Origin: an uncultured Bacteroidota bacterium
GTDB lineage: Bacteria; CLD3; SB21
Direction of reading: 5' to 3'
Assembly (NCBI GenBank): GCA_964544475.1
Contig: CAZJBS010000010.1
Coordinates: 9,961-73,960 of the forward strand
Length of the DNA stretch: 64,000 nucleotides
Part shown: positions 1-64,000 of the stretch, piece after piece
How the letters are laid out: the number at the start of each line of letters is the position of its first letter
Numbering within the stretch: the first letter of the stretch is position 1
Translations under genes and position numbers: made by a program
Notes under the pieces: model-generated
Database searches by the model: none
Seen by the model: the letters and a program-made list of their open reading frames with translations, nothing else
Told to the model about the DNA's origin: nothing

Positions 1-756
1 CCGCGATGCTTCGTGACCACAAACTCCCCGGATGGCGCCATCTCAATGATCGGGTATCCGATATCATGAAAAGATCCGACGTCCTCCCAGTCTGTTATGT
101 TGCCTCCTGTCGCCTGGGCGCCGCACTCGATAATATGACCGGCCACAATGCCGGCCGCCATTTTGTCCCAATCATCCATGGCCCAGCCAAATTCGTGGAT
201 CATGGGAGCCAACGTGATACCGGTATCGGTGACCCTGCCGGTCACGACGATTTGACATCCGCTGTCCAGAGCCTTAACCACCGGCTCGGCGCCAAGATAG
301 ATATTGGCTGAGGAAATTCGCGAGCGCACATTGAGAAAGCTCTCACCGGTCTCCATATTCGTAAAACGTTCGCCGGCAGCGGTCAACTCATACAATTCAC
401 CGACAATATCGTCGCCATAGACGACACCCACTTTGATATCATGACCCATTTTTCTTGCCAATTCGATGATCTTACGGCCCAAACCGATCGGATTGATCCC
501 TCCGGCATTGGAGATGACGCAGACTTTTTTCTTCACGATCAGTGGCAGGCACTCCGTCATCTGCTCGAGAAAATCGGTGGCGTAGCCCAGTTCGGGATTT
601 GAGGCTCTCTGCCGCTGCAGGATTGACATGGTGATTTCGGCGAGAAAGTCCATCGTGATGTAATCCACGGGTCCGCCAAGCAATTGGCGCTTGAGGGCGG
701 ACAAATCATCACCCCAATATCCTCCCGCATTACCGATACGAATCTTCTTTTTCATG
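1..756 (-). CDS. AtuA-like protein (DUF1446 family), 3' partial (C-terminus lies beyond the window start)
   Basis: Minus-strand ORF starting with ATG at 754-756. The translation begins MKKKIRIGNAGGYWGDDLSALKRQLLGGPVDYITMDFLAEITMSIL, typical of the AtuA/DUF1446 N-terminus. It continues to the window edge. Confidence 0.55.
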
Positions 757-865
757 TGTCTGTGTGGTTTGGATGTGAGGCTGCGACCCGGCCGACAAGT
801 CGTTCCTCCGGCCTTTCGGCGGAAGAGCGGTGACGCCGCCATGTGTTAATACTTGAGCGGAAATA

Positions 866-1267
866 TCAATACCATTTCGGAACAAACTTGTGACCGTAAC
901 TGATGACGCCGGCATTTCCTTCGGATTGTATTTTTCTGAATTCGAGCCGGACCTCCATACCGATATGTATTTTCTCCACGTCACAATCCGCAAACTGCGC
1001 CATGAAACGCGTGCCGTTGGAGAGTTCTGCAATCCCCAGAGCGTAGGGGGCAAGGTCCTTGTGCTGAGCCGACGCGGTTCGAATGACCGTATACGTCAGA
1101 ATGTGGCCCGTATCCGGCAGCATGACCTTGACGCCTTCGGTGTCTCCGGTTGTAGGGTCAATTTTGCGCGGCGGATAGTAGGTTCTACCGCTCTTCTTGA
1201 ATTGAAACGCTTCCAGCCGGTAGCGCCGGGGATATTCACGCCAATTGCGGGAACTGAACATACTCAT
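866..1267 (-). CDS. DUF35 OB-fold / Zn-ribbon protein (thiolase / HMG-CoA synthase complex scaffold-like)
   Basis: 133-aa ORF directly downstream of and overlapping (4 bp) a thiolase gene. Its size and position match the DUF35 partner of archaeal-type thiolase/HMGCS complexes. Confidence 0.55.
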
Positions 1268-2427
1268 GAACCTGCCTCCAGTATGTGCACCACCGACGAA
1301 GCGCCGGTGCCGCCCATGTTTTGCGCCATGCCGATCCTGGGAAAGGACGGTATCTGGCGCCCGTTTTCAGCCTGACCGGTCAATTGTTTGTACACTTCGA
1401 CAATCTGAGCGACGCCGGTCGCACCGACCGGATGTCCTTTGGATTTCAATCCACCGGATGAGTTGATAGGAAACCTGCCTTCAAGCGATGTCTCGCAGGC
1501 CAGGATGGCCTCGCCGGCTTTGCCGGGTTCGAATATGCCGATGGATTCGGCGACGATAATTTCAGCAATGGTGAAACAATCGTGCAACTCCGCAAACTGA
1601 ATATCTTCGAGGCGTTTCCCCGACATCTTCAGGGCTCGTTTCATGGCGATCGTTGCGGACTGGATGGTCGTGAGATCCTCCCTGTGCGCAAGAGCGATGT
1701 AGTCAGTTCCGACGCCCGATGCCAGTATGCGGGTCCACGGCCTCTTCAATTTTTTTGCCATCTCCGGCGTTGTGACAATCACCGCCGCCGCGCCATCCGT
1801 AATGGGCGAACAATCGAGTATTCGAAGTGGGTCGGCAACCATGACGGACTGGGATACCTGATCCGCCGTCACTTCGAACGGATATTGGGCTTTTGGATTC
1901 CTGGATCCATTGCGATGATTCCTGACCGCTACGGCTGACAGCATCTCGCGCGTTGTACCGTACCGGGCCATGTGCGCATGGGCCATCATGGCGTACAACC
2001 CCGGGAACGTGGCGCCGTGAAACACCTCGTATTCCTGGTCGGCCGCCGTCGCCAAAGCGGCGGTGCCTTCATCGGAGGAACAGTCGGTCATTTTTTCAAC
2101 GCCGGAGGCCATGACGATATCCGATGCGCCGGACGCGACGTCCAGGAAAGCCAGCCGGACCGCCATGCCTCCCGATGCGCAGGCCGACTCGACCCGAACC
2201 GCGGGAAGACCCGGCATGCCAAGGTAATCGGCCATCAGTGCGCCAAGATGTTCCTGCCCGACGAACAAACCTCCGGACATGCACCCGACATACAGGGAAT
2301 CCAAATGGTCGACCCCGGCGTTGTTTATCGCTTCGGTCGCGGCATCGACAAACAAATCACGAATGGACGAACGCCACACTTCACCCCACTCGGATAATCC
2401 AACTCCAACTACGGCAACGTCACGCAT
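1264..2427 (-). CDS. Thiolase-family protein (acetyl-CoA acetyltransferase, SCP-x-like)
   Basis: 387 aa. N-terminus [15 protein letters not shown] and the active-site region [14 protein letters not shown] are typical of the thiolase fold. Confidence 0.8.
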
Positions 2428-2438
2428 GGGTTGTTCTC

Positions 2439-3488
2439 CTAATCGTTCTTGCGAATTTTGTGACGGAACTTGGCGTAGGTTCCATAATCTATATAGATGA
2501 GATTCTCGTTCAGGAGCTTTTTCGTCCGGACGGCACGGTCGCGCACCTCATCAATGCGTTCGGTCACTTTCCAGACAAACGCATCCGATCCGGCTCCGGA
2601 TCCGTATGAGCACATGAACACCAAATCGCCGGGTTTGCACACATCCAGTGTTGCTGTCAGTCCGATTGGGGAAGCGCCGGAGTATGTATTTCCAAGCGTA
2701 GGTGACAACCAGCCCGGATCGATCTGGTCTTGCGTAAATCCAAGTTCGAGGGCGACACGTTGAGGGAACTTGCCATTAGGCTGATGAAAGACGGCAAAGG
2801 CAAAATCCTTTGGCTTCATGCCGGCTTTTTCCAGGAGGGCCAACGACGCTCCTTTGGTGTGAGCAAAGTACGCCTCTTCGCCCGTAAATCGCCCCCCGTG
2901 TTGAGGGTAGAATTGATGTTCGCGGCGCCAGAAATCAGGTGTATCGGTCATGAAGGAATGCGTATGCAGGCATTCGGCAATCAGATGATCATTGCCCATG
3001 ATGAAAGCGCCGGCGCCGGCCGCGGCCGAAAATTCGAGCGCATCGGACGGCGCGCCCTGCGATGTGTCGGCCGCGATCGCCAGGGCATACTTCATGTAGC
3101 CCGCGGCCACGTGGGAGAGCGCCACAAACATCGCTTCCGAACCCGCCTTGCAGGCAAATTCGAAATCTGCGCAATGAATGTTCGGTGTCGCCCCGATCGC
3201 CTCGGCCACGGTGGTCCCTGACGGCTTGACGGCATACGGATGCGATTCCGACCCCACGTACACGGCCCCGATCTCCTGAGGATCAACGACGACCGCTCTC
3301 TTCATAGCGTTGCGGGCCGCCTCCACAGCCAGCGTGATCGTATCCATGTCGGGCGGAGGTACCGACTTCTCACGCAACATCAGGCCTTTTTTGTAACTCT
3401 GAGCATCCATACCCCAGGTTTTGGCAATTTCTTCGACTTTGATTCTGTGCCGGGGCAGATGCGCGCCATAGCCAACAATACCAGCCAT
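2439..3488 (-). CDS. Hydroxymethylglutaryl-CoA synthase-family protein (archaeal/bacterial HMGCS type)
   Basis: 349 aa with a thiolase-like condensing-enzyme fold ([13 protein letters not shown] ... FHQPNGKFP ... [11 protein letters not shown]). It is first in the HMGCS-thiolase-DUF35 gene order. Confidence 0.65.
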
Positions 3489-3667
3489 AACATCACCTCT
3501 GATGAATAGAAAAGGGCAAACGCTTGCTCATGTATCTTGAAAGAATGGAGAGAACAGATAATGATAGATGGTTGAGAAACGCTGATTGCATGACTGAAAA
3601 ATAGCCGTTGTCCGGCACAATTACAAGTGCCGCCCGTTATCGGTTGGAACGTATCAGTCGGCCGCCT

Positions 3668-3880
3668 TCACTTCCGTTGCGTGAGGATCTTGACGTCGGC
3701 TTCCTTTTCGTAGTACTCGCGCGTCTTTTTGGATTCGTCAACGCGTCCGAGCGTCTCAAACACTTTGGACACGTCGTCGCAGGAGGCGCCTTTGATGCCG
3801 CGAATCGTGTACTCGACGGAACCGTCTTTCTTTATGGTGAATTCAATCTCCTGGAAATCGTCGGCCACGATCACGCCCAC
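3668..3880 (-). CDS. DUF2997-like small protein
   Basis: 70-aa ORF overlapping by 10 bp an upstream DUF1257-like gene. This conserved pairing occurs in many bacteria. Confidence 0.4.
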   Translation of the reverse strand: MGVIVADDFQEIEFTIKKDGSVEYTIRGIKGASCDDVSKVFETLGRVDESKKTREYYEKEADVKILTQRK

Positions 3881-4242
3881 TTTCTGAGCACCAGCCGGAT
3901 CGACTGGTTGTCGTCGGAGGTCTCTTTGACCAGTTGGAAGCCGGCCTTTTTGGCGCCGGCCAGCACTTTTCGACAGGCGTATTTTTGGGTCAATTGGGAA
4001 ATGAACTTCGGGCTCTTCTTCAGAATCATGTCGTCACCCGCGAGTTCGTAGACGCCGGACTTGTTCCTGATGAACCCGACCATGCCAAAAGGCGTTTTGA
4101 CGGCGATGTCCACGTCGAATACCCGGTTGAGAAGAGTCTTGATCTTGCGCGTGCGCAGCACCTCGCATTTCATTTCGCGCAACGCTTCCTTAAGGAACAG
4201 TATTTCGGTCAACGACGTCTTGAGGGTGACGAACCTGGACAT
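3871..4242 (-). CDS. DUF1257-like protein
   Basis: The ORF track gives 3871..4341. The N-terminal 33 codons look spurious, so I place the start at the internal ATG (MSRFVTLKTSLTEILFLKEALREM...). The protein is 123 aa. Confidence 0.4.
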   Translation of the reverse strand: MSRFVTLKTSLTEILFLKEALREMKCEVLRTRKIKTLLNRVFDVDIAVKTPFGMVGFIRNKSGVYELAGDDMILKKSPKFISQLTQKYACRKVLAGAKKAGFQLVKETSDDNQSIRLVLRKWA

Positions 4243-4324
4243 GGGATACTTTCTTCTTTGCGACAAGTGTAGTATACTGTTGCGAAGGTAGAGAAATTCG
4301 CGATGTCTTGCAAACCATAATTCC

Positions 4325-4882
4325 ATGCGACGATTTCGCAAAACGCTGTTGACGTTGATGGCCCTGGCGGCGGCCTTTGGCGGGGGCGTGTATCACAAGG
4401 AAATCCTCCGTTTCGTGGAAACCGTGCAATCCGGAAGTCTCCGGCCGGATGACGCCGTTGTGCGTCGTGTCGTCGACGGTGACACGTTCGTCATTTTTGT
4501 GGATGGCCGCGAGGAAAAAGTAAGGCTGATCGGCGTCGATACACCCGAATCCCGCGCCAATGAGAAAGCCGGAAAAGACTCCAAACGCAGCGGGAAGGAT
4601 CTTCAAAGTATCATGGCCCAGGGCAAACAGGCCAAACATTTCGTGGAAAAGCTGGTTCCTGCGGGAACGTCCGTCCGTATTGAAATCGACGTGCAGAAGC
4701 GCGACAAATACGGACGTATGCTGGCGTACCTCTATTTGCCCGACGGACGCATGGTCAACGAAGAAATCATCAAAGCCGGCTTTGCCTCGCCGATGACCTA
4801 TCCTCCCAATGTGAAGCATGAGGCCAGGTTCAGACTGGCCTATCAGAAGGCCCGTGAAAACAAGGTCGGACTTTGGAAATAA
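4325..4882 (+). CDS. Secreted thermonuclease (staphylococcal nuclease / SNase-like)
   Basis: 185 aa. N-terminal signal-like segment MRRFRKTLLTLMALAAAFGGG. SNase motifs VVDGDTF ... RLIGVDTPE ... KYGRMLAYLY. Confidence 0.7.
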   Translation: MRRFRKTLLTLMALAAAFGGGVYHKEILRFVETVQSGSLRPDDAVVRRVVDGDTFVIFVDGREEKVRLIGVDTPESRANEKAGKDSKRSGKDLQSIMAQGKQAKHFVEKLVPAGTSVRIEIDVQKRDKYGRMLAYLYLPDGRMVNEEIIKAGFASPMTYPPNVKHEARFRLAYQKARENKVGLWK

Positions 4883-5300
4883 ATCTTTACGGAATTATTT
4901 TTCCCCAATAACTCTATTCGTACCCCTCAAAACCTGACGAAGGTCATTTACAAGTGAACGATATGGCCCTATCTTGGAGATGTTTATCGCAATGTTCTTT
5001 GAAAAATCGTATCAGACTCACTGGTACTTTAGAAATCCTCCTTAAAGTGCAGGGAAGCTACAATCATCTCAACATCCTTGCAGATTGACTTGAATCCCAC
5101 AGTGAGGCTATCTAATCGATTGTAGATCGGGCAACGGGATTGAACCTGGACTGATTACACGCTCATCTGGACGGCGCTTGAACCTCAACTCAGCAGCGTG
5201 ACAAAATTTGCCCGGTTTCAGTGGATTGGATAGCCTCATCCCACCTTCAAAATCAACTCTTCTAACGCGAATCAACCCTCGGACGGCAAATGTGCGCTCG

Positions 5301-6584
5301 TCATGGTTTGGAATGCGTCGTAATGGTCTCCAACCCGTGACCCGCGGGTCCCATTTCATTTCTTCGGAGGAGGTATGCGAACACCAATCCGACAAATCCC
5401 AGACACGAAAAGATCCACATACCCAGGGCGTAACCACCGGGATTTTCCGGGCCGGCGAATGAGATGTCATTGGCCCAGCCGATGAGCAGATTGAAACCGG
5501 CCAGTCCCACATTCTGAATGAGCGTCATGAGACCGTACGCCGTGCCGAGCTTGTTTTCTTCGACAATGTAGGCTACCGACGGCCACATGATCGCCGGTAT
5601 CAGGGAAAACGCCACACCCATCATGGCCATGGGAACGTACAAGCTGACGTGGGTGTAGGCCATAATCAGGTACACCGGGATCAGCAGGAGCGACCCGAAG
5701 ATCATGGAAAGGGCGCGTTTGCCCACACGATCAACCAACAGCCCGAACAGCGGCGTGGCAATCATCGCAAACAAGGTCAGCATGCTTGAAAGAAATCCGC
5801 CCAGTTCGCGGGTGGCCCCGTGCGCATCAATGAAAAACTTGACGGCAAAAGTCTGAAACGGAAAGATACCGGAATAGAAGGTGATGCACAGCGCCACGAT
5901 GTACCAATACGATTTGCCGAATTTCCACAAATCCGAAAAAACGACTTTATCGGTCTGAGCGGCCGAGCCCATCTCGTATCTGGATTCCGCCCGTACTTCA
6001 AGTATCCAATATATCAGCGCGCCCACAATGCACATGATCGCGAAGATCACCGAAATGATCAGCGGCCATTGCCAGTTGTCGTAATAGGCTTCGGCCCATG
6101 ACGGCGAATTCAAAGCCGCAAAGGATCCAAGCCGTGCGATGGTCAGGTTGACGCCAAAGGCAAAACTCAGTTCCTTGCCTTTGAACCACTTGGCGATGGC
6201 CGTCGTGACGGCCACGATCAGCGACTCGGCGCCCAGGCCGAATACAAGTCTTCCGGAAGCCATGATCCACAGCGTGCCGGTGGCCGCCGTGATGGCCGCG
6301 CCCAGCAAACACAGGGCGGCAAAAATAAACGTGGCCTTTCGCGTGCCGATCCGGTCAATGATCATTCCGCCGATCAGGACCATCAGGATATTCGGTATGC
6401 TGTAAATCGCCTGCAGCAAGCCGATGTCCGAATCCGAAAAATGAAGTTGCGAGGCCAGCAGGTCGGCGAGCGGGCTGATGGCGTCGTAGACATAATAATT
6501 GCCGAACATGGCGAGACTGATGAAAACCAAAACGGACCACCGGAACATTCTGGAAGGTGGGTTTTTCGGAGCGGGTGATGTCAT
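5301..6584 (-). CDS. MFS transporter
   Basis: 427 aa, about 12 predicted hydrophobic helices. MFS-like motif GGMIIDRIGTRKA after TM2. Confidence 0.75.
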   Translation of the reverse strand: MTSPAPKNPPSRMFRWSVLVFISLAMFGNYYVYDAISPLADLLASQLHFSDSDIGLLQAIYSIPNILMVLIGGMIIDRIGTRKATFIFAALCLLGAAITAATGTLWIMASGRLVFGLGAESLIVAVTTAIAKWFKGKELSFAFGVNLTIARLGSFAALNSPSWAEAYYDNWQWPLIISVIFAIMCIVGALIYWILEVRAESRYEMGSAAQTDKVVFSDLWKFGKSYWYIVALCITFYSGIFPFQTFAVKFFIDAHGATRELGGFLSSMLTLFAMIATPLFGLLVDRVGKRALSMIFGSLLLIPVYLIMAYTHVSLYVPMAMMGVAFSLIPAIMWPSVAYIVEENKLGTAYGLMTLIQNVGLAGFNLLIGWANDISFAGPENPGGYALGMWIFSCLGFVGLVFAYLLRRNEMGPAGHGLETITTHSKP

Positions 6585-6675
6585 GACGAATCCTGATGTG
6601 TCTGGAGAAATGGAAAAAAAAGCGGTCCTCTCTCCGGGAGAGTCAGACCGCTTTTGAACGATTGTTTGACAAACG

Positions 6676-8133
6676 CTAGTTGACGTTCTTCAGAATACCG
6701 AGAAGAAAAGTCCAGAACTTCTCGACCGTGTCGATATAGATCTTCTCGTCCGGTGAGTGCACCCCTTCCAACGTCGGACCAAACGACACCATGTCCATCC
6801 CGGGGCATTTTTCGCCGATGATCCCGCATTCCAGACCCGCGTGGATGGCTTTCACGTGCGGTTCCTTCCCGTACAATTGCTTGTACGTGGATTGGGCGAC
6901 TTTCAGTATCGGAGAATTCAGGTTCGGTTTCCATCCCGGATAACCCTCGTTCCACGAAATGTCGGCGTGGCCCAGATTGAAGATACAACCGACGGATTGC
7001 GTAATTTCGATGATTTCCGAGGCGACCGAACTGCGCTGGCTGGTGGTCAGCGATATTTTCTTCTTATCCGTGATGATCACAGCCACATTGGTTGACGTCT
7101 CGACCAGACCAGGAATATCGGCGCTCATCTTGGTCACGCCATGGGGCAGGCTGGCAATCGTCTGGAGAATCTTCTTCTGCAGGCTCTTTTTGAAAACTTT
7201 GGCGCCGCGGAGGCCCTTGATCTCGGACACCGTCATTTGAAAATCGGGATCGACTGTCGAGATCTCAGCCTGAATGGTTTTTTGAAACGCGCTCACCAGG
7301 CTGACCGCCTCATCAAACCTCTTTTTCGGAATAAAAACCACCGCTTCGGCTTCGCGCGGAATGGCGTTGGTCTTGTTGCCGCCGTTGATCGAAGAAACAC
7401 GTCCGCCGATTTCGGACAGCGCCATGAGCGCGCGGTTCAGGCTTTTGATGGAATTGCCGCGCCCTTTGTCGATCTCCAGTCCCGAATGACCGCCTTTCAG
7501 GCCTTTCACGATCACGTGCACAGGCATGTGATTGGCGGGCACGGCGTCGTATTCGGCTTTCCAGGTGCCGGTCGTGTTCTTTCCGCCGGAGCAGCCGACG
7601 TAGACCGCGCCTTCTTCTTCAGAATCCAGGTTCAGCAACGTCCTGCTTTCAAGAAGATCGCCGCTCAGGTTGCTGGCTCCCGTCAATCCGGTCTCTTCGT
7701 CGACCGTGAAAAGAAATTCCAGGGGCCCGTGTTCCAGGGATTTGTCCTCCATAATGGCCAGATTGGTCGCCACGGCGATGCCGTTGTCGGCGCCCAGCGT
7801 CGTGCCATCGGCCATCAACACATTGCCATTCCGGATCAATTCAAGCGGATCCTTGGAAAAATCATGAACCTTGTCTTTGTTTTTTTCGCAGACCATGTCG
7901 AGGTGCCCCTGCAGGCAGACCGAACGTACATGTTCGCGGCCCTGCGACGCCGGTTTCTTCACAACGACATTGCCCGTTTCATCCCGCCGCGACGTCAAAC
8001 CCAGCCGCCTGGCAACCCCGGTGACGTAGTCAATCATCTTTTCTTCATGTTTCGAGCAACGCGGAATTTTCGAAATCTCGGCGAAATACCGCCAAACCGC
8101 TTCCGGTTTTAATCCTTCAATCGCCTTTGACAT
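6676..8133 (-). CDS. pepD: Aminoacyl-histidine dipeptidase (Xaa-His dipeptidase, M20 family)
   Basis: 485 aa. N-terminal region LKPEAVWRYFAEISKIPRCSKHEEKMIDYV and metal-binding motifs HLDMV, DNGIAVA and EEEG match PepD. Confidence 0.8.
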   Translation of the reverse strand: MSKAIEGLKPEAVWRYFAEISKIPRCSKHEEKMIDYVTGVARRLGLTSRRDETGNVVVKKPASQGREHVRSVCLQGHLDMVCEKNKDKVHDFSKDPLELIRNGNVLMADGTTLGADNGIAVATNLAIMEDKSLEHGPLEFLFTVDEETGLTGASNLSGDLLESRTLLNLDSEEEGAVYVGCSGGKNTTGTWKAEYDAVPANHMPVHVIVKGLKGGHSGLEIDKGRGNSIKSLNRALMALSEIGGRVSSINGGNKTNAIPREAEAVVFIPKKRFDEAVSLVSAFQKTIQAEISTVDPDFQMTVSEIKGLRGAKVFKKSLQKKILQTIASLPHGVTKMSADIPGLVETSTNVAVIITDKKKISLTTSQRSSVASEIIEITQSVGCIFNLGHADISWNEGYPGWKPNLNSPILKVAQSTYKQLYGKEPHVKAIHAGLECGIIGEKCPGMDMVSFGPTLEGVHSPDEKIYIDTVEKFWTFLLGILKNVN

Positions 8134-8151
8134 TGGAGTATCCTTCCGTGG

Positions 8152-8550
8152 TTAATTCAGGCATGGCTGGCCGGATGTGGCCGTCGGGAGAAGAATGAAC
8201 TTCTCCTTTTCCAGCGCCCGGATGAATTTTCCGATTCGATCATACACCGGTTCGACCGATTCGCCGAAGGTGTCTTTCATGCTTTCGGCAATCCGGCGCA
8301 CGGGCGTATCGCCGTCAAATCGCTGCCAGAGAAAACTGCCGTACGCGTCGAGTTTGATTCTGAAATTCGGTTTGGAGAGCATCGGCATGATGTACTTCAC
8401 GGCTAACCGGCTCTTGAATTTCGGAATCAGCAGAACCACTTGTTCCTGTTCCGCCATTTCCCATGACACATTGCGCACGGGACACAATTCCAGCAGATTG
8501 ACCTCGGCCTGCCCGCCCGGTTTGTTGGAACTTTTCATCGTATGACTCAC
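8152..8550 (-). CDS. PqqD-family-like small protein
   Basis: 132 aa. The C-terminal roughly 90 aa follow the PqqD pattern (VSWEMAEQEQVVLLIP ... LDAYGSFLWQRFDGDTPVRRIAESM ... VYDRIGKFIRALEKEKFIL). It lies between pepD and an OPT transporter gene. Confidence 0.4.
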   Translation of the reverse strand: MSHTMKSSNKPGGQAEVNLLELCPVRNVSWEMAEQEQVVLLIPKFKSRLAVKYIMPMLSKPNFRIKLDAYGSFLWQRFDGDTPVRRIAESMKDTFGESVEPVYDRIGKFIRALEKEKFILLPTATSGQPCLN

Positions 8551-10589
8551 TAAAACACGGCCGTCGGAGGCGCGGGTTCATCCGGCTTTCCCGCATTTCG
8601 GATCGGAATCTGGATGAGTATCAGCGCGATGACCGCAAACACGCCCAGACTCACGAGGAACGACGGTTGATCAAAAAACGCAAATAACCTGGTGTCGGTA
8701 AAGGCCAGCGTGGCAAACAAGAGTCCGATCAGCGCTTCGCCCGCGATCAAACCCGCCGCCAGAAGCACGCCGGTGTTTTCGACACGCGCCTTCTGGGCCG
8801 CGTTGTGCTGGCGCTTTTCATTGAACCGCTCGACGACGCCTTTGATGAGGCCGCCGATAAAAATGGCGAAGGTTGTTTCCAGGGGCAGGTACATGCCGAC
8901 GCTGACCAGCATTGGGCTTTTGACCTGCATCAGAATAAAACAGAAACCCATCAGCATGCCGACAATGATCAGCGGCCACGCCATGTCGCCGCCGACTATG
9001 CCCTGCGACAACAACGCCATCAGGCTCGCCTGCGGAGCGGGCAGGTTGCGGCCGCCGAAGCCTGTGCCGCCCGTGTTGATGTCGCCCTGGTGCAATACGA
9101 CCAGAGGCAGAAACATGATCACGGAAGCCAGGCCGACCCCGAGAAGATCGCCGATCTGCATTTTCCACGGCGTTCCACCGAGGATGTGACCGACTTTGAG
9201 GTCCTGCAACATTTCACCGGCCACCGCCGCCGAAACGCAAACCACGGCCGCGACGCCCAAAACGGCCGCGACCCCGGTCGCGCCTTTCATGCCGAGCGCC
9301 ACCATCAGAATGGCCGCGACCAGCAGCGTCGAAAGCGTCAAGCCGCTGATCGGATTATTGCTGGAACCGATGATGCCGACGAGATATCCGGAAACGGCGG
9401 CAAAGAAAAAGCCCGCTATGATCATGACCACAGTCGCGACCAGGGCGGCCACCACGTCGCCGGCGAAATAATAATAAATAAAAAATGTCGCCACGGCGCT
9501 GCCAAGGATGCCCAGCATGATCCAGTTGAATTTCAAATCCTGTTCCGTGCGGCTCGTCGTGTGTTCACCGGTCGCCGCCTTCTTGACGTCGCTGATGGAA
9601 CGGCTGATGCCGGTGATCAGGCTTTTGCGCATGCGGAATAGCGTGAACCCCGCCCCAACCAACATGCCGCCGATCGCAATCGGTCGCACAATGAAACGCC
9701 ATATATTGGTCGCCAGGGCCAGCCAGGTGTCGGCATCCGCCGTCTGCCCTTCCGGCACCAGCGTCGGCAATAACGACGGCGCGAGGAAATACGTGATGAT
9801 CGGAACCAGAAGTCCCCAGGCGAGCAACCCGCCTGAAAAATTCAACGACGCAAGTTTCGGACCGATGATGTATCCGACGCCGATGTAAGCCGGGCTGACG
9901 CCGGGCGAACTCAACACGATGCCGCCCTGCGCACCGGCCTGGCCGGACGCCCGCAGACTGATCGACGCCTTCGAAAAGCCGATGAATTTTTCCCACGTCG
10001 TCGCAAAAAATTTGAATTGACCCAGCGCCTGGATCAACGCGCCAATACCCATGGCGCCGAACAAAAACTTGGCGCCCGTGCCGCCGGAACGGCCGGCCTT
10101 GTGAATTTCAGACGCGGCGACCGATTCCGGGAATGGCAGGTCCACATCCTCCACCATCACACGCCGCAACAAGGCGACAAACATGATGCCGAGCACGCCG
10201 CCCACAAACATAATCGCCGTTGAGGCGAGGTAGTGCTCCATGGTGGCAAATTCATTCCAGTCCGGCAGAACTTCCCGGGCGATGAAAAAAGCCGGAATCG
10301 TGAAAATGGCCCCGGCCGCGACAGACTCGCCGATGGAGCCAACGGTTCGGGCAAAGTTTTCTTCCAGAATGGATCCCTTCATAAGACGCAACAAAGCCAT
10401 GCCGATGACGGCGGCCGGATACGTCGCGGCTATCGTCATGCCGGCTTTCAGACCCAAATAGGCATTGGCGGCGCCCAGCACCACACTCATGACCAGACCG
10501 ATCACCAACGCGCGAATCGTGAACTCGCTCATCGACGTTTCAGCCGGAACATACGGCTGGAACTTCGATCCCGATGTGCTGTCAGACAT
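8550..10589 (-). CDS. OPT-family oligopeptide transporter
   Basis: 679 aa, polytopic membrane protein. Its N-terminal region (IRALVIGLVMSVVLGAANAYLGLKAGMTIAATYPAAV) is typical of OPT/YgjI-type transporters. Confidence 0.8.
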   Translation of the reverse strand: MSDSTSGSKFQPYVPAETSMSEFTIRALVIGLVMSVVLGAANAYLGLKAGMTIAATYPAAVIGMALLRLMKGSILEENFARTVGSIGESVAAGAIFTIPAFFIAREVLPDWNEFATMEHYLASTAIMFVGGVLGIMFVALLRRVMVEDVDLPFPESVAASEIHKAGRSGGTGAKFLFGAMGIGALIQALGQFKFFATTWEKFIGFSKASISLRASGQAGAQGGIVLSSPGVSPAYIGVGYIIGPKLASLNFSGGLLAWGLLVPIITYFLAPSLLPTLVPEGQTADADTWLALATNIWRFIVRPIAIGGMLVGAGFTLFRMRKSLITGISRSISDVKKAATGEHTTSRTEQDLKFNWIMLGILGSAVATFFIYYYFAGDVVAALVATVVMIIAGFFFAAVSGYLVGIIGSSNNPISGLTLSTLLVAAILMVALGMKGATGVAAVLGVAAVVCVSAAVAGEMLQDLKVGHILGGTPWKMQIGDLLGVGLASVIMFLPLVVLHQGDINTGGTGFGGRNLPAPQASLMALLSQGIVGGDMAWPLIIVGMLMGFCFILMQVKSPMLVSVGMYLPLETTFAIFIGGLIKGVVERFNEKRQHNAAQKARVENTGVLLAAGLIAGEALIGLLFATLAFTDTRLFAFFDQPSFLVSLGVFAVIALILIQIPIRNAGKPDEPAPPTAVF

Positions 10590-10923
10590 AAGAGACTCCT
10601 AGCATTAGGTGGAATGAATTGCCAATCAAGGTTGTCCGTTACTTTGGTTGAATTCGCGGGTTCTTTTCAGAAGGTTCTACGAGAAGAAGCCGTAAAAGAT
10701 GTGTCAAAAGCGGCAAAAATATAGAGAGCGGGTCTTTCAAAGTCAACCTTTTTGGCAGCTTTGTCCATGTGAAACGGAAACGCGCTCTTTGGTGTTGCCC
10801 TCCTCGCGAAGTTGGCGGTCGCCGCGAAAAACGGTGTGAGGCCGGTGAGCGATCGGGCCAAAAACAAATTGATTTTCTATCCAACGCTGGGTAGATTCGT
10901 CGCAATCATTCGCGGACATCACC

Positions 10924-11640
10924 ATGATACAGGCGGTCGTTTTCGACATGGGCAATACGCTCCTTCGCCAGGACCGGTTGCTTTGGAATCGTTTGATGAA
11001 GGCAGGTCTCATCAATCAGATTAATGTGTTTCGGAAACGCGGGCTGCGAAAGCCGACGCTGCGCGAATGGGCCGGTTCCTTTGAAGCGCTGCGGGCGGCG
11101 CTGGAGAGTGTTGCCGAAAAAAACCTCGTCGAAGTGAACGTGGAGAAGATATTTCACTATATGCTCGCATACCATGAAGTCCCGTCGGACATTGCTCCGG
11201 CCATGATGGTCAGCTTGCTTTTTGAGCCCATGATGACGGCCCGCCGGTTATTTCCGGAGGTGACGGACAGTCTTCAGCGCCTGCACGACCGTCGCTGCCC
11301 GATGGCGCTGGTCTCCAACACCATGGTGCCGCCGGCCATTTGCCGTTCGGCGCTGGACCGGCTCAACATTCTGCATTTTTTTGAATGCACGCTCTTCTCG
11401 TCGGAATGGACCTTTCGAAAACCGCACCCGGCCATGTTTGAGATGACGGCTCGCCGTTTAAGAATCAAACCCGGCCGCCTGTTGTATGTCGGTGACCGGA
11501 TCATCGATGACGTCCAGGGAGCGGCCGGCGCCGGCCTGAGGACCGCCTGGATCAACCGGGATGGAAAAAGAATCCAAAACCGCGTCAAACCCGACTACAT
11601 CCTTCGGTCATTGGAAGAAATTCCGGAAATACTCCGGTGA
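10924..11640 (+). CDS. HAD-superfamily hydrolase
   Basis: 238 aa. HAD motif I (VVFDMGNTL) and a C-terminal YVGDRIIDDVQGA motif. Confidence 0.7.
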   Translation: MIQAVVFDMGNTLLRQDRLLWNRLMKAGLINQINVFRKRGLRKPTLREWAGSFEALRAALESVAEKNLVEVNVEKIFHYMLAYHEVPSDIAPAMMVSLLFEPMMTARRLFPEVTDSLQRLHDRRCPMALVSNTMVPPAICRSALDRLNILHFFECTLFSSEWTFRKPHPAMFEMTARRLRIKPGRLLYVGDRIIDDVQGAAGAGLRTAWINRDGKRIQNRVKPDYILRSLEEIPEILR

Positions 11641-11693
11641 TTGGACAGGCCGGCAGCTTCGTTTCCTTGCTTTGGCCATTAACACATTAACGA

Positions 11694-12356
11694 ATGAAAA
11701 ATATCCATCATATCCTGTTTGACTTCGATTACACGCTCGCGGATTCTTCCGAGGGCATTATTGCCAGCGTTAATTTTGCGCTTGGCCGCGTCGGGCGTCC
11801 CCCTGCGCACCCGTCCGCCATTCGCAACATGATCGGCCATTCGCTCGAAGAAACGTTCGGTCAATTCATCGATCCGACCGACGCGAATCTGATTGCCACC
11901 TGCAAAAGATTGTTCATGGAATATGCCGACACCGGCGCCATGGTGAAAAGCACGGTGATTCTGGAGGGTGTGCGCCAGACGCTTGAACATCTTTTCGACC
12001 ATATGTACACGATGGGCATTGTGTCCACCAAACGTCGGTCGACGATTGAGGATACGCTGGAGACCCACGAGTTGGATGATCTGTTTGACATCGTCATCGG
12101 GTATGAGGACGTCACCGACCTGAAACCGAAACCCGAGGGTCTCCTTAAAGCCATGGATGAACTGGCGGGATCGACGGCGGACACGGTCTACGTGGGCGAC
12201 AGCCTGATCGACGTCGCGGCGGGACGCAGCGCGGGTTTGCCGGTGATCGCCGTGGCTTCCGGAATGACGTCGTACGATACGCTCAAAGCCAACGGACCGG
12301 CCATGGTCCTTAAACGTTTTCCGGAACTCGTCGACATTTTTTCGCCGGGCTCATGA
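11694..12356 (+). CDS. HAD-superfamily hydrolase (phosphoglycolate phosphatase-like)
   Basis: 220 aa. Motif I (ILFDFDYTL), then VSTKRRSTIE and a C-terminal VYVGDSLIDVAAGRSAG. Confidence 0.7.
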   Translation: MKNIHHILFDFDYTLADSSEGIIASVNFALGRVGRPPAHPSAIRNMIGHSLEETFGQFIDPTDANLIATCKRLFMEYADTGAMVKSTVILEGVRQTLEHLFDHMYTMGIVSTKRRSTIEDTLETHELDDLFDIVIGYEDVTDLKPKPEGLLKAMDELAGSTADTVYVGDSLIDVAAGRSAGLPVIAVASGMTSYDTLKANGPAMVLKRFPELVDIFSPGS

Positions 12357-12847
12357 AACGCACTCTGACAGCGTTCTGGCTCGCGGTTCTCCTGGTGTCA
12401 CCCGTTTCGGCGCAGAACGGTATGAACGGCAAGAGCCGGATTGACACAGCGATCACCGATGCCACCTTCGACCTGCGGGTATTGGGAGACGACATCTGGA
12501 AACCACCCCTCATCGTCCGGCGCTTCAAAGGGTTGCGTGTGGGGAACGACACATTGCCTCTGCGGATGCCCGCCGACAGTGGTATGGTGGTTGAAACCTC
12601 GGTGATGGGCTATCGCGTCCAGATCCATCACACCAACAATTACAACCAGGCCATCGTCATTCGCAACGATGCGATTCTGAAATTTCAGGAAGAAGTGTAC
12701 GTCGACTATGAGGCGCCCAACTACAAAATCCGCCTGGGCGACTTTCGGCGGTTCGAACAGGCGGAAGAACTGAAGGACTATGTCAAAACGATGGGATACC
12801 CCGACGCCTGGGTGGTCAAAACCAAAGTGAACATTCGCCGGGAATGA
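12353..12847 (+). CDS. SPOR-domain lipo/periplasmic protein
   Basis: 164 aa with an N-terminal signal peptide (MKRTLTAFWLAVLLVSPVSAQ). The C-terminal region (GYRVQIHHTNNYNQA ... YKIRLGDFRRFEQAEELKDYVKTMGYPDAWVV) looks like a SPOR domain. It overlaps the upstream HAD gene by 4 bp. Confidence 0.5.
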   Translation: MKRTLTAFWLAVLLVSPVSAQNGMNGKSRIDTAITDATFDLRVLGDDIWKPPLIVRRFKGLRVGNDTLPLRMPADSGMVVETSVMGYRVQIHHTNNYNQAIVIRNDAILKFQEEVYVDYEAPNYKIRLGDFRRFEQAEELKDYVKTMGYPDAWVVKTKVNIRRE

Positions 12848-12929
12848 CCACCGACAGTTTCGTTTGATTTTCACAATTAATTTCGGCATATACCCGTAGT
12901 CGCTTATTCAACACAAGGAGTAACAGGAC

Positions 12930-13841
12930 ATGCAGGTGAAAGACATGAAGACCATCGGTGTGCTGGGTTGCGGCCTGATGGGATCGGGCATTGCCCAGGT
13001 GGCCGCCGCCGCCGGATTCAAGACGATCGCTCGCGAAATCAATCAGGAACTGATTGACAAGGGTCTGGGGAACATCAAAAAACAGTTGGAACGCAACGCG
13101 GCCAAAGGCAAAATCACGGTGGAAGAAAAAGACCGCATCATCGCCAACCTGAGCGGCACGATTCATCTGGACGATTTGAAACATTGCGACGTCATCATCG
13201 AAGCCGTGACGGAAGATCCTGTCGTGAAAAATGAAATGTACAGTCACTTGGACAAGGTGTGTCCCGCCCACACGATTTTCGCTTCCAATACTTCAAGCCT
13301 GACGATCACTGAGATGGCCGCATCCACGCAACGCCCGGACCGCTTCTGCGGCATGCATTTTTTTAATCCGGTGCCCGTCATGAAATTGGTGGAAATCGTC
13401 AAAGGTATTCGGACGTCCGATGAAACGTACCAGACGGCATTTGAATTGGGCAAGGCGCTGGGCAAGACGCCGATCGGCGCCAAGGACAATTCAGGCTTTG
13501 TCGTCAATTTTCTTCTCGTGCCCTATCTCCTGGGCGCCATTCGCGCCGTGCAAAACGGCGTGGCGTCGATCGAGGATATCGACAAAGGCATGATGCTGGG
13601 ATGCGGATATCCGATGGGACCGCTGACGTTGCTTGATTTTGTGGGCATCGACACCACGTACCGCATCGCCGAAATCATGACAAAAGAGTACGGCGAGACC
13701 ATGTACACGTGTCCGCCACTGCTGAAGAAAATGTTTCTGGCGGGATTCTACGGCAAGAAATCCGGAAAAGGATTTTATGACTATAGTTCAGGAACTCCTG
13801 TTGTAAATAAGGAAATCGTTGCTTATATTAAAACCATGTAA
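12930..13841 (+). CDS. hbd: 3-hydroxybutyryl-CoA / 3-hydroxyacyl-CoA dehydrogenase
   Basis: 303 aa. Rossmann motif GVLGCGLMGSGIAQV, and an HBD-family middle and C-terminal region (NTSSL ... HFFNPVPVMKLVEIV). Confidence 0.85.
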   Translation: MQVKDMKTIGVLGCGLMGSGIAQVAAAAGFKTIAREINQELIDKGLGNIKKQLERNAAKGKITVEEKDRIIANLSGTIHLDDLKHCDVIIEAVTEDPVVKNEMYSHLDKVCPAHTIFASNTSSLTITEMAASTQRPDRFCGMHFFNPVPVMKLVEIVKGIRTSDETYQTAFELGKALGKTPIGAKDNSGFVVNFLLVPYLLGAIRAVQNGVASIEDIDKGMMLGCGYPMGPLTLLDFVGIDTTYRIAEIMTKEYGETMYTCPPLLKKMFLAGFYGKKSGKGFYDYSSGTPVVNKEIVAYIKTM

Positions 13842-13889
13842 CGGCGGCTACCGTAATGGCCGGAATTCATTCCGTTATAGGTAAAGAGA

Positions 13890-13930
13890 AAAAGGGACTT
13901 CTTCCGTCATGAAGAAGTCCCTTTTGTTTC
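13890..13930 (+). terminator. Rho-independent terminator downstream of hbd (possibly bidirectional)
   Basis: Perfect inverted repeat aagggacttcttc / gaagaagtccctt with a 6-nt loop, followed by ttttgttt. The A-rich 5' flank could also terminate the convergent minus-strand gene. Confidence 0.7.
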
Positions 13931-14005
13931 GTGGCTGATTTTTTCCGCTCTCGATCCGCGCTCCGGCTTTCTGCTGGTCACTAAATCATCGCCTGCATCG
14001 TACCG

Positions 14006-14521
14006 CTATCCAACAATGAATAGTATTTCACCTTTTTCGACATTGCGCCCCTGTTGGGCTGTGATCCTGGTGATGTTTCCGGGCACCGGCGATTTGATTT
14101 CATTTTCCATTTTCATGGCTTCGAGAATCAGCACACCCTGACCCTGTGTGACGTTGTCGCCTTCTGCCGCGAGAATTTTGGTGACAAGTCCCGGGATGGG
14201 CGCTTTCACCTCACCGCCTCCGGACGCACTTTTGTTGTTGATCAGCGAACGCATCAAGAAGGTCCGCTCATCCTCCACCGTCAACTGGAACCGGTGCCCG
14301 CGGGTGAACACCGCGTGACCAGCCCTGTCTTTCTGAATAATCATCCGGAAGGATTCATGGCCGACCAGCATGGAAAACAACGACCCTGCACCGGCCGACT
14401 TGAAATCGACATCCAACGTGTCGGATTCTTTCCCGTCGCTGATGTGCACACGATGACGTCCGTCAATTTCGGAAATTGTGACATCGTACGTCTTTGATGG
14501 TGTGGATACTTTGTAATTCAT
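14006..14521 (-). CDS. Biotin/lipoyl attachment (biotin carboxyl carrier-like) protein
   Basis: Start moved to the internal ATG (MNYKVSTPSK...), giving 171 aa. The C-terminal domain carries the canonical biotinylation motif EAMKMEN. The upstream part of the listed 358-aa ORF overlaps the convergent + strand gene and is treated as spurious. Confidence 0.6.
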   Translation of the reverse strand: MNYKVSTPSKTYDVTISEIDGRHRVHISDGKESDTLDVDFKSAGAGSLFSMLVGHESFRMIIQKDRAGHAVFTRGHRFQLTVEDERTFLMRSLINNKSASGGGEVKAPIPGLVTKILAAEGDNVTQGQGVLILEAMKMENEIKSPVPGNITRITAQQGRNVEKGEILFIVG

Positions 14522-14743
14522 ACGCTGGCAAGATACTCTTCGGTTCACAAAAAAACAAGCTCCGATCTCGGGGCCATTGTCCATTGGCGGTTGTTGTCCG
14601 TCGGATTGGCGGCCTACAGAAGGCCTGCGAGTCCTTAGATTATCATTGATTTTATTGGGCAGAATGGCAAAATTGCAAAGGTGACTCACCTGCGCTGCAT
14701 TAACGATTCGATTCCACATGCGGAAGGATTTCCAAACGGACAG

Positions 14744-16009
14744 ATGGCTATGTATCGTCTGCTGACTTTTTGGATTTGTTTTTTGTGCACCGGGTTGCCG
14801 GCCCAGGATTATTTTGGGGCTGCCATTCCATTCAGCGTGTACAATCAGCCGAGCGCGTTTACCGTCGGGGACATGCACAATGACGGCACGTTGGATGTCG
14901 TGGCCGTTGGAAGAAATGACGGCACCAGACAGGGATTTGTGGCTGTGATATTTGGCCGTGGTGACGGCAGCTTTCTGAGCAAGACAGAACTGGTATCCGA
15001 GTACTATCCGGTCGACGTGATCGTCGACGACCTGGACAAGGACGGACTGCCGGATATCGTGACGGCCAATGCCGGATCTCAAACGTTAAGTCTTTTTGTC
15101 AATCAGGGCGGCGGCGCTTTCAAGCTGAAAGAAAATTTCAAAATCAAAGGCGAACCGGCGCGGCTGTCCATCGGGGATTATAACAAGGACGGCTTGCGAG
15201 ATCTCATGGTGCTCATGAAAGGGGGACGCGACATCCAGATTTTCAAGGGAACCGGCAAGGCCCAGTTCAAAAATGTCGCGACTGTTCCGCTGGAATTTCC
15301 AGCCGTCGCGATACAGTTCAGGGACTATGCGGGCGCCGGTAATGACGGGCTGATCGTATTGCACGAAAACGAGACATTGGTCACGTTGATCAATCCTGTC
15401 GAGAAGTCCGGCAAATGGACATTCCAGAGCGCGAGGATTGACATGTTCACGAAGCCGGTTTTTGCGCAAATGGCGGATATCAACGGCGACGGATGGCCGG
15501 ACGCTTTGACCCTGTCTGGCGGCGCCATGAACGTCATGTGGAGCGCGGCGGGCGGGCTGTTGCTGGATCAGACCGTGGCGCTGGACATACCCGACGAGGT
15601 GGTTTCGTTTGAGGTCGGCGATTTCAATCGTGATGGACACAGCGATGTAGCCGTTCTGGATCCGGCGACCGCGCAAATACTCCTGTATCTGAATGCGTCG
15701 ACATCGACACCGAAGGCCTCAGCCACCAGGCCGGGAATCGTCATTCTTTGTGACAAGGACGATGCCAAACCCAAAACCGCCGACGTCGGCATGCTGGCCC
15801 ACATCCGGCACGTCAACATGTCGCTGTTTGACGGCTCGGGCAAGTTGATCCGAAAGTATTTCGAATTCGATTCGGATCTGCCCGACGGTCAATTCATGTT
15901 GGATTGGAATGGAACGGATGAAAACGATGCGGAGGTGCCCAACGGCCGGTATATTTTCTACTACAAACTCGGCGCCCTCACCGTGATCCGACCGCTGCAA
16001 AAGCCATAA
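14744..16009 (+). CDS. FG-GAP/VCBS-repeat protein with T9SS-type C-terminal sorting domain
   Basis: Signal peptide (MAMYRLLTFWICFLCTGLPAQ). Repeated GDxNxDGxxD motifs (GDMHNDGTLDV, DDLDKDGLPDIV, GDYNKDGLRDL, ADINGDGWPDA, GDFNRDGHSDV). The C-terminal roughly 80 aa form a beta-rich tail resembling Por-secretion or FlgD-Ig-like domains. Confidence 0.55.
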   Translation: MAMYRLLTFWICFLCTGLPAQDYFGAAIPFSVYNQPSAFTVGDMHNDGTLDVVAVGRNDGTRQGFVAVIFGRGDGSFLSKTELVSEYYPVDVIVDDLDKDGLPDIVTANAGSQTLSLFVNQGGGAFKLKENFKIKGEPARLSIGDYNKDGLRDLMVLMKGGRDIQIFKGTGKAQFKNVATVPLEFPAVAIQFRDYAGAGNDGLIVLHENETLVTLINPVEKSGKWTFQSARIDMFTKPVFAQMADINGDGWPDALTLSGGAMNVMWSAAGGLLLDQTVALDIPDEVVSFEVGDFNRDGHSDVAVLDPATAQILLYLNASTSTPKASATRPGIVILCDKDDAKPKTADVGMLAHIRHVNMSLFDGSGKLIRKYFEFDSDLPDGQFMLDWNGTDENDAEVPNGRYIFYYKLGALTVIRPLQKP

Positions 16010-16028
16010 CGAGGAAACAAAAACCAAC

Positions 16029-17513
16029 ATGGTGAAACAATGGCTGGCGCTTTGCCTTTGCGGCGTCATTACTGTCCAGGGCGTGGCCCAGAGACCATCG
16101 TCCGGCACGCAGGCCCTCAGCCGGGAAATCGACGCCCTCCTCAACCAACCTTTCATCCGAAACGCCACCTGGTCGATCGTCATTGAATCCTTGACCCGCG
16201 GGGATACGTTGTACTCGTTGAATGGGGAAAAAGGCCTTGTTCCCGCCTCCAATATGAAACTGTTCACCAGCGCCTTCGTGCTGGATCAGTTGGGTCCGGA
16301 CTTCACTTACAAAACGACCCTCTGGGCGCAGGGCCGTTTTGAAAACGATACGACGCTGGATGGAAACCTTATCCTTCGTGGTCAGGGCGATCCGACGCTG
16401 GGTGGCCGGTTTCGCGACGATAAGATGCTGCAGATATTCGAAGAATGGACCGACAGCGTCAAAGCTCGGAAGATCAAGGTGATCTGCGGTCACGTCATCG
16501 GCGATGACAATTTCTTTTCCGATGACATCATGGGCCGCCATTGGGAATGGGACAGCGAATCCTACTGGTATTCCGCGCAAGTCAGCGGATTGTGCTTCAA
16601 CGACAACTGCATCGATTGGTACATCACACCCGGCAAACCCGGCCATCGCGCGCGCGTGCTGGTGATGCCGAATACCAATTACGTGGACATTCGCAACCGC
16701 ACTCTCACTATTTCATCGCCGGTTTCGAAAATACCGGTGGACGTCACGCGGGAACGGGTTTCCAATGTGTTCACCGCCACCGGGCAGATCCCGGCGGATG
16801 CAGGTACCCTTGTCGGATGGGCGACCGTCGAAAACCCGACCTGGTACACGGCCACCGTTTTCAAAGAAGTTGTGGAAAAGAGCGGAATTCAGACCCACGG
16901 TCAGGCGTTGGACATTGACAGTGTTCCGGGATTTCGATACGATCTTTCCGATTCCAACATGATCCGGCTGGCCACGTATGAATCTCCGAAAATGTCCGAA
17001 ATCCTGAAAGTGGTCAACAAACGCAGCCAGAATTTATATGCGGAGCAAATTTTGAGGACCGTTCCGGCCATTCAGACAGGTGTCGGATCCGGGGATAGCG
17101 CCATTGCCATGGAAAAGAGATTCCTCGATTTCATGGGCATCGCCACGGATAAGATGACAATCACGGATGGTTCCGGCTACGCCAGAACCAACCAGGTTTC
17201 CACTCAGCATATCGTTCAGCTCCTCCGATCGATGCGACGGCATAAATACTGGAAAACGTTTCGCGAATCTTTGCCGGTGGCCGGTGTGGACGGCACGCTC
17301 ACCTACCGCATGAAAGGCACCGTGGCCCAGGGCAATGTGCGGGCGAAGACGGGATATGTGGACAAGGTCCGGTCGATATCGGGATACCTCGTGACCGCCA
17401 ACGGCGAAGAATTGGTTTTTAGCATGATTTGTAATAACTTCACCATCGACAAACTGGATGTGGAAAAAATTCAGGATACGATACTCGTACGACTGGCCGG
17501 ATTGAATCGATGA
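16029..17513 (+). CDS. dacB: D-alanyl-D-alanine carboxypeptidase/endopeptidase (PBP4, peptidase S13)
   Basis: 494 aa, signal peptide, SxxK-type active-site region PASNMKLFTS, and PBP4-family layout throughout. Confidence 0.8.
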   Translation: MVKQWLALCLCGVITVQGVAQRPSSGTQALSREIDALLNQPFIRNATWSIVIESLTRGDTLYSLNGEKGLVPASNMKLFTSAFVLDQLGPDFTYKTTLWAQGRFENDTTLDGNLILRGQGDPTLGGRFRDDKMLQIFEEWTDSVKARKIKVICGHVIGDDNFFSDDIMGRHWEWDSESYWYSAQVSGLCFNDNCIDWYITPGKPGHRARVLVMPNTNYVDIRNRTLTISSPVSKIPVDVTRERVSNVFTATGQIPADAGTLVGWATVENPTWYTATVFKEVVEKSGIQTHGQALDIDSVPGFRYDLSDSNMIRLATYESPKMSEILKVVNKRSQNLYAEQILRTVPAIQTGVGSGDSAIAMEKRFLDFMGIATDKMTITDGSGYARTNQVSTQHIVQLLRSMRRHKYWKTFRESLPVAGVDGTLTYRMKGTVAQGNVRAKTGYVDKVRSISGYLVTANGEELVFSMICNNFTIDKLDVEKIQDTILVRLAGLNR

Positions 17514-19087
17514 AAGACTTCCTGGACAACCGTTTGTTCGAGGGTCTCAACGCCGATGATTTCGAACATCTGGAAAAATTCATTCGTGTCGAAACGTATC
17601 CCGCAGGCGCCATTCTTATGGACGAGGGTCAGGCGGGAGACGCCCTGTATCTGCTGGGGCGCGGATCGGTGCACGTGTCCAGAAAATCCCCGGAAGGCCG
17701 CGATATTCCGCTGACCACGCGCCATACCGGTGATTTTTTCGGTGAAATGGCCCTGATCGAAGACGCCCCCCGCTCGGCCAAAGTGATTACGGCTGAGGCG
17801 TGCCGCGTCGGCCTGATATCAAAAACCGACTTCAACGCCATGTGGCACCATCAGCCGCAGATCGCTCTCAATATCATCAAAACGATCAGCGCGCGGCTTC
17901 GTCAAAGCAACGATCAGACGGTCCAGCACTTCCTCGAACGGGAGCAGATGCAGGCGCGGCAGCTCGAACGCCTGAGAGCGTTGTTTGATTTTTCGAAACT
18001 CGTGGCGCTGAGGGAACACGACAAGACTTTGTTTTATCTCGTACCGGATCTTGTCCATCGCCATGTACCATGCCGTGCCGCGATGTTGTTTGTGCGGGAG
18101 GAAAACGACGGCCGCTTTTACACCGAATCCAGGACCGATCATGTGGATACGCGTTGCGTGGTGGAGTCCGAAACCTCGGAGCGGATTAGCGCCATGCCGT
18201 CGTCGGACTACGCCGATCCGGAACTGGCCGCCCGGCTCCGCAACCTGGTGCCGGCCATACAAGAAGGTCCCCTCTGGATTGAGGGTCTTTTCTATGAATC
18301 CGAGTGGCTCGGGTTTCTGCTTTTCGAGCACGAGGCATGGAACGAAGAGGACCAGACGTTCATCCAGACTCTCGCCTCGTATCTGGCCGTGGTTCTAAGA
18401 AATATTCAGTTGACAAATCGTATGGTCGACGACGAAAAAATGTCGGCCATAGGCCGCGCGTCCAGTTCGTTCATGCATGACTGCAAAAACCTCATCGCCA
18501 TTGTCCATCTTTATGCGCAAATGATCTCGAGGACTTCCGACAAGAAGGAGATGGACGACATGATTGCCGAAATTGTCCGGAGCGCCAATCTCATCATGGC
18601 GATGTCCCGTGAAGTGTTATTCTACGCGAACGGCGAAATTCGTGTGAATCGGGAAGTGTTGAACGTGAGGCGCCTGATTGAAACCGCGCTGGCTTTGGCG
18701 AAGGACGACATGCAAAAACGCGAGATTGGAGTGACCCTGCATGTGCCCGACCATTTGTCGTACGCGTTTGACCAGGACAAAATGATTCGCGTTTTGTACA
18801 ACTTGATTTTGAATGCCTGCCAGGCTTCCGGGCCTGGCGGCGGACGCCTTCATATCGAGGCGATTCGCGAGGCGCACGATCTGATCATATTGATTCGCGA
18901 CAACGGTCCTGGTATTCCACGAGAAATCATGGCCCGCATGTTCACGCCGTTTGCGACGACGCGACAGGACGGCACCGGACTCGGTCTGGCCATTGTCAAA
19001 AGTATCGTGGAGGCCCACGACGGTGAGGTGACCGTCGAAAACAGGCCGGATGGCGGCGCGCAATTTGAATTGTCATTTCCTTTATGA
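17510..19087 (+). CDS. Sensor histidine kinase with N-terminal cyclic-nucleotide-binding domain
   Basis: 525 aa. cNMP-binding signature GDFFGEMALIEDAPRSAKV, a central GAF-like region, a His-containing dimerisation region (SSSFMHDCKNL) and a HATPase_c domain (IRDNGPGIP ... GTGLGLAIVKSIVEAHDG). Confidence 0.75.
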   Translation: MKDFLDNRLFEGLNADDFEHLEKFIRVETYPAGAILMDEGQAGDALYLLGRGSVHVSRKSPEGRDIPLTTRHTGDFFGEMALIEDAPRSAKVITAEACRVGLISKTDFNAMWHHQPQIALNIIKTISARLRQSNDQTVQHFLEREQMQARQLERLRALFDFSKLVALREHDKTLFYLVPDLVHRHVPCRAAMLFVREENDGRFYTESRTDHVDTRCVVESETSERISAMPSSDYADPELAARLRNLVPAIQEGPLWIEGLFYESEWLGFLLFEHEAWNEEDQTFIQTLASYLAVVLRNIQLTNRMVDDEKMSAIGRASSSFMHDCKNLIAIVHLYAQMISRTSDKKEMDDMIAEIVRSANLIMAMSREVLFYANGEIRVNREVLNVRRLIETALALAKDDMQKREIGVTLHVPDHLSYAFDQDKMIRVLYNLILNACQASGPGGGRLHIEAIREAHDLIILIRDNGPGIPREIMARMFTPFATTRQDGTGLGLAIVKSIVEAHDGEVTVENRPDGGAQFELSFPL

Positions 19088-19097
19088 AAGGTCCCTC

Positions 19098-20024
19098 ATG
19101 CGTTTCCCAGTGATGTTGATTCTGACGATTTTGACCATGCGCCCCGCCATTGCCGGAACGGGTGAAACGGGTTTTGCGTTTATGAAAATCGGCGTGGATG
19201 CCCGTGCGGCCGGCATGGGCGAGGCCATGACCGCCGTATCGACCGATGCCACGGCGTGGTTCTGGAATCCGGCCGGCATGGCCATGTCGGACCGGGCCGG
19301 CGTCGCCCTTACGCACAATCAATGGATTGAAGATGTCAGCCACAATTTTCTTGGCCTGAAAATCAATACGCGGGGCCACTATTTCGGAATCCATTACATC
19401 GCCACCGGCGTGTCGGACATTGAACAGCGGGAGATTCCGTCCGACGAGCCGACAGCCTTGTTTTCATCTCACGATGTGAATCTGGGTCTTTCGTATGCTC
19501 GTCGATTGAATGAGCGATGGTCGGTTGGCGCGACGGTCAATTACATGTACGAACGCATACAACACAGCGTCGATGCCGTGGGCGTGGATGCCGGCGTATG
19601 GTACAACGTCAGGTATGGGTACGACAATCCGGACATGAACGACCGCTGGCGGGTGGGTCTGGCCGTCTCAAATATCGGTCATTCGGGGAAACTCATCGAT
19701 CAGACCGTTCGCCTGCCGGGCGCCATACGGCTGGGGTCATCGTATGATATGGTACGTCAGACCGACGCGCGTCATCGCGTGACGATGGCCGTTGATCTGG
19801 TGAAACCGATCAAAGAGGATATCCATCTTCATACAGGGGCGGAATATGCGTTTCGTGAACGCATGTTTTTCCGCGCAGGTTATGTGGTCGGTTATGCGTC
19901 CCGGAGTTTTTCGGGAGGTGTCGGGATGAAAGTGTGGGAACGCTGGCGGTTGGATTATGCCGTCGTGCCGTTCAAGTATGAACTGGGCCTATCCCACCGG
20001 CTGACGGCGGCGTTTGAATTCTAA
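19098..20024 (+). CDS. PorV/PorQ-family outer-membrane beta-barrel protein (T9SS-associated)
   Basis: Start placed at MRFPVMLILTIL (signal peptide). The mature N-terminus GFAFMKIGVDARAAGMGEAMTAVSTDATAWFWNPAGMA matches the PorV/PorQ hallmark (GARxxGMGxA ... NPAG). C-terminal aromatic residue (F). Confidence 0.5.
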   Translation: MRFPVMLILTILTMRPAIAGTGETGFAFMKIGVDARAAGMGEAMTAVSTDATAWFWNPAGMAMSDRAGVALTHNQWIEDVSHNFLGLKINTRGHYFGIHYIATGVSDIEQREIPSDEPTALFSSHDVNLGLSYARRLNERWSVGATVNYMYERIQHSVDAVGVDAGVWYNVRYGYDNPDMNDRWRVGLAVSNIGHSGKLIDQTVRLPGAIRLGSSYDMVRQTDARHRVTMAVDLVKPIKEDIHLHTGAEYAFRERMFFRAGYVVGYASRSFSGGVGMKVWERWRLDYAVVPFKYELGLSHRLTAAFEF

Positions 20025-20033
20025 CGTATCGGC

Positions 20034-20513
20034 CTACGTACCGGTGGTTTTCTTGGCGAACTCAGACAACAGACTGTTGGTGGCGCGCAGCCGCCGGGCA
20101 AACGTCGTGCAAAATGCCCAGAGCACTTTCCGGGCAAAATTATCGTCATCCATCACCATCTTGATGAACTGACTGTTCTTCACTTCCAGGACCTTCGTCG
20201 CATCGACGGCCACCACGGACGCCGACCGCGGCTCTCCGTCCAGCAGAGCCATCTCGCCGAAATAGTCACCGCTCTTGAGCGTCGCCACGTCTTCGATCTT
20301 GTCCCCCTCCAGAGTCTTCGTCACCTTGACCTTACCGTCGATGATCAGATAAAAGCAATCGCCGATGTCTCCCTCCTTGAAGATCACGTGACCGGGCTCA
20401 AATTTCCGGCCATTGGCCGCCTTCAGCACTTTGTTGATATCCCGGGTTTCCAAGCCGTCAAAAATCTCGACGCTCTTGATCAGTTCCTCGAGAGTTTTAT
20501 GTTGATCCGCCAT
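20034..20513 (-). CDS. Cyclic-nucleotide-binding domain protein
   Basis: 159 aa stand-alone cNMP-binding fold (FKEGDIGDCFYLIIDGKVKV ... GDYFGEMALLDGEPRSASVVA). Confidence 0.7.
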   Translation of the reverse strand: MADQHKTLEELIKSVEIFDGLETRDINKVLKAANGRKFEPGHVIFKEGDIGDCFYLIIDGKVKVTKTLEGDKIEDVATLKSGDYFGEMALLDGEPRSASVVAVDATKVLEVKNSQFIKMVMDDDNFARKVLWAFCTTFARRLRATNSLLSEFAKKTTGT

Positions 20514-20527
20514 GGGGCACCGCCGGT

Positions 20528-21538
20528 TTAACTGCGTTGATCATAGTTCTTTTTCATGAATTCCTGGAACGCCTTCTGTTTTTCTTTGATGGTCCGCCAC
20601 CAGGCTTCGTTGCGAACATACCACTGAATGGTCTCGACGATGGCGTCTTCGAATTTGAATTTCGGAGACCATCCCAGGGCTTTAACCTTGCGACAGTCGA
20701 CGGCGTACCGGCGGTCATGGCCGGGCCGGTCGGCTACCTTTTTGATCAGGGAATCCGGCTTGCGGAGCGTCTGCAGGATGGTCCGGGTGATATCGACATT
20801 CGTACGCTCGTTGCCGCCGCCAATATTGTAAACGTCTCCCGTTTTTCCATGGTGAAGAACGTGATCGACGGCTTCACAATGATCTGTCACGTACAGCCAG
20901 TCCCGCACATTCATGCCGTCGCCATACAAGGGCAGAGGCATTTGGTCGATCGCATTGGTGACGAACAGGGGAATGAGTTTCTCGGGGTATTGATACGGTC
21001 CGTAGTTGTTGGATGCCCGGGTGATGAGCGTCGGCGTGCCGTAGGTGCGAAAATACGCGCGCACCATCATGTCACCGCCCGCCTTGCTGGCCGAATACGG
21101 GCTGTTGGGGGCAAGGGAGGATTCCTCGGTGAATTCGCCATGCTCGATGGAACCGTACACTTCATCGGTCGAAATTTGAAGATACCTTTCGTGGCCGTAC
21201 TTTCTTGCCGCGTCCAGGAGCACCATGGTTCCGATCACATCGGTTTGAACAAAACTGTCGGCTTCGTGAATGGAACGATCCACATGCGTCTCGGCGGCAA
21301 AATTGACAATCGCGTCGACATTGGATGCGAGGTTGTCGACGACGGAGCGATCGCAGATGTTGCCGTGGTAGAAGAAGAACCGGGGATTCCTTTCCAGATC
21401 GGCCAGGTTTTCCCGGTTGCCGGCATACGTCAGCGCATCCAATACGATCAGACGATACGATGGATATTTGGCCAGCATATAGCGGACGAAGTTGCTTCCG
21501 ATGAAACCGGCTCCGCCGGTGACCAACAGAGATAACAC
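20528..21538 (-). CDS. rfbB: dTDP-glucose 4,6-dehydratase
   Basis: 336 aa. GGAGFIGS Rossmann motif, YSASKA catalytic motif, and full-length RfbB-like sequence. Confidence 0.9.
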   Translation of the reverse strand: MLSLLVTGGAGFIGSNFVRYMLAKYPSYRLIVLDALTYAGNRENLADLERNPRFFFYHGNICDRSVVDNLASNVDAIVNFAAETHVDRSIHEADSFVQTDVIGTMVLLDAARKYGHERYLQISTDEVYGSIEHGEFTEESSLAPNSPYSASKAGGDMMVRAYFRTYGTPTLITRASNNYGPYQYPEKLIPLFVTNAIDQMPLPLYGDGMNVRDWLYVTDHCEAVDHVLHHGKTGDVYNIGGGNERTNVDITRTILQTLRKPDSLIKKVADRPGHDRRYAVDCRKVKALGWSPKFKFEDAIVETIQWYVRNEAWWRTIKEKQKAFQEFMKKNYDQRS

Positions 21539-21602
21539 AGTGGGAGACTCCTTACGTTAGCGGTACCAAAATCACATCCGAACGCGAATGCGAGAGTTGC
21601 GA

Positions 21603-22538
21603 TTATTTCTTGAGACTGAGCAGGTACAAAACGGCCATGCGGATGGCCACGCCATTGAGGACCTGGTCGAGAATGACCGAATGGACGCTGTCCGCCACGT
21701 CACTGGTCAATTCGACACCACGATTGATCGGTCCCGGGTGCATGATCGTAATCGGTTTTGCGGCCGCCGCGAGGCGTTCTCGCGTGATGCCAAATTGTTG
21801 CCGGTACTCACGAATGGATGGAAACAGGGCGGCCGCCTGTCTTTCGAGTTGAATCCGCAAAACGTTCAGCACATCGGCATTCCGGATGGCATCCATCACG
21901 TCGGTGTACACTTTGATGCCCAATTCGGTCATCCTGGGTGGTATGAATGTCGAAGGTCCGCACACGGCGACGTCCGCACCCATGGCGCGAAGTCCATGAA
22001 CATTGGACATGGCCACGCGGCTGTGGACAATGTCTCCCACAATAACGACGCGCAATCCAGAAAGGTCTCCATGTTTTTCCCGCAACGTGAAAATATCCAA
22101 CAAACCCTGTGTCGGATGCTCATGGGCGCCATCGCCGGCATTCAGCACATTGGATCGAAGTCGTTCCGACAAAAACTGGGCGGCTCCGGCCGCCGCATGG
22201 CGGATCACCACCATGTCCACTTTCATGGCCTCGATATTCCGGGCCGTGTCTTTCAGGGTTTCGCCCTTGACCGTACTGCTGGCGCTGGCCGTAAAATTGA
22301 TGGTGTCGGCGGAAAGTCTCTTTTGAGCGAGTTCGAAGGAAATGCGCGTGCGGGTCGAGGGTTCGAAAAACAAATTGACGATCGTATAACCCTGAAGCGT
22401 CGGAACTTTCTTGACGGGGCGGCTGAGAACTTCCTTGAATGAAGCCGCCGTATCGAGGATCAGGACGATTTCATCTTTCGTCATGCCCTCGAGGCCCAGG
22501 AGATGACGGCTCCGAAGCTCTGTGGCCATTCCATTCAA
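21603..22538 (-). CDS. pyrB: Aspartate carbamoyltransferase catalytic subunit
   Basis: 311 aa. STRTR carbamoyl-phosphate motif (FEPSTRTRISFE), HPTQ motif (EHPTQGLLD) and HPGP motif (IMHPGPINRG). Confidence 0.9.
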   Translation of the reverse strand: MNGMATELRSRHLLGLEGMTKDEIVLILDTAASFKEVLSRPVKKVPTLQGYTIVNLFFEPSTRTRISFELAQKRLSADTINFTASASSTVKGETLKDTARNIEAMKVDMVVIRHAAAGAAQFLSERLRSNVLNAGDGAHEHPTQGLLDIFTLREKHGDLSGLRVVIVGDIVHSRVAMSNVHGLRAMGADVAVCGPSTFIPPRMTELGIKVYTDVMDAIRNADVLNVLRIQLERQAAALFPSIREYRQQFGITRERLAAAAKPITIMHPGPINRGVELTSDVADSVHSVILDQVLNGVAIRMAVLYLLSLKK

Positions 22539-22662
22539 CCATTCGCAAAATAAATAAACTTGCGCAATATATCATGCGAACCCCTATTAATCAAGGGACA
22601 ATGTGCTCCGCAGATCGCGATAGTTGTTCCCGCGAAGCGGCGCTTCGCGGAACAGCCGGGCC

Positions 22663-25600
22663 TCAGGCGGCCGGGCCGTTCGAATTTTGTTGGCCCCGCA
22701 CACTCTGGATGAGCCCTTTCACCCAGTTTATCCGGTCTTCCATCCATGAATACGTGGTCGGCACGATCACGAGAGTCAGGAACGTCGACACGGACAAGCC
22801 GAAAATGATGGCCACGCCGAGCGGCCTCCAGAAGTCGCTGCTTTCTGCGCCGGTGACGAGGTGAAAATTGCGCCAATCGAAATCCACGCCCGTGGCGAGA
22901 GGTACAATGCCGAGAATCGTCGCCGCCGCCGTCAACAGGACGGGTCGCAAACGTGTGCGGCCGGCTTCCATGAGCGCTTCATCCAACGGCATGCCTCTTT
23001 CCCGCAGGTGTTTCGAAAAATCCAGCAGCACGATCGCATTCCGGACCACAATGCCGGCGAGCGACACGACGCCCACACCGGTCATGATAATGCCAAACGG
23101 CGTCTGAGTCACAAGCAGACCCATGAAAACACCTATGAGCGACAACGGCACGGAAATCATGATGACAAACGGCACGAGCACCGAATTGAATTCCGATACG
23201 ACCACCATGAAGATCAAAAGAATGGTGACAATCATGGCCTTGGCAAGAAAAGCGGAGGCTTTGTCCTGCTCCTTGTTCTCGCCCGTATAATCCAGCTTGT
23301 AACCGCCCGGCAGGGGGAACGACTGCAGGCGTTCTTTCACGTCGTGAAGCACGTCGCTTGAGAGACGGCCCTGGGCATCCGCCGTGATCGTGACCACGCG
23401 CTTGAGGTCTTTGCGACGGATATTGGTTATGCCGCTCGTATGAATGACGGCGGCCACGGAAACCAGAGGCACGGACATCAGCTGGCCCTGTCGGTTCATG
23501 AATGTGATGCTGAGATTTTCAATATCCTTGGGCGATTGGCGCTGTTCTTCGCGCAGACGAACCGTGATCTTGTGTTCATCCTCGCCGATGCGGAATTTGG
23601 ACGCCTCGGCGCCGCTGATGGCCGTGCGCACGACGGAGCCGACCTGGCCGGTGCTGATCTCCAGCAAGGCCGCCTTTTCGCGATCAACGACCACTTCGAT
23701 TTCCGGCCGTCCCTGGTCGTAATCGTCTTTGAGATCAACCAGGCCCTCGATGCCCCTGATTGCATCCTGAATCTGAATGGACAGGGCCGCGAGCGCCTTG
23801 AAATCCTCTCCCGACAATTCGATGCTGATCGCCGCGCCGACCGGCGGGCCCATGTCTTCGGACTGCACTTTGATTTCCGCACCCGGCACATGGCCGGCCG
23901 CTTCACGGATTTCGTCCATGGTGTCAAAGGTGTTTTGCCGGCGTTCCGTCCGCTCGAAGAAGTTGATCGAAATCTGGGATTTGTTCGGTGTGCCGCGTCC
24001 TCCGAAATCAAACGGATCCTCCGACGTGCCGACGTTGGTGACACGAAATTCGATGTCGGTCTTGCCCGGAATTTCACGAACCCGCTCTTCCAACATGGTC
24101 GTTATGCCGTTGGTTACGTCGAGCGGGGTGCCCGGCGGCATCGCCACGTTCACCACGACGCGGTTGGGCTGCGTCTCAGGAAAAAATTCGACGCCTTTGT
24201 TGAACACAACAAAAAGTGCGGTCATGCCGACAAGACCCACACCGGCCAGGATCACCGTCTTCCATTTGTGAGCGAGCGTCCATCGCAACGTGTGCACGTA
24301 TTTCGTCTGCATCATTGGGAAGAAGCGATGATCCACCCAGTGGTACAGCACGGTGAACGGGTTGTACCGGCGCCATAACCCGCCATGCCGGACCGCGTGC
24401 CGCACGCCGGCGATCTCCTTGTGATAGTCGATAAATTGCGCCCCCTGCACCGGACTGATGACAAATGCGGTGAACAGCGACGCGGTCATCGTGATGATCA
24501 GCGTCAATGGCAGGTAGGACATGAAGTCACCGACGACGCCGGGCCAGAACAACATCGGCACAAAACCGGAGATCGTTGTGATCGTCGACGTGGCGACCGG
24601 TACGGCCACCTCGGCCGTGCCGTCCTTGGCCGCCTGGATTGGAGTCTTGCCATACTCCTGCTGATGCCGGTAAATATTCTCGATCACGACGATGGCATCA
24701 TCGACCAGGATACCCAGCACAAGCACCAGCGCAAAAAGCACGACAAAATTGAGCGTGATGCCCATGGCCGACAATACCACGAATCCCGTAAACATCGACA
24801 AGGGAATGGCCGTGCTGATGAGAAATGAGTTTTTCAGGCCGAAGAACATAAACAGGCACACGACCACGAGGAACATGCCGGTCATCATGGAATTTTCAAG
24901 CTCGAAAACCATTCGTTTGATTTCCTTGCTGGCGTCATTGGTGATGCTGACCTCGAGACCGGCGGGAAACGACGGACGCTCCTCTTCAATGATGGCTTTC
25001 ACTTCATCGGCGATTTGGATCAGGTTCTCTCCGGCCCGTTTCCGGACGCTGAGAGTGACCACCGGTTTGTCATTCAGCCGGCTGTAAGTTTGCCGGTCTT
25101 CGAAGGCGTACCGGACTTCAGCCACATCCCGAATATAGATGGGACGTCCGTGCCGCATCTTGACGATGATGTCTTCGATGGGTTTGGGGTTCTTGTACTC
25201 TCCCGGTACGCGAATGCTGTAATCGGTGATAGTGTTGTTGATCGAGCCGCCGGGAATGGTGATGTTTTCTGAACGGATGGCGTCGATCACATCGCCAAAC
25301 CCTATCTGATATCCCTTCAGCCGGTACACGTCGCAAAGAATCTGGACCTCCGGCTCCAGGTCGCCCGTGATGTCGGCGCTGAGCGTGCCGGGCACTGCCT
25401 CGATCCGGTCCTGAAGATCCTCGGCGATTTTCTTGAGCCTCGCCAATCCGAGATCGCCGCCCAGCACGACATACATGATGGGGAATTCGCTGAAATTAAT
25501 TTCGTTGATGAGCGGTTCCAGGATTTCAGACGGTAGTTTTGGTTTCATCTGGTTGACCTTGTCGCGCACGCGGCGAAGGGCTTCGTCAATATCGATGCCG

Positions 25601-25890
25601 GTTTCGAATTCGATCCGGATTGTCGACAGGCCTTCCTTCGATGACGAGGAGATTTCCTTGACGTCCTTCAGGGATTTCAATTCCTTCTCCAGCGGCTGGG
25701 TGACCAGACCTTCCACGTCCGTCGGGCTGACGCCGACATAAGGTACGGACACGATCACGAGAGGAATCGTAATGTCCGGCGCCGCTTCGCGCGGAAGGCT
25801 CGAGTATGAAGAGACACCGAACAACGTGAGCAGGGCCACGAGGATGTAGACGGTGACTTTATTGTCGACGGCCAGATTGGAGAGTTTCAT
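22663..25890 (-). CDS. RND efflux transporter permease (AcrB/HAE1 family)
   Basis: About 1075 aa from the internal start MKLSNLAVDNKV. It has the two large periplasmic loops and 12 TM helices of AcrB-like pumps. Confidence 0.9.
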   Translation of the reverse strand: MKLSNLAVDNKVTVYILVALLTLFGVSSYSSLPREAAPDITIPLVIVSVPYVGVSPTDVEGLVTQPLEKELKSLKDVKEISSSSKEGLSTIRIEFETGIDIDEALRRVRDKVNQMKPKLPSEILEPLINEINFSEFPIMYVVLGGDLGLARLKKIAEDLQDRIEAVPGTLSADITGDLEPEVQILCDVYRLKGYQIGFGDVIDAIRSENITIPGGSINNTITDYSIRVPGEYKNPKPIEDIIVKMRHGRPIYIRDVAEVRYAFEDRQTYSRLNDKPVVTLSVRKRAGENLIQIADEVKAIIEEERPSFPAGLEVSITNDASKEIKRMVFELENSMMTGMFLVVVCLFMFFGLKNSFLISTAIPLSMFTGFVVLSAMGITLNFVVLFALVLVLGILVDDAIVVIENIYRHQQEYGKTPIQAAKDGTAEVAVPVATSTITTISGFVPMLFWPGVVGDFMSYLPLTLIITMTASLFTAFVISPVQGAQFIDYHKEIAGVRHAVRHGGLWRRYNPFTVLYHWVDHRFFPMMQTKYVHTLRWTLAHKWKTVILAGVGLVGMTALFVVFNKGVEFFPETQPNRVVVNVAMPPGTPLDVTNGITTMLEERVREIPGKTDIEFRVTNVGTSEDPFDFGGRGTPNKSQISINFFERTERRQNTFDTMDEIREAAGHVPGAEIKVQSEDMGPPVGAAISIELSGEDFKALAALSIQIQDAIRGIEGLVDLKDDYDQGRPEIEVVVDREKAALLEISTGQVGSVVRTAISGAEASKFRIGEDEHKITVRLREEQRQSPKDIENLSITFMNRQGQLMSVPLVSVAAVIHTSGITNIRRKDLKRVVTITADAQGRLSSDVLHDVKERLQSFPLPGGYKLDYTGENKEQDKASAFLAKAMIVTILLIFMVVVSEFNSVLVPFVIMISVPLSLIGVFMGLLVTQTPFGIIMTGVGVVSLAGIVVRNAIVLLDFSKHLRERGMPLDEALMEAGRTRLRPVLLTAAATILGIVPLATGVDFDWRNFHLVTGAESSDFWRPLGVAIIFGLSVSTFLTLVIVPTTYSWMEDRINWVKGLIQSVRGQQNSNGPAA

Positions 25891-25912
25891 GAAAGTGCGT
25901 CCTTGTGCCGGT

Positions 25913-26989
25913 TCAGTTCTGGATGGAAATGGGCTGCGCGTTGACGAGATTCTGGAAACCGGCGACAATCAGCTCGTCGCCATCGTTCAATCCTTCGAGG
26001 ATACGTACGAGGTATCCGTCTGTTCCACCGATCCGAACGGCTCGCTCGACGGCGTGGCCGTCTTTGGCGACATACACGACGTGTCGCCCGACGTCCACTT
26101 GCTGGACATAATCCTGCGGAATGGCTATGGCCGACGCACCGGCGCTAAGCTTGAGCGTGACACGGGCCATCATGTTGGGCTTGATGCGTGAGCCCGAATT
26201 GGAAAAATACACTTCCGTTGGAATGGTGCGGTTGTCCACGGCCACCGCCGCTCCGACATAACCGATTTGGCCGGAAAACGTTTCGCCCGGCACGGGATCG
26301 ACGGAAAAATCAATGGTTTGGCCGACACGGATGAGACCGGCGTATCGTTCGGGAACGCCAAGCAGGATTTTGAGGCTCCGTTGATCGATCACATGGACGG
26401 CCGGCATGCCGGGGCCGATCATCTCGCCTTCATCGACGTACCGGTCGTTGACAATGCCGTTGACCGGCGAGATGATACTGGTATGTTCGAAACGTCGGCG
26501 GGCCATGTCGAGCTGGGCTTTGGCCGCATCGCGCTGATACTCCAGGTTCTTGAGTTGAAGTTCTGAAATGGCCTGCTCATCGTACGCCTTCTTCTGTTTT
26601 TCGTAGTTCACGTCGGCCATATTGAATTGGGCGGTGGCGGCGTCAAAAGCGGCTTTGAGCAAAGAGGCGTCGATGCGGCCCATCACCTGGCCTGCAGACA
26701 CCGGCGAGCCCTTGCCCACCAGCCATTCCACAAGTCGACCGCCTTCCTCAGCCGGCACAATGATATCGTTTGTCGACTCGATGGAACCCGTGAGCTTGAT
26801 GGTTTCGGCAAAATCGACCGGCTTGATGGTCTGCGTTTTGACGACCACGGCGGTGGTTTGGAGTCGTTCTTTCTTGGAGGATTCGGCGTTGGAATTTCCG
26901 CACGAATGGATGCCGGTGGCCAAAACCACGGCGGCAATAATTGTCAACACGGCTTTCATAGGGCGCCTCATTCCGGTTTGTTTGAACAA
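25913..26989 (-). CDS. RND efflux periplasmic adaptor (membrane-fusion protein)
   Basis: 358 aa, lipoprotein-like N-terminus with a Cys in the signal region. Coiled-coil, lipoyl and beta-barrel MFP architecture. It sits between the RND permease and the TolC-like gene. Confidence 0.8.
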   Translation of the reverse strand: MFKQTGMRRPMKAVLTIIAAVVLATGIHSCGNSNAESSKKERLQTTAVVVKTQTIKPVDFAETIKLTGSIESTNDIIVPAEEGGRLVEWLVGKGSPVSAGQVMGRIDASLLKAAFDAATAQFNMADVNYEKQKKAYDEQAISELQLKNLEYQRDAAKAQLDMARRRFEHTSIISPVNGIVNDRYVDEGEMIGPGMPAVHVIDQRSLKILLGVPERYAGLIRVGQTIDFSVDPVPGETFSGQIGYVGAAVAVDNRTIPTEVYFSNSGSRIKPNMMARVTLKLSAGASAIAIPQDYVQQVDVGRHVVYVAKDGHAVERAVRIGGTDGYLVRILEGLNDGDELIVAGFQNLVNAQPISIQN

Positions 26990-28272
26990 AAGATTTCGTC
27001 GAGATCGGCCACGGCCATCAGGTGATCAAAAACGGCCTGTACACGATTGAGCCGGGCGCGCAGGAGCGCGACATCCGCGTCGTTCACTTCCAACTGGGTG
27101 CCACTCCCGGTTCGATAGCGTGTGGTGGCTATTTGGTAAGTCTTTTCGGCAAGTTCCACGGTGCGTTGCTGGCTGCGAACGCGGCGTTCGGCTTCGTGGA
27201 TGCGCAGTTTGATCGACTGGACCTGCGTCCGCAACGTTGTTTTGAGATTGGAAATTTGTTCCTCGGTTTTGCGCTTGTCGGATTGCGCCTGGCTGACGCG
27301 GGACGTGGTCTGAAATCCGTTGAAGAGATTGACACTGAGCGACAGACCGACTTGCGAACTGGAAATAAAATCCCTGGATCCGATCGCCAGCGAATTCTTC
27401 TGTGCCTGCCATTGGTAATTACCAAAGGCGGCAAGCGTCGGCAGGTATTCCGAACGCGTGATGGTCATGACTTTGCCGCTGATATCCCGCTGGTATTCGA
27501 GCCACCGGACGGTCGCGTTGTCGTCGACGAGCGATTCAACGATGCGCAGGCTGTCCACAGGCTGGAATTCGAGGGCGCCGGTCACGTCCAGGGGTTCATC
27601 CGCACCGAGGCCGATGGCTATTTTCAGTGCGTTCAGGGCGACCAGCACGTTCTTTTCCGCCTCGATGACCATCGGACGCACGTTTTCCACCTGAACTTCC
27701 GCACGAATGCGGTCGTAGTCGGATACGATGCCTTGTTCATTTAGAATGCGGACGTTGTTGAAGTTTTCTTCGGCGTTTTTCATGGAGGCCACGGTCGTGG
27801 CATGGACCTGCCGGGTGAGCAACGCCGCATAGAAAGCCCGTTGGGTGTTGGTGACGGTCCGGTTATAAACGGCCCGGTAGTTTTCGTGCGACGCTTTTTC
27901 CCAGACCGATGCCGTACCCACACCGATAAAAACGGCGGAATTGAAGAGCACCTGCGTGGCCGTAAAACCGGCCTGCACGGCATTGTCGGAACCGACCCTG
28001 ATCGGCGTGACTTTGCCTTCCATTTCGAAGAAGAAAACAGGCACTTTCAACGCACGGGTATAAGTTGCGTCGAAATTGAGCGACGGCATCGCATGGCCCC
28101 ACGCCTGACGCACCTGTTGATCCGCCTTGTCCATGTCCAATCGTGCGATTTTCAGATCGGCGTTGTTGGCGATAGCGGTCCGGATGGCGTCTCCGAGCGA
28201 GAGGGTCTTCGAGGTCTGTGCCGATGCGGAGACGGCGAGTGCGAAACCCAGAATCGCAACGATGAATCTCAT
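26968..28272 (-). CDS. TolC-like outer-membrane efflux protein
   Basis: Start placed at MRFIVAILGFALAVSASAQ. Two OEP repeats. It overlaps the upstream tetR stop by 4 bp. Confidence 0.75.
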   Translation of the reverse strand: MRFIVAILGFALAVSASAQTSKTLSLGDAIRTAIANNADLKIARLDMDKADQQVRQAWGHAMPSLNFDATYTRALKVPVFFFEMEGKVTPIRVGSDNAVQAGFTATQVLFNSAVFIGVGTASVWEKASHENYRAVYNRTVTNTQRAFYAALLTRQVHATTVASMKNAEENFNNVRILNEQGIVSDYDRIRAEVQVENVRPMVIEAEKNVLVALNALKIAIGLGADEPLDVTGALEFQPVDSLRIVESLVDDNATVRWLEYQRDISGKVMTITRSEYLPTLAAFGNYQWQAQKNSLAIGSRDFISSSQVGLSLSVNLFNGFQTTSRVSQAQSDKRKTEEQISNLKTTLRTQVQSIKLRIHEAERRVRSQQRTVELAEKTYQIATTRYRTGSGTQLEVNDADVALLRARLNRVQAVFDHLMAVADLDEIFCSNKPE

Positions 28273-28898
28273 ATGGGCAACTCCTGCGTCAGAGGCATCG
28301 GCGTCCCATGCGCGAGTCCGATGCCGTGTAACAAGTTGTCGATCGATTTTTTCCACTCGTCGGCGGGATTGATTTTCCCGTCGTAATTCCACTGAATGAT
28401 CAGGCCGTCGAAAAGCGCAATGATTTGCCGTGCCAGGGACTCCGGATCCACCCCGGGCTTCAAAATCTGTCGCTGGATGGCGCTGTGGATGAACTCACCG
28501 GCTTTGGTTTTGTGGTCATGGTACATCCGTGTCAGTTTTTTCCGGATGCCGGCGTTTTCGATGGACAGGCTCCACAATTGCATGAAAAAATGGGGATAAG
28601 TGTCAAGATCGCTTTGGGTCATCAAATACTTCGGATATTCATAGAGCAATTCGTCCAGTTGACATTCGAGAGCCATTTTGAAAAGCGCCTGTTGGCTTCG
28701 TTCGGTCCAGTTGTCGACCATGGCGAGGATGAGTTCGTCTTTGCTTTTGTAGTACCAATAGACGGCGCCCTTGCTCAATCCCGCCACTTTGGCGATTTCG
28801 TCCATGGTTACCGAGTCGAAATTCCTTGCGGAAAGACACTTGAAGGCCGCCTTCAGGATTTGTTCCTTTCTGGTACCTTCCAAGTCGGTTGATTCCAT
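28269..28898 (-). CDS. TetR/AcrR-family transcriptional regulator
   Basis: 209 aa. N-terminal TetR HTH (ILKAAFKCLSARNFDSVTMDEIAKVAGLSKGAVYWYYKSKDEL). It is the first gene of the tetR-tolC-MFP-RND operon. Confidence 0.85.
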   Translation of the reverse strand: MESTDLEGTRKEQILKAAFKCLSARNFDSVTMDEIAKVAGLSKGAVYWYYKSKDELILAMVDNWTERSQQALFKMALECQLDELLYEYPKYLMTQSDLDTYPHFFMQLWSLSIENAGIRKKLTRMYHDHKTKAGEFIHSAIQRQILKPGVDPESLARQIIALFDGLIIQWNYDGKINPADEWKKSIDNLLHGIGLAHGTPMPLTQELPI

Positions 28899-28930
28899 GA
28901 CTTGCCCGATTTGATATTGTTAAATATTGT

Positions 28931-28951
28931 TTTAGATAAATTGTATCTAAA
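28931..28951. promoter_or_regulatory. Candidate TetR operator palindrome upstream of the efflux operon
   Basis: TAGATAaattgTATCTA inverted repeat about 35 bp upstream of the tetR start, in an AT-rich promoter region. A second A/T palindrome-like stretch (atattgttaaatat) lies just 5' of it. Confidence 0.35.
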
Positions 28952-29051
28952 TCATCGACTGACTGGTCGGTCGAAATATAGGATATGAGTATTTGTTTGT
29001 CAAATGTTTTCACGGGGATCTAGCGGAAATAACGACTGTGAGAGAGCCGGC

Positions 29052-30068
29052 TTAGACCGTGGCCCCGCCACAGCTGCTTCCGCCGCCGGCCGTACAACCA
29101 AAACAATGGGAATCCACCCGAATGCGACGCGCCACGACTTCGTCATAATTGAAATGCCAAATGTCCAGCGGCTTCTTTCCGGAAGCCGGCATGTCCAGCA
29201 TCTGGTTGAAATCGCAGTCGTAAATCGTGCCATCATATCCCACACTGATGAGCGTGCGGCACATCACGCCCAGCGCCGCGGCCGGATTGAATGCACCGAT
29301 CAGTTTATCCATGTACTCCCCATACTTGCCTGTCCGTTCGAGTTCTTCCCGAAAACGATGAATGGGCATGTTGGTGATGGTGAAAAGCCGGTTGAAATGG
29401 AGGCCAAATTTGCTCTTCAGGTTGCGCTTGTAATCGGCTTCCAACGAGGCCTGGGCCGCAGGCAAATACGTACCGACCGGATTGTAAACCAGATCAAGCA
29501 CGAGGCCGCTTCCCTCCATCCCGTAACCCAAATCGTTTAAGAGACGCATGGACTCAACGCTCTTGGCGAAAACGCCTTTGCCGCGCTGGCGATCGGTGAA
29601 ATATTCCTCATAATATGGCAATGACGAGACGACCTCGACGCCATGCTCGGCGTAGAAGCGTGGCAGATATCGCTTGGATTCGCCCGTCTCCGGATGCCCA
29701 TCCAACGTCACCGTCAGATTATGACGGACCATCACGTGTTTGCCGAGTTGACGGGCGGTCGTGACCATGTGGTCGAAGTGGGCATTGAGTTCGGGAGCGC
29801 CGCCCGTGATATCCAGCGTCCGGATGAGATCATGACCGGCCAGGATCTCCAGGCAACGGTCGATGGTTTTTCGATCCATGTGTTCCGTTCGCCTGGGTGA
29901 TGCATCCACGTGGCAATGACGACAGGCCTGGTTGCACTGGCGTGTGACGTTGACCTGAAGAGTCGTCACCGACAATGGAGGAATTTCGAGCCGATGACGC
30001 TGCAGCATCGCGTCGAAATCATACGGGGAAACGGGAAGAACCGGCAACAAAGGAAAGAGTTCGGCCAT
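29052..30068 (-). CDS. arsS: Arsenosugar-biosynthesis-type radical SAM protein
   Basis: 338 aa. CNQACRHC radical SAM cluster motif, ITGGAPELN, and the characteristic C-terminal Cys/Gly-rich tail (CFGCTAGGGSSCGGA) of the ArsS family. Confidence 0.65.
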   Translation of the reverse strand: MAELFPLLPVLPVSPYDFDAMLQRHRLEIPPLSVTTLQVNVTRQCNQACRHCHVDASPRRTEHMDRKTIDRCLEILAGHDLIRTLDITGGAPELNAHFDHMVTTARQLGKHVMVRHNLTVTLDGHPETGESKRYLPRFYAEHGVEVVSSLPYYEEYFTDRQRGKGVFAKSVESMRLLNDLGYGMEGSGLVLDLVYNPVGTYLPAAQASLEADYKRNLKSKFGLHFNRLFTITNMPIHRFREELERTGKYGEYMDKLIGAFNPAAALGVMCRTLISVGYDGTIYDCDFNQMLDMPASGKKPLDIWHFNYDEVVARRIRVDSHCFGCTAGGGSSCGGATV

Positions 30069-30074
30069 GTCGTC

Positions 30075-30410
30075 TCACTCCACATTTTCACGTTCGAGGA
30101 CGTTGTGCATTTGCACGCCGTGCACGAGCGTCATACCGGCCTCCATCACAGCCGCCACGTGGACCGCTTCGGTCATCTGGTCGGGGCTCGCACCTGTTTC
30201 AAGACATTGGGTGGTGTAGGCGTCGATGCAATACGGACACTGTTTGGCGTGCGCCACGGCCAGCGCGATCAATGCCTTTTCTCGTTTGGTCAGCGCGCCG
30301 TCCTCTCCGGTCACCTTGCCATAATACGCAAAGAACAAATCCATGAGTTCTTTGCGGAATTTGCCGAAATCGGCAAAACGGCCGAGGTCCTTGCTTTCGT
30401 AGTAATTCAT
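30075..30410 (-). CDS. AhpD-like (carboxymuconolactone decarboxylase family) peroxidase-like protein, arsenosugar-cluster associated
   Basis: 111 aa with the AhpD CxxC motif (HAKQCPYCID). It is directly downstream of arsS with a 6-bp gap, the arrangement seen in arsS clusters. Confidence 0.6.
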   Translation of the reverse strand: MNYYESKDLGRFADFGKFRKELMDLFFAYYGKVTGEDGALTKREKALIALAVAHAKQCPYCIDAYTTQCLETGASPDQMTEAVHVAAVMEAGMTLVHGVQMHNVLERENVE

Positions 30411-30617
30411 GATACTCCTGGTGAATGACGTGATGACGCCCTCAAGGGGACGAATTCCAATATGGTCCTAATAATCGCAGAGTTGAAACAGAAAAACGAT
30501 GATGATTCAAAAAAATTCCGTGGCGTCATGCCAACGTTCCGTCTTGCTGAAAACCATTTTATGTATTTGAATTTCATGTCAATTTCATGCAAACTCCATC
30601 ACACGGAAAGGAAGACC

Positions 30618-31016
30618 ATGAAGGATATCGTTGCCTTGCTGAAGGAAGAGGGGATCGTGATTGCTGTCGTCGGCGCCAATGACCATCCCGGGAAATACGG
30701 CCACACCATCTATCGCGATCTGAAACGAAAAGGGTACCGCGTCGTTCCCGTCAATCCCAACCGTCCGACCGTGGACGGCGATCCGGCGTATGCTTCGCTG
30801 GCCGATCTTCCGGAAAAACCGGGCATGGTTAATATCGTGACTCCGCCGAACATTACGATCACGGTGCTCGCGCAATGCGAAAAACTCGGCTTGCCCAATG
30901 TATGGCTCCAACCGGGTTCCGAAGATGACGCCGTCATGGCATTTCTTGAAGGAAGCCAGCTCAATCACCTGGCCAACGCATGTATCATGGTCGAAAGCAA
31001 GTATCACCAGACGTAG
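30618..31016 (+). CDS. CoA-binding domain protein (YccU-like)
   Basis: Start moved to ATG at 30618 (MKDIVALLKEEGIVIAVVGANDHPGKYGHTIYRDL), preceded by a ggaaagga Shine-Dalgarno sequence. 132 aa. Confidence 0.6.
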   Translation: MKDIVALLKEEGIVIAVVGANDHPGKYGHTIYRDLKRKGYRVVPVNPNRPTVDGDPAYASLADLPEKPGMVNIVTPPNITITVLAQCEKLGLPNVWLQPGSEDDAVMAFLEGSQLNHLANACIMVESKYHQT

Positions 31017-31040
31017 ACGTATGATTTCGGCACCAGCGGT

Positions 31041-31877
31041 CTAGAGGGCCGTGGCATCAATGGTCACGTAGGGTATTTTGAGCCTGAAATGACCGGCCAT
31101 CCGGCAAACCTCGTCGATTTTCCTTTCGGCCATCCTGAATACCGATTCCCTCCGTTCTGCCGGAATTATTTCCTTCCACGACCCCAGAAACCAGTGTTTG
31201 ATCAGATGATGGTTGAACAGCGCCATCGAATTCGCGAAATCGATGTTGAATTCTCTTTGCACCACACCTTCGACATGGAACATGGCCTCGGTCAGATGCG
31301 CACCCATGTGTTCGACAGGCATTCGTTTTCTGGCGATGTGATCGTGAACATCTTTTACCTTGTCACCCAAACCCAACTCCATGAATACGGCCTCAAGAAT
31401 ATCGTACCATGCCCGCATGGTGCCGTTCAGGTTGTAGGTCATGACGAATTGGGCGCCGGGCCTGGCCACACGCCGGCATTCGGCCAGCGACTGGCGTACA
31501 TCGTCGACATTGTTGATCCCGTTATTCGAAACGAGCAGATCGAACAATCCGTCGCCAAAGGGCATCCGTTCCGCGCGGCCTGCGACGACGTCCGCCTGCT
31601 CAATTCCGAAACGACGTATCTTCATGCGGGCCCTCGACAATGCCGGCTGCCATGGATCCAGACCGATCACACGACTGCCGGGGCCAAGACGTTCGGCGAT
31701 TTCCAGCAAAGGAAATCCCATGCCGCAGCCGATATCCAGAACATCGACGTGCGAGCGAAGGCGAACCGTGTTCAGGAGTTCCATTCCAAAAGGGGCCGAC
31801 CAAAGCGACAACTCGTCCGTCACGGAGACGAGTTCATGGTCGTCGGCATCGAAGGTATATTTCAGATAATCCGTCAT
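31041..31877 (-). CDS. Class I SAM-dependent methyltransferase (possibly ArsM-like, given the neighbouring arsS)
   Basis: 278 aa. SAM-binding motif VLDIGCGMGFPLL and motif II/III spacing. It lacks the usual ArsM cysteine triad, so its role in arsenic methylation is uncertain. Confidence 0.65.
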   Translation of the reverse strand: MTDYLKYTFDADDHELVSVTDELSLWSAPFGMELLNTVRLRSHVDVLDIGCGMGFPLLEIAERLGPGSRVIGLDPWQPALSRARMKIRRFGIEQADVVAGRAERMPFGDGLFDLLVSNNGINNVDDVRQSLAECRRVARPGAQFVMTYNLNGTMRAWYDILEAVFMELGLGDKVKDVHDHIARKRMPVEHMGAHLTEAMFHVEGVVQREFNIDFANSMALFNHHLIKHWFLGSWKEIIPAERRESVFRMAERKIDEVCRMAGHFRLKIPYVTIDATAL

Positions 31878-31887
31878 CGCAACGCCG

Positions 31888-32634
31888 TCATTTTCGTCCG
31901 GACTTCGTCCTGGCTTTCTTTACGCTTTTCCCGCCGACAAAAAAGGCACAAACCGAATTCAGGGAGCACTCCCCGCATTTTGGCTGGGAGGGCCTGCAGA
32001 TGTCCCGCCCAAGAAACGAAATGGCCATACCGGCTTCGCCCCATTGTTCTCGTGGCAGCGCCTCCATCAATTGTTTTTCAATCTTGTCAGGCCTCGTTTC
32101 GGTCACCAATCCCAACCTCGGCGCAACCCGGACAACGTGCAAATCGACGATGACGCCTTCGGCCTGCCCTCCCGATTCACGAATAATGACGCTGGCCGAC
32201 TTGCGTCCGATGCCCGGCAATTCGGTGAGCAATGCCATGGTCGTAGGAATGCGATCATCATTCTGTATCAATCCGGCCATGGTCGTCAGCCACTTCGATT
32301 TGTTTCGAAAATTGCGAACGGAACTCAGCAGAGGATACAGGTCCTCCTTATTGGCAGCGGCAAGGGCCGTCATGTCCGGGTATTGCGAGAAAAACGCCGG
32401 AGCAATTTTGTTGATGTGTCGATCGGAATCCTGTGCGGACAGGACCACAGCCACCAGAAGCTGGTACCGCGACAAATAGTCCAGCGGGTGCTTCCGACCC
32501 CTGAATTTTTCGATCAGCCTTCCAATTTCAGCAGACCAATTGACAGGAGCCGGGCGTGCATTTGAGACCCGTGACCTGGATGACGCACGAACCTTCAGGG
32601 CCTTTGTGGCGGGCCTGGCTGTCTTCTTTGGCAT
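31888..32634 (-). CDS. nth: Endonuclease III (DNA glycosylase / AP lyase) with a Lys/Arg-rich N-terminal extension
   Basis: HhH-GPD core (LTELPGIGRKSASVII) and a C-terminal [4Fe-4S] motif CxxxxxxCxxCxxxxxC (CRPSQPKCGECSLNSVC). Confidence 0.75.
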   Translation of the reverse strand: MPKKTARPATKALKVRASSRSRVSNARPAPVNWSAEIGRLIEKFRGRKHPLDYLSRYQLLVAVVLSAQDSDRHINKIAPAFFSQYPDMTALAAANKEDLYPLLSSVRNFRNKSKWLTTMAGLIQNDDRIPTTMALLTELPGIGRKSASVIIRESGGQAEGVIVDLHVVRVAPRLGLVTETRPDKIEKQLMEALPREQWGEAGMAISFLGRDICRPSQPKCGECSLNSVCAFFVGGKSVKKARTKSGRK

Positions 32635-32820
32635 AGTGTTTGACCTATTTTGAGTTGTTGAATGACTGCCGTTTGGATCAAACTGATTTTATTGCGGTTA
32701 AGTCAGGACAACGACACGGTTAATTCAGATTTCTGAAAAACCGATCAGTTTTTTGACAAGTTTTGGATGTTATTAGGGCAAAATTGCTCCCGATTCGATC
32801 AAGTCGGGGACAATTTCGAA

Positions 32821-32856
32821 GCGTTGCAGTTTATTAGGTTTCTGCAGCGCTTTTTT
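32821..32856 (+). terminator. Orphan rho-independent terminator-like hairpin with T10 tract in an otherwise gene-less 230-bp gap
   Basis: gcgttgcag ... ctgcagcgc forms a 9-bp stem (one G-U pair), followed by tttttttttt. No annotated + strand gene lies upstream. Confidence 0.35.
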
Positions 32857-32866
32857 TTTTGCCGGC

Positions 32867-33964
32867 CTAGCTCTTCACTCTCGCCAGGACAAAGAGACTC
32901 AAAACCACGAAGATGCCATTGCCGGCCCATGCGGCATGAACGGGATCCAGGGACTGGTTGTAGCCCATGTACCGGCCCACCTGGATGGAAATCCAATAGC
33001 CAAAACAGACGACGAGGGTCAGGAATATGTTGACCCCGGCGCCGCTCTTCTTTCGGGATGCCGCCAGGGGCGCCCCGAACATGACCATGCAAAAACACGT
33101 CAGGGGATAGGCGAATTTCAAGTGATAGTCCACTTCCCAGCGTTCCGTTCGAGACCCGCTGCGCCGGAGTTTGTTTATGAATTGCCGGAGATCGATGAAG
33201 TCCATTTCATCGGGACTCCTTTCACGTCTGAGTATGTCGTCCGGTGTGAAAAACAAATCGCTCCGTTCCAACAACGTGAAGCGTTCGATCTTTTCGGTAC
33301 CTTGATCAAACGTTCTGACGGCGCCGTTTTTCAGCGCCCACGCCGATTTGGCCGAATCCCACGTCGCTTCCTGGGCGTCCACACGACCGGTCAGAGTCGT
33401 GCCGAAGTACTGTTGAATCGAGATGTTCTTCGCCACCATCAGTTTGTGATCAAAACGGTCGATCACCACTTTGGCGCCCGCAGGATCATACATCGCTATG
33501 TTCGTCCCGCTCGTGCGACGCTGGGCCGAAGAGCGTTCCACGTGCTGCTTCCACAATTCGGATTTTCTCTGGTTGGCCGAAGGCACGATGGATTCACTGA
33601 TCCAGAAATCCGCCGCGCTGATGACGCCGCCCAGCAGAAGCAGCGGCCACACGACGCGAAAAATGCTGATGCCGCTGGCCTTGACGGCGGTCAGTTCATT
33701 GAAACGCGCCATGCTGCCGACCGAAAACAGGCTGGCCAGCATGACGTCGACCGGCAGGGTCAATGTGACGATGTGCGGTATGAAATTCAGGTAATATTCA
33801 ATGACCACCTGCGTGGGAACTTTACGATCGATGAACCGATCGGCGTTTTCCACGTAATTGACCGCCACAAAAATCGACACCATGGCCACAACGGAAAAAA
33901 CAAGGACAGCCAGAAATTTGCGGATCAGATAGCCGTCAAGGATGGACAGAAGTCGCATGTTCAC
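32867..33964 (-). CDS. lptG: LPS export ABC permease, LptF/LptG family (YjgP/YjgQ)
   Basis: 365 aa. N-terminus LSILDGYLIRKFLAVLVFSVVAMVSIFV, six TM helices, and a periplasmic beta-jellyroll insert. Confidence 0.75.
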   Translation of the reverse strand: MNMRLLSILDGYLIRKFLAVLVFSVVAMVSIFVAVNYVENADRFIDRKVPTQVVIEYYLNFIPHIVTLTLPVDVMLASLFSVGSMARFNELTAVKASGISIFRVVWPLLLLGGVISAADFWISESIVPSANQRKSELWKQHVERSSAQRRTSGTNIAMYDPAGAKVVIDRFDHKLMVAKNISIQQYFGTTLTGRVDAQEATWDSAKSAWALKNGAVRTFDQGTEKIERFTLLERSDLFFTPDDILRRERSPDEMDFIDLRQFINKLRRSGSRTERWEVDYHLKFAYPLTCFCMVMFGAPLAASRKKSGAGVNIFLTLVVCFGYWISIQVGRYMGYNQSLDPVHAAWAGNGIFVVLSLFVLARVKS

Positions 33965-36072
33965 CTGACAATTAGAAAGTCAATCTCTCCTTTTTCCCGG
34001 CTCACGGCCACCACACGTATCGTCACCTGATCGCCCAACTGGTAGACCTTGCGGTGACGTTTTCCAACCAGACGATAATTCTTTTCGTCATACGTGTAAT
34101 AGTCGTCATCGAGGTCGCGGATATGGACGAGACCCTCTATCAGGTAGTCGGGAATTTCAACGAAAATGCCGAAACCCATCACTCCGGATACGATGCCCGG
34201 ATACTCCATGCCGACCTTGTCCAGCATGAATTCCACCTGTTTGACTTTGATGGAGTCTCTTTCCGCCTCTGTTGCTGTTTTTTCCCGACCGGAGCAATGG
34301 CGGGCCATTTCGTCCAGTTTCGTACTCCACGCCTCCAGGCGCTGGACGGTCATGCCCTGCGCGTACTCCTTGAGGAGACGGTGCACAATCAGATCAGGAT
34401 ACCGGCGGATCGGGGAGGTGAAGTGCGCATAATGCGCGAATGCCAGGCCGAAATGACCAATATTATTTGGAGAGTATTCCGCTTTGGCCATGGTTCGGAT
34501 GGCCACCTTTTCGATAAGGCCCTGCTCCTTTTTGCCTTTGACTTTGGAAATCACCTGCTGAAATTGGGCCGGTGTCACGTGACCCGCCCGTCCGTGAGCC
34601 GCCAATGAGTAACCGAACACTTTGAGCAGGCGCAGGAAGTTCTCAAGTTTTTCCGATGGCGGCTTGTCATGAATCCGGTACATGAAGGGCCACTTTTTAG
34701 AAGCGTGTTTGTTTTGTCCCTCATCGGAGGCGTCCGCGATGTGCCGTGCCGTCACCTGGTTGGCCATCAACATGAATTCTTCAACGAGCCGGTGACTGTC
34801 GAGGCGGTCTTTGCGGTAACATTCGACCGGTACTCCGTCGTCGTTGAGCCGGAATTTCGTTTCCGGAGTATCGAAATCGATGCTGCCTTCGCGAAGCCGT
34901 TTTGCCGTCAGCGTTCTGGACAGACGGTGCATTTCAAAAAGGGTCTGCGCCACGTCGGAGCCGTCGTGAAGATGGGCTTCTTCACCCAGAATGACCTGAA
35001 CTTCTTCGTACGTGAAACGCCGCTTGCTGTGGATCACCGACTCGACGATATCGTAGTCAAGAAGCCGGCCGTTTTTGTCCAACTTCATGAGCACACTGAA
35101 CGTAAGACTGTCTTCATGCGGCCGGAGGCTGCACACCTCATTGGATAATTTTTCGGGCAGCATCGGAATCACGCGGTCGACCAGGTACGTGCTTGTGCCG
35201 CGTTTGTAGGCTTCTTTATCCAGCCACGTCCCTTCCCGGACATAATAACTCACGTCGGCAATATGAACGCCCAGGATCCAATGGCCCTCCGGCGTCGTCT
35301 CCAACGACACGGCGTCATCAAAATCCCTGGCGTCAAACGGATCGATGGTAAAAACCAGATGGTTTCTAAGATCAAGACGCTTGGCCATTTCCGATGCGGG
35401 TATCGTATCTGAAATGGCCCGGCATTCTTCTTCCACTTTTCTTGGAAACTCGAAGTGGAGATCGTGGCCCTTGACGACTGACAGCACATCCACGCCCTTT
35501 TCACCCGGAAATCCGATCACTTCGATGATTGAGCCTTGGGGATTCAGGTGTTCGTCCTCCCATTTATCCAGCTGGACAACGACCTTCTGGCCGTGTTTGG
35601 CGCCGCCCGTACTGTCCTTGGCTACGTAGATGTCTCTGGGGATTTTGCGGTTGTCAGGCACCACAAACGCAAATTCCGTATTGCTCTCAAATGTCCCAAC
35701 GATCCGGGTGTTGTGGCGCTCCACCACCGCCACAACTTCGGCTTCATGACGCCGCGCCCGGCCCGTACGCCGGAAGGCAATGATCAGCACTTTGTCCCCG
35801 TTCATGGCCGTCTTCAAGCGGGACGGAGCGATAAAAAAGTCCGAGTCGTATCCTTCCACCGTGACAAAACCCTCGCCGGCTTTGTTCACCGAAAGCGTGC
35901 CCATCAGCTCCGCCGATTTCAATCCGTATCGTTTTTTCTGTTTTTCAAGAATACCCCGCAGGCACATGTCGGCCACGACTTCCTGCACCTTTTCCTTTTG
36001 CGACTTCGACAATTCCAATTCGTCGATTAGCTCACGAACTTTGAATGTGGCTCCCGGGTGGGTCCGGTACAC
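33961..36072 (-). CDS. rnr: Ribonuclease R
   Basis: 703 aa. Cold-shock/OB folds, the RNB catalytic domain (FTIDPFDARDFDDAVS) and a C-terminal S1 domain. It overlaps lptG by 4 bp. Confidence 0.85.
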   Translation of the reverse strand: MYRTHPGATFKVRELIDELELSKSQKEKVQEVVADMCLRGILEKQKKRYGLKSAELMGTLSVNKAGEGFVTVEGYDSDFFIAPSRLKTAMNGDKVLIIAFRRTGRARRHEAEVVAVVERHNTRIVGTFESNTEFAFVVPDNRKIPRDIYVAKDSTGGAKHGQKVVVQLDKWEDEHLNPQGSIIEVIGFPGEKGVDVLSVVKGHDLHFEFPRKVEEECRAISDTIPASEMAKRLDLRNHLVFTIDPFDARDFDDAVSLETTPEGHWILGVHIADVSYYVREGTWLDKEAYKRGTSTYLVDRVIPMLPEKLSNEVCSLRPHEDSLTFSVLMKLDKNGRLLDYDIVESVIHSKRRFTYEEVQVILGEEAHLHDGSDVAQTLFEMHRLSRTLTAKRLREGSIDFDTPETKFRLNDDGVPVECYRKDRLDSHRLVEEFMLMANQVTARHIADASDEGQNKHASKKWPFMYRIHDKPPSEKLENFLRLLKVFGYSLAAHGRAGHVTPAQFQQVISKVKGKKEQGLIEKVAIRTMAKAEYSPNNIGHFGLAFAHYAHFTSPIRRYPDLIVHRLLKEYAQGMTVQRLEAWSTKLDEMARHCSGREKTATEAERDSIKVKQVEFMLDKVGMEYPGIVSGVMGFGIFVEIPDYLIEGLVHIRDLDDDYYTYDEKNYRLVGKRHRKVYQLGDQVTIRVVAVSREKGEIDFLIVR

Positions 36073-36105
36073 GTCGAGAATGTGTTGTTCAATAGATTTG
36101 ATAAA

Positions 36106-37647
36106 CTACTCCTGTGTGTTTCTTCCGATGGCCGTGGACAGCGTTTGCCGCTCTTCACTCGTCAAAACAAATTTCCAGCCGATCCAAAGGTAGTGAATTA
36201 TGAATAAAGCAAAAAGTACTATCTCAAAGACGGCATGAGTCCATCCGGCCAGCGCGAGCCCTTCCTTGAAGAGACCGAAAACCGCCATGCTGATCAGCCC
36301 AAAGCCGACGACCCAAAGGTAATTCCATGTCAGTGGACGAACCCTGAGTATGCGGTACAGAAGAACCATCTGCAGCAGGGCCGTCGTTGAACTGGCTGCC
36401 ACGCTCGCCGCCGCCGCCCCCCAAAGACCGTGGGACGGTATCAGCAAAAAATCCAATGTCAGATTGATCACCACGAAGAGAATGTTGTTGATCAGATTGA
36501 GATAGGGATAACCCGACATGATCAGGGCGGGTTCGACCGTGGAACTGACCGTATGCAACATGATTCCAAAACACGTGATGATCAGTGCCGTGAATCCGAC
36601 CGTGTAGGTGCTTCCGTAGACGCCCATCAGAAGATCACCGAACAACACGATCATGACAAAGAAACCAAAAGCAAGAAACAGGCTGATCCGCATCACCACC
36701 GCGTAGACATGATTGAGGGAATCGTAGTTGCGTCGGCGGCGCATTTCCACGACGATCGGCATCAGGATGGGATCCACGGCCTGGGGAATGTTGCGCATGA
36801 CGTTGGATATGTTGAGGACAACCTGGAAGACCGCCACGTGCGATGTGCCCACGAGGATGCTCAAGGCGATAATGTCCACCTTCAGAATAACAATGGAAAG
36901 AAAATCGGCCAGCATGACGGGGAAACCGAAAGTCAGGATTTTCTTCCATGTGGCGGCGTTCGGCCACACGCCGAGGAGTCGTCGCCATTGAAAATGACGC
37001 GTAAAAAACAGAAAGGCCCACGCCGAACCCATCGTGAAAGAGGTGGCTTTGGCATAAAAGGGAGCGGCGAACGATCCGAACAAAAGGAAAACACTCACAA
37101 GCAATAGCAGGTCTGAGAAGGGTTCAATCGCATTGCGCACCACCACCCACAAGGCCATGATTTTGATGCCTCGAGTGGCGGTCAGAAAGATCGTGGTCAT
37201 ACAATAAAAAGGCGCCGACCAGGACATGATTTTGAGGTATTCGGCCACCGGTGGTTTGTCGATGAAGGCGGCCAGCGTGTCGGCCCACAGATGAATGGCC
37301 AACACCAGCCAGAAACTCAGAAAAAGACTGACGACCAGGCAGCCGACGATGGCGCGGTAATACTCCGACTCATCATTGTCCCGGTGACGGGCGACGTAAT
37401 CGATGACCAGGCGATGCGCGCCAAAATAGCAGACGATCAAGGCCAGGTGCATGAACAACCACGTGGTGCTGAAGTAACCGTAGGTCGCCTGACCCAGAAC
37501 CCTGGAAGCGATAACGTCAAAAGCAAAATGAGAAAGTTTGCCCGCGTTGCCGATCAGGTTGATGAAAGCCCCTTTGGCCACCTGACCGGTTTCATGCGCG
37601 GTGGGCGCTTGTTCGCTGGACGTCACCGGCTCCTCGTCAACCAACAA
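36106..37647 (-). CDS. Polysaccharide-biosynthesis flippase-family membrane protein (Wzx/MurJ-like MOP superfamily)
   Basis: 513 aa, about 14 TM helices. N-terminus GAFINLIGNAGKLSHFAFDVIASRVLGQATYGYF is typical of oligosaccharide flippases. Confidence 0.6.
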   Translation of the reverse strand: MLVDEEPVTSSEQAPTAHETGQVAKGAFINLIGNAGKLSHFAFDVIASRVLGQATYGYFSTTWLFMHLALIVCYFGAHRLVIDYVARHRDNDESEYYRAIVGCLVVSLFLSFWLVLAIHLWADTLAAFIDKPPVAEYLKIMSWSAPFYCMTTIFLTATRGIKIMALWVVVRNAIEPFSDLLLLVSVFLLFGSFAAPFYAKATSFTMGSAWAFLFFTRHFQWRRLLGVWPNAATWKKILTFGFPVMLADFLSIVILKVDIIALSILVGTSHVAVFQVVLNISNVMRNIPQAVDPILMPIVVEMRRRRNYDSLNHVYAVVMRISLFLAFGFFVMIVLFGDLLMGVYGSTYTVGFTALIITCFGIMLHTVSSTVEPALIMSGYPYLNLINNILFVVINLTLDFLLIPSHGLWGAAAASVAASSTTALLQMVLLYRILRVRPLTWNYLWVVGFGLISMAVFGLFKEGLALAGWTHAVFEIVLFALFIIHYLWIGWKFVLTSEERQTLSTAIGRNTQE

Positions 37648-37705
37648 AAAGCTGACCCGGAAGTCCGTTTGGCTTCCGACTCAGCCAGTCCGGGATAGAA
37701 CATGA

Positions 37706-40700
37706 TTATTTTGTGACCGCGATCTTGATGGTTCGTGTGACTTTCCTCCCTGAAGCGCCCCTGGCCTCGACTTTGGCGAAGTACACCCCGCTCTGGATGC
37801 CGCCGAGATTCCAGGACACCTCGTTTTCCGTCAGTGCCACACCCGTGCCCGTCAGGGTCGTCACAAGGTCACCCGCCATGTCGAAGATGCGAATCTTCAC
37901 GGTGGCCGTTTCGGCGAGATAATACCGGATGGTCGTGGCATGTCCCCGAGCCGGATTCGGATAATTATAAACCTGCCGTTTCGGCATCAGGGATTCGCCG
38001 GGATTTGGAATGACATGGCTTTCGAAGGTCTGGGACGTGCGGGCCGCGTCGTGTTGCCATTGGCCCCAACGAATGGAAGCGGTCTGACCCGCGTTTGGCG
38101 CCGACCAGGCGTACAGAAAACCATCCTCGGACGCGGCGACAATATCCAGTGTGCCATCGCCTTCCCAGTCTATAATGACGGGCGTCGACGTGACAGTGCT
38201 TCCGGTTGCCAGCGGAAATCCGGCCAGGGCACGGCCATGCCGATCAAAGGCATACACTTTGCCGTCGGTTGCCGCGGCAATGACATCGCTTTCGCCATCG
38301 CCGCTTACATCGGCAATTAACACCGATCCTTCGAGCCGGCCGGCCGGTGTCGTGCGATCCAGAACGATCGGGAAATTCGATGACAACGTGCCATTATGAT
38401 TGTACGCGTACACGGCATTGTCCGATCCGAAGATCACTTCCAGGAATCCGTCCTGGTCGATGTCCGACACGCTGGGTGAACTCGATATGATATCCGGGGT
38501 ATCAAAAGGCCATCCCGGAAGACCTCCGAAAAACGAAACCGCCCGGTCCGTCTCCAGGGCAACGAGATTCATTTCGTCGGCGTGCGCCAGATCGCCGGAT
38601 GCCAGGGCCGGTCCGCTGAAATTTCCTCCGGCCAGCACGGTGAACAGACCAGTGGACAACTCAAGAAATCCAATTTCGTCTTCCGTTTGCACGACCAATG
38701 TATCGGAACCGATCACGGACAGACCGACGATGGGAGCGGAACGATGGGCTGAATGCCGGAGCGCGCCCGCGGCATCCAGGACCAGAATATCGCCATTGGC
38801 ATAACCAACGGCCACGCGCAGTCCAGGGATCATCACCGGTGACGAGGAGACTGCGGCGGGACCCCGGTGGGTCCACAACGTGTCGGCAACCTCGTCGTGG
38901 TCTGCGTCGAAACCCCGCCACACATAAAGCCGGCCGGATTTGTCGCCCACGATCACTTCGCACAATCCGTCCTCATCGAGATCACCCAGCGCGGGCGATG
39001 TCAAAACCGAGTCACCGGCTCTGGCAAAAAAAGCCACGGACCACGACGTGGAGTCCCCGCCCAAACCGTATGACGTCCGCCGGGTCGAGCCCGGCACGAC
39101 ACTCTGTCCGCTCCACTGCCACGCGAGAACCTCACCACCCTGTCCGACGCCGACGACTTCCGATTCGGAGCCACCCGAGATATTGCCGGCGGCCAGAGCA
39201 TTGTGGCCGAATCCATTTCCTGAAAAGACCGGAAATCCACGCTTCAATGCGGACGATTTCAAATCAAAACTCATGACCGGTTGTTTTTCGCTGACATTGG
39301 TCAATGATATTCCGGAGTAACTGCGATCATTGGCCAACGAATTCGGTACGGAGGTGGGCGTCAGGAAAGTGGAATCCGCCTGACGATTGTAGAAGGCGAA
39401 CGCTTCGTTGCCTTTGTAATAGTAGTCAAATCGATTGCCGGCATCCACGGATGAGAATGGACCTGCGCTGAAGTAGTAGCCGATGTCCTGGCTTCCGGAT
39501 GCTTCCATCAACCTTACTCCGCGATGCCGGATGTCGTTGTTGATCGTGTTTGTCGTCAGCCGGCTTCGTATGACGTTCTCGTCGATGTGCCAGATCAGAA
39601 GTCCGTTTCCGGGCAGCGCGCCGTCGTATTCGTCAATCTTCGTGATGACGCCGGTGACCGGCGATCGTTCGACGCCTACCGCATACACCGTATCGTACGT
39701 CTGTGAACCATCCTGGTTGTTGATCGTGTCAATCCTGGATAACTCGGCGGGTGACAGTGCATTGGAGATCAGATCGCGTTGTTTGTTCTCGATCAGAAAA
39801 TACTCCGACGCATTGATCGGTATCTTCAGGATACGGCTTCGTCCAACCATCTGCTTTGGCGGGCATAACACGCCGACGCTGTCCATGACGACCAAAGGTG
39901 TCGTCCATCCCATATAGATTTTTGTCCACGGATCGGGCTCAGCCGGAATAAGACCGTCTCCGTTGACCGCGCCCTGATCTTCAAGTCCAAACACGCCGAT
40001 GCCAGGCTGGCCGGTTTCCGTATTGAACAGATCCGGCATGCCAATGGCGCTGCCAAAATTGGCGCACAGTATGCCGGTCAATCCGATCTCGGTGAATACA
40101 TCCAGGCCAAAAACCGGATCGATCAGAGTCTGGCTCTCCGTTTCCGGCACGACCACGCCGCCATGGATGATTCCGCCGGTCACGGGGATGCCGTTGAATC
40201 CCGGATAACGCTCTCGCATCAGATCGGGCGACACGAAACGGGACGCAAGGTCATTGGGCGTGTCATCTTCCGTGGAGAAATCCTGACCGACACCGGCGTG
40301 AAATATGATCACGTGGTCATAGCCGGAAAAATCGATGACGCCGACCGCGTCGGCTTTTCGTATGGCATCGTTGAAAAATTCGGCCAACCGCACGTCGCGC
40401 TGTTCCTGAGTTCCTAAAATACCATAATAGGCCATGAATGTATCGAGTGTAACCGCGTCATCAAGACCGTCCGGTTTGACGGTGTAATCGACCACGACAT
40501 GGCTGTCGGACACGTCCAGAAAATAATTTCTCAGAGCCAGCAGATGATCCTCGAAGTAGTTTTTGTTGTGGGGCGGAGGATCGAGCGATTGGCCGGCGCT
40601 GCTCCCAAGATCGAAATGCCCGTTTCCGGTGGTTGACGGGTTATCGGGATTTTCCTGCTTGAATTGCACCCTCAGAGCCAGCACGCGTACGGTTCGGGGC

Positions 40701-40837
40701 GTCGATGCGTGCGAGACGACTGGGTCGATTCCGGTGTGAGTGACCAGTCGGCGCGCCGGCTTGAATTTTGGCAAGGCCTGAGCCATGGCCATCTGAATCG
40801 TGGTCGAATACAGTAGAATGAGTAGTAGAAGCCTCAT
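37706..40837 (-). CDS. Large secreted FG-GAP/VCBS-repeat protein with T9SS C-terminal sorting domain (T9SS cargo)
   Basis: Start placed at MRLLLLILLYSTTIQMAMAQA (signal peptide). Multiple GDxDxDG-type repeats. C-terminal T9SS tail YNYPNPARGHATTIRYYL ... GVYFAKVEARGASGRKVTRTIKIAVTK. It is immediately upstream of porV-porU. Confidence 0.65.
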   Translation of the reverse strand: MRLLLLILLYSTTIQMAMAQALPKFKPARRLVTHTGIDPVVSHASTPRTVRVLALRVQFKQENPDNPSTTGNGHFDLGSSAGQSLDPPPHNKNYFEDHLLALRNYFLDVSDSHVVVDYTVKPDGLDDAVTLDTFMAYYGILGTQEQRDVRLAEFFNDAIRKADAVGVIDFSGYDHVIIFHAGVGQDFSTEDDTPNDLASRFVSPDLMRERYPGFNGIPVTGGIIHGGVVVPETESQTLIDPVFGLDVFTEIGLTGILCANFGSAIGMPDLFNTETGQPGIGVFGLEDQGAVNGDGLIPAEPDPWTKIYMGWTTPLVVMDSVGVLCPPKQMVGRSRILKIPINASEYFLIENKQRDLISNALSPAELSRIDTINNQDGSQTYDTVYAVGVERSPVTGVITKIDEYDGALPGNGLLIWHIDENVIRSRLTTNTINNDIRHRGVRLMEASGSQDIGYYFSAGPFSSVDAGNRFDYYYKGNEAFAFYNRQADSTFLTPTSVPNSLANDRSYSGISLTNVSEKQPVMSFDLKSSALKRGFPVFSGNGFGHNALAAGNISGGSESEVVGVGQGGEVLAWQWSGQSVVPGSTRRTSYGLGGDSTSWSVAFFARAGDSVLTSPALGDLDEDGLCEVIVGDKSGRLYVWRGFDADHDEVADTLWTHRGPAAVSSSPVMIPGLRVAVGYANGDILVLDAAGALRHSAHRSAPIVGLSVIGSDTLVVQTEDEIGFLELSTGLFTVLAGGNFSGPALASGDLAHADEMNLVALETDRAVSFFGGLPGWPFDTPDIISSSPSVSDIDQDGFLEVIFGSDNAVYAYNHNGTLSSNFPIVLDRTTPAGRLEGSVLIADVSGDGESDVIAAATDGKVYAFDRHGRALAGFPLATGSTVTSTPVIIDWEGDGTLDIVAASEDGFLYAWSAPNAGQTASIRWGQWQHDAARTSQTFESHVIPNPGESLMPKRQVYNYPNPARGHATTIRYYLAETATVKIRIFDMAGDLVTTLTGTGVALTENEVSWNLGGIQSGVYFAKVEARGASGRKVTRTIKIAVTK

Positions 40838-40944
40838 GACGGTACACTCTGCATGGTTTGAAAAAGAAAGCCGAATCGGACAGCGATTCGGCGATATCGG
40901 ATGATTCCGGATTGTAGAAAACAAATAATCGAACGCATCAAGAA

Positions 40945-42039
40945 CTAAAACGCCACCCCGATACTGTAGAATTGCGATCCATCCCGTGCGTTGAAGTCAC
41001 CGGCCAGCTTCGTGGTGTATGCAAAATCGAATTTGAATATCGAATACGTTATGCCGGCGCCAAAATTGAGATCATACAGTTTTCCGGCCACGTCCAGGGC
41101 GCTTCCGGCCCGTAAGGCGAGAAAATCCGCGTAATCATATTCCAAACCGATATTATGACCGATCCGGTGCCAGCCGTTGTCCGTCCACGTCGTGAACAGT
41201 GCGGATCTGGTGAAGAACTTGCCTGAAAAACTGACCAGCGGATCGCTCCCCGTCGGGCGCCCTCGAACGATCAGGCGGTTGATTTCATACGTCGCATGGA
41301 CATTGTTGAATTCCGACTTGTAGACCGGGTACGTCAGCCCAACGCGCAGGTTGGTCGGCAACGGATCGGCCTGGTCTTCATCGACGTAGGCGATCTTCGG
41401 ACCGATATTCGCCAGGCTGGCGCCAAACGTCAGGTCGTTGATCAGGAGATTCTTTTTCATCACGCCGATATCGAGAGCCACCGAACTGCCGTATCCCTTT
41501 TGGGATTCGCCGGTGGCATTCTTGTTGGCCAGCTTGCTGTAGATGAATTTCAAATTTCCGCCGACGCCAAGATCCTCGCTGAGTTTTGTGCCATATGATG
41601 CGGCCAGGGAGAGGTCGAAGCTCGTAATGCGGCCCAGAACATCACCCTGGTTGTTCGTGATGTCCTGTTCACCGAGGTTAAAGAATGTGAAATTGAATCC
41701 CACGACGCCGATGTCTTCCAGATACCACAGGAAAGAGCCGTAATCGTAATAGAGGTCGCTCAGATTAAAAGCCGGCAGCCAGTTGACATGCATGAAGGCA
41801 ACGTTCTTGTTTCTTTCCGGCGTCGCCACAAAGCCGAGGGCGCCCGGATTCCAGTAGATTGCGTTGGCGTCATTTACATTGGACACACCGGACTGTCCGA
41901 GTCCGTTTTGACGGGCCCCGGGCGGAATGAGCAAAAATAAGACGCCGGCTTCACTCGTTTGGGCGCGGACGGAAAAGGAAGGGAAACCGACCCCGACGGA
42001 TGCCAGAATCAGCGCTGTCAAACAACCACGAAACAACAT
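40945..42039 (-). CDS. porV: Type IX secretion outer-membrane protein PorV (LptO)-like
   Basis: Start placed at MLFRGCLTALILASV. Mature N-terminus GVLFLLIPPGARQNGLGQSGVSNVNDANAIYWNPGALG, which is the PorV hallmark. C-terminal F. It is directly downstream of porU, the canonical porU-porV arrangement. Confidence 0.6.
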   Translation of the reverse strand: MLFRGCLTALILASVGVGFPSFSVRAQTSEAGVLFLLIPPGARQNGLGQSGVSNVNDANAIYWNPGALGFVATPERNKNVAFMHVNWLPAFNLSDLYYDYGSFLWYLEDIGVVGFNFTFFNLGEQDITNNQGDVLGRITSFDLSLAASYGTKLSEDLGVGGNLKFIYSKLANKNATGESQKGYGSSVALDIGVMKKNLLINDLTFGASLANIGPKIAYVDEDQADPLPTNLRVGLTYPVYKSEFNNVHATYEINRLIVRGRPTGSDPLVSFSGKFFTRSALFTTWTDNGWHRIGHNIGLEYDYADFLALRAGSALDVAGKLYDLNFGAGITYSIFKFDFAYTTKLAGDFNARDGSQFYSIGVAF

Positions 42040-42121
42040 GCGAATCCTCCAAAATGACCTTGGAATATGTGAAAATACAATCAAAAGTTGAATAGTTCAA
42101 TCCCTGAACCGTTTGTTGCTC

Positions 42122-45100
42122 CTACCTCGCGATCATCAGCTTTCCGATGGTGTGCGACTCGGAGGCATTGTCCAGTGATTTGACTTTGACCTTGTACAGG
42201 TAGACGCCATTCGCGAGACGGCTGCCGTCCTCATCCCTTCCGTCCCATGGTATGGAATTGTATCCAAAATTGGCCTGGCTGTCGAGCCGGCGAATCCTTT
42301 TACCCGATACCGTGTAAATGGTGATCTGGACCTCGGCGGCCGAGTGACTGACAACAAAGGTGAAGTTCGTTGAGGATCGGAACGGGTTGGGATAGTTCAT
42401 CAACCTGTCAATCTGGATGTGCGATTGATTGAAATCGCTGTCTTCGGTGTTGAGAACTTCAAAATTGAAACTTGCCGACGACGGATTATTGGCGTTATCG
42501 AAGGCGAGTATCCTGGCCGAATGTTTGCCAATAGCCAGTCCGGACAAGGTGACCTGCGCCGACCCGGAACGATAGGAGCCGACGTCGTAGGCAAAAGCCT
42601 CCGAAATATCATAGACGTGCCGGTCATCGATAATGGCCTGAAACTGGTGACCCATCGCGCCCGTGACATTGATGCCGGAGGAATCCCGGAGAACGATTTT
42701 CATGGTTGGCGTCCGTCGTACGGCATCACCCGACGCAAAGGATTGTCCCTCAAATTCTATCTGTATCGAAGGTCCGGTTGTGTCGGCCAGAACAGCTGAG
42801 ACGGAGTCGATGACAATCTGTCTGCTTGAACCGCCGGCATAGACTTCTCCGTCCGCTCCGTAAGCAATGACCGAGCCCTGTTTGTAGCTGTAACTGATAT
42901 CCCTGGGGGTCACAAACGTGGTGGAAAAAGTACCGTCGGTCACGCGGACTCTTCCGCGATACAATACCGGCGGTTCCAGGGCATACGTGATGCGCTGATT
43001 CACATCTGACGTGTATGTCTTTGCCAGCGACCGGTCGAAAACGGAAACGAGAAGGGTTCCGTTAAAATCGGTGTCAATGATCCCGGGTTGCCCTTCCACA
43101 GAACCCGTCAATGTGACCGGACTTAAAGCCGTCAGCACGGCCGGCTGTGCCAGATTGAAGCGGACATTCCGCGTTGCATAATGAATGTCGGCGGCCGGAT
43201 CGCCAAGATAATTGTACTTCTGCTTGTTGTCCTGATCGGAGAATCTTTCGACTTTTCCAAGGCGAATGGCTTCACCAATATTGCCCTGCACTTTCAGGTA
43301 TTTGAAAATGGAGGTCATCAAGTTAGTATTATTAACAGCGAAAACAGCTCGTGTCGCCGCCAGCAGACCAAAGCAACCCCGCTCTTTGGCCACGACGAGC
43401 TCTTCACCGCCACCTTGGACGTTCAGTTGATCAAACATGGCAAAAGAACAGGAGAAGTTTGTGAACAGGAAGTACTTGTCACGGTTTACTATCAACGGAA
43501 AATCGCGCGCATGCAAATAAACTTCCTCGTGGGCCAGTTGCCTAGGATTGCCGTGGCCGACATAGTTAATGATCAGAGCGCCCTGGTTGATTCTCTCAAT
43601 CAGAGCGTCTCTTGCCAGGATTTTCCGGCGGCGCGTCCCGGCCCATTCGTACGGATAGTCGATCAGATAGATTTTGTCCTGAATCAGATACGAGGGAATC
43701 TTGGTTGTATCGACGGCGAGACTTTCGGTCGGCTCCGTGTGCAGACTCAGTTCGTGAATACTCTGGTCGGCAATCTCGTCATCGGCAACGAAGGCAATCG
43801 TCTGTCGCCAGGCCGCCTGAGTCGACTGGGTTTCATGGAAGATAGTTTTCGTGATGCAGTTCGAGGCCTCATCCACCGTATTGCATGGTATCCGCCCGAT
43901 GCTGATGTCCGGTGACGCCAATTGGAAATAGGGAAACGCATACGGCTCGTCGATCGTGAATGCCACGGACACATCATTGATCCATGTGAACGCCTCGTCG
44001 ACCTGGCGATTGTACAGGAAGTACCCCGCTTCTGGCGAGTCATTGTGGATATAGTACGTGGGCACCCAATTGTGATTGGATCGGACCACAATGTGGCGAT
44101 AGTCGTAATCGGCATCTCCCAGCAGCAGAACGTGGGAAAGCCGGTCGCCTCTGTTGGGGGTTTGCCAGCGATAATAGGCATACCGAAGGAAGTCCCGTAT
44201 GGCCGTAGGATCCGGAATGCCCGCGGCAAATTCGTCAAAGATGTCCTGAACGTCGACAACCATGGTCTTGAAGCCGTTGTAGGCGGAGCGATGCTGAGCC
44301 AGCCGGTCAGCCTCATCCATGAAAGCCCGCGGCGTGATGATAACATAGTCGGCGGAATTGGCGGCGCTCTGCAGGTCGGAATTACGATCCCGTTCGACCT
44401 TCGATTTTGAAACGGATTTGGTCCTGGAGGTTGAAAACACGTGATAGCGTTTCGGCGATCCAATATTGGTTGTGTCGCTGAAGGTGACAGTGCCCGCACC
44501 GGTGGATCGCTGGATTTCCCTGGTGGACCAGGGCGTCGTGATATCCCAGACCTTTACTTTTCCCGGATCGGCATCGCGCGTGTTGATCGTGTACTGGTAA
44601 TTGCCGGCGGCAATGGGCGAGAAAACCGCCAGTTCGCCATCTCTCATAATGAGCATCCGGTCGTATTGGATCTCAAACCAGTCCAGAGCGGCCTGGCTTC
44701 CGGATGACGTCGGCTGATACGTCACGGAAAGCCGCCCCTGCGAAATCTGGGAAAGCGGTATCGAGAATGACAGGAATTTGGCGGCCGCGTACGAAAAGAC
44801 GGACGTCGTATACGGACCATTGTTGTCGACCATGACGGAGAAACGGTGTTGGGACGATTTGTTGTTGGCGCCCTTGAAACGAACCGTGTAGTCGGCCGCG
44901 GTGCCGGTCAACGGATCCTTGATCAGTCCTCCGGAGGGCATGTCCGACGATGCCGGGTACGTGGCGTTTTGCCCGCTCGTCAGGAGATCGAAAACCCATA
45001 GCAATCCGGATTCGTGAAAATTCGTCTCGTCTTTTTCAAAATGAAAATTGTCGCGGAATGAACCCTGCGGCGCAGGGTTGTCGCCGGTCGAAGCGCGTGT

Positions 45101-46216
45101 TTCCATCCGGAGACCATCCACGCCATCATTGAACGTCAGCCAATAAATATTCTCTTCACTGTAGTAATTCAGTTGATAGACATGCTTATTGCGAGAGGGA
45201 TCGAATTTCCAATAACGATTTCCCCTTCCATAAAAAAGGACATAGTCGTTGTTGTCGAATTTGCCGTCGGATTCGCCTTCTACGACTATCGCATTTTCCC
45301 GGAGAGCCAGGCCCGACACGCCGACCGGATCGGACGGGTTGGACAAATCCAGTCCCGCCGGCAGGACCGGCAGCAAGCCGCCTCCGTTGTTGTAGATTTT
45401 TATCGTACTCGGATCGATGGTGGACGCGCTGATGCCCAGGCTTTCAAAGAAGGTCTTGTCCAGTTTGTATACGCCTTCTTCGGTGATCCGGATCTTATAC
45501 CAATCACCTGTGTTCATCCCATTGGACGTTTTCCTCAGCATGGCGGAAGCCGCACGCACCTTAAACTGTGCGGCCGATGGATGATTCAGGAAAAGGTTAT
45601 CGGCCGTGGACTTCTCCGTTCGGCCGGCCTGCCGGTAAGCCACGCGTTGGTTTCCGGGAGTGAACACAACCGTTACGGTGAGTTTTTTGTAAAGACGAAG
45701 CCGTTTTTGAACGGGATTGTATCGGACCGGATACACGTTGACATACACGGTATTCCAATCCTGCAGGAGATTCGGCGAGGTGGCGACCGCCGGTGTGGAA
45801 GGAATCCACGCATCCCGCCGGTAGGATTCTCCTTCGACATATTCAACGGATGTCAACATCTGATCCTCAAACGAGGGCAAGCCCACCGGCCGCAACCGGA
45901 CATCCGTCCACTCGACGCTTTCACCTTCGGACACGGTCACCTGAGCCTGCGAGCCAACAGGCAGGGCCAGCAAAAAGCTCCGGTAGGGCAATTCGGGCTC
46001 CATCGCCTTTGACTCCAACTCAAAGTCAGGACCCAGGCGAACCACAGAGTACGACGCGTTTTCGGCCTCAAACGTCTCGATGGGACAGGTTTCCGTCGAT
46101 AGGACGAACCCGCATCCCTGTTCATTCGACCAGAGCAACTCCGTCTTTGACTGCGCAACGCCGCTTGCCGAAAATCCGGCAAAGGCCAAACAAAGCAATA
46201 ATAATATTCTTGCCAT
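42122..46216 (-). CDS. porU: Type IX secretion C-terminal signal peptidase PorU (C25 gingipain-like peptidase family)
   Basis: About 1365 aa from MARILLLLCLAFAG. Central C25-like region (DYVIITPRAFMDEADRLAQHR ... VLLLGDADYDYRHIV ... NYVGHGNP). C-terminal T9SS tail NYPNPFRSSTNFTFVV ... GVYLYKVKVKS. Confidence 0.65.
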   Translation of the reverse strand: MARILLLLCLAFAGFSASGVAQSKTELLWSNEQGCGFVLSTETCPIETFEAENASYSVVRLGPDFELESKAMEPELPYRSFLLALPVGSQAQVTVSEGESVEWTDVRLRPVGLPSFEDQMLTSVEYVEGESYRRDAWIPSTPAVATSPNLLQDWNTVYVNVYPVRYNPVQKRLRLYKKLTVTVVFTPGNQRVAYRQAGRTEKSTADNLFLNHPSAAQFKVRAASAMLRKTSNGMNTGDWYKIRITEEGVYKLDKTFFESLGISASTIDPSTIKIYNNGGGLLPVLPAGLDLSNPSDPVGVSGLALRENAIVVEGESDGKFDNNDYVLFYGRGNRYWKFDPSRNKHVYQLNYYSEENIYWLTFNDGVDGLRMETRASTGDNPAPQGSFRDNFHFEKDETNFHESGLLWVFDLLTSGQNATYPASSDMPSGGLIKDPLTGTAADYTVRFKGANNKSSQHRFSVMVDNNGPYTTSVFSYAAAKFLSFSIPLSQISQGRLSVTYQPTSSGSQAALDWFEIQYDRMLIMRDGELAVFSPIAAGNYQYTINTRDADPGKVKVWDITTPWSTREIQRSTGAGTVTFSDTTNIGSPKRYHVFSTSRTKSVSKSKVERDRNSDLQSAANSADYVIITPRAFMDEADRLAQHRSAYNGFKTMVVDVQDIFDEFAAGIPDPTAIRDFLRYAYYRWQTPNRGDRLSHVLLLGDADYDYRHIVVRSNHNWVPTYYIHNDSPEAGYFLYNRQVDEAFTWINDVSVAFTIDEPYAFPYFQLASPDISIGRIPCNTVDEASNCITKTIFHETQSTQAAWRQTIAFVADDEIADQSIHELSLHTEPTESLAVDTTKIPSYLIQDKIYLIDYPYEWAGTRRRKILARDALIERINQGALIINYVGHGNPRQLAHEEVYLHARDFPLIVNRDKYFLFTNFSCSFAMFDQLNVQGGGEELVVAKERGCFGLLAATRAVFAVNNTNLMTSIFKYLKVQGNIGEAIRLGKVERFSDQDNKQKYNYLGDPAADIHYATRNVRFNLAQPAVLTALSPVTLTGSVEGQPGIIDTDFNGTLLVSVFDRSLAKTYTSDVNQRITYALEPPVLYRGRVRVTDGTFSTTFVTPRDISYSYKQGSVIAYGADGEVYAGGSSRQIVIDSVSAVLADTTGPSIQIEFEGQSFASGDAVRRTPTMKIVLRDSSGINVTGAMGHQFQAIIDDRHVYDISEAFAYDVGSYRSGSAQVTLSGLAIGKHSARILAFDNANNPSSASFNFEVLNTEDSDFNQSHIQIDRLMNYPNPFRSSTNFTFVVSHSAAEVQITIYTVSGKRIRRLDSQANFGYNSIPWDGRDEDGSRLANGVYLYKVKVKSLDNASESHTIGKLMIAR

Positions 46217-46412
46217 ATAGGACAACAACGCTGGTTTTATGGAACTCTCGTGAGGAAAGAGAGACTTCAATCAGATCCTTTTCATCAATAACAACAAACA
46301 AGAACAGAAAGTTATTGTATCAAAGCGACCGATTGGTTCTCCTTTTATGGCGGTTTATTGGGCTGAGTGCAATATAGAAGCCTGCGCCAGTATTGTCAAG
46401 TACATTAAACGG

Positions 46413-46450
46413 GGAGAAAAAAACCAACCGGGCCACACGAGGTGGCCCGG
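46413..46450 (-). terminator. Rho-independent terminator on the minus strand downstream of the 46466..46753 gene
   Basis: Perfect 9-bp stem ccgggccac / gtggcccgg with a 5-nt loop. On the minus strand it is followed by a U-tract (ttggttttttt). It lies 16 nt after the stop codon. Confidence 0.45.
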
Positions 46451-46465
46451 CCAGCGCTGCTGAGG

Positions 46466-46753
46466 CTAGTAGGAGGGAAAATAACGCTTGAAAAGCACAT
46501 CGGTCAACCCGGTCGCTTCCTTGCTGTCCGGTTTGATGTTTCTCTTTGAGAATTCCGCCTCCAGGTAAGCCAGGACTTCTTTCCATTCTTCCATGTTTTC
46601 AATGGGCGCCACAAACCGGGAAAAGTCAGCGGCATTGCCGCTAAACAATTTCTTGATCGCTTTGTTGCGCTTGTCCGCCCAATCGGGTTGGGAATCAAAA
46701 AGGTCCTTGACGGAAATAAGATTACGGCGAATTGCCTCCTGGACTATCGGCAT
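46466..46753 (-). CDS. Hypothetical protein (95 aa)
   Basis: Internal start MPIVQEAIRRNLISVKDL... chosen over the listed 147-aa ORF, because the upstream part has a different character and a terminator follows the stop. No family recognised. Confidence 0.4.
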   Translation of the reverse strand: MPIVQEAIRRNLISVKDLFDSQPDWADKRNKAIKKLFSGNAADFSRFVAPIENMEEWKEVLAYLEAEFSKRNIKPDSKEATGLTDVLFKRYFPSY

Positions 46754-46769
46754 ACGGTTCTCCTTTCGG

Positions 46770-46891
46770 CTAACGTTGAGTGACATCCGTTGGTTTTTTA
46801 TCTGATTTGTCTGACTTAAGAAACAAATGTATGAAGGTACCCAGCACGGCGATGGCCAACATAAAGACCACGACCTTGGTCGTTGTGTCCA
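46770..46891 (-). CDS. Candidate 40-aa single-TM small protein
   Basis: ATG ... TAG ORF not in the ORF track (shorter than 60 aa). It encodes MDTTTKVVVFMLAIAVLGTFIHLFLKSDKSDKKPTDVTQR, a hydrophobic helix followed by a Lys-rich tail. It is immediately upstream of the 95-aa gene on the same strand. Confidence 0.25.
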
Positions 46892-47502
46892 TAAATGAAC
46901 TCCGTTCAATGATCATTGACGCGTCCAATGAGGACGCCCGGTTACGGCCTTCGAATCCTGGTCCGAAAGGCCAATAAGAAACACGAATGGATGGGAATCA
47001 GGAAACGGGGGGGCCGCGAAAAGAACTCGAACGACCGAGACAGGCGGTATGCGTCGATAGATTGTGGATGAAAAAGCGATGAATTCTGAAAAAGGCCAGC
47101 TGATAGGAGCGTGGCGGCGGAAGCGAAAATTTCAATTTCGGTTGTGACCATTGAGAGGTCACATCATCCTTCGGCCCATTCAAAAGAGCGTGGGAACTCT
47201 CGTGATCCGGGAGGAGGATCTTGTGGGAAGGCAGGGCTGTTCCTCTGGAATCGCCGCGAGCCACGTCGGTCGGAACGGAGGCCCAGAGAAGGCCGGCATT
47301 CAGGAAAAGCAGAACCATCCAGCCGGCATACCACTTCTTGATGTGGGAATACACATTCATCTGGATCAAAACTTAGGTCAGACCGCCCGAAAATGCAAGC
47401 CTTGATTGGTCGTGGCTGACCCAGGAAACCTGGAATGGATTAAAACTTGCGTCCGTGTGGTTTTTTTTCTACGTTGCCAGAAGTTTCAGAAAAAGTTGAA
47501 AG

Positions 47503-48597
47503 TTGAAAAGTATGCTGGACGTGGTTCTTGATAAAATACAAAGCGGCGAGCGGCTGACGTTTGAGGACGGGGTGGCCCTTTTCCAGTGCTACGAATTGCC
47601 GACGCTTGGATTTCTGGCCCATACCGCGCGGCAGGCGCGTTGTCCGGAACCGGTCGTGACGTACATCATCGACCGGAATATCAATTACACCAACGTGTGC
47701 GTGGACCTGTGCAGTTTTTGCGCCTTCTACCGGCCGGTCGGCTCTGCCGAGGGATACGTTCTGCCGTATGAGGTCATCGATCAGAAAATAGACGAACTGA
47801 TCGCTTTGGACGGCATCCAAATATTGATGCAGGGCGGGCTTAATCCAAAACTCAAGATCGAATACTACGAAGACTTGTTCCATCATCTCAAGACCAAATT
47901 CCCGCAGATATGGCTGCACGTCCTGAGCGCTCCGGAAATCAACTACATCGCCAAAGTCTCAGGGCTGGATCTGGAGACCACGTTGAGCCGTCTCAAAGCG
48001 GCGGGTCTCGACTCGGTGCCGGGCGCCGGCGCGGAAATTCTCGTGGATCGCGTTCGCGAGGAGATTTCCCGCGGCAAATGCGACGCCGAATCCTGGCTGA
48101 ATGTCCATCGAACCTGCCACCGTCTGGGCATACCGACGACGGCCACCATGATGTACGGTCATGTCGAGTCCATCGAGGAACGCGTGGAGCATCTGCTCAA
48201 AATCCGCGACGTGCAGGACGAAAGCCTGGCCCGGTACGGGTCGGGATTCACGGCTTTTATTCCGTGGAATTTCCAACCGGACAACGTGCCCCTCGGACAG
48301 AATCCCAATGTTCGACTGACCACCACCGTCGAGTACCTGCAGACGCTGGCCATCTCGCGCCTGATGCTGGATAATATTGTGAATTTCCAGGTGTCGTGGG
48401 TGACCCAGGGTCAGGATGTCGCCCAATTGGGCCTGTATTACGGCGCCAACGATTTTGGGAGCCTGATGATCGAGGAAAATGTGGTGAGTCAGAATGGGAC
48501 GAGTTTCAAGGTCACGGTTCGTGACATCGAAAAGATGATCGCGGACGCCGGATTTGTACCCAAGCGCCGCAACAACACCTACCAGACCCTCAACTGA
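47503..48597 (+). CDS. Radical SAM enzyme, MqnE/MqnC family (futalosine-pathway menaquinone biosynthesis)
   Basis: 364 aa. Cluster motif CVDLCSFCAF (CX3CX2C). Size and C-terminal region are consistent with aminofutalosine or cyclic dehypoxanthinyl futalosine synthases. Confidence 0.6.
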   Translation: MKSMLDVVLDKIQSGERLTFEDGVALFQCYELPTLGFLAHTARQARCPEPVVTYIIDRNINYTNVCVDLCSFCAFYRPVGSAEGYVLPYEVIDQKIDELIALDGIQILMQGGLNPKLKIEYYEDLFHHLKTKFPQIWLHVLSAPEINYIAKVSGLDLETTLSRLKAAGLDSVPGAGAEILVDRVREEISRGKCDAESWLNVHRTCHRLGIPTTATMMYGHVESIEERVEHLLKIRDVQDESLARYGSGFTAFIPWNFQPDNVPLGQNPNVRLTTTVEYLQTLAISRLMLDNIVNFQVSWVTQGQDVAQLGLYYGANDFGSLMIEENVVSQNGTSFKVTVRDIEKMIADAGFVPKRRNNTYQTLN

Positions 48598-48603
48598 GAC
48601 GTC

Positions 48604-49863
48604 TCAGTACGTCTTGCGAATCGTCGTTCCCCTGTAAAAGAACTGCAGAATCTGACCGTACGTATAGCCTTGTCTGGCCAGCTCCAGCGCGGCGTACTGG
48701 CACATGCCTACACCGTGTCCAAATCCCGCGCCCTGGCACTTCAGGGTCTTGATCGTTCCATCGTCATGCCGTTCGATGGCCACCCGGAATAGGGCACTGT
48801 AGAGGATATTCCTGGGTCCCCTCAGAATGCGCCGGGCCTGTTCCCCGGTGACGGTGTAACTGTCCTTGGTAAAACCGAATTTCACTTCGGTGATCCGTTG
48901 GGAGGAGTCTCGACCCAGAACGGCGACATTATACAGCCGTTGTGAGGCCAGTTTTGAAAAATCCTCACCGGCCAGCGACGGTCCGAGGACCTTTGGCAGA
49001 TTCGTTTTGACCAGTTCCTCGAGGTCCTGGCCGTTCCACGAGACCTCCCAGCGGTAATGCGGCGATTTTTCGCACAGGCATTTCTCGCCGATGCGGTCGC
49101 TGACACGGGTCAAATATCCCACCGCGGTCGAGCTCTTCCACACGTCCACCGGATTGGAAGTGACGCCGCCGCAGGTTGAAAAATACAGGGCATTGATGGG
49201 TTTGCCGTCAAACTCGGCGATTTCGCCGGCCGTCTCAATGACCGCCTGGTTCGTGGCGTCACTTTCGCTCGAGGCGCCCTGGTACACCTGGTCGTTCTGG
49301 TCGTTGACGAAATCGAAGGCCTTCTTGTATTTGCCTTTATTGCGGACGGCATAGGTGCGGGCGGCGATCGCCTGGGCCTTGGCCGCCTCAATCTGATCTC
49401 CGCTCACCCGGCCGATCTCGTTGCGTACGACGCCCATCAGATAGGATTCCATGTCCAGCGTATTGACCACATGCAGCACACTGTCTTCCACAAAGGCGGC
49501 CAGGTCGCCGCGATACGATTGGCCACCGAGCTCAAACCGGTTTGCCGGTCCGGGTGCGGGGATCATGATGCGCGCCGCCCGCGTCAAAAAAATACCTTGC
49601 GCGTCTGACACTTCCACTGTATCATTGGCCCGCCTGAGTTGGAATTTCTGATTGGGCTGGACGGCCAGCATCTCTTTGCCGTTTTCGTCTTTGACCGAAA
49701 TTACCGAAGTGGCGGATACGGTGACAAACAAATCGGCTTTGGCCACCAGAATTCGAACCACCGGAATGGTTTTGGTGTCCGGCAGGGCGCGCGTCGTCAC
49801 CCGGGGTGAGCAGGCGAGGATATTTAAGCTTAATAAAAATAGAAGGATTGAACGTTGTTTCAT
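48604..49863 (-). CDS. SpoIID/LytB-domain protein
   Basis: 419 aa with signal peptide. Central SpoIID region (NTLDMESYLMGVV ... ALYFSTCGG ... VGMCQYAA). Confidence 0.75.
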   Translation of the reverse strand: MKQRSILLFLLSLNILACSPRVTTRALPDTKTIPVVRILVAKADLFVTVSATSVISVKDENGKEMLAVQPNQKFQLRRANDTVEVSDAQGIFLTRAARIMIPAPGPANRFELGGQSYRGDLAAFVEDSVLHVVNTLDMESYLMGVVRNEIGRVSGDQIEAAKAQAIAARTYAVRNKGKYKKAFDFVNDQNDQVYQGASSESDATNQAVIETAGEIAEFDGKPINALYFSTCGGVTSNPVDVWKSSTAVGYLTRVSDRIGEKCLCEKSPHYRWEVSWNGQDLEELVKTNLPKVLGPSLAGEDFSKLASQRLYNVAVLGRDSSQRITEVKFGFTKDSYTVTGEQARRILRGPRNILYSALFRVAIERHDDGTIKTLKCQGAGFGHGVGMCQYAALELARQGYTYGQILQFFYRGTTIRKTY

Positions 49864-49944
49864 TTTTTGACCGTTGGTTTAGCTTGCTTGTACAATGATG
49901 TTACTTGCGCATCCGAGTCGTCCAAACACTTCTGAGAGAGAGAA

Positions 49945-50034
49945 ATGACCGAAGTACTGTTGATTGTCATGGCCGGAGGACTTTTCCTGGCCTTTTGCGG
50001 CACGCTCCTCGTCCTGCATCGTTACTATAAATAG
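49945..50034 (+). CDS. Candidate 29-aa hydrophobic small peptide
   Basis: ATG preceded by gagagagag. It encodes MTEVLLIVMAGGLFLAFCGTLLVLHRYYK in a 185-bp gap between two minus-strand genes. Speculative. Confidence 0.2.
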   Translation: MTEVLLIVMAGGLFLAFCGTLLVLHRYYK

Positions 50035-50048
50035 AAGACTCCGGAAAA

Positions 50049-51419
50049 TCAACCGCCATTTTCTCCTTCCGTTTCCGAACCCAGGCCGTAGTATTTCATT
50101 TTCTTGTGCAGGTTCGTCCTTTCAATGCCAAGCTCCGCCGCCGAACGCGTCACGTTGCCAAGGTGTTTCTGAAGCGTTTGCGCAATCAGGTTTCTTTCCA
50201 TCTCTTCTTTGAGATCTTTCAGGGTCTTTCCTTCCGGCAGGGGACCTGAAGGGATTTCCGTTTTCCGGTTTCGCAGCGGCAGGTCCTCTTCGGTGATGGC
50301 GGCGCCGGGGGCCAGGATCAAAAGGCGCTCGATGAGATTCCGCAGTTCACGGATATTCCCCGGCCAGTCGTAGGCGCTCAAACGCCGAAGCGCTTCGGGG
50401 GTCAGCGTTTTGGCCGCCAGCCCTCCCTCTTCGGCGCACACGCGCAGGAAATACTCGACCAGCATCGGCAGGTCTGTCATGCGCTCCCGCAGCGGCGGCA
50501 TCGTCAGGGGCACGACATTGAGCCGGAAATAAAGATCCTCGCGGAAGCGTCCCTGCGCGACCTCCTTCGTGAGATCTTTGTTGGTGGCCGCAATGACCCG
50601 CACATCGACCTTCATCGTTTTCGAACTGCCCACTTTTTCAAATTCGCCCTCCTGCAGGACGCGAAGCACTTTGGCCTGCACTTTCAGGCTCATGTCGCCG
50701 ATTTCGTCCAGGAATAACGTGCCGCCGTGGGCCAGGGCGAACTTGCCTTCCCGGTCCGCGACGGAGCCCGTGTAAGCGCCCCTGACCGCGCCGAACAATT
50801 CGCTCTCGATCAGGTCCTCCGGAATGGCGGCGCAATTGACTTTGATGAAGGGACGGGCGCGGCGCGGGCTGTGGTCATGGATGGCGCGTGCCACCAACTC
50901 CTTACCGGTGCCGCTTTCACCCAGAATGAGCACGCGCGCATTGGTCGGGGCCGCGCGGCCGATGAGCTCGCGCACGATTTGCATGGGCCGGCTGTCGCCG
51001 ATCATGTTGAACCGGCTGGATATCTCGCTGCGCAGAGCGCGGTTTTCGTCGCGGAGCGAACGGTGCTCGACGGCGTTGCGCACGGTGACCAGGATCTTTT
51101 CCTTCGTCAGCGGTTTTTCCAGAAAATCGTACGCGCCCAGTTTGACCGCCTCGACGGCGTGTTCGATCGTGCCGTGACCCGACATCAGGATGACGGTCGC
51201 GGAAGGGCCCGCCGTCAGCATCGCCCTGAGCACGTCGATGCCCGTCTGATCCGGCAGCAGCAAATCCAGAAACACCAGCTCCCAGGACCGTTTTCCGAAC
51301 ACCTCCAACGCCTCCCGCCCGGATTCGGCGGACATCACGTCATGGCCCTCCGCCGCCAGAATCATTTCGATCGACCGCCGGATGTTCTTTTCGTCATCGA
51401 CAATCAGAATGGAAGCCAT
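50049..51419 (-). CDS. Sigma-54-dependent response regulator (NtrC family)
   Basis: 456 aa. Receiver domain (ILIVDDEKNIR ... D in VFLDLLLPD), AAA+ sigma-54 activation domain (GESGTGKE, GAFTGA-like region ESELFGAVRGAYTGS) and a C-terminal Fis-type HTH. Confidence 0.85.
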   Translation of the reverse strand: MASILIVDDEKNIRRSIEMILAAEGHDVMSAESGREALEVFGKRSWELVFLDLLLPDQTGIDVLRAMLTAGPSATVILMSGHGTIEHAVEAVKLGAYDFLEKPLTKEKILVTVRNAVEHRSLRDENRALRSEISSRFNMIGDSRPMQIVRELIGRAAPTNARVLILGESGTGKELVARAIHDHSPRRARPFIKVNCAAIPEDLIESELFGAVRGAYTGSVADREGKFALAHGGTLFLDEIGDMSLKVQAKVLRVLQEGEFEKVGSSKTMKVDVRVIAATNKDLTKEVAQGRFREDLYFRLNVVPLTMPPLRERMTDLPMLVEYFLRVCAEEGGLAAKTLTPEALRRLSAYDWPGNIRELRNLIERLLILAPGAAITEEDLPLRNRKTEIPSGPLPEGKTLKDLKEEMERNLIAQTLQKHLGNVTRSAAELGIERTNLHKKMKYYGLGSETEGENGG

Positions 51420-51420
51420 G

Positions 51421-53034
51421 TCAACTCCGTTTGGCGAACCGCCCCATCACGCGATGGAGGACGGCAAAATCCGCGCATTTGAAAATCACCGTAAGACCCA
51501 CGTAACAAACCGCTCCGACCGCCATGCCGGAAAATGTACGAATCAAATAGACCATCCGCGGCCCGGCCGAGGCCAACAAATCACTCCGGTCAAACATCAC
51601 ATTCAGTCCCCACACCACCAATCCCATCACCGCGGCGCACAGGCTGAGCCTGGCCGATGTCTGCAAAACCTGCGACAGGTCAAACTCCGGCACGCGCCGT
51701 TTGAGGCCTGCCGTGAAAAGCACAATCTGTATGACAAAGGCCACCAGAATGCCGAGCGAAAACGACGAAGGCCCGAGACGATCGGCCAGCCCATAACTGA
51801 TGCCCAGATTGATCACGGTGCCGGCGAACCGGTACCAAAACGGCGTCCACGTGTCCTTGAGGGCATAATACGCGCGGGCATACAGATACCACAGGCTTTC
51901 GAAGGGGACCGCCAGCGCATAAAACAAAAGAATGGAGGACGTCATCCGGACGTCGCCGGAGGTGAATTCGCCGCCCGACAGGATGAGACCGATGATGTCA
52001 TGGGACAATACCGCCATGCCGACGCCGGCGGGTAAGGTCAGATACAGAATCTGCCGGTAGGAATTCTGTATGTTGTAATTGAAATTCACAAAATTTTTCC
52101 GGCTGGCGTTTTCCGCGAGATAGGGAAAAATGGCGGTCACGAAGGAAATCCCGAAAAGGCTGACCGGAAAACTCTCGAAATTGAGGGCGTACCGGAACGC
52201 GCTGTACGCGCCGGCTTCCAGCGAAATGGACAGTTTGGAATACACGAGGAACACAAACTGAAGCAGGCCCATGTTGAGAAAATTGGGAATGGCCAGCAGG
52301 TAGATCTGGCGGATGCCGGCGCCCTTCCATTGCCACGACCACGAGTACCGATACGGCGTGCTCATCAGATCGGCGAGGTTCACGATCGCATTGACGACGG
52401 CCCCGATCAGGGCGCCATACGCGGCCGAATAAATGCCGTATTGATCGTGGAACAGCCAGATGCCCAGTATGATGCAGGGATTGTATGAAACCAGCGCCAG
52501 CGCATACGCGGTGAAGTGTTTGTGCGTCTGCAGCATGCCGCTGAATATCTTGCTCGCCGCAAAGGCGATCTGGGACAACAGAAAAACCCTGGTGATGAAA
52601 ACGATCGCTTCTTTCTGGCTGCCGGGGATGCCCGTCCCGAGCCAGACGTCCGTGATCGAGGGCATGAATACCCATACCGCCGCGCACACCACGACAAACG
52701 CGCCCAACGTCACATTCAGGAAACTGGAAGCCATCCGGTTGGCTTCCTCGCGCGTGTGGTTGGACAGGTATTCCGCCAGAATCGGAATGAACGACGAACT
52801 GGTGACGCCCATGATCAGGACATTCTGGAGAAGATCGGGAATGGTGTATCCGTAGTTGTAGAAATCCGTTTCGAGGCTGGCCCCGAAGAAGTGGGCCATG
52901 ACTTTGTCGCGCACCAGTCCCAGCACGGTGCTGAGCAACGTCGCGCTCGTCACAAAGAGGGCGGCAATGCCGGCCTGGTGGGATTTGAAAAATCCCTTCC
53001 CTGCCGTCGAACCGGTGTCCGGGGAATCGGTCAT
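51421..53034 (-). CDS. murJ: Lipid II flippase MurJ
   Basis: 537 aa, 14 TM helices. MurJ-like N-terminus (ALFVTSATLLSTVLGLVRDKVMAHFFGAS). Confidence 0.8.
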   Translation of the reverse strand: MTDSPDTGSTAGKGFFKSHQAGIAALFVTSATLLSTVLGLVRDKVMAHFFGASLETDFYNYGYTIPDLLQNVLIMGVTSSSFIPILAEYLSNHTREEANRMASSFLNVTLGAFVVVCAAVWVFMPSITDVWLGTGIPGSQKEAIVFITRVFLLSQIAFAASKIFSGMLQTHKHFTAYALALVSYNPCIILGIWLFHDQYGIYSAAYGALIGAVVNAIVNLADLMSTPYRYSWSWQWKGAGIRQIYLLAIPNFLNMGLLQFVFLVYSKLSISLEAGAYSAFRYALNFESFPVSLFGISFVTAIFPYLAENASRKNFVNFNYNIQNSYRQILYLTLPAGVGMAVLSHDIIGLILSGGEFTSGDVRMTSSILLFYALAVPFESLWYLYARAYYALKDTWTPFWYRFAGTVINLGISYGLADRLGPSSFSLGILVAFVIQIVLFTAGLKRRVPEFDLSQVLQTSARLSLCAAVMGLVVWGLNVMFDRSDLLASAGPRMVYLIRTFSGMAVGAVCYVGLTVIFKCADFAVLHRVMGRFAKRS

Positions 53035-53086
53035 TCAGAAACCGTCCTTGAAGTGGCCGGGCCGTAGCCCGTGTGAAAAAGGCGTG

Positions 53087-53728
53087 TCACAACGTTTTGT
53101 TGTGGAGGTGGCCATTGCCGCTGATGAGGCTCTCGATGTCACGGCTGGCGCGGGTCCGGTCCATCAGGCGGCGCAGGGCGGCCTCGGATTTTTTCAGGCG
53201 TTCCGCCACGGACGTCATTTCCAGGAAGGCCTGCTTTTCGGCCAGCGTGAATCCCGCCGCGGCCGGAATCAGGAATGACAGATCGCGGTAGGTCAGTTGC
53301 TCGGGCAATTCCGGCATCGCTTCGGTGGACATTTCGCGAAGGATGTCTTTGTAAAGCGTGCTTGTCGCCCGCGACAGCGCTTCGAGTTCCTCGGAGCCTT
53401 CCGTCGGATCGTCGTCAAAGAATTCCACCTCGCCGACCAGGTACGGTTTGTCGGACACGATATTCCGGATGACAAAACGCCGCCGGCCCGCGGTGATGAT
53501 GTCGAGGCGCCCGTCTTCGTAGCGATGGACGGTGGAGGTGATCGCCGCGGAGCATCCGATCCGGTAAAAATCCTTGCCGGTGTAATACACGACGCCGAAA
53601 ACCGTATTTTGTTCGAGGCACTCGCCGATCATCTGTTTGTACCGGTCTTCAAAGATATGCAAGGGCAGGGGCATGCCGGGAAACAGCACGACGCCGAGGG
53701 GAAACAACGGAATTTGCGGATGGTTCAT
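53087..53728 (-). CDS. Lon protease N-terminal (LON substrate-binding) domain protein
   Basis: Start moved to MNHPQIPLFPLGVVLFPGMPLPLHIFEDRYKQM, the classic Lon-N domain opening. 213 aa. The upstream 24 Pro/Gly-rich codons are treated as spurious. Confidence 0.6.
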   Translation of the reverse strand: MNHPQIPLFPLGVVLFPGMPLPLHIFEDRYKQMIGECLEQNTVFGVVYYTGKDFYRIGCSAAITSTVHRYEDGRLDIITAGRRRFVIRNIVSDKPYLVGEVEFFDDDPTEGSEELEALSRATSTLYKDILREMSTEAMPELPEQLTYRDLSFLIPAAAGFTLAEKQAFLEMTSVAERLKKSEAALRRLMDRTRASRDIESLISGNGHLHNKTL

Positions 53729-54876
53729 GGCCGGCTTCTTTCGTTCAGGAGGTTCAGGGCCCACGCCAGGCTCTGGCGCAGCGCCCGGCGGTCGTGCCAT
53801 TCGAATAGTCCGGCTTTGCCGATGTCACGCAACAGCACCAGCCGGAGCCGGCCGTCGCGCTTTTTTTTGTCATGGTCCATCCGGCGAATAACGTCTCCGG
53901 CGTCGACGCGGCGAAGGAACGACCGGACCGGTTTTTGCGAGACCACCTGCGCCAGCGGCCGCTCTATCGTCATCAGAATGGTTTCCAGATCGTCCTCGCC
54001 GATCAGGCCGGCCTGTAACGACAGATACGACGCCGCGAGCATGCCGATCCAGACGGCTTCCCCGTGGCGGATTGCCGAAAACCCGCCGGCGCTCTCCAGC
54101 GCATGCCCGAACGTGTGCCCGAAATTGAGGATCATCCGCCTGCCGGCGTCTTTTTCATCCTTTGCCACGACACCGGCCTTGAGGCGCACGCTTTCGCGGA
54201 TGGCTTTCCGGACGACGGGGCCGCGGCTCATCAGGGCCGCATGATGTTTTCTGAGCCATTGAAAAAAAGACGCATCGACGGCCAGACCGTACTTGAAGAC
54301 TTCGGCGAGGCCCGCCAGGTATTCGCGATCGGGCAATGTGTCCAGAAACGCCGTGTCCGTGAGGACCAGCGACGGCTGGTGAAAGACGCCGATGATATTT
54401 TTGGCCAATGGATGGTTGACGGCGACTTTGCCGCCGACGGAACTGTCCACCATCGCCAGCAGAGTCGTGGGCGCCATGACGAGCGGCACGCCGCGCATGT
54501 AGGTGGCCGCCACAAATCCCGCGAGATCGCCGATGACGCCGCCGCCCAGCGCCACGATAACGCTGTCCCGGTCCGCCCCGGCGGTGATGAGACGCGTGTG
54601 AAGATCGAACGCGCGGTCATACGTTTTGAAGGCTTCCCCATCGGGCACCATGAGGATGCGCGCGTCCAGGGCGCGAAACACCGGACGCAGCCGGGGACCA
54701 TGCCGCCGGAGAATGACCGGATTGGTGATGACAAAAAAACGAAACGCGCGGACGGTGCGACGGATCAGCCGGTCCAGACGCGATACGGCGTCGAAAACCA
54801 CCGGGTAGGTGTGACGTCCGGCGCGGACGGTCAGCATGCGGGCCGTCGTGGGCAACGTGGGCGCGGGATCATACAT
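53725..54876 (-). CDS. aroB: 3-dehydroquinate synthase
   Basis: Motifs GGGVIGDLAGFVAATYMRGV, VDSSVGGK and the HTFGHALE metal-binding His pair. The start could instead be the ATG at 54837, which would avoid the 8-nt overlap with ychF. Confidence 0.8.
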   Translation of the reverse strand: MYDPAPTLPTTARMLTVRAGRHTYPVVFDAVSRLDRLIRRTVRAFRFFVITNPVILRRHGPRLRPVFRALDARILMVPDGEAFKTYDRAFDLHTRLITAGADRDSVIVALGGGVIGDLAGFVAATYMRGVPLVMAPTTLLAMVDSSVGGKVAVNHPLAKNIIGVFHQPSLVLTDTAFLDTLPDREYLAGLAEVFKYGLAVDASFFQWLRKHHAALMSRGPVVRKAIRESVRLKAGVVAKDEKDAGRRMILNFGHTFGHALESAGGFSAIRHGEAVWIGMLAASYLSLQAGLIGEDDLETILMTIERPLAQVVSQKPVRSFLRRVDAGDVIRRMDHDKKKRDGRLRLVLLRDIGKAGLFEWHDRRALRQSLAWALNLLNERSRP

Positions 54877-55963
54877 TGAACTTGAAGTGCATCACATCGC
54901 CGTCGCGCACGACGTAGTCGCGGCCTTCGGTGCGGAGAAGACCTTTGTCGCGGCAGGCCTGTTCGGTTTTGTATTTCACATAGTCCTCCCACCAGATCAC
55001 ATCGGCGCAGATGAATCCCCGTTCAAAATCCGAATGGATCGTGCCGGCCGCCTGCGGGTTTTTGGCGCCGCGATGAATGGTCCACGCGCGCACTTCGTCG
55101 GGACCCGCCGTCAGGAAACTCACGAGGTCGAGCAGTACGTAGGTTTCACGGATCAGCGTGTGCAGGCCGGGTTCCTTCAGGCCGATGCTTTCCAGGAAGG
55201 CCGTGCGCTCCTCCGCGGGGAGTTCCGATATTTCCGCTTCGATTTTTCCCGAGATGACGACCACGCGGGCGTTTTCGCGCGACGCGATGGTCCGTACGGT
55301 CTCGACGTACCGGTTGCCGGACAGGACGTCCTGCTCGGATACGTTGCAGATGTAGAGCACGGGTTTGTCGGTCAGGAGGAAGAGGTCGGCGACGTGGTGT
55401 TTTTCCGTTTCGGAAAGGCGGAGCAGGCGGAGCGGTTGGCCGGTGTCGAGATGGGATTTGACGCGCGACAGCGCTTCCACGGCGGCTTTGGCGTCCTTGT
55501 CGCCGGTCTTGGCGGTGCGCTCGGTCTGGGGAAGGCGTTTCTGCACGCTTTCGAGATCCTTGAGCACGAGTTCGGTATGGATGATATCGATGTCGCGGGC
55601 CGGATCGATGCTGCCTTCGACGTGCACGACGTCGGGGTCATCGAAGCACCGCACGACGTGGCCGATGGCGTCGACTTCGCGAATGTGGCTCAGGAACTGG
55701 TTGCCGAGGCCTTCGCCCGCATTGGCGCCTTTGACGAGACCGGCGATATCGACGAAATTGACGGTGGTATAGATGGTTTTTTTCGGTTTCAGCAAAGCCG
55801 ACAGCTGGTCGATGCGGTGGTCCGGCACGATGACGACGCCGACGTTTGGTTCGATGGTGCAGAACGGGTAATTGGCCGCCGCCGCGCCGGCCGCGGTCAG
55901 GGCATTGAATATCGTGGATTTTCCGACATTGGGCAGTCCGACAATTCCGCAATGTAGAGGCAT
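54869..55963 (-). CDS. ychF: Redox-regulated ATPase YchF (Obg-family GTPase)
   Basis: 364 aa. G1 motif GIVGLPNVGKST, a TGS domain and the C-terminal YchF domain. Confidence 0.9.
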   Translation of the reverse strand: MPLHCGIVGLPNVGKSTIFNALTAAGAAAANYPFCTIEPNVGVVIVPDHRIDQLSALLKPKKTIYTTVNFVDIAGLVKGANAGEGLGNQFLSHIREVDAIGHVVRCFDDPDVVHVEGSIDPARDIDIIHTELVLKDLESVQKRLPQTERTAKTGDKDAKAAVEALSRVKSHLDTGQPLRLLRLSETEKHHVADLFLLTDKPVLYICNVSEQDVLSGNRYVETVRTIASRENARVVVISGKIEAEISELPAEERTAFLESIGLKEPGLHTLIRETYVLLDLVSFLTAGPDEVRAWTIHRGAKNPQAAGTIHSDFERGFICADVIWWEDYVKYKTEQACRDKGLLRTEGRDYVVRDGDVMHFKFNV

Positions 55964-56132
55964 GACGCGGGCAACTCCTTCATGGAACGTATGTTTTCAA
56001 AAGACGCGCTAAAGTAGTCGTTCCCGCGAAGAAAATAAAGGAGAATGTGCCGCGCCGGCGTAAAAAACGCCGCGCGGAGTTTCCCGGGCGGCGCGAAAAA
56101 AAAGTGAAACGATTAATTCCTTGACAACCATC

Positions 56133-56162
56133 GGAGCGTGCGCTAACTTGGAACAGCTATCG
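56133..56162 (+). promoter_or_regulatory. Weak sigma-70-like promoter candidate for the first island gene
   Basis: TTGACA, then a 17-bp spacer, then TAACTT. The -10 is poor, so this is a low-confidence call. Confidence 0.2.
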
Positions 56163-56278
56163 CTATCGGGTTATCGTATGAATTCCAGAACAGACTATTT
56201 CAGCGTCGAAATTTTTCACGTCCGGCGGCAGGCTATGGCCGGCCAAGCCAGAACAGCCAGGAACAAAATAACCGACAT

Positions 56279-57049
56279 ATGTCGTCTATCACGCCCAAAA
56301 TGAGAAGATATACGACATGGATCATTCGTTTATGCAATAGTTATCCGACATGGCCCTCGACGAAGAAACACATGAGCGGAGATACTAAACCTGGTGTTCC
56401 TCATCAAACTCTTGGGGACGCAGCCCACGCGCTTCTGAAAGGAACTATCGGCAGTGTTCCGGTAGGCGGTGCTCTTGCTGCGGAATTTTTTAGTTTCGTA
56501 CTAAAACCTCCCATGCAGAAGCGAATGGAGGACTGGATGGCCGACCTGGTTCAGAGGCTGACCGAGATGAAGATGTCGATCGACGATTTGCAAGAGAACC
56601 AGCGTTTCGTCACAAATACACTGCAATCTCTGCGTATTGTTCAAATGACACACTCACCTGAGAAGCTCAGAGCCTTACGGAATGCAGTTCTCAATTCAAT
56701 CGCGCCACCGCCTTTCGACGAATCCTTGGAACAGGTGTTCCTTTCGTATGTTGATTCTTTCACTGATTACCATATTAGGTTTCTTGCTATGATCGCGGAA
56801 CCGAATTGGCCGATCAAACAACGCAAGGTGGTTACCTCACCTGACGCAAATCTTTATGAAATCATCTACCATCACTTTCCGCAGCTGCAAGGATCATCGT
56901 TTGTCACTCAAGTCTTTCAGGATTTGAACGCGCGTGGGCTGCTGGAACCCAACTGGGACCGTGGCTTTAAGCTAAGCTGGAGTAGTGGATATCCGGTGTT
57001 GTCTCCACTCGGAAGATCGTTTCTCAAGTTCATTTCGGAGGCTGAGTAG
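56279..57049 (+). CDS. Hypothetical protein (first gene of the lower-GC island)
   Basis: 256-aa ORF with alternative in-frame starts at 56300 and 56372 (MSGDTKPGV...). The 56279 ATG lies inside a perfect palindrome, cgacatatgtcg. No family recognised. Confidence 0.5.
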   Translation: MSSITPKMRRYTTWIIRLCNSYPTWPSTKKHMSGDTKPGVPHQTLGDAAHALLKGTIGSVPVGGALAAEFFSFVLKPPMQKRMEDWMADLVQRLTEMKMSIDDLQENQRFVTNTLQSLRIVQMTHSPEKLRALRNAVLNSIAPPPFDESLEQVFLSYVDSFTDYHIRFLAMIAEPNWPIKQRKVVTSPDANLYEIIYHHFPQLQGSSFVTQVFQDLNARGLLEPNWDRGFKLSWSSGYPVLSPLGRSFLKFISEAE

Positions 57050-57067
57050 ATGTCTCGGGCCACGTCC

Positions 57068-57234
57068 GATAACATGCGTGCACACGATTGGTCGCCCCGA
57101 CGCGAGCGTCAGATGCCCCCGGCCACGATTTTTGTGCGTCGGGGCTCCCCTACGGCGCACCGCGCGGAACGAATTGAAAACAAATTCATTGATACCGCTT
57201 GTGCGCCGCAGCGTGTGCACGCAGACCGTTATGT
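57068..57234 (+). repeat. attC-like imperfect palindromic element 1
   Basis: 5' end GATAAC-a-tgcgtgcacacg and 3' end cgtgtgcacgca-gacc-GTTATGT. The terminal 12-mers are inverted repeats. It contains an internal 10-bp hairpin (gccccgacgc / gcgtcggggc). It lies in the gap after the first island gene. Confidence 0.45.
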
Positions 57235-57243
57235 GCAATGCCG
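57089..57243 (+). repeat. 155-bp direct repeat, copy A (about 88% identical to 62580..62733)
   Basis: Aligned by eye: tggtcgccccgacgcgag[c/t]gtcagatgcccccggc ... cgaattgaaaacaaattcattgataccg ... cagcgtgtgcacgc ... gttatg[t/c]gcaatg, with a few substitutions and one indel. Confidence 0.8.
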
Positions 57244-57301
57244 CCTAAAAATATGAACAAACCGCACGCCATCATTCTCAACATACATAGGAGAACGTAA
57301 A

Positions 57302-57811
57302 GTGAAATCAAAGACGAACGAGGTTGTCAAGAAACTTCGTGAACTCAACACGATAATAAAATCACTGGATCCTTCTATCCGGCCGCAGTCTTTTGAATTG
57401 CTCCGTCCAGTCTTCTTCAGCGATGAGCCTGAGCACGAGCGAGATCAACGAGACCAGCAAACAGAGACGGCTGGCAAGTCAACAGGCACTCACAACAAAG
57501 AAAAGTTTTTCGGGTCGTTTGATCACAAAAAGCCCAGTGATAACGTCTTCTTGATTGCAGCATGGCTCTACTCCCAACACGGAGTTTTTCCACTCACATC
57601 AGATACTATTAAGGCGGTGGCGGACGAAACAGGTGTCACTGTTCCCGGTAGGCCAGATATGACCCTCAAAGCGGCTCAAAAAAAGGCAAAGCACCTATTT
57701 TCCAAACAAGGCGCTGGTTATAAACCAACTGTTCACGGTGAGACGTTCCTCAAAGACACATATCGAGTCAAGAAAGGAAACAGCCCCATACCAAAGGAGC
57801 CTGAGAATTGA
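57302..57811 (+). CDS. Hypothetical protein, upstream partner of the HEPN-motif protein
   Basis: 169 aa. Its stop overlaps the next gene's start by 4 bp. The C-terminal roughly 70 aa (FLIAAWLYSQHG ... LTSDTIKAV ... GAGYKPTVHGETFLKD) resemble the N-terminal domain of the downstream protein, so the two share a domain. Confidence 0.5.
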   Translation: MKSKTNEVVKKLRELNTIIKSLDPSIRPQSFELLRPVFFSDEPEHERDQRDQQTETAGKSTGTHNKEKFFGSFDHKKPSDNVFLIAAWLYSQHGVFPLTSDTIKAVADETGVTVPGRPDMTLKAAQKKAKHLFSKQGAGYKPTVHGETFLKDTYRVKKGNSPIPKEPEN

Positions 57812-58551
57812 CAATAGTCGAGTTTCTACATCCAATACTGAGATCACCGCACCGGGACCTTTGTGTTGCGGCTCTGTATTATTCGAAAAGATTCCAACAG
57901 TCTGATTCATTAACCGTCGATCAAATTCGTTCGTTGCTTAGAAGAGCTCGTGTTCCAAGTGTTAATAACATCAACATAGCAGACGTGCTTGCTAAATCAG
58001 CTCCTCATGTCGACAGTGCTGGCAAGAAAGGAAAAGCTTTTCTTTGGGCGATCACTTCGTCAGGCGAAAAGCACATACGAGCCTTGCTAAATATTCCTGA
58101 GGTCGATATTGCAACGGTCCATGAGGTCGGCACACTTGAGCGCCTTATCAACTCCATCGGTGATCCTGATGTGGCCAACTATCTAACAGAAGCAGTCACT
58201 TGCCTACGTGTTGACGCTCTTCGTGCCTCTATCGTGTTTCTGTGGGCTGGCGCCGTTCGTACCATTCAAAAGGAAATGATCGATCTTGGCGCGTCCTCAG
58301 TTGACACCGCCTTAAAGAAATTCGACCCCAAATCCCGGTCGATCAAAGGGCTAGACGACTTTGCGTATGTCAAGGATTCGACAGTGCTTCTAGCAGCCCA
58401 AGAACTTGCCATCTTTGACAAGAATGAGCGGTCCACACTCGAGGAGGCTCTGAACTTAAGGAACAAATGTGGTCATCCCAGTAAGTATCGACCTGGCCCG
58501 AAAAAGGCTGCAAGTTTTATTGAAGACGTCACAACCATCGTTTTTTCTTGA
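57808..58551 (+). CDS. HEPN-motif protein (predicted RNase, toxin or abortive-infection type)
   Basis: 247 aa, apparent TTG start. C-terminal R-N-x-x-x-H motif (LNLRNKCGHP, about nt 58459-58476) inside a predicted helical domain, matching the HEPN Rx4-6H signature. N-terminal domain is shared with the preceding gene. Confidence 0.5.
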   Translation: MTIVEFLHPILRSPHRDLCVAALYYSKRFQQSDSLTVDQIRSLLRRARVPSVNNINIADVLAKSAPHVDSAGKKGKAFLWAITSSGEKHIRALLNIPEVDIATVHEVGTLERLINSIGDPDVANYLTEAVTCLRVDALRASIVFLWAGAVRTIQKEMIDLGASSVDTALKKFDPKSRSIKGLDDFAYVKDSTVLLAAQELAIFDKNERSTLEEALNLRNKCGHPSKYRPGPKKAASFIEDVTTIVFS

Positions 58552-58580
58552 GATGGCGTGCGGTTGATAGCGGCACTGCA

Positions 58581-58724
58581 CATAACAGGCCGCACTACGA
58601 CGTTCGCTCATTTGATATGGCGATAAGAAAGCTGTGCAAGAAACAAAAGTGCTCACTCAATGGCTAACCATTCCGCTATTGCTCCATTCGTTAGCTACTG
58701 CGTAGTGCGGCCGGAACGTTAGGC
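58581..58724 (+). repeat. attC-like imperfect palindromic element 2 (best-preserved copy)
   Basis: 5' CATAAC-a-ggccgcactacg and 3' cgtagtgcggcc-ggaac-GTTAGGC. The 12-bp arms are perfectly complementary. The 3' end is a canonical attC core sequence GTTRRRY (GTTAGGC), and the 5' end is an inverse-core-like ATAAC. Confidence 0.5.
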
Positions 58725-58752
58725 GGCATGTCCACGAATCTGAGTATTACAT

Positions 58753-59340
58753 ATGAACCTATTCACAACTGAAGCCCTGCGGCTATTTGTTGTCTTTTTC
58801 GTACCTGGCTTCATTTCAATGCGTGCTTTCTCCCTACTAGTCGCGTCTGAAAGACATGATTTTTCAAAATCATTGGTCGAAGCAATCGCATTTAGTTGCT
58901 TAAACTTTGCTCTTCTTTACTGGCCCATGAGTGTCATCCATTCGAATGATTTTGCTCATCAGTACCCAATACTATACTACCTCAGTGCTCTGGGTATTCT
59001 GTTAGTTGCACCGTGTGCTTGGGCATGGTTGTTCTATCGAATTATGATTTCTGACTGGTACTCGAAACGATTTCGAGACCCTTACCCAACTCCATGGGAC
59101 AGCTTTTTCGCTCGCGGAGAAGCATGTTGGGTAGTTATCCACCTAAAGAGTGGCAGGAAGATTGGTGGTATTTATTCTGGACGCTCTCGCGCATCAGCTT
59201 ATCCGACCGAACAACAAGTCTATCTCGAAGAAGTGTGGGAGGTGGATCAGAAGACCCAACGCTTTCTACGTAAGAAGAATCGGACAGCTGGACTTATAAT
59301 CAGCAGATCAGAGATGACTCACATTGAGTTCTACAGTTAA
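58753..59340 (+). CDS. Hypothetical membrane protein (3 TM helices plus C-terminal soluble domain)
   Basis: 195 aa. Hydrophobic segments LRLFVVFFVPGFISMRAF, AIAFSCLNFALLYWPMSVI and LYYLSALGILLVAPCAWAWLFY. No family recognised. Confidence 0.5.
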   Translation: MNLFTTEALRLFVVFFVPGFISMRAFSLLVASERHDFSKSLVEAIAFSCLNFALLYWPMSVIHSNDFAHQYPILYYLSALGILLVAPCAWAWLFYRIMISDWYSKRFRDPYPTPWDSFFARGEACWVVIHLKSGRKIGGIYSGRSRASAYPTEQQVYLEEVWEVDQKTQRFLRKKNRTAGLIISRSEMTHIEFYS

Positions 59341-59354
59341 GAAAGGATCCGCCA

Positions 59355-59525
59355 ATGGCAGACGAGACGAAAAACACGAATTCCTCTAACGTTCCGAAAT
59401 CGGACGAAAACAAGGGCTCAATCAAGGCGGGACGAGATATCAAAGAGAGTTACAGCCCACGCAACGAGCTCGATACTTCTAAACCGCCGCAGGGAGATGG
59501 TACATCAAAAAAGGACGATAAGTAA
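59355..59525 (+). CDS. Candidate 56-aa hydrophilic, low-complexity small protein
   Basis: ATG 14 nt after the membrane protein stop, preceded by gaaaggatcc (Shine-Dalgarno-like). It encodes MADETKNTNSSNVPKSDENKGSIKAGRDIKESYSPRNELDTSKPPQGDGTSKKDDK, predicted disordered. Not in the ORF track (shorter than 60 aa). Confidence 0.25.
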   Translation: MADETKNTNSSNVPKSDENKGSIKAGRDIKESYSPRNELDTSKPPQGDGTSKKDDK

Positions 59526-59540
59526 GAGCGTGGACTCGCC

Positions 59541-59716
59541 GCATAACAGGCGAGCACACGTTCGCTCGCGGCGTGCTCATTCCCGTCGGGTGCACGCCGC
59601 TTCGCACACGGCGCACCGACGATTTTCGATTGGAGATTATGAATAGATTTGATCTATGAAGAACGATGAAACCAAGATTGGCGGGCGCCGCGTCGTGTGC
59701 TCGCGAACCGTTATGC
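59541..59716 (+). repeat. attC-like imperfect palindromic element 3
   Basis: 5' GCATAAC-a-ggcgagcacacg and 3' cgtgtgctcgcg-aacc-GTTATGC. The arms are inverted repeats. It shares an internal 11-mer, acggcgcaccg, with element 1. Confidence 0.45.
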
Positions 59717-59755
59717 GCAGTTTGCCCGACTGATCACAACCACCAAGGTGCTAAA

Positions 59756-62098
59756 ATGAAACACTTTGCAGAAGTACTTCAAACTCTCGGCGCGAGTAAA
59801 ATCGAGCCACTTTCTGAAACTCAGCATTGGGACTTCTGGAAGGCAGTCTACTCGACTCCAATCTCCGAAGTGAGCGGCTACTATCTATATTTGAAATCGA
59901 GCTGTCCTTGGAAAGAAGGGAACAACAGGGCAAATTGGGACACATGGCAAAAACCTTCAAAGGGAAACTACGAAATTATTGTAACGCCGGCCAGTGACTT
60001 CATAAGGAAGCCCAGTCAAACTATTGCAGCCTTCAAGGGAACTCGCGTGAGAACATCGAAGGAACTCTTGCTGAACAATTTTGTGAAGAGCCTCACACTG
60101 GAAGAAATAATATCAGAGGAAAATTTCATCGACCCGACACTTGAACTTGAGAACGGTCGCGTGAGCCAGGATACCACACACTTTCTCATCTCTTGGATCA
60201 AGGGACGGGATAGTGCAACCAAAGGTGTATCCATTGCAGCTTTGGTTGCTGATGGCGGCGTTGGCAAAACCACAGTGTCTCGTGTACTGAGTCGATCTCT
60301 CCATGAGGACGATCCGACTGTTATCCCTATCCTCATAGAATCCGATCAATGGCGGCATCTGCTTAACACGCCTATTTCGCTTAGCAACCTTTGGGACTTG
60401 GCCATCTCACGGCGCTTTCAGAATGCCGCTAGACTGTTGTCTAATGAAATGGCTTTTCGCGTTCTCGTAAGGGAAGGACTCTTTGTAATCATCTTCGACG
60501 GTTTTGATGAACTTTGCGTTAATTCTTATGCTGTGTCGCGTCCCAAAGAAATTATCGACGAGCTTATAACCCTCCTGTCGCCTGAAGATGAGCCCGTACA
60601 AGCAAAAATTGTATTAACAGCCCGCAGCACGTTCTGGGAGTCATTGGCAGATGAAATCGAGCTTAAGGACATCGAGACATTTTACCTTCGGGGGTTCGAT
60701 AATGATCAACGCAAGAGCTATTTCGACAAAACGCTAACCACTCACGAAGAAAGAGACATTGCAAATCGTTTGTCTCGACAGATTAGTGGAGCCATGTACG
60801 AAGGCATCAAACCTGAAGATCACAATTACGAAAGACCTTCCGGAGTACCATTTATCTTGAGCCTAATCGCCCAGTACGTCCGGGGCAGTGTCCATTTGAT
60901 TGAGGTAAATCCATACATGGCGGACCCGTTGGAGCGTCTCCTCGAAGATATCTGTCGTCGAGAAAACCTTCGACAATCACTTGACATCGAGCCCACAAAA
61001 CAATTAGAGCTTTTTGAGGAACTCTTCCGGGAATATCAGGAATCAATCCAACTAACCGATTTGCAAATGTATCTTGACGTAATCTGCAACATCAACGACA
61101 AAGAGACCGCCAACCGGTTCACGAACCATGTTTTCCTAACTCGCACTGAAAAAGACACTTTTGGGCCGCGCTATGAAGTCCTCCGAGTATACTTTATAGC
61201 ACGCTTCCTTGCCAAAGGCCTGCTTGAGCTGACGACAAAAACTCCTCGACAACAAATCGCACGGTTGCTGGCAAAGAACAGCACCGGAAAGACCCAGGTC
61301 ATCGACTGGCTTATCTTGCAATTGCGTAATTTGGAACAAACAACCCTCATAAGGTCAATACACCACGCACTAGCCATTATTCGCGATCAAGATAACCGTT
61401 CTACGCTCTCTCAGTCTTCTTCGGCGATTTTCCATGTTGTTTCCAGCCTCATCTCGGGCGGCGACAAAGATGAACGCACTCGTCTACTCTGTGATTTCTA
61501 TAATATCGATAGAAGCGGCACAGTTGTTTTCAAGGCAGTTGTATTCGCAGGTGTGGTCCGGTCCTTCAGTTTTCGTGACGCAATCTTCGAGAAATGTGAA
61601 TTTTACGATGTCGAGTTTAAGAATTGCACTTTTGGCGATGCTTCTACATTCCGAACATGTAGCTTCTACGGAAATCTTAAATTTACTAATTGTTCAAATG
61701 CGGGCTCGATAAAAACACAGATCTGCACTTTTTCAAGGGAATCAGAGTTCGCACTTGATGTCATTAGAAACTCACACTCAAGAATGGAGCTAAAACGTTC
61801 TTTCGCAGAAGAAGCATTGTCCCGATCCCTTCGCAAGTTTCGAAAGGACAATCGGTTTATTCCTATCCAGTACGAGCACCGCAAGACTGGATTCAAGCCA
61901 GGCAACCCATATAACGAGACAGTGTGGCAGGAACTTGAACGAGCTGGGCTTATTCACTCTCATCACATATCTGGAGTCACCGGCGGAGGTCTCAACATTG
62001 TCGACGACAAGAACGTGCGACGAGAAGTGTCGTCCTTCCTGGACAATGGCGTACTTGGCAATTTGTTGACCAACGTGCTAACAAAAATGATCACATAA
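59756..62098 (+). CDS. STAND/NACHT-like P-loop NTPase with C-terminal pentapeptide-repeat region (antiphage-sensor-like architecture)
   Basis: Start placed at MKHFAEVLQ (ATG 59756, AAGGTG Shine-Dalgarno upstream), about 780 aa. Walker A ALVADGGVGKTTV (about nt 60254-60271). Walker B hhhhDGFDE (FVIIFDGFDEL, about nt 60497-60511). A long helical middle region. Pentapeptide-like repeats (AVVFAGVVRSFSFRDAIFEKCEFYDVEFKNCTFGDASTFRTCSFYGNLKFTNCSN, about nt 61580-61770). The N-terminal roughly 160 aa are of unknown function. Confidence 0.65.
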   Translation: MKHFAEVLQTLGASKIEPLSETQHWDFWKAVYSTPISEVSGYYLYLKSSCPWKEGNNRANWDTWQKPSKGNYEIIVTPASDFIRKPSQTIAAFKGTRVRTSKELLLNNFVKSLTLEEIISEENFIDPTLELENGRVSQDTTHFLISWIKGRDSATKGVSIAALVADGGVGKTTVSRVLSRSLHEDDPTVIPILIESDQWRHLLNTPISLSNLWDLAISRRFQNAARLLSNEMAFRVLVREGLFVIIFDGFDELCVNSYAVSRPKEIIDELITLLSPEDEPVQAKIVLTARSTFWESLADEIELKDIETFYLRGFDNDQRKSYFDKTLTTHEERDIANRLSRQISGAMYEGIKPEDHNYERPSGVPFILSLIAQYVRGSVHLIEVNPYMADPLERLLEDICRRENLRQSLDIEPTKQLELFEELFREYQESIQLTDLQMYLDVICNINDKETANRFTNHVFLTRTEKDTFGPRYEVLRVYFIARFLAKGLLELTTKTPRQQIARLLAKNSTGKTQVIDWLILQLRNLEQTTLIRSIHHALAIIRDQDNRSTLSQSSSAIFHVVSSLISGGDKDERTRLLCDFYNIDRSGTVVFKAVVFAGVVRSFSFRDAIFEKCEFYDVEFKNCTFGDASTFRTCSFYGNLKFTNCSNAGSIKTQICTFSRESEFALDVIRNSHSRMELKRSFAEEALSRSLRKFRKDNRFIPIQYEHRKTGFKPGNPYNETVWQELERAGLIHSHHISGVTGGGLNIVDDKNVRREVSSFLDNGVLGNLLTNVLTKMIT

Positions 62099-62131
62099 GG
62101 GATTTATAATGGCCGTGCGGTCGGGCAAACT

Positions 62132-62341
62132 GCGCATAACACGCGCATAAACCGTTCGTTCGGGCACTTGCTTTTGTGCGGTACCTGTGTCCCAATCTTT
62201 TGGGTAGTCAATCTGTAAACATTATGACCATTCAACAAAAAGTGCCCTCACCAACCATGCACGCGCCGCAAACAACAGCAGTTGAAGACTTTTATCAAAG
62301 GCGGCTTGTGCGTGGCTGCGGTTATACGCCGGACGTTAGGG
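62132..62341 (+). repeat. attC-like imperfect palindromic element 4
   Basis: 5' GCGCATAAC-acgcgcataaaccg, where the motif is tandemly reiterated, and 3' cggttatacgc-cggac-GTTAGGG. The arms are roughly complementary (gcgcataaaccg versus gcgtataaccg). Confidence 0.4.
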
Positions 62342-62579
62342 TTCCGTCGCACGACTTTTTTTCTTTCTCGACTTTGTTGGGGCTATGATGTAATTTGATC
62401 CTGTAAGTTCATTTCTTGGGGAGTAGCAAGTGGCTCTGGGTTCAGTTCTTTCGTGCATTTCAAGTCTCGTTCAGGAAAACGAATACCGCGCTCGTGCGAT
62501 TCGTACGGGGTTGAACGGTCATACCAGTTGCCGAGATTTCGATTGGGATTCCCGAATTCCTCCTCCCCGTGCCACGTCC

Positions 62580-62733
62580 TGGTCGCCCCGACGCGAGTGT
62601 CAGATGCCCCCGGCTGCGATTTTTGTGCGCCGGGCTTCCCTCGGCGCACGGCGCGGATCGAATTGAAAACAAATTCATTGATACCGATTGTGCACCGCAG
62701 CGTGTGCACGCGTGACGTTATGCGCAATGACTG
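62580..62733 (+). repeat. 155-bp direct repeat, copy B (about 88% identical to 57089..57243). A decayed attC-like element that keeps its 3' end.
   Basis: 3' end cgtgtgcacgcg-tgac-GTTATGC is retained. The 5' arm is degenerate (ccgtgccacg versus cgtgcacacg) and the ATAAC is lost (gaattc). The internal hairpin of copy A is disrupted here (gcgccgggc). Confidence 0.8.
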
Positions 62734-62755
62734 CGACCTGAGTCCCAACTAACTT

Positions 62756-63367
62756 ATGGCACCCTATCAGAGAATTCCCATATGGGAGAACCGGCTGCGC
62801 GTGAAGCGTCTTTGGCAGTTTCGAGAGGCTCTGCAACTGTACTTCGCCGCTTATTCAGCCTCGCGAGTATCGTTTAGCGATTCTCACAGACACCATCGCG
62901 TAACTGTGAACTTACAAATACACTCCGTCTATTCCATGGTTCAAGATGCAGGAATTGATACTTCGTTTTCTGGGCCTCATCGGTCATCATCTGTCACTCT
63001 TGATCGAAAGGCGGATCTTGTTCTAGACGTATTCTCTTTGGTAGATCTCAACATCGATCCCCAGTACCTTGGAGATTGTATTGTAAGAGCTATTGGTAAG
63101 TACAATGACGACCGCGCAAGAGCCGTTTTGCGAACGATCAATCCGTTGTTCTGGGCGGGTAAGCTGGTTGATGCCGTTCTTGATCTGCCATTGAAACTTT
63201 TGCGGAGCTTCGGTATCAAAGTACCCAAAATTGAAGACACACTTGCCGGCAGAGTTATTGGCGGACTGCTCAAGTCTGTGACTTATCTGGCCGCCTTTCT
63301 GACTGTCGCCGAAAAGCTGGGCTATCTTGAGACATTCAAAGGTTTTCTTAAATCTGCGTCACCCTGA
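62756..63367 (+). CDS. Hypothetical protein (203 aa)
   Basis: ORF about 20 bp downstream of repeat B. No family recognised. Confidence 0.5.
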   Translation: MAPYQRIPIWENRLRVKRLWQFREALQLYFAAYSASRVSFSDSHRHHRVTVNLQIHSVYSMVQDAGIDTSFSGPHRSSSVTLDRKADLVLDVFSLVDLNIDPQYLGDCIVRAIGKYNDDRARAVLRTINPLFWAGKLVDAVLDLPLKLLRSFGIKVPKIEDTLAGRVIGGLLKSVTYLAAFLTVAEKLGYLETFKGFLKSASP

Positions 63368-63436
63368 AACTGAGGGCGCAGTCAATGCGCATAACACCTT
63401 AAAAGAGTTCGAAGTCAATAGAAAAAGCCCTCCCGT

Positions 63437-63460
63437 GGCGACCGGGTCGCCTATTTTGTT
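63437..63460 (+). terminator. Rho-independent terminator downstream of the 62756..63367 gene
   Basis: ggcgacc-g-ggtcgcc perfect 7-bp stem followed by tattttgtt. It lies inside a candidate fifth palindromic element that is bounded by GCGCATAAC at 63387 and a weak GTTATCC at 63670. Confidence 0.45.
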
Positions 63461-63711
63461 GGCTTTTTGCTTCGATAACCGATGGGCCGACGCCTGGCAT
63501 GTCTTTACGAATGGTGAAGCAAGTTGCATCGACATCCATGACGATACGAATTGAAAATACGATTGAACCCATGGCCGAGACTTCACCCATGCCCTGCGCG
63601 AAGCCAAGGAATCCTCAAGGTAGGATTTGTCAGATGCGGCTTGCAGGGTACGGCGTGTATCGGCGGGACGTTATCCGACACCCCCAAAACAGTGCTCAAA
63701 AGAGGTATCAA

Positions 63712-64000
63712 ATGAATTTGCCAGAAGATCGTAATCGCACTTTATCCCAGTTTCGAGAAGGGCCGATGCTACTCGACAAGACTGTCAGCGATCTGCAAGA
63801 CTCCGAATTGGATCTCATTCCTACCGAAGGTGGATGGTCTATTCGACAGATCGTCCATCACATTGTGGATGGGGATGATATTTGGAAGTTTGGTATCAAG
63901 ATGGCCATTGGTAACGAACAGGCTGAATTTTCACTGGAATGGTACTCCTCACAGACGCAAGATACTTGGGCTGATCGATGGGCGTACACCCAAAGATCAA
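63712..64000 (+). CDS. DinB_2 (DinB/YfiT-like) family protein, 5' portion (runs off the window end)
   Basis: ATG at 63712. MNLPEDRNRTLSQFREGPMLLDKTVSDLQDSELDLIPTEGGWSIRQIVHHIVDGDDIWK contains the metal-binding His region typical of DinB_2. No stop before the window end. Confidence 0.55.
   Translation, partial: MNLPEDRNRTLSQFREGPMLLDKTVSDLQDSELDLIPTEGGWSIRQIVHHIVDGDDIWKFGIKMAIGNEQAEFSLEWYSSQTQDTWADRWAYTQRS

Follow-up and report, generated by a model that had tools for sequence, protein, structure and literature searches.

Two short co-oriented genes in the 64-kb window (the whole stretch of DNA analysed, 64,000 nucleotides) probably constitute a mobile module of the toxin/antitoxin-like or phage-defence type. 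The product of the distal gene (gene 2) is a winged-helix domain followed by a HEPN domain that sequence profiles relate to an established HEPN family, and it is predicted to be an RNase. The proximal gene (gene 1) codes for a protein with a second winged-helix domain. The best explanation of the whole, which can be advanced with moderate confidence, is a mobile cassette in which gene 2 is a DARNA-type HEPN effector and gene 1 is its gatekeeper. The features on which this reading draws are collected in Table 1.

Table 1. Features of the gene pair and of the attC-like sites on either side of it (positions are those of the window)
Feature	Position	Strand	Description	Basis
attC-like site closing the previous cassette	57067-57234	+	...GATAAC, 12-14-nt inverted repeat, GTTATGT	attC heuristic scan
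Start of the two-gene cassette	about 57228	+	GTT, within attC-like site 57067-57234	
Shine-Dalgarno sequence of gene 1	57290-57294	+	GGAGA, 7 nt 5' of the GTG start	sequence reading
Gene 1	57302-57811	+	169 aa, GTG start; proposed partner/antitoxin-like regulator	ORF
Winged-helix domain of gene 1	57533-57763	+	aa 78-154	hhalign, secondary-structure order
Shine-Dalgarno sequence of gene 2	57794-57799	+	AAGGAG, within the 3' end of gene 1, 8 nt 5' of TTG	
Gene 2	57808-58551	+	247 aa, TTG start; proposed RNase effector	ORF
Winged-helix domain of gene 2	57850-58086	+	aa 15-93	AF2 secondary structure, Foldseek
HEPN domain of gene 2	58108-58542	+	aa 101-245, DARNA type	profile, hhalign, Foldseek and phrog_27609 matches
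Rx4H motif of gene 2	58459-58476	+	R218-N-K-C-G-H223; R218 codon 58459-58461, H223 codon 58474-58476	
attC-like site closing the two-gene cassette	58580-58724	+	ACATAAC, inverted repeat, GTTAGGC	attC heuristic scan

The end of gene 1 and the start of gene 2 overlap by 4 bp (TTGA at 57808-57811), as the initial annotation had noted. Of 34 related pairs, 20 have the same 4-bp overlap; in the others the gap between the genes does not exceed 19 nt. The location of the gene 2 Shine-Dalgarno sequence inside the end of gene 1 suggests that translation of gene 2 is coupled to that of gene 1. Two small, coupled genes, conserved as a pair, are the layout of type II toxin-antitoxin systems, and this is the layout of gene 1 and gene 2. 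A promoter scan finds no sigma-70-like promoter 5' of gene 1 (the consensus is that of sigma-70 and may not be the host's), and no palindromic operator or inverted repeat is found between the upstream attC-like site and gene 1. Autoregulation by gene 1 is therefore unsupported; expression of the pair may depend on the promoter of an upstream cassette. No RNA family of Rfam is matched within the 64-kb window.

A conserved Rx4-6H motif in which the arginine is followed by a polar residue is characteristic of HEPN domains. Gene 2 has such a motif in the sequence LNLRNKCGHP (residues 215-224), with asparagine in the polar position. R218, N219, G222 and H223 are invariant among 64 relatives, and the Rx4H motif is kept in 109 of 111 representatives clustered at 50% identity. 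A bare Rx4H string is easily a chance occurrence, and it is conservation that carries the case. In the AF2 model of gene 2 (pLDDT 92), helix 205-221 ends in R218/N219, H223 is in the following loop and the last helix spans residues 231-245, which places the motif at the end of helix 3, its position in HEPN domains (PMC3710099). The R-N-x-x-x-H of gene 2 had previously been taken for a HEPN motif, an assignment that would fall if structure prediction put it outside a HEPN-like bundle. The AF2 model does not put it there, and the invariance of these residues, together with homology to the HEPN domain of DARNA, sustains the assignment.

DARNA of E. coli is a HEPN tRNA anticodon nuclease that single-stranded DNA (ssDNA) switches on and that acts by abortive infection. 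A profile of the gene 2 C-terminal domain matches PDB entries 9wx2/9wxf ('Dandelion-hepn') at E=3.4e-5; chain 9wx2 is PD-T7-3, that is, DARNA. Comparison of the gene 2 HEPN family with the DARNA-family HEPN by hhalign gives a probability of 98.8% (E=5.8e-17 over 130 columns, controls at most 0.45%) and aligns R218 and H223 with the catalytic R117 and H122 of DARNA. The gene 2 HEPN domain also matches phrog_27609 (E=8e-6), and the PADLOC model of PD-T7-3 matches gene 2 weakly (E=0.017, 45 residues), a match that later proved meaningful. A single-sequence phmmer search of the PDB with gene 2 yields nothing. Pfam searches with all 64 family members at E up to 10 yield no consistent family, and the C-terminal domains of the family give isolated weak matches only, to HEPN_RiboL-PSP, DUF4145 and HEPN_Swt1; the recovered DARNA fragment matches neither Pfam nor phrog_27609. 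Foldseek retrieves HepT, MNT-HEPN, AF_0298 and 2q00 from the PDB for the gene 2 C-terminal domain, each weakly (E of 0.2 or more, probability up to 0.99); neither the gene 1 nor the gene 2 model has a PDB match at E<0.01, and these structural comparisons are evidence of fold class only. The initial annotation could not name a family for either protein. For the Pfam, NCBIfam and PADLOC libraries this is true of both, but gene 2 and all 120 relatives listed bear the precomputed Pfam tag PF27235 ('AF_1680'). A literature search found no functional study of the PF27235 family and no experiments on the gene 1/gene 2 family, nor anything informative on 'AF_1680' or on 'Dandelion' as a defence system.

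In the AF2 model of gene 1 (pLDDT 80), an N-terminal helical hairpin (aa 2-39) precedes a disordered, charged linker (aa 42-61), and a winged helix (aa 78-154) is C-terminal. That gene 1 and gene 2 share a diverged domain had been proposed from short segments of similarity. BLASTP of one protein against the other does not detect it (E=3.1), and it emerges at the level of profiles, in the very segments that had been named: a first hhalign comparison gives a probability of 85%, and larger alignments raise this to 92.8% (E=4e-7, 76 columns), with all of 20 column-shuffled controls at or below 1.6%. Secondary structure elements follow in the same order in both AF2 models (helix-strand-helix-helix-hairpin-helix). 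The shared domain is, as judged from profiles and predicted structures, a winged helix, of which gene 1 and gene 2 have paralogous copies. (Foldseek matches to the gene 1 model are weak and nearly all winged-helix; those to the gene 2 winged helix include FOXN1, SarZ, MepR and STIV F93, with probability 0.8-0.98; a BFVD search returns small winged-helix proteins only.) Gene 1 has no match in Pfam or NCBIfam and resembles none of the known antitoxins. With the DNA-binding-type domain C-terminal and the linker in the middle, it departs from the commonest antitoxin layout. At the same loci, gene 1 diverges faster than gene 2 (36-44% versus 53-60% identity).

We infer the RNase activity and toxicity of gene 2, its trigger and RNA target, and its neutralisation by gene 1 along the following lines. 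Gene 1 would be made first, translationally coupled to gene 2, and would serve as an antitoxin-like gatekeeper that keeps gene 2 inactive, perhaps by pairing with the gene 2 winged helix or imitating it, or by capping the HEPN face; direct contact between the two proteins is conjecture. The composite active site of gene 2 (R218 and H223, two protomers) would form only on HEPN dimerisation, and the gene 2 winged helix may bind nucleic acid or a partner protein. If gene 1 were lost, degraded or displaced, HEPN dimers would form and cellular RNA would be cut, probably (by analogy with DARNA) in tRNA anticodon loops; translation would stop and growth would be arrested. Phage infection or cassette loss could set this off, and the outcome would be abortive-infection-type defence, addiction that stabilises the cassette array, or both. 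What stands of the initial interpretation, then, is the HEPN domain, the shared domain and the status as a cassette; the proposed toxin-antitoxin function draws on the order of the genes, their 4-bp overlap, mobility of the module and analogy. An equally compatible interpretation is abortive infection by nucleic-acid sensing, with gene 1 as co-sensor or gatekeeper and not as a classical antitoxin.

The role of gene 1 is reversed in a DARNA-like sensor-effector defence, which is possible, if unlikely. Gene 1, as a co-sensor or adaptor needed for activation, would then activate and not inhibit: both winged helices would sense phage nucleic acid or a protein-nucleic-acid complex, the ligand would bring about HEPN oligomerisation and RNA cleavage, and gene 2 alone would be neither toxic nor protective. 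The presence of defence genes nearby (restriction-modification systems and a NACHT cassette) and homology of the HEPN domain to DARNA, which is switched on by ssDNA at its non-catalytic domain, are consistent with this. So are fusions of the HEPN module to tyrosine recombinases, SAP domains and zinc ribbons, which follow a logic of 'nucleic-acid sensor plus RNase'; however, the recombinase-fused and other single-gene versions occur without gene 1, implying that the HEPN module is not universally dependent on a gene 1-like co-sensor. At two MAG loci (L025, L026) gene 1 is split and the adjoining gene 2 is intact; this is in keeping with a sensor-effector system and, if real and not due to sequencing error, argues against an essential antitoxin. 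Gene 2 decayed by nonsense mutation or frameshifts lies beside an intact gene 1 at L008 and L038, which counts in favour of the gatekeeper reading. An apparent gene 1-gene 2 fusion (P0168) was set aside: the arginine of its motif is changed to leucine and the junction looks degenerate. The strict order with the small gene first, together with the 4-bp overlap, is the classic antitoxin-toxin arrangement and argues against a sensor-effector system, in which, moreover, ligand binding by the winged-helix domains is itself putative.

A speculative proposal, unlikely as it stands, is that gene 1 acts as a 'paralogue-decoy', occupying the surface or the ligand that the gene 2 winged helix needs for HEPN pairing, with a specific DNA or RNA cue, on the analogy of ssDNA and DARNA, as the activating event. 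If this were so, the pair would exemplify a broad, so far undescribed class of DNA-sensing RNases that includes RNase-carrying recombinases.

Whether gene 1 is taken as gatekeeper, which is the preferred reading, or otherwise, the pair in the window has the form of an integron cassette. Such a unit ends in an attC site (AAC, imperfect inverted repeat, GTT), and two sites of this kind bracket the pair. A calibrated scan for AAC...GTT and an inverted repeat finds three attC-like sites in the whole 64 kb, the third at 59541-59716, and 0-1 in shuffled sequence. The initial annotation had pointed to a single attC-like site after the two-gene unit; this is one of the three. Its 12-bp inverted repeat is perfect (58588-58599 with 58701-58712); its fold comprises terminal pairing, a bulge and a 12-bp stem. 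Cassette status, which had likewise been suggested, is supported by the bracketing sites and also by a 77%-identical pair (L060) that is an integron cassette with canonical GTTAGGC and GCCTAAC. The array in which the pair sits is low in GC. On its left, where intI is expected, a ychF-like gene borders the array, with no integrase to be seen on that side; on the right it continues past the end of the window. The array may be an attC cluster without an integrase. A neighbouring cassette codes for a NACHT NTPase. That the pair is an integron cassette generally was considered and rejected: a scan of 57 related loci finds an attC-like site adjoining the pair only at L027 and perhaps at L046. The module is mobile in general and not integron-specific, and the cassette form is atypical of the family.

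These observations bear on another alternative, pure addiction, by which the pair would be a type II-like toxin-antitoxin system selected to stabilise the array or other mobile elements by post-segregational killing, with no part in phage defence. Chromosomal integrons commonly contain toxin-antitoxin and defence cassettes and are stabilised by the former, and the position of the pair within an attC array, like the integrases and IS elements that adjoin pairs elsewhere, fits such a role. But most members of the family are outside integrons, several pairs adjoin restriction-modification systems, and the closest characterised relative, DARNA, is a defence protein. Addiction and defence can also coexist. 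Addiction to the exclusion of defence is quite improbable.

The gene 2 family comprises at least 397 proteins, and about 1,500 clusters at 50% identity make up the family of its C-terminal domain. Gene 1 and gene 2 are found as a pair in at least 10 bacterial phyla, and in essentially all full-length loci a gene 1 homologue or a gene of the same architecture is directly 5' of gene 2. The flanks of the pair are variable (integrases, restriction-modification genes, methylases, IS elements, TraT); one related pair adjoins a phage-type integrase, and a related pair immediately follows an EcoRI-type restriction-modification system. With flanks this heterogeneous, a conserved third gene was rejected. 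A phage-borne origin of the pair was also rejected; it is present on only one of 2.9 million IMG/VR contigs. That the pair is no conflict system is hardly probable at all. It would then be a regulatory or RNA-processing module, or a pair of winged-helix transcription factors, with a non-toxic HEPN domain that might serve in ligand binding or in the processing of a specific RNA. Two winged-helix domains do suggest DNA binding, and some HEPN domains are non-catalytic or function in RNA maturation (PMC3710099), but the catalytic-type R, N and H are invariant, the pair is patchily distributed across phyla with unrelated flanks and mobile-element neighbours, it travels as an integron cassette, and decayed copies exist.

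In CRISPR-associated, abortive-infection and toxin-antitoxin immunity, HEPN RNases act as central effectors, and the question of interest is how each is restrained and then activated. The pair offers a compact and easily cloned example (169 aa and 247 aa) in which the effector domain is clearly related to DARNA, whose ssDNA trigger is known, and the regulatory parts are entirely different; comparison of the two might reveal the way in which a single RNase module comes under the control of different sensors. The tyrosine recombinase fusions tie RNA cleavage to site-specific recombination in an unexplained manner. The occurrence of the pair beside the NACHT-NTPase cassette adds to the evidence that integron arrays store defence-type modules.

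Among known systems, the 'Integron cassette HEPN' family (Anantharaman et al. 2013; PDB 3jrt) also has HEPN domains in integron cassettes. Its members have been proposed to be stress-linked or dormancy-inducing RNases; in contrast with the pair described here, they are gammaproteobacterial and lie in a mobile integron element, and no partner gene is mentioned (PMC3710099). 3jrt has no sequence match in PDB searches with gene 2 and is outside the top 50 Foldseek matches. The resemblance to type II toxin-antitoxin integron cassettes is one of form: a pair of short genes in the same orientation ahead of a single attC, with start/stop overlap, and with the smaller protein, which carries a DNA-binding-type domain, encoded first. 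Unlike such cassettes, the pair has neither protein in a known toxin-antitoxin family, and no operator or promoter was found.

HepT-MntA (PDB 5yep, 6m6w, 7ae8) is likewise a two-gene system with a small HEPN RNase toxin, located on mobile DNA, and its structures are among the Foldseek matches of the gene 2 C-terminal domain. The partner in HepT-MntA, however, a minimal nucleotidyltransferase, AMPylates the toxin, whereas gene 1 is a winged-helix protein without a nucleotidyltransferase domain; the HepT-MntA toxins are also single-domain HEPN proteins (about 130-150 residues in the matched chains), to which gene 2 adds a winged helix.

The closest comparison is with DARNA/PD-T7-3 (PDB 9wx2/9wxf). 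DARNA is a single protein of 456 aa that forms a dodecamer; its HEPN domain is N-terminal and its Pds5-like ssDNA-binding domain (aa 160-456) is C-terminal. Gene 2 does not have this family architecture: it is a protein of 247 aa in which HEPN is C-terminal and preceded by a winged helix of ~90 aa, and it is always accompanied by a second gene. On the other hand, the HEPN domains are homologous over their full length, with the catalytic R and H in register and the signature RN..(A/G)HP common to both. The catalytic centres of DARNA are formed by HEPN dimers and its ssDNA is bound by the non-catalytic domain; in each protein, the RNase is joined to a non-catalytic domain, which has been shown to bind nucleic acid in DARNA and which in gene 2 belongs to a nucleic-acid-binding fold class. 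By analogy, translation arrest is a likely outcome in common.

The two genes of the pair, g1 and g2, are coupled by a 4-bp overlap, and each has its own ribosome-binding sequence (see table). The two ORFs and their overlap are as given in the initial annotation; the LNLRNKCGHP motif occupies residues 215-224 of g2. An Rx4H string is by itself weak evidence for a HEPN domain (a class of RNase domains). Residues R218, N219, G222 and H223, which are of catalytic type, are nevertheless invariant in an alignment of 64 g2 relatives, and the motif is retained in 109 of the 111 listed cluster representatives having the full C-terminal domain.

Features of the g1/g2 pair and of the surrounding cassette array
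Feature	Coordinates	Strand	Remarks
ychF-like gene	54869-55963	-	borders start of cassette array
ORF of first cassette	56279-57049	+	256 aa
attC-like site 1	57067-57234		
Shine-Dalgarno of g1	57290-57294	+	GGAGA, good, ahead of GTG
g1	57302-57811	+	GTG start, 169 aa
Shine-Dalgarno of g2	57794-57799	+	AAGGAG, good, ahead of TTG
g2	57808-58551	+	TTG start, 247 aa
g1/g2 overlap	57808-57811		TTGA
attC-like site 2	58580-58724		
DUF6338 membrane protein	58753-59340	+	
Small charged ORF	59355-59525	+	56 aa
attC-like site 3	59541-59716		
NACHT protein	59757-62098	+	~780 aa
ORF overlapping truncated attC	62383-62748	-	
Truncated or recombined attC	62580-62725		
Last cassette ORF	63712-64000	+	incomplete

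The g2 family comprises at least 397 proteins (E<=1e-3), nearly all of 244-249 aa. Searches of the Pfam, NCBIfam and PADLOC libraries with g2 give no match other than a weak one to PD-T7-3 (E=0.017). The earlier statement that neither protein belongs to a nameable family holds for both in these three libraries. All family members among the matches listed, g2 included, carry the precomputed Pfam tag PF27235 ('AF_1680'), which the Pfam set searched does not contain. The AlphaFold2 model of g2 (64 sequences) is confident, with a pLDDT of 92.4. Residues 15-93 are modeled as helix-strand-helix-helix-hairpin-helix, the layout of a winged helix (WH), and residues 101-245 as entirely helical; helix 205-221 ends at R218/N219, H223 lies in the loop that follows, and helix 231-245 comes next. 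No PDB match of this two-domain query in Foldseek is individually significant (best E=0.04). (The list does divide cleanly: the N-terminal region matches WH proteins, FOXN1, SarZ, MepR and STIV F93, and the C-terminal region matches HEPN proteins, 7ae6/7ae8, 5yep, 6m6w, 7bxo, 1wwp, 2hsb and 2q00, the last with probability 0.99 and TM 0.68.)

A sequence link to a characterized enzyme comes from profiles of the C-domain. A profile of 31 diverse C-domains of the g2 type (A4) finds PDB entries 9wx2 ('Dandelion-hepn', E=3.4e-5) and 9wxf ('Dandelion', E=2.4e-4); the 118-column alignment sets LRNkcgHP opposite HRHLSAHP. The recovered 'Dandelion' chain fragment matches the PADLOC model PD-T7-3 with E=6.7e-62. 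PD-T7-3, now named DARNA, is an abortive infection protein whose N-terminal HEPN RNase (catalytic R117x4H122) cleaves tRNA anticodon loops once activated by ssDNA bound at the C-terminal domain, and whose assembly is built of HEPN dimers (bioRxiv 10.64898/2026.02.22.705581). Compared with a DARNA-family profile of six homologues collected from plasmids, the g2 C-domain aligns over 130 columns, spanning the whole HEPN domain including its last helix, at 98.8% probability (E=5.8e-17), against at most 0.45% for ten column-shuffled controls. Together with the model and the Foldseek matches, this homology to a tRNA-cleaving HEPN places the RNxxxH motif inside a HEPN-like helical domain, as had been proposed. 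Sequence and predicted fold establish g2 as a member of the HEPN class, and g2 is presumably an RNase. An independent phage family, phrog_27609, matches g2 residues 123-246 (E=8e-6). The related domain comes first in its 418 profile positions, and since the DARNA fragment does not match phrog_27609, this is a third lineage, with the HEPN domain leading. The same phage family matches residues 293-430 of P0189, a recombinase fusion (E=4.9e-10).

The HEPN module combines promiscuously with other domains. Searching exhaustively with a profile of the C-domain yields 1,535 cluster representatives at E<=1e-3, and among the 111 listed representatives in which the C-domain is complete, 41 are extended at the N-terminus by more than 200 residues. 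The module also occurs in tyrosine recombinase fusions (among them P0189, P0192, P0196, P0200 and P0254) with an intact RNxxxH motif; those scanned are ~360-460 aa long and carry a Phage_integrase domain, mostly with a SAM-like domain, ahead of a C-terminal HEPN. At the one such locus inspected (L052, 3113-4417), the fusion gene seems to stand alone. Elsewhere the module is joined to two SAP domains and a WH (P0206), to four CxxC zinc-ribbon motifs (P0172, whose N-terminus matches the PADLOC candidate PDC-M01B, E=1.6e-4) or to a coiled coil (P0225). Several of these partners are of nucleic acid-binding type, which echoes the design of DARNA, a nucleic acid sensor joined to an RNase.

Detectable relatives of g1 are few (21 in a single-sequence search, 38 in a profile search), and all are stand-alone proteins devoid of Pfam domains. 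The g1 model (pLDDT 80) has a helical hairpin at its N-terminus (residues 2-39), a charged, disordered linker (residues 42-61, pLDDT <50) and a confident C-terminal domain (residues 78-154) whose helix-strand-helix-helix-hairpin-helix order is that of the g2 N-terminus. Foldseek matches are weak (best E=0.33) and nearly all to WH proteins (LysR, CRP/FNR, MarR, ORC, Cdt1). BLASTP detects no similarity between g1 and g2. The domain that the initial annotation had seen in both proteins is real at the profile level, because the hhalign probability for the C-terminal alignment of g1 against the N-terminal one of g2, 85% in a first comparison and 92.8% (E=4e-7, 76 columns) with 31 and 45 sequences, stands far above three control domain pairings (<5%) and 20 column-shuffled controls (<=1.6%). 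It is a winged-helix domain, and the g1 and g2 copies are paralogous.

Together the two genes make up a mobile module that is conserved and self-contained. The 54 loci taken from species-representative genomes come from Nitrospinota, Nitrospirota, Acidobacteriota, Planctomycetota, Pseudomonadota, 'delta proteobacteria' MAGs, Actinomycetota, Chloroflexota, Saccharibacteria, Sumerlaeota, Vulcanimicrobiota, Elusimicrobia and others. In full-length loci outside the actinobacteria, the gene immediately upstream of g2 matches the g1 HMM in essentially every case, with the 4-bp overlap in 20 of 34 pairs and a gap of at most 19 nt in the remainder. The actinobacterial branch has no g1 HMM match; by eye, the upstream ORF in most of its loci repeats the three-part layout of g1, with helices followed by a linker rich in Pro/Ala and by a C-terminal domain marked by 'KP.N..EK...VYWL' (it looks different in L044, L048 and L049 and is ambiguous in L032). 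Flanking genes are unrelated between loci (among them phage-type integrases, IS transposases, TraT, DNA methylases, recA, tRNA synthetases, triose-phosphate isomerase), and no third gene is conserved beside the pair among the related loci compared. In Xanthomonas arboricola (L002, 4113-6744) a phage-type integrase has the pair as its first cargo. The genes of an EcoRI-type methylase and endonuclease immediately precede a 78%-identical pair in L059 (7591-10777), where a DpnII-type restriction-modification system also lies 7 kb upstream. In IMG/VR the pair is on only one contig. Decayed copies of g2 also occur: in the isolate genome of Terasakiispira papahanaumokuakeensis (L008, 4001-4744) the gene is interrupted by an in-frame stop shortly ahead of the RNxxxH motif, and in two further loci (L038, L055) it is frameshifted.

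In the window the pair is a cassette. GC content drops from ~0.60 to ~0.48 at roughly 56000, directly past the ychF-like gene, and all intergenic gaps between that point and the window's end have the form '...(G/A)CATAAC ... imperfect inverted repeat ... GTTA(T/G)(G/C)C'. A heuristic for attC, the integron cassette recombination site (TAAC and GTTA cores separated by 45-260 nt and next to an inverted repeat of >=11 nt), finds only three sites in the 64 kb and 0-1 in shuffled windows. The second is the attC-like site noted after the two-gene unit; its bottom strand folds so that TAAC and GTTA pair at the ends, with a 12-bp stem and a 4-nt bulge. Since sites 1 and 2 bracket the pair, g1 and g2 form one cassette of ~1.5 kb. 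No integrase or obvious attI is seen on the expected side (55964-56278 and 54869-55963 inspected), where the ychF-like gene abuts the array, which may be an attC cluster lacking an integrase or may have its integrase elsewhere or beyond the window. Among the related loci scanned, an attC-like site adjoining the pair is rare outside the window and L060, an independent 1372-nt contig. There a 77%-identical pair is flanked by textbook GTTAGGC and GCCTAAC cores, so this sub-lineage circulates as a cassette.

The protein of the first cassette in the array has two weak matches, one with phrog_26838 (E=4.5e-5) and one with the PADLOC candidate PDC-S13 (E=0.014). The cassette directly 3' of the pair holds the DUF6338 protein (E=9e-37) and the small charged ORF, an order that recurs on the independent Logan contig L001. 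Two cassettes after the pair, an unusually large integron cassette carries an NLR/Avs-like STAND protein that has a NACHT NTPase domain (E=1.6e-8) and pentapeptide repeats; the start of its ORF as listed, 59666, falls within attC-like site 3, which extends to 59716. The truncated or recombined attC at ~62.6 kb is ~90% identical to the right three-quarters of site 1 (57090-57240) and lacks the left arm (ATAAC and stem). The last ORF reads like a putative DinB-superfamily protein ('IVHHIVDGDDIW'); DinB_2 proteins are also encoded beside the pair at two further loci.

A toxin/antitoxin-like reading of the pair, of the abortive infection type, is the one we favor, with some reserve. Dimers of g2 joined at the HEPN domain would constitute an RNase able to arrest translation; g1, whose synthesis comes first and is coupled to that of g2, would hold g2 inactive, and the RNase would be freed by loss or displacement of g1 or by a nucleic acid cue sensed through the WH domains. 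The classical toxin-antitoxin picture is weakened by the domain order of g1, which is atypical for an antitoxin, by a scan upstream of g1 that found no promoter or operator, and by two MAGs (L025, L026) with a split g1 next to an intact g2, which may reflect sequencing or assembly error. The main rival, in which g1 is a required co-sensor and not an inhibitor, is a distinctly less probable account.

The g2 family is already catalogued, as Pfam entry PF27235; the literature search found no functional description of it. Other HEPN defense cassettes are reported from integrons (Taranis, Esos, an AbiU2-type protein); the pair was not found among those in the integron literature searched, and it is not the 'integron cassette HEPN' family (3jrt; PMC3710099). 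It does not share DARNA's domain architecture and scores far short of what the PADLOC PD-T7-3 model gives for that family, and g1 belongs to neither MNT-type nor other known antitoxins. In its effector the pair is most like DARNA/PD-T7-3 and in its genetics most like a type II toxin-antitoxin cassette, while being a member of neither.

What the first reader, a model, noticed from the sequence alone, without database searches (positions are those of the whole stretch)
59756..62098. STAND/NACHT-type NTPase fused to a pentapeptide-repeat C-terminus and an unknown N-terminal domain, inside the cassette island
The protein has Walker A GGVGKTT and the NACHT-style Walker B hhhhDGFDE. It is about 780 aa, with a C-terminal run of A(D/N)LxF-like pentapeptide repeats rich in F, C and N residues.

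Bacterial NACHT and STAND NTPases (Avs, bNACHT) are established antiphage sensors of the form N-terminal effector, NTPase, C-terminal sensor repeats. I do not recall a pentapeptide-repeat sensor arm combined with this roughly 160-aa N-terminal domain, which has no recognisable nuclease or TIR motif, among described systems.

The gene is preceded by the inverted pair of GCGCATAAC motifs (element 3) and followed by element 4.
Basis: partly seen in the sequence, partly recalled or inferred. Interest (0 to 1): 0.65.

Follow-up and report, generated by a model that had tools for sequence, protein, structure and literature searches.

The report
Bacterial NLR-like gene on integron cassette
The gene encodes an intact bacterial relative of animal NLR immune sensors (a NACHT ATPase with a short pentapeptide-repeat segment) carried on a mobile integron cassette; it is probably an untested single-gene anti-phage sensor whose N-terminal domain resembles nothing known.

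Summary
Window 59756-62098 (+) encodes a 780-aa protein with Walker A GGVGKTT and the NACHT-specific Walker B FDGFDE. It passes Pfam's NACHT threshold, and its AlphaFold model matches NLRC4, NOD2 and NLRP3 best.

The pentapeptide run is real but short: about 11 units at aa 590-650. It is not the C-terminus, because a conserved roughly 120-aa alpha/beta domain follows it.

The N-terminal roughly 150 aa form a confidently modelled alpha/beta domain. It has no Pfam, PDB or viral-structure match and no conserved nuclease-type catalytic residues. In 1.84 billion representative proteins it occurs only at the N-terminus of this one roughly 780-aa architecture.

The gene is a complete single-gene integron cassette (59711-62321) with 21-nt perfectly complementary ends. 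At least three homologues elsewhere are also cassettes. Others sit beside restriction-modification, GmrSD or HipBA genes, and no partner gene recurs.

NACHT plus pentapeptide architectures were already catalogued (Kibby et al., clades 9 and 10), and integron-borne defence is known. This is therefore an uncharacterised variant of a known kind, not a new category. Its function is inferred, not shown.

The parts
59756..62098 (+). Complete gene for a 780-aa NACHT (bacterial NLR-related) protein, including the stop codon at 62096-62098.
   Evidence: ORF listing. 100% identical to P0001, with about 100 full-length homologues. Pfam NACHT above the gathering score. AF2 model with mean pLDDT 87.3.
59745..59750 (+). 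Shine-Dalgarno-like AAGGTG, 5 nt upstream of the ATG.
   Evidence: Read directly from the sequence.
59756..60205 (+). N-terminal orphan alpha/beta domain, aa 1-150 (core 1-112: helix, three strands, helix, strand, helix, strand).
   Evidence: Domain model has pLDDT 89.7, about 97 in the core. No Pfam or PDB sequence match. No Foldseek hit with E<1e-3 in PDB or BFVD. Found only at the N-terminus of roughly 780-aa proteins among 1.84e9 representatives. No conserved PD-(D/E)xK triad.
60230..60745 (+). NACHT nucleotide-binding domain, aa 159-330. Walker A GGVGKTT is at 60257-60277. Walker B VIIFDGFDE is at 60485-60511. The sensor-1 T288xR290 motif also lies here.
   Evidence: Pfam PF05729 covers aa 168-327. 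Invariant G168, G170, K171, T172, T173, F247, D248, G249, D251, E252, T288 and R290.
60746..61174 (+). Helical domain 1 plus the winged-helix domain of the NACHT module, aa 331-473, with invariant His458 (61127-61129).
   Evidence: DSSP of the model. H458 is invariant. Kibby et al. describe the winged-helix His as a defining NACHT residue. Full-length Foldseek alignments to NLRC4 and NOD2.
61175..61501 (+). All-helical region after the winged helix, aa 474-582 (equivalent of HD2 or a spacer).
   Evidence: DSSP helices 474-581.
61523..61720 (+). Short pentapeptide-repeat beta segment, aa 590-655, with about 11 (C/A/S)xFxx units.
   Evidence: Pentapeptide_3 at 22.9 bits covers aa 605-646. 24 of 36 family members hit Pentapeptide_3 and 9 of 36 hit Pentapeptide_4. 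The model shows short beta-strands throughout. Conserved C614, N623, C624, C635 and C646.
61733..62095 (+). Conserved C-terminal alpha/beta domain, aa 660-780. Its secondary-structure order (helix, helix, helix, beta-hairpin, then two helices) resembles a winged helix.
   Evidence: DSSP. Invariant S660, L692, P718, W724 and L727, and conserved basic residues 693, 694, 696, 709 and 755. No Pfam or PDB sequence match. The fold assignment is inference only.
59711..62321 (+). The integron gene cassette carrying the NACHT gene, 2611 bp, from the TT of the upstream R' box to the G of its own R' box.
   Evidence: 21-nt perfect complementarity between the cassette's 5' end (59710-59730) and the R'' side of its 3' attC (62120-62140). 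Neighbouring cassettes show the same pattern (I1 and I5).
59539..59716 (.). attC site of the preceding (DUF6338) cassette. Its R' box GTTATGC at 59710 marks the left boundary of the NACHT cassette.
   Evidence: R'' CGCATAAC and R' GTTATGCG boxes. The bottom strand folds as a long imperfect hairpin, -49.7 kcal/mol, z = -3.8, with 0 of 200 shuffles as stable.
62120..62327 (.). attC site of the NACHT cassette (R'' GCGCATAAC at 62132-62140, R' GTTATAC at 62321-62327).
   Evidence: D1 and D3 repeat families. The fold is only marginally better than shuffles, z = -1.9.

Best explanation
**What it is.** The gene encodes a single-polypeptide bacterial NLR-related (bNACHT) conflict sensor. It is most likely an anti-phage, abortive-infection type switch, and here it is stored as a mobile integron gene cassette.

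**Shown**
- It has an intact NACHT ATPase with all catalytic and regulatory motifs.
- The five-part architecture is fixed across the family: orphan N-domain, NACHT module, helical region, short pentapeptide beta segment, C-terminal alpha/beta domain.
- No partner gene is conserved next to it.
- It has a patchy distribution across many phyla.
- It sits in cassettes or next to defence genes in several genomes.

**Inferred mechanism, by analogy with NLRs, Avs and bNACHT proteins**
1. In the resting state the NACHT module holds ADP through the Walker A lysine K171 and the winged-helix His458, which keeps the protein monomeric.
2. The C-terminal module senses an infection cue. This module is the pentapeptide beta-helix plus the alpha/beta domain. 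Pentapeptide beta-helices are shaped like DNA in Qnr and MfpA, so the cue could be a phage DNA-binding protein.
3. Ligand binding releases autoinhibition and allows ATP binding and oligomerisation.
4. Oligomerisation clusters the N-terminal domains, whose proximity triggers a toxic or growth-arresting output.

The chemistry of that output is unknown. The N-domain has no conserved nuclease-like catalytic set.
For: **NACHT identity**
- Pfam NACHT scores 35.1 against a gathering score of 26.7 in this protein, and hits 36 of 36 family members.
- The D[GAS]hDE Walker B (FDGFDE), Walker A, T288xR290 and His458 are all invariant. Kibby et al. give these signatures as defining.
- The best structural matches are NLRC4 (7e-12), NOD2 and NLRP3, ahead of EfAvs5 (4.6e-6) and Apaf-1.
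- The best PDB sequence relatives of the family profile are NLRP1 and NLRP3.

**Single-gene system**
- Among 78 neighbouring ORFs at 11 loci, no Pfam family recurs more than twice.

**Conflict context**
- P0002 lies between HipBA and AAA_14 on one side and SLFN/AlbA_2 plus a type I R-M system on the other, next to integrases.
- P0041 lies between GmrSD, an MmeI/Eco57I-type enzyme, a T5orf172-ResIII protein and a PLD nuclease.
- PADLOC hits among neighbours include PglX, HmaB, a type I S subunit, mad3, mad8, AriA and PDC candidates.

**Mobility**
- The window copy is a bona fide cassette.
- L015, L074 and L075 also show cassette-type ends and attC-like palindromes.
- Integron cassettes are documented reservoirs of phage-defence genes.
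- The family is spread over Desulfobacterota, Gallionella, Binatota, Bacteroidota, Nitrospirota, Verrucomicrobiota, Rhodocyclales, Geobacterales and other lineages.

**Precedent**
- bNACHT proteins protect against phage, and pentapeptide repeats are listed among their sensor repeats.
Against: - There is no experimental evidence for any member of this family. No PADLOC model hits it, and no pentapeptide-bearing bNACHT was tested by Kibby et al..
- The N-domain lacks any conserved catalytic constellation and has no recognisable effector fold. The 'effector' step is therefore pure analogy.
- No domain is hypervariable. Column entropy is 1.7-2.1 bits in all domains, unlike the fast-evolving sensor of bNACHT01.
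- Several homologues sit among housekeeping genes.
- No family member was found in IMG/VR viral contigs, so there is no prophage link.
- No sigma-70-like promoter lies directly upstream, and no integron integrase or Pc promoter is visible in the window. This copy may therefore be silent.
Confidence: 0.55

Rival explanations
1. It is a STAND-type signal-transducing transcription regulator, analogous to MalT or AfsR. The orphan N-domain or the pentapeptide segment would sense a metabolite or protein, and the C-terminal winged-helix-like domain would bind DNA as the output. It would not be an immune protein.
For: - The C-terminal domain has a helix, helix, helix, beta-hairpin order resembling a winged helix.
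- It has a cluster of conserved basic residues: R/K693, K/R694, R/K696, R709 and R755.
- Conservation is even across all domains, with no sign of an arms race.
- Some copies sit among housekeeping genes.
Against: - No HTH or winged-helix Pfam family, and no PDB sequence, matches the C-domain profile.
- There is no conserved neighbouring operon or regulon.
- The family has a sporadic, HGT-like distribution across phyla.
- It has been captured repeatedly in integron cassettes and it lies in defence islands.
- The NTPase is of the NACHT clade, not the MalT or SARP clades.
Confidence: 0.12
2. It is a conflict system directed at something other than phage. Candidates are anti-plasmid or anti-MGE immunity, a kin-discrimination or programmed-death switch, or an addiction-like module that stabilises the cassette array.
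For: - The NACHT clade includes fungal incompatibility and multicellular-bacteria death systems.
- The cassette and defence-island contexts do not distinguish phage targets from other mobile-element targets.
- There is no prophage or viral association.
Against: - All experimentally tested bNACHT proteins with a phenotype were antiphage.
- There is no antitoxin-like partner gene in the cassette. Only 22 bp separate the stop codon from the attC, and 45 bp separate the R' box from the start codon.
- The hosts are diverse unicellular lineages.
Confidence: 0.2
3. It is a silent or decaying passenger. The cassette would be a promoterless reservoir copy in an integrase-less array (CALIN) and would contribute nothing to the present host.
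For: - No integrase was found at the 5' side of the array, where ychF lies instead.
- There is no promoter-like site upstream of the gene.
- The gene is the fourth coding unit from the ychF edge of the array.
- Several homologues in other genomes have broken reading frames (L019, L020, L023, L032).
Against: - The reading frame is intact over 780 codons with every invariant family residue preserved.
- A Shine-Dalgarno sequence is present.
- The identical protein was recovered from three independent sequencing runs or records.
- Being silent in the array does not change what the protein is.
Confidence: 0.1

Closest known systems
Bacterial NACHT (bNACHT, NLR-related) antiphage proteins of Kibby et al. 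2022/2023, especially their clades 9 (NNH3/NNH4+NACHT+Pentapeptide) and 10 (NACHT+short Pentapeptide+beta-propeller)
   Same: - NACHT module with the D[GAS]hDE Walker B and the winged-helix His.
- Single polypeptide with N-terminal, NACHT and C-terminal parts.
- Pentapeptide repeats immediately C-terminal to the NACHT module.
   Different: - The N-terminus is a roughly 150-aa alpha/beta orphan domain, not the helical NNH3/NNH4 or EAD adaptor domains listed for clade 9.
- The protein is shorter: 780 aa against roughly 900-1270.
- The pentapeptide run is only about 11 units.
- It ends in a private alpha/beta domain instead of long repeats or a beta-propeller.
- No pentapeptide-bearing bNACHT has been tested experimentally.
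Animal NLRs (NLRC4, NOD2, NLRP3, NLRP1)
   Same: They are the best structural matches (E from 7e-12 to 1e-8) and the best sequence matches of the NTPase module. Walker A, Walker B, sensor-1 and the winged-helix His are the same.
   Different: - There are no LRR, CARD or PYD domains.
- Identity is 10-14%.
- The TM-score is only 0.24-0.36 over the full length, because the flanking domains differ.
Avs / AVAST STAND antiphage NTPases
   Same: The logic is the same: N-terminal output, a STAND NTPase and a C-terminal sensor in one gene, often in defence islands. EfAvs5 is a significant structural match at 4.6e-6.
   Different: - The NTPase is NACHT-clade and not the Avs type.
- No PADLOC Avs model hits it.
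- There is no TPR sensor and no nuclease, SIR2 or protease effector.
Pentapeptide-repeat proteins (Qnr, MfpA, AlbG)
   Same: The period-5 (A/C/S)x(F/L)xx repeat. There are weak hits to Pentapeptide_3, Pentapeptide_4 and QnrA.
   Different: Only 2-3 coils, embedded in a large NTPase. It is not a stand-alone DNA-mimic dimer. Any DNA-mimic role here is speculation.
Integron-borne phage-defence cassettes (BRiCs; Kieffer 2025, Darracq 2025, Getz 2025)
   Same: - A defence-type gene packaged as a promoterless cassette with its own attC.
- Homologues without attC occur in defence islands elsewhere. This is the pattern Kieffer et al. describe as recruitment from islands to integrons.
   Different: - At 2.6 kb this is a long cassette.
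- The attC sites are unusually long, about 150-300 nt.
- No integrase is visible in the window.
- No NACHT or STAND cassette is mentioned in the two integron papers searched.
- A full-text search for integron, cassette and NACHT together found no paper describing one.

Membership tests
NACHT clade of STAND NTPases | Walker A GxxxxGK[ST] | tested here: met
   GGVGKTT at aa 168-174. G168, G170, K171, T172 and T173 are invariant in 36 sequences.
NACHT clade of STAND NTPases | Walker B with the D[GAS]hDE signature (as defined by Kibby et al. and Leipe et al.) | tested here: met
   F247-D248-G249-F250-D251-E252. D248, G249, D251 and E252 are invariant. The definition is quoted.
NACHT clade of STAND NTPases | Curated profile match (Pfam PF05729 gathering score) | tested here: met
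   35.1 bits against 26.7. 36 of 36 family members match, with a best E-value of 1.7e-14.
NACHT clade of STAND NTPases | Winged-helix extension with the conserved ADP-contacting histidine (NLRC4 H443 equivalent) | tested here: inconclusive
   His458 is invariant. It sits just before a beta-hairpin (strands 461-465 and 468-471) after helices 433-455. Residue-level equivalence to H443 was not checked by superposition.
NACHT clade of STAND NTPases | Structural similarity to solved NACHT proteins greater than to other STAND or AAA+ clades | tested here: met
   In the Foldseek PDB search, NLRC4, NOD2, NLRP3, NLRP9 and NLRP1 rank 1-41. EfAvs5 is rank 42, ORC/Cdc6 is rank 44 onward and Apaf-1 is rank 46.
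bNACHT antiphage proteins (Kibby et al.) | Protection against phage that depends on the Walker A lysine | not testable with these tools
   This needs an experiment. No pentapeptide-bearing bNACHT is among the 27 proteins tested.
bNACHT antiphage proteins (Kibby et al.) | Recognised effector or adaptor domain at the N-terminus | tested here: not met
   The N-domain has no Pfam, PDB or BFVD match and no conserved catalytic triad. Clade 14 (bNACHT01) also lacks one, so this feature does not exclude membership.
Kibby clade 9 (NNH3/NNH4+NACHT+Pentapeptide) | Helical NNH3 or NNH4 domain N-terminal to the NACHT module, and placement in the NACHT-module phylogeny | tested here: inconclusive
   The N-domain here is alpha/beta with a three-stranded sheet, which is unlike a 'helical' NNH domain. 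No NNH models or clade reference sequences were available for a direct test.
Pentapeptide-repeat (right-handed quadrilateral beta-helix) proteins | Tandem A(D/N)LXX-type repeats recognised by Pfam pentapeptide models | tested here: met
   The query is sub-threshold: Pentapeptide_3 scores 22.9 against 27. At family level, Pentapeptide_3 hits 24 of 36 members (best 1.3e-8), Pentapeptide_4 hits 9 of 36 and PF00805 hits 2 of 36. F residues at 606, 611, 616, 621 and 626 are spaced by 5, read from the sequence.
Pentapeptide-repeat (right-handed quadrilateral beta-helix) proteins | Predicted beta-helix geometry | tested here: inconclusive
   The model shows only short beta-strands over aa 590-655, with pLDDT above 90. 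Coordinates could not be inspected to confirm the four-sided helix.
Avs / AVAST | Match to Avs-type STAND profiles (PADLOC) | tested here: not met
   No PADLOC family matches at E<=1 for the query. For 36 members there are only stray weak hits.
Integron gene cassette | attC site at the 3' end with R''(..AAC) and R'(GTT..) boxes and an imperfect palindrome | tested here: met
   GCGCATAAC at 62132 and GTTATACGC at 62321. The upstream attC folds with z = -3.8. The cassette's own attC reaches only z = -1.9.
Integron gene cassette | The cassette's 5' end (after G|TT) is complementary to its own R'' side, which is the signature of a circularisable unit | tested here: met
   21 of 21 nt are complementary between 59710-59730 and 62120-62140. 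Adjacent cassettes show 27-nt and 24-nt equivalents (I1 and I5).
Integron gene cassette | Part of an array adjacent to an integron integrase and attI | tested here: not met
   The array of at least 6 attC sites starts next to ychF and aroB, with no integrase there. It runs off the window at 64000. The status is CALIN or incomplete. An integrase beyond the window is not excluded.

The most novel reading that the evidence does not exclude
**The reading.** This roughly 780-aa family would be a distinct, previously undescribed bNACHT lineage with three new properties:
- Its private N-terminal alpha/beta domain is a new kind of proximity-activated, non-nuclease effector.
- Its short pentapeptide beta-helix, together with the C-terminal winged-helix-like domain, acts as a DNA-mimic or DNA-binding bait that senses phage DNA-binding proteins.
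- The whole sensor has been captured repeatedly and independently by integrons with unrelated attC types. That would make NLR-like immunity a tradable cassette function.
Probability: 0.25. Interest if true: 0.65.

Novelty: new variant of a known kind. Interest (0 to 1): 0.42.

Why it matters
**If the protein is an active defence gene**
- It would add a compact, single-gene NLR-like sensor with an unknown output domain to the bacterial immune repertoire.
- It would give a tractable entry point to a new effector chemistry, because the 150-aa domain occurs nowhere else.
- It would be the first test of pentapeptide repeats as an immune sensing element.

**For integron biology**
- It would show that integrons, so far known mostly for small cassettes, can shuttle a 2.6-kb NLR-type sensor.
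- At least four family members lie in cassettes with unrelated attC sites. This supports the view that integrons recruit defence genes from genomic islands.

**If it is not a defence gene**, it remains an ordinary uncharacterised NACHT protein in an environmental genome.

Tried and rejected
**Structure libraries that were not installed**
- The N-domain could therefore only be compared by Foldseek with PDB and BFVD. Nothing scored below E = 1e-3.
- The best query-normalised TM-scores (TMq) among PDB hits were 0.35 for MspJI and 0.32 for Cap4, and the best overall was 0.36 for an unnamed BFVD viral protein; all are too weak to use.

**PD-(D/E)xK nuclease idea for the N-domain**
- The helix, three strands, helix, strand topology suggested it.
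- It was rejected as an active nuclease. Position 26 at the start of strand 2 is variable, strand 3 reads YLYLK with no acidic residue, and K47 is lost in one subclade.

**Profile searches that found nothing**
- Pfam and PDB profile searches of the N-domain (A2) and C-domain (A3) gave nothing.
- A word-indexed search with the C-domain profile returned only two fragments of the same family.
- PADLOC gave no match for the protein, for 36 homologues or for the neighbouring cassette proteins.
- Rfam found nothing in 54000-64000.
- IMG/VR viral contigs hold no relatives.

**Cassette detection**
- My first strict attC finder, which required RYYYAAC/GTTRRRY, found nothing because these sites read GCATAAC/GTTATGC. 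I replaced it with an own-ends complementarity test.

**Host and integrase**
- Host taxonomy could not be resolved. The closest named YchF proteins are labelled only '[bacterium]' at about 80% identity. The next closest are about 60% identical and come from Bacteroidota, Kapabacteria, Kryptonia and Geobacter.
- The tyrosine recombinase near the L015 cassette is XerD-like rather than IntI-like.
Full report
**1. The observation**

The region contains one long ORF on the + strand, 59666..62098, 810 aa.
- It gives a 780-aa product identical to database protein P0001, and it aligns end to end with about 100 homologues that all begin MKHF... or similar.
- It is preceded by AAGGTG 5 nt upstream.
- The 90-nt upstream extension would read through the attC R' box at 59710.

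Walker A GGVGKTT (aa 168-174) and Walker B VIIFDGFDE (aa 244-252) are present and invariant in a 36-sequence family alignment. No competing ORF longer than 106 aa lies on the opposite strand.

**2. NTPase class**

Several independent lines place the NTPase in the NACHT clade:
- Pfam NACHT (PF05729) scores 35.1 bits against a gathering score of 26.7. It hits 36 of 36 family members.
- Walker B carries the D[GAS]hDE signature (D248-G249-F250-D251-E252). Kibby et al., following Leipe et al., use this signature to separate NACHT from other STAND clades.
- T288xR290 (sensor 1) and His458 in the winged-helix region are invariant. The winged-helix His is described as a defining NACHT residue.
- An AlphaFold2 model built on the 36-sequence alignment has mean pLDDT 87.3. 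Its best PDB matches by Foldseek are NLRC4 (7e-12), NOD2 and NLRP3. These rank ahead of EfAvs5 (4.6e-6), ORC/Cdc6 and Apaf-1.
- The family profile's best PDB sequence relatives are NLRP1 and NLRP3.

The refutation condition of a 'housekeeping AAA+ or transport ATPase' is not met.

**3. Architecture**

The model's secondary structure and the alignment give five parts.

| Part | Residues | Description |
|---|---|---|
| a | 1-150 | Alpha/beta N-domain |
| b | 159-473 | NACHT nucleotide-binding domain, helical domain and winged helix |
| c | 474-582 | Helical region |
| d | 590-655 | Short beta-strands with period-5 (C/A/S)xFxx repeats, about 11 units |
| e | 660-780 | Conserved alpha/beta domain |

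- In part d, F606, F611, F616, F621 and F626 are spaced by exactly 5 residues.
- Part e runs helix, helix, helix, beta-hairpin, then two helices, which resembles a winged helix. That fold assignment is inference.

The pentapeptide call is sub-threshold in this protein: Pentapeptide_3 scores 22.9 against 27. It is supported at family level, with 24 of 36 members hitting Pentapeptide_3 (best 1.3e-8) and 9 of 36 hitting Pentapeptide_4. The run is only 2-3 coils long and is followed by another domain.

Column entropy is similar in all domains, at 1.7-2.1 bits. No part shows the hypervariability reported for the bNACHT01 sensor.

**4. The N-terminal domain**

- A separate model of aa 1-158, built from 30 sequences, has pLDDT 89.7 and about 97 across the core.
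- Its topology is helix, three strands, helix, strand, helix, strand. This recalls restriction-endonuclease-like folds.
- The PD-(D/E)xK positions are not conserved, so it is not an active nuclease of that type. Invariant residues are W25, P35, N60, Y72, F93 and P127. Conserved polar residues are E6, T34, Y43, C50, E54 and D/E126.
- Profile searches against Pfam and PDB sequences find nothing.
- Foldseek against PDB and BFVD gives no hit below E = 1e-3. The best query-normalised TM-scores (TMq) are 0.35 for MspJI and 0.32 for Cap4 in PDB, and 0.36 for an unnamed viral protein in BFVD.
- An exhaustive HMMER search of 1.84 billion representative proteins finds only 82 hits. All are at the N-terminus of roughly 780-aa proteins, or are short fragments, apart from three repetitive false positives.

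**5. Genomic setting in the window**

*Array boundary.* Housekeeping genes aroB and ychF end at about 55963. At that point G+C drops from about 0.60 to about 0.48.

*attC sites.* From there to the end of the window, all coding ORFs are on the + strand. They are separated by long imperfect palindromes bounded by ..ATAAC and GTTAT.. boxes.

*The NACHT cassette.* The 5' end of the NACHT unit (59710-59730) is a perfect 21-nt reverse complement of the sequence just 3' of the gene (62120-62140) (I4). This is what is expected if the unit is an integron cassette that recombined at G|TT. The two neighbouring units show the same own-ends pairing, with 27 and 24 nt (I1 and I5).

*Folding.* The upstream attC bottom strand folds far better than shuffles, with z = -3.8. 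The cassette's own attC is marginal, with z = -1.9.

*Contents.* The NACHT cassette spans 59711-62321 (2611 bp) and holds this one gene.

*Missing pieces.* No integrase or attI is seen at the 5' side. In this window the array is a CALIN, or the rest of the integron lies beyond 64000. No sigma-70-like promoter precedes the gene, which is consistent with a promoterless cassette.

**6. The family elsewhere**

*Size and spread.* There are 113 clusters at 90% identity. About 100 are full length at 34-63% identity, and those that carry a name at all are called 'NACHT domain-containing protein' or 'hypothetical protein'. Species-representative genomes hold about 17 close and about 15 distant full-length relatives. 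Nearly all are environmental MAGs from many phyla.

*Neighbours.* There is no conserved neighbour. Among 78 flanking ORFs from 11 loci, no Pfam family recurs more than twice. This argues for a self-contained single-gene system.

*Defence-rich contexts:*
- HipBA, SLFN/AlbA_2, a type I R-M system and integrases around P0002.
- GmrSD, an MmeI/Eco57I-type enzyme, T5orf172-ResIII and a PLD nuclease around P0041.
- PADLOC hits to PglX, HmaB, a type I S subunit, mad3, mad8, AriA and PDC candidates among the 78 flanking ORFs.

*Housekeeping contexts.* Other copies sit among housekeeping genes.

*Other cassettes.* With a relaxed own-ends test, three further members also behave as cassettes with visible attC-like palindromes of the classical 75-90-nt type. 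They are L015 (Desulfobacterales MAG, 9 nt), L074 (8 nt) and L075 (7 nt). Most members do not. The family has therefore been recruited into integrons more than once, with unrelated attC sites.

*Viral contigs.* None of the family is found in IMG/VR viral contigs.

**7. Comparison with what is known**

- Kibby et al. showed that bacterial NACHT proteins defend against phage.
- They list pentapeptide repeats among the 'antigen-receptor type' C-terminal repeats.
- Their Table S1 contains many NACHT+Pentapeptide architectures, in clade 9 (NNH3/NNH4+NACHT+Pentapeptide) and clade 10 (NACHT+short Pentapeptide+beta-propeller).
However, none of the 27 experimentally tested proteins carries pentapeptide repeats.
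- The present family differs from the listed clade 9 and 10 examples in three ways: its alpha/beta rather than helical N-domain, its smaller size, and its private C-terminal domain. Whether its NACHT module falls inside one of those clades could not be tested.
- PADLOC v2 has no model for it.
- Integron cassettes as reservoirs of defence systems, and their recruitment from defence islands, are established. I found no paper that mentions a NACHT cassette.

**8. Most likely mechanism**

*Shown:* an intact NACHT switch, a fixed architecture, autonomy from neighbouring genes, and a mobile, conflict-type genomic ecology.

*Inferred by analogy with NLR, Avs and bNACHT proteins:*
1. An ADP-bound autoinhibited monomer is the resting state.
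2. The C-terminal pentapeptide and alpha/beta module senses an infection cue.
3. ATP-dependent oligomerisation follows.
4. The clustered N-domains deliver a growth-arresting output.

The idea that the pentapeptide segment acts as a DNA-shaped bait is speculation based on Qnr and MfpA. The N-domain's activity is unknown.

*Main rivals:*
- A MalT-like regulator using the C-terminal winged-helix-like domain as its output.
- A conflict system that is not directed at phage.
- A silent reservoir copy.

**9. Verdict**

The 'new architecture' claim is weakened, because NACHT+pentapeptide is known. What remains of interest:
- An orphan N-terminal domain confined to this family.
- An unassigned C-terminal domain.
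- Repeated capture of a 2.6-kb NLR-like gene by integrons.

The gene is an uncharacterised variant of a known kind, with no functional evidence. Interest is moderate.

Noticed in passing
window 55964-64000: An integron-type cassette array starts directly next to ychF and aroB, where G+C drops from about 0.60 to 0.48. It runs off the end of the window. It has at least 6 attC sites (about 57064-57235, 58570-58724, 59539-59716, 62120-62327, about 62555-62723 and 63369-63675). No integrase lies at the 5' side, so in this window it is a CALIN or an incomplete integron. The attC sites are unusually long, about 150-300 nt.
   Followed up: partly
window 57089-57240 and 62580-62729: Two attC sites in the array are 90% identical over about 150 nt (repeat families D2 and D5). 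The other attC sites share only the terminal boxes. This suggests a recent duplication or a shared origin for those two cassettes.
   Followed up: no
window 62322-62717: A roughly 396-bp unit between two attC R' boxes has no convincing ORF. It may be an empty or non-coding cassette.
   Followed up: no
window 57302-58551 and 58753-59525: The neighbouring cassettes hold two overlapping genes (169 aa and 247 aa, the latter flagged PF27235 AF_1680) and a DUF6338 protein followed by a 56-aa ORF. None hits PADLOC. Two-gene cassettes of unknown function in a putative defence 'biobank' may be worth a separate look.
   Followed up: partly
L019, L020, L023, L032 (genome-contig loci): In four genomes the reading frame of the homologue is interrupted well before the end of the tblastn match. 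One example is L023, which is 61% identical but has an ORF of only about 210 codons. These may be pseudogenised copies or assembly frameshifts.
   Followed up: no
L076:3385-4844: A DDE transposase (IS) gene abuts, with a 4-nt overlap, the stop codon of homologue P0005. This is another sign that the family sits in mobile contexts.
   Followed up: no
L015:14860-15846 (-): A tyrosine recombinase lies 2.5 kb downstream of the cassette-borne homologue in a Desulfobacterales MAG. Its best PDB match is XerD (2.6e-21), not the integron integrase IntI4 (6.5e-10). It is therefore probably not a canonical IntI.
   Followed up: partly
L070 (Logan SRR10064596 contig) against window about 56180: Independent short-read assemblies of the same organism break about 220 bp beyond ychF. 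They recover the NACHT cassette on separate 3-5 kb contigs. Cassette-array repeats or strain variation would explain this fragmentation.
   Followed up: no
whole window (host identity): The host is an uncultured lineage. The nearest named YchF proteins are labelled only '[bacterium]' at about 80% identity. The next nearest, at about 60%, come from Bacteroidota, Kapabacteria, Kryptonia and Geobacteraceae.
   Followed up: partly
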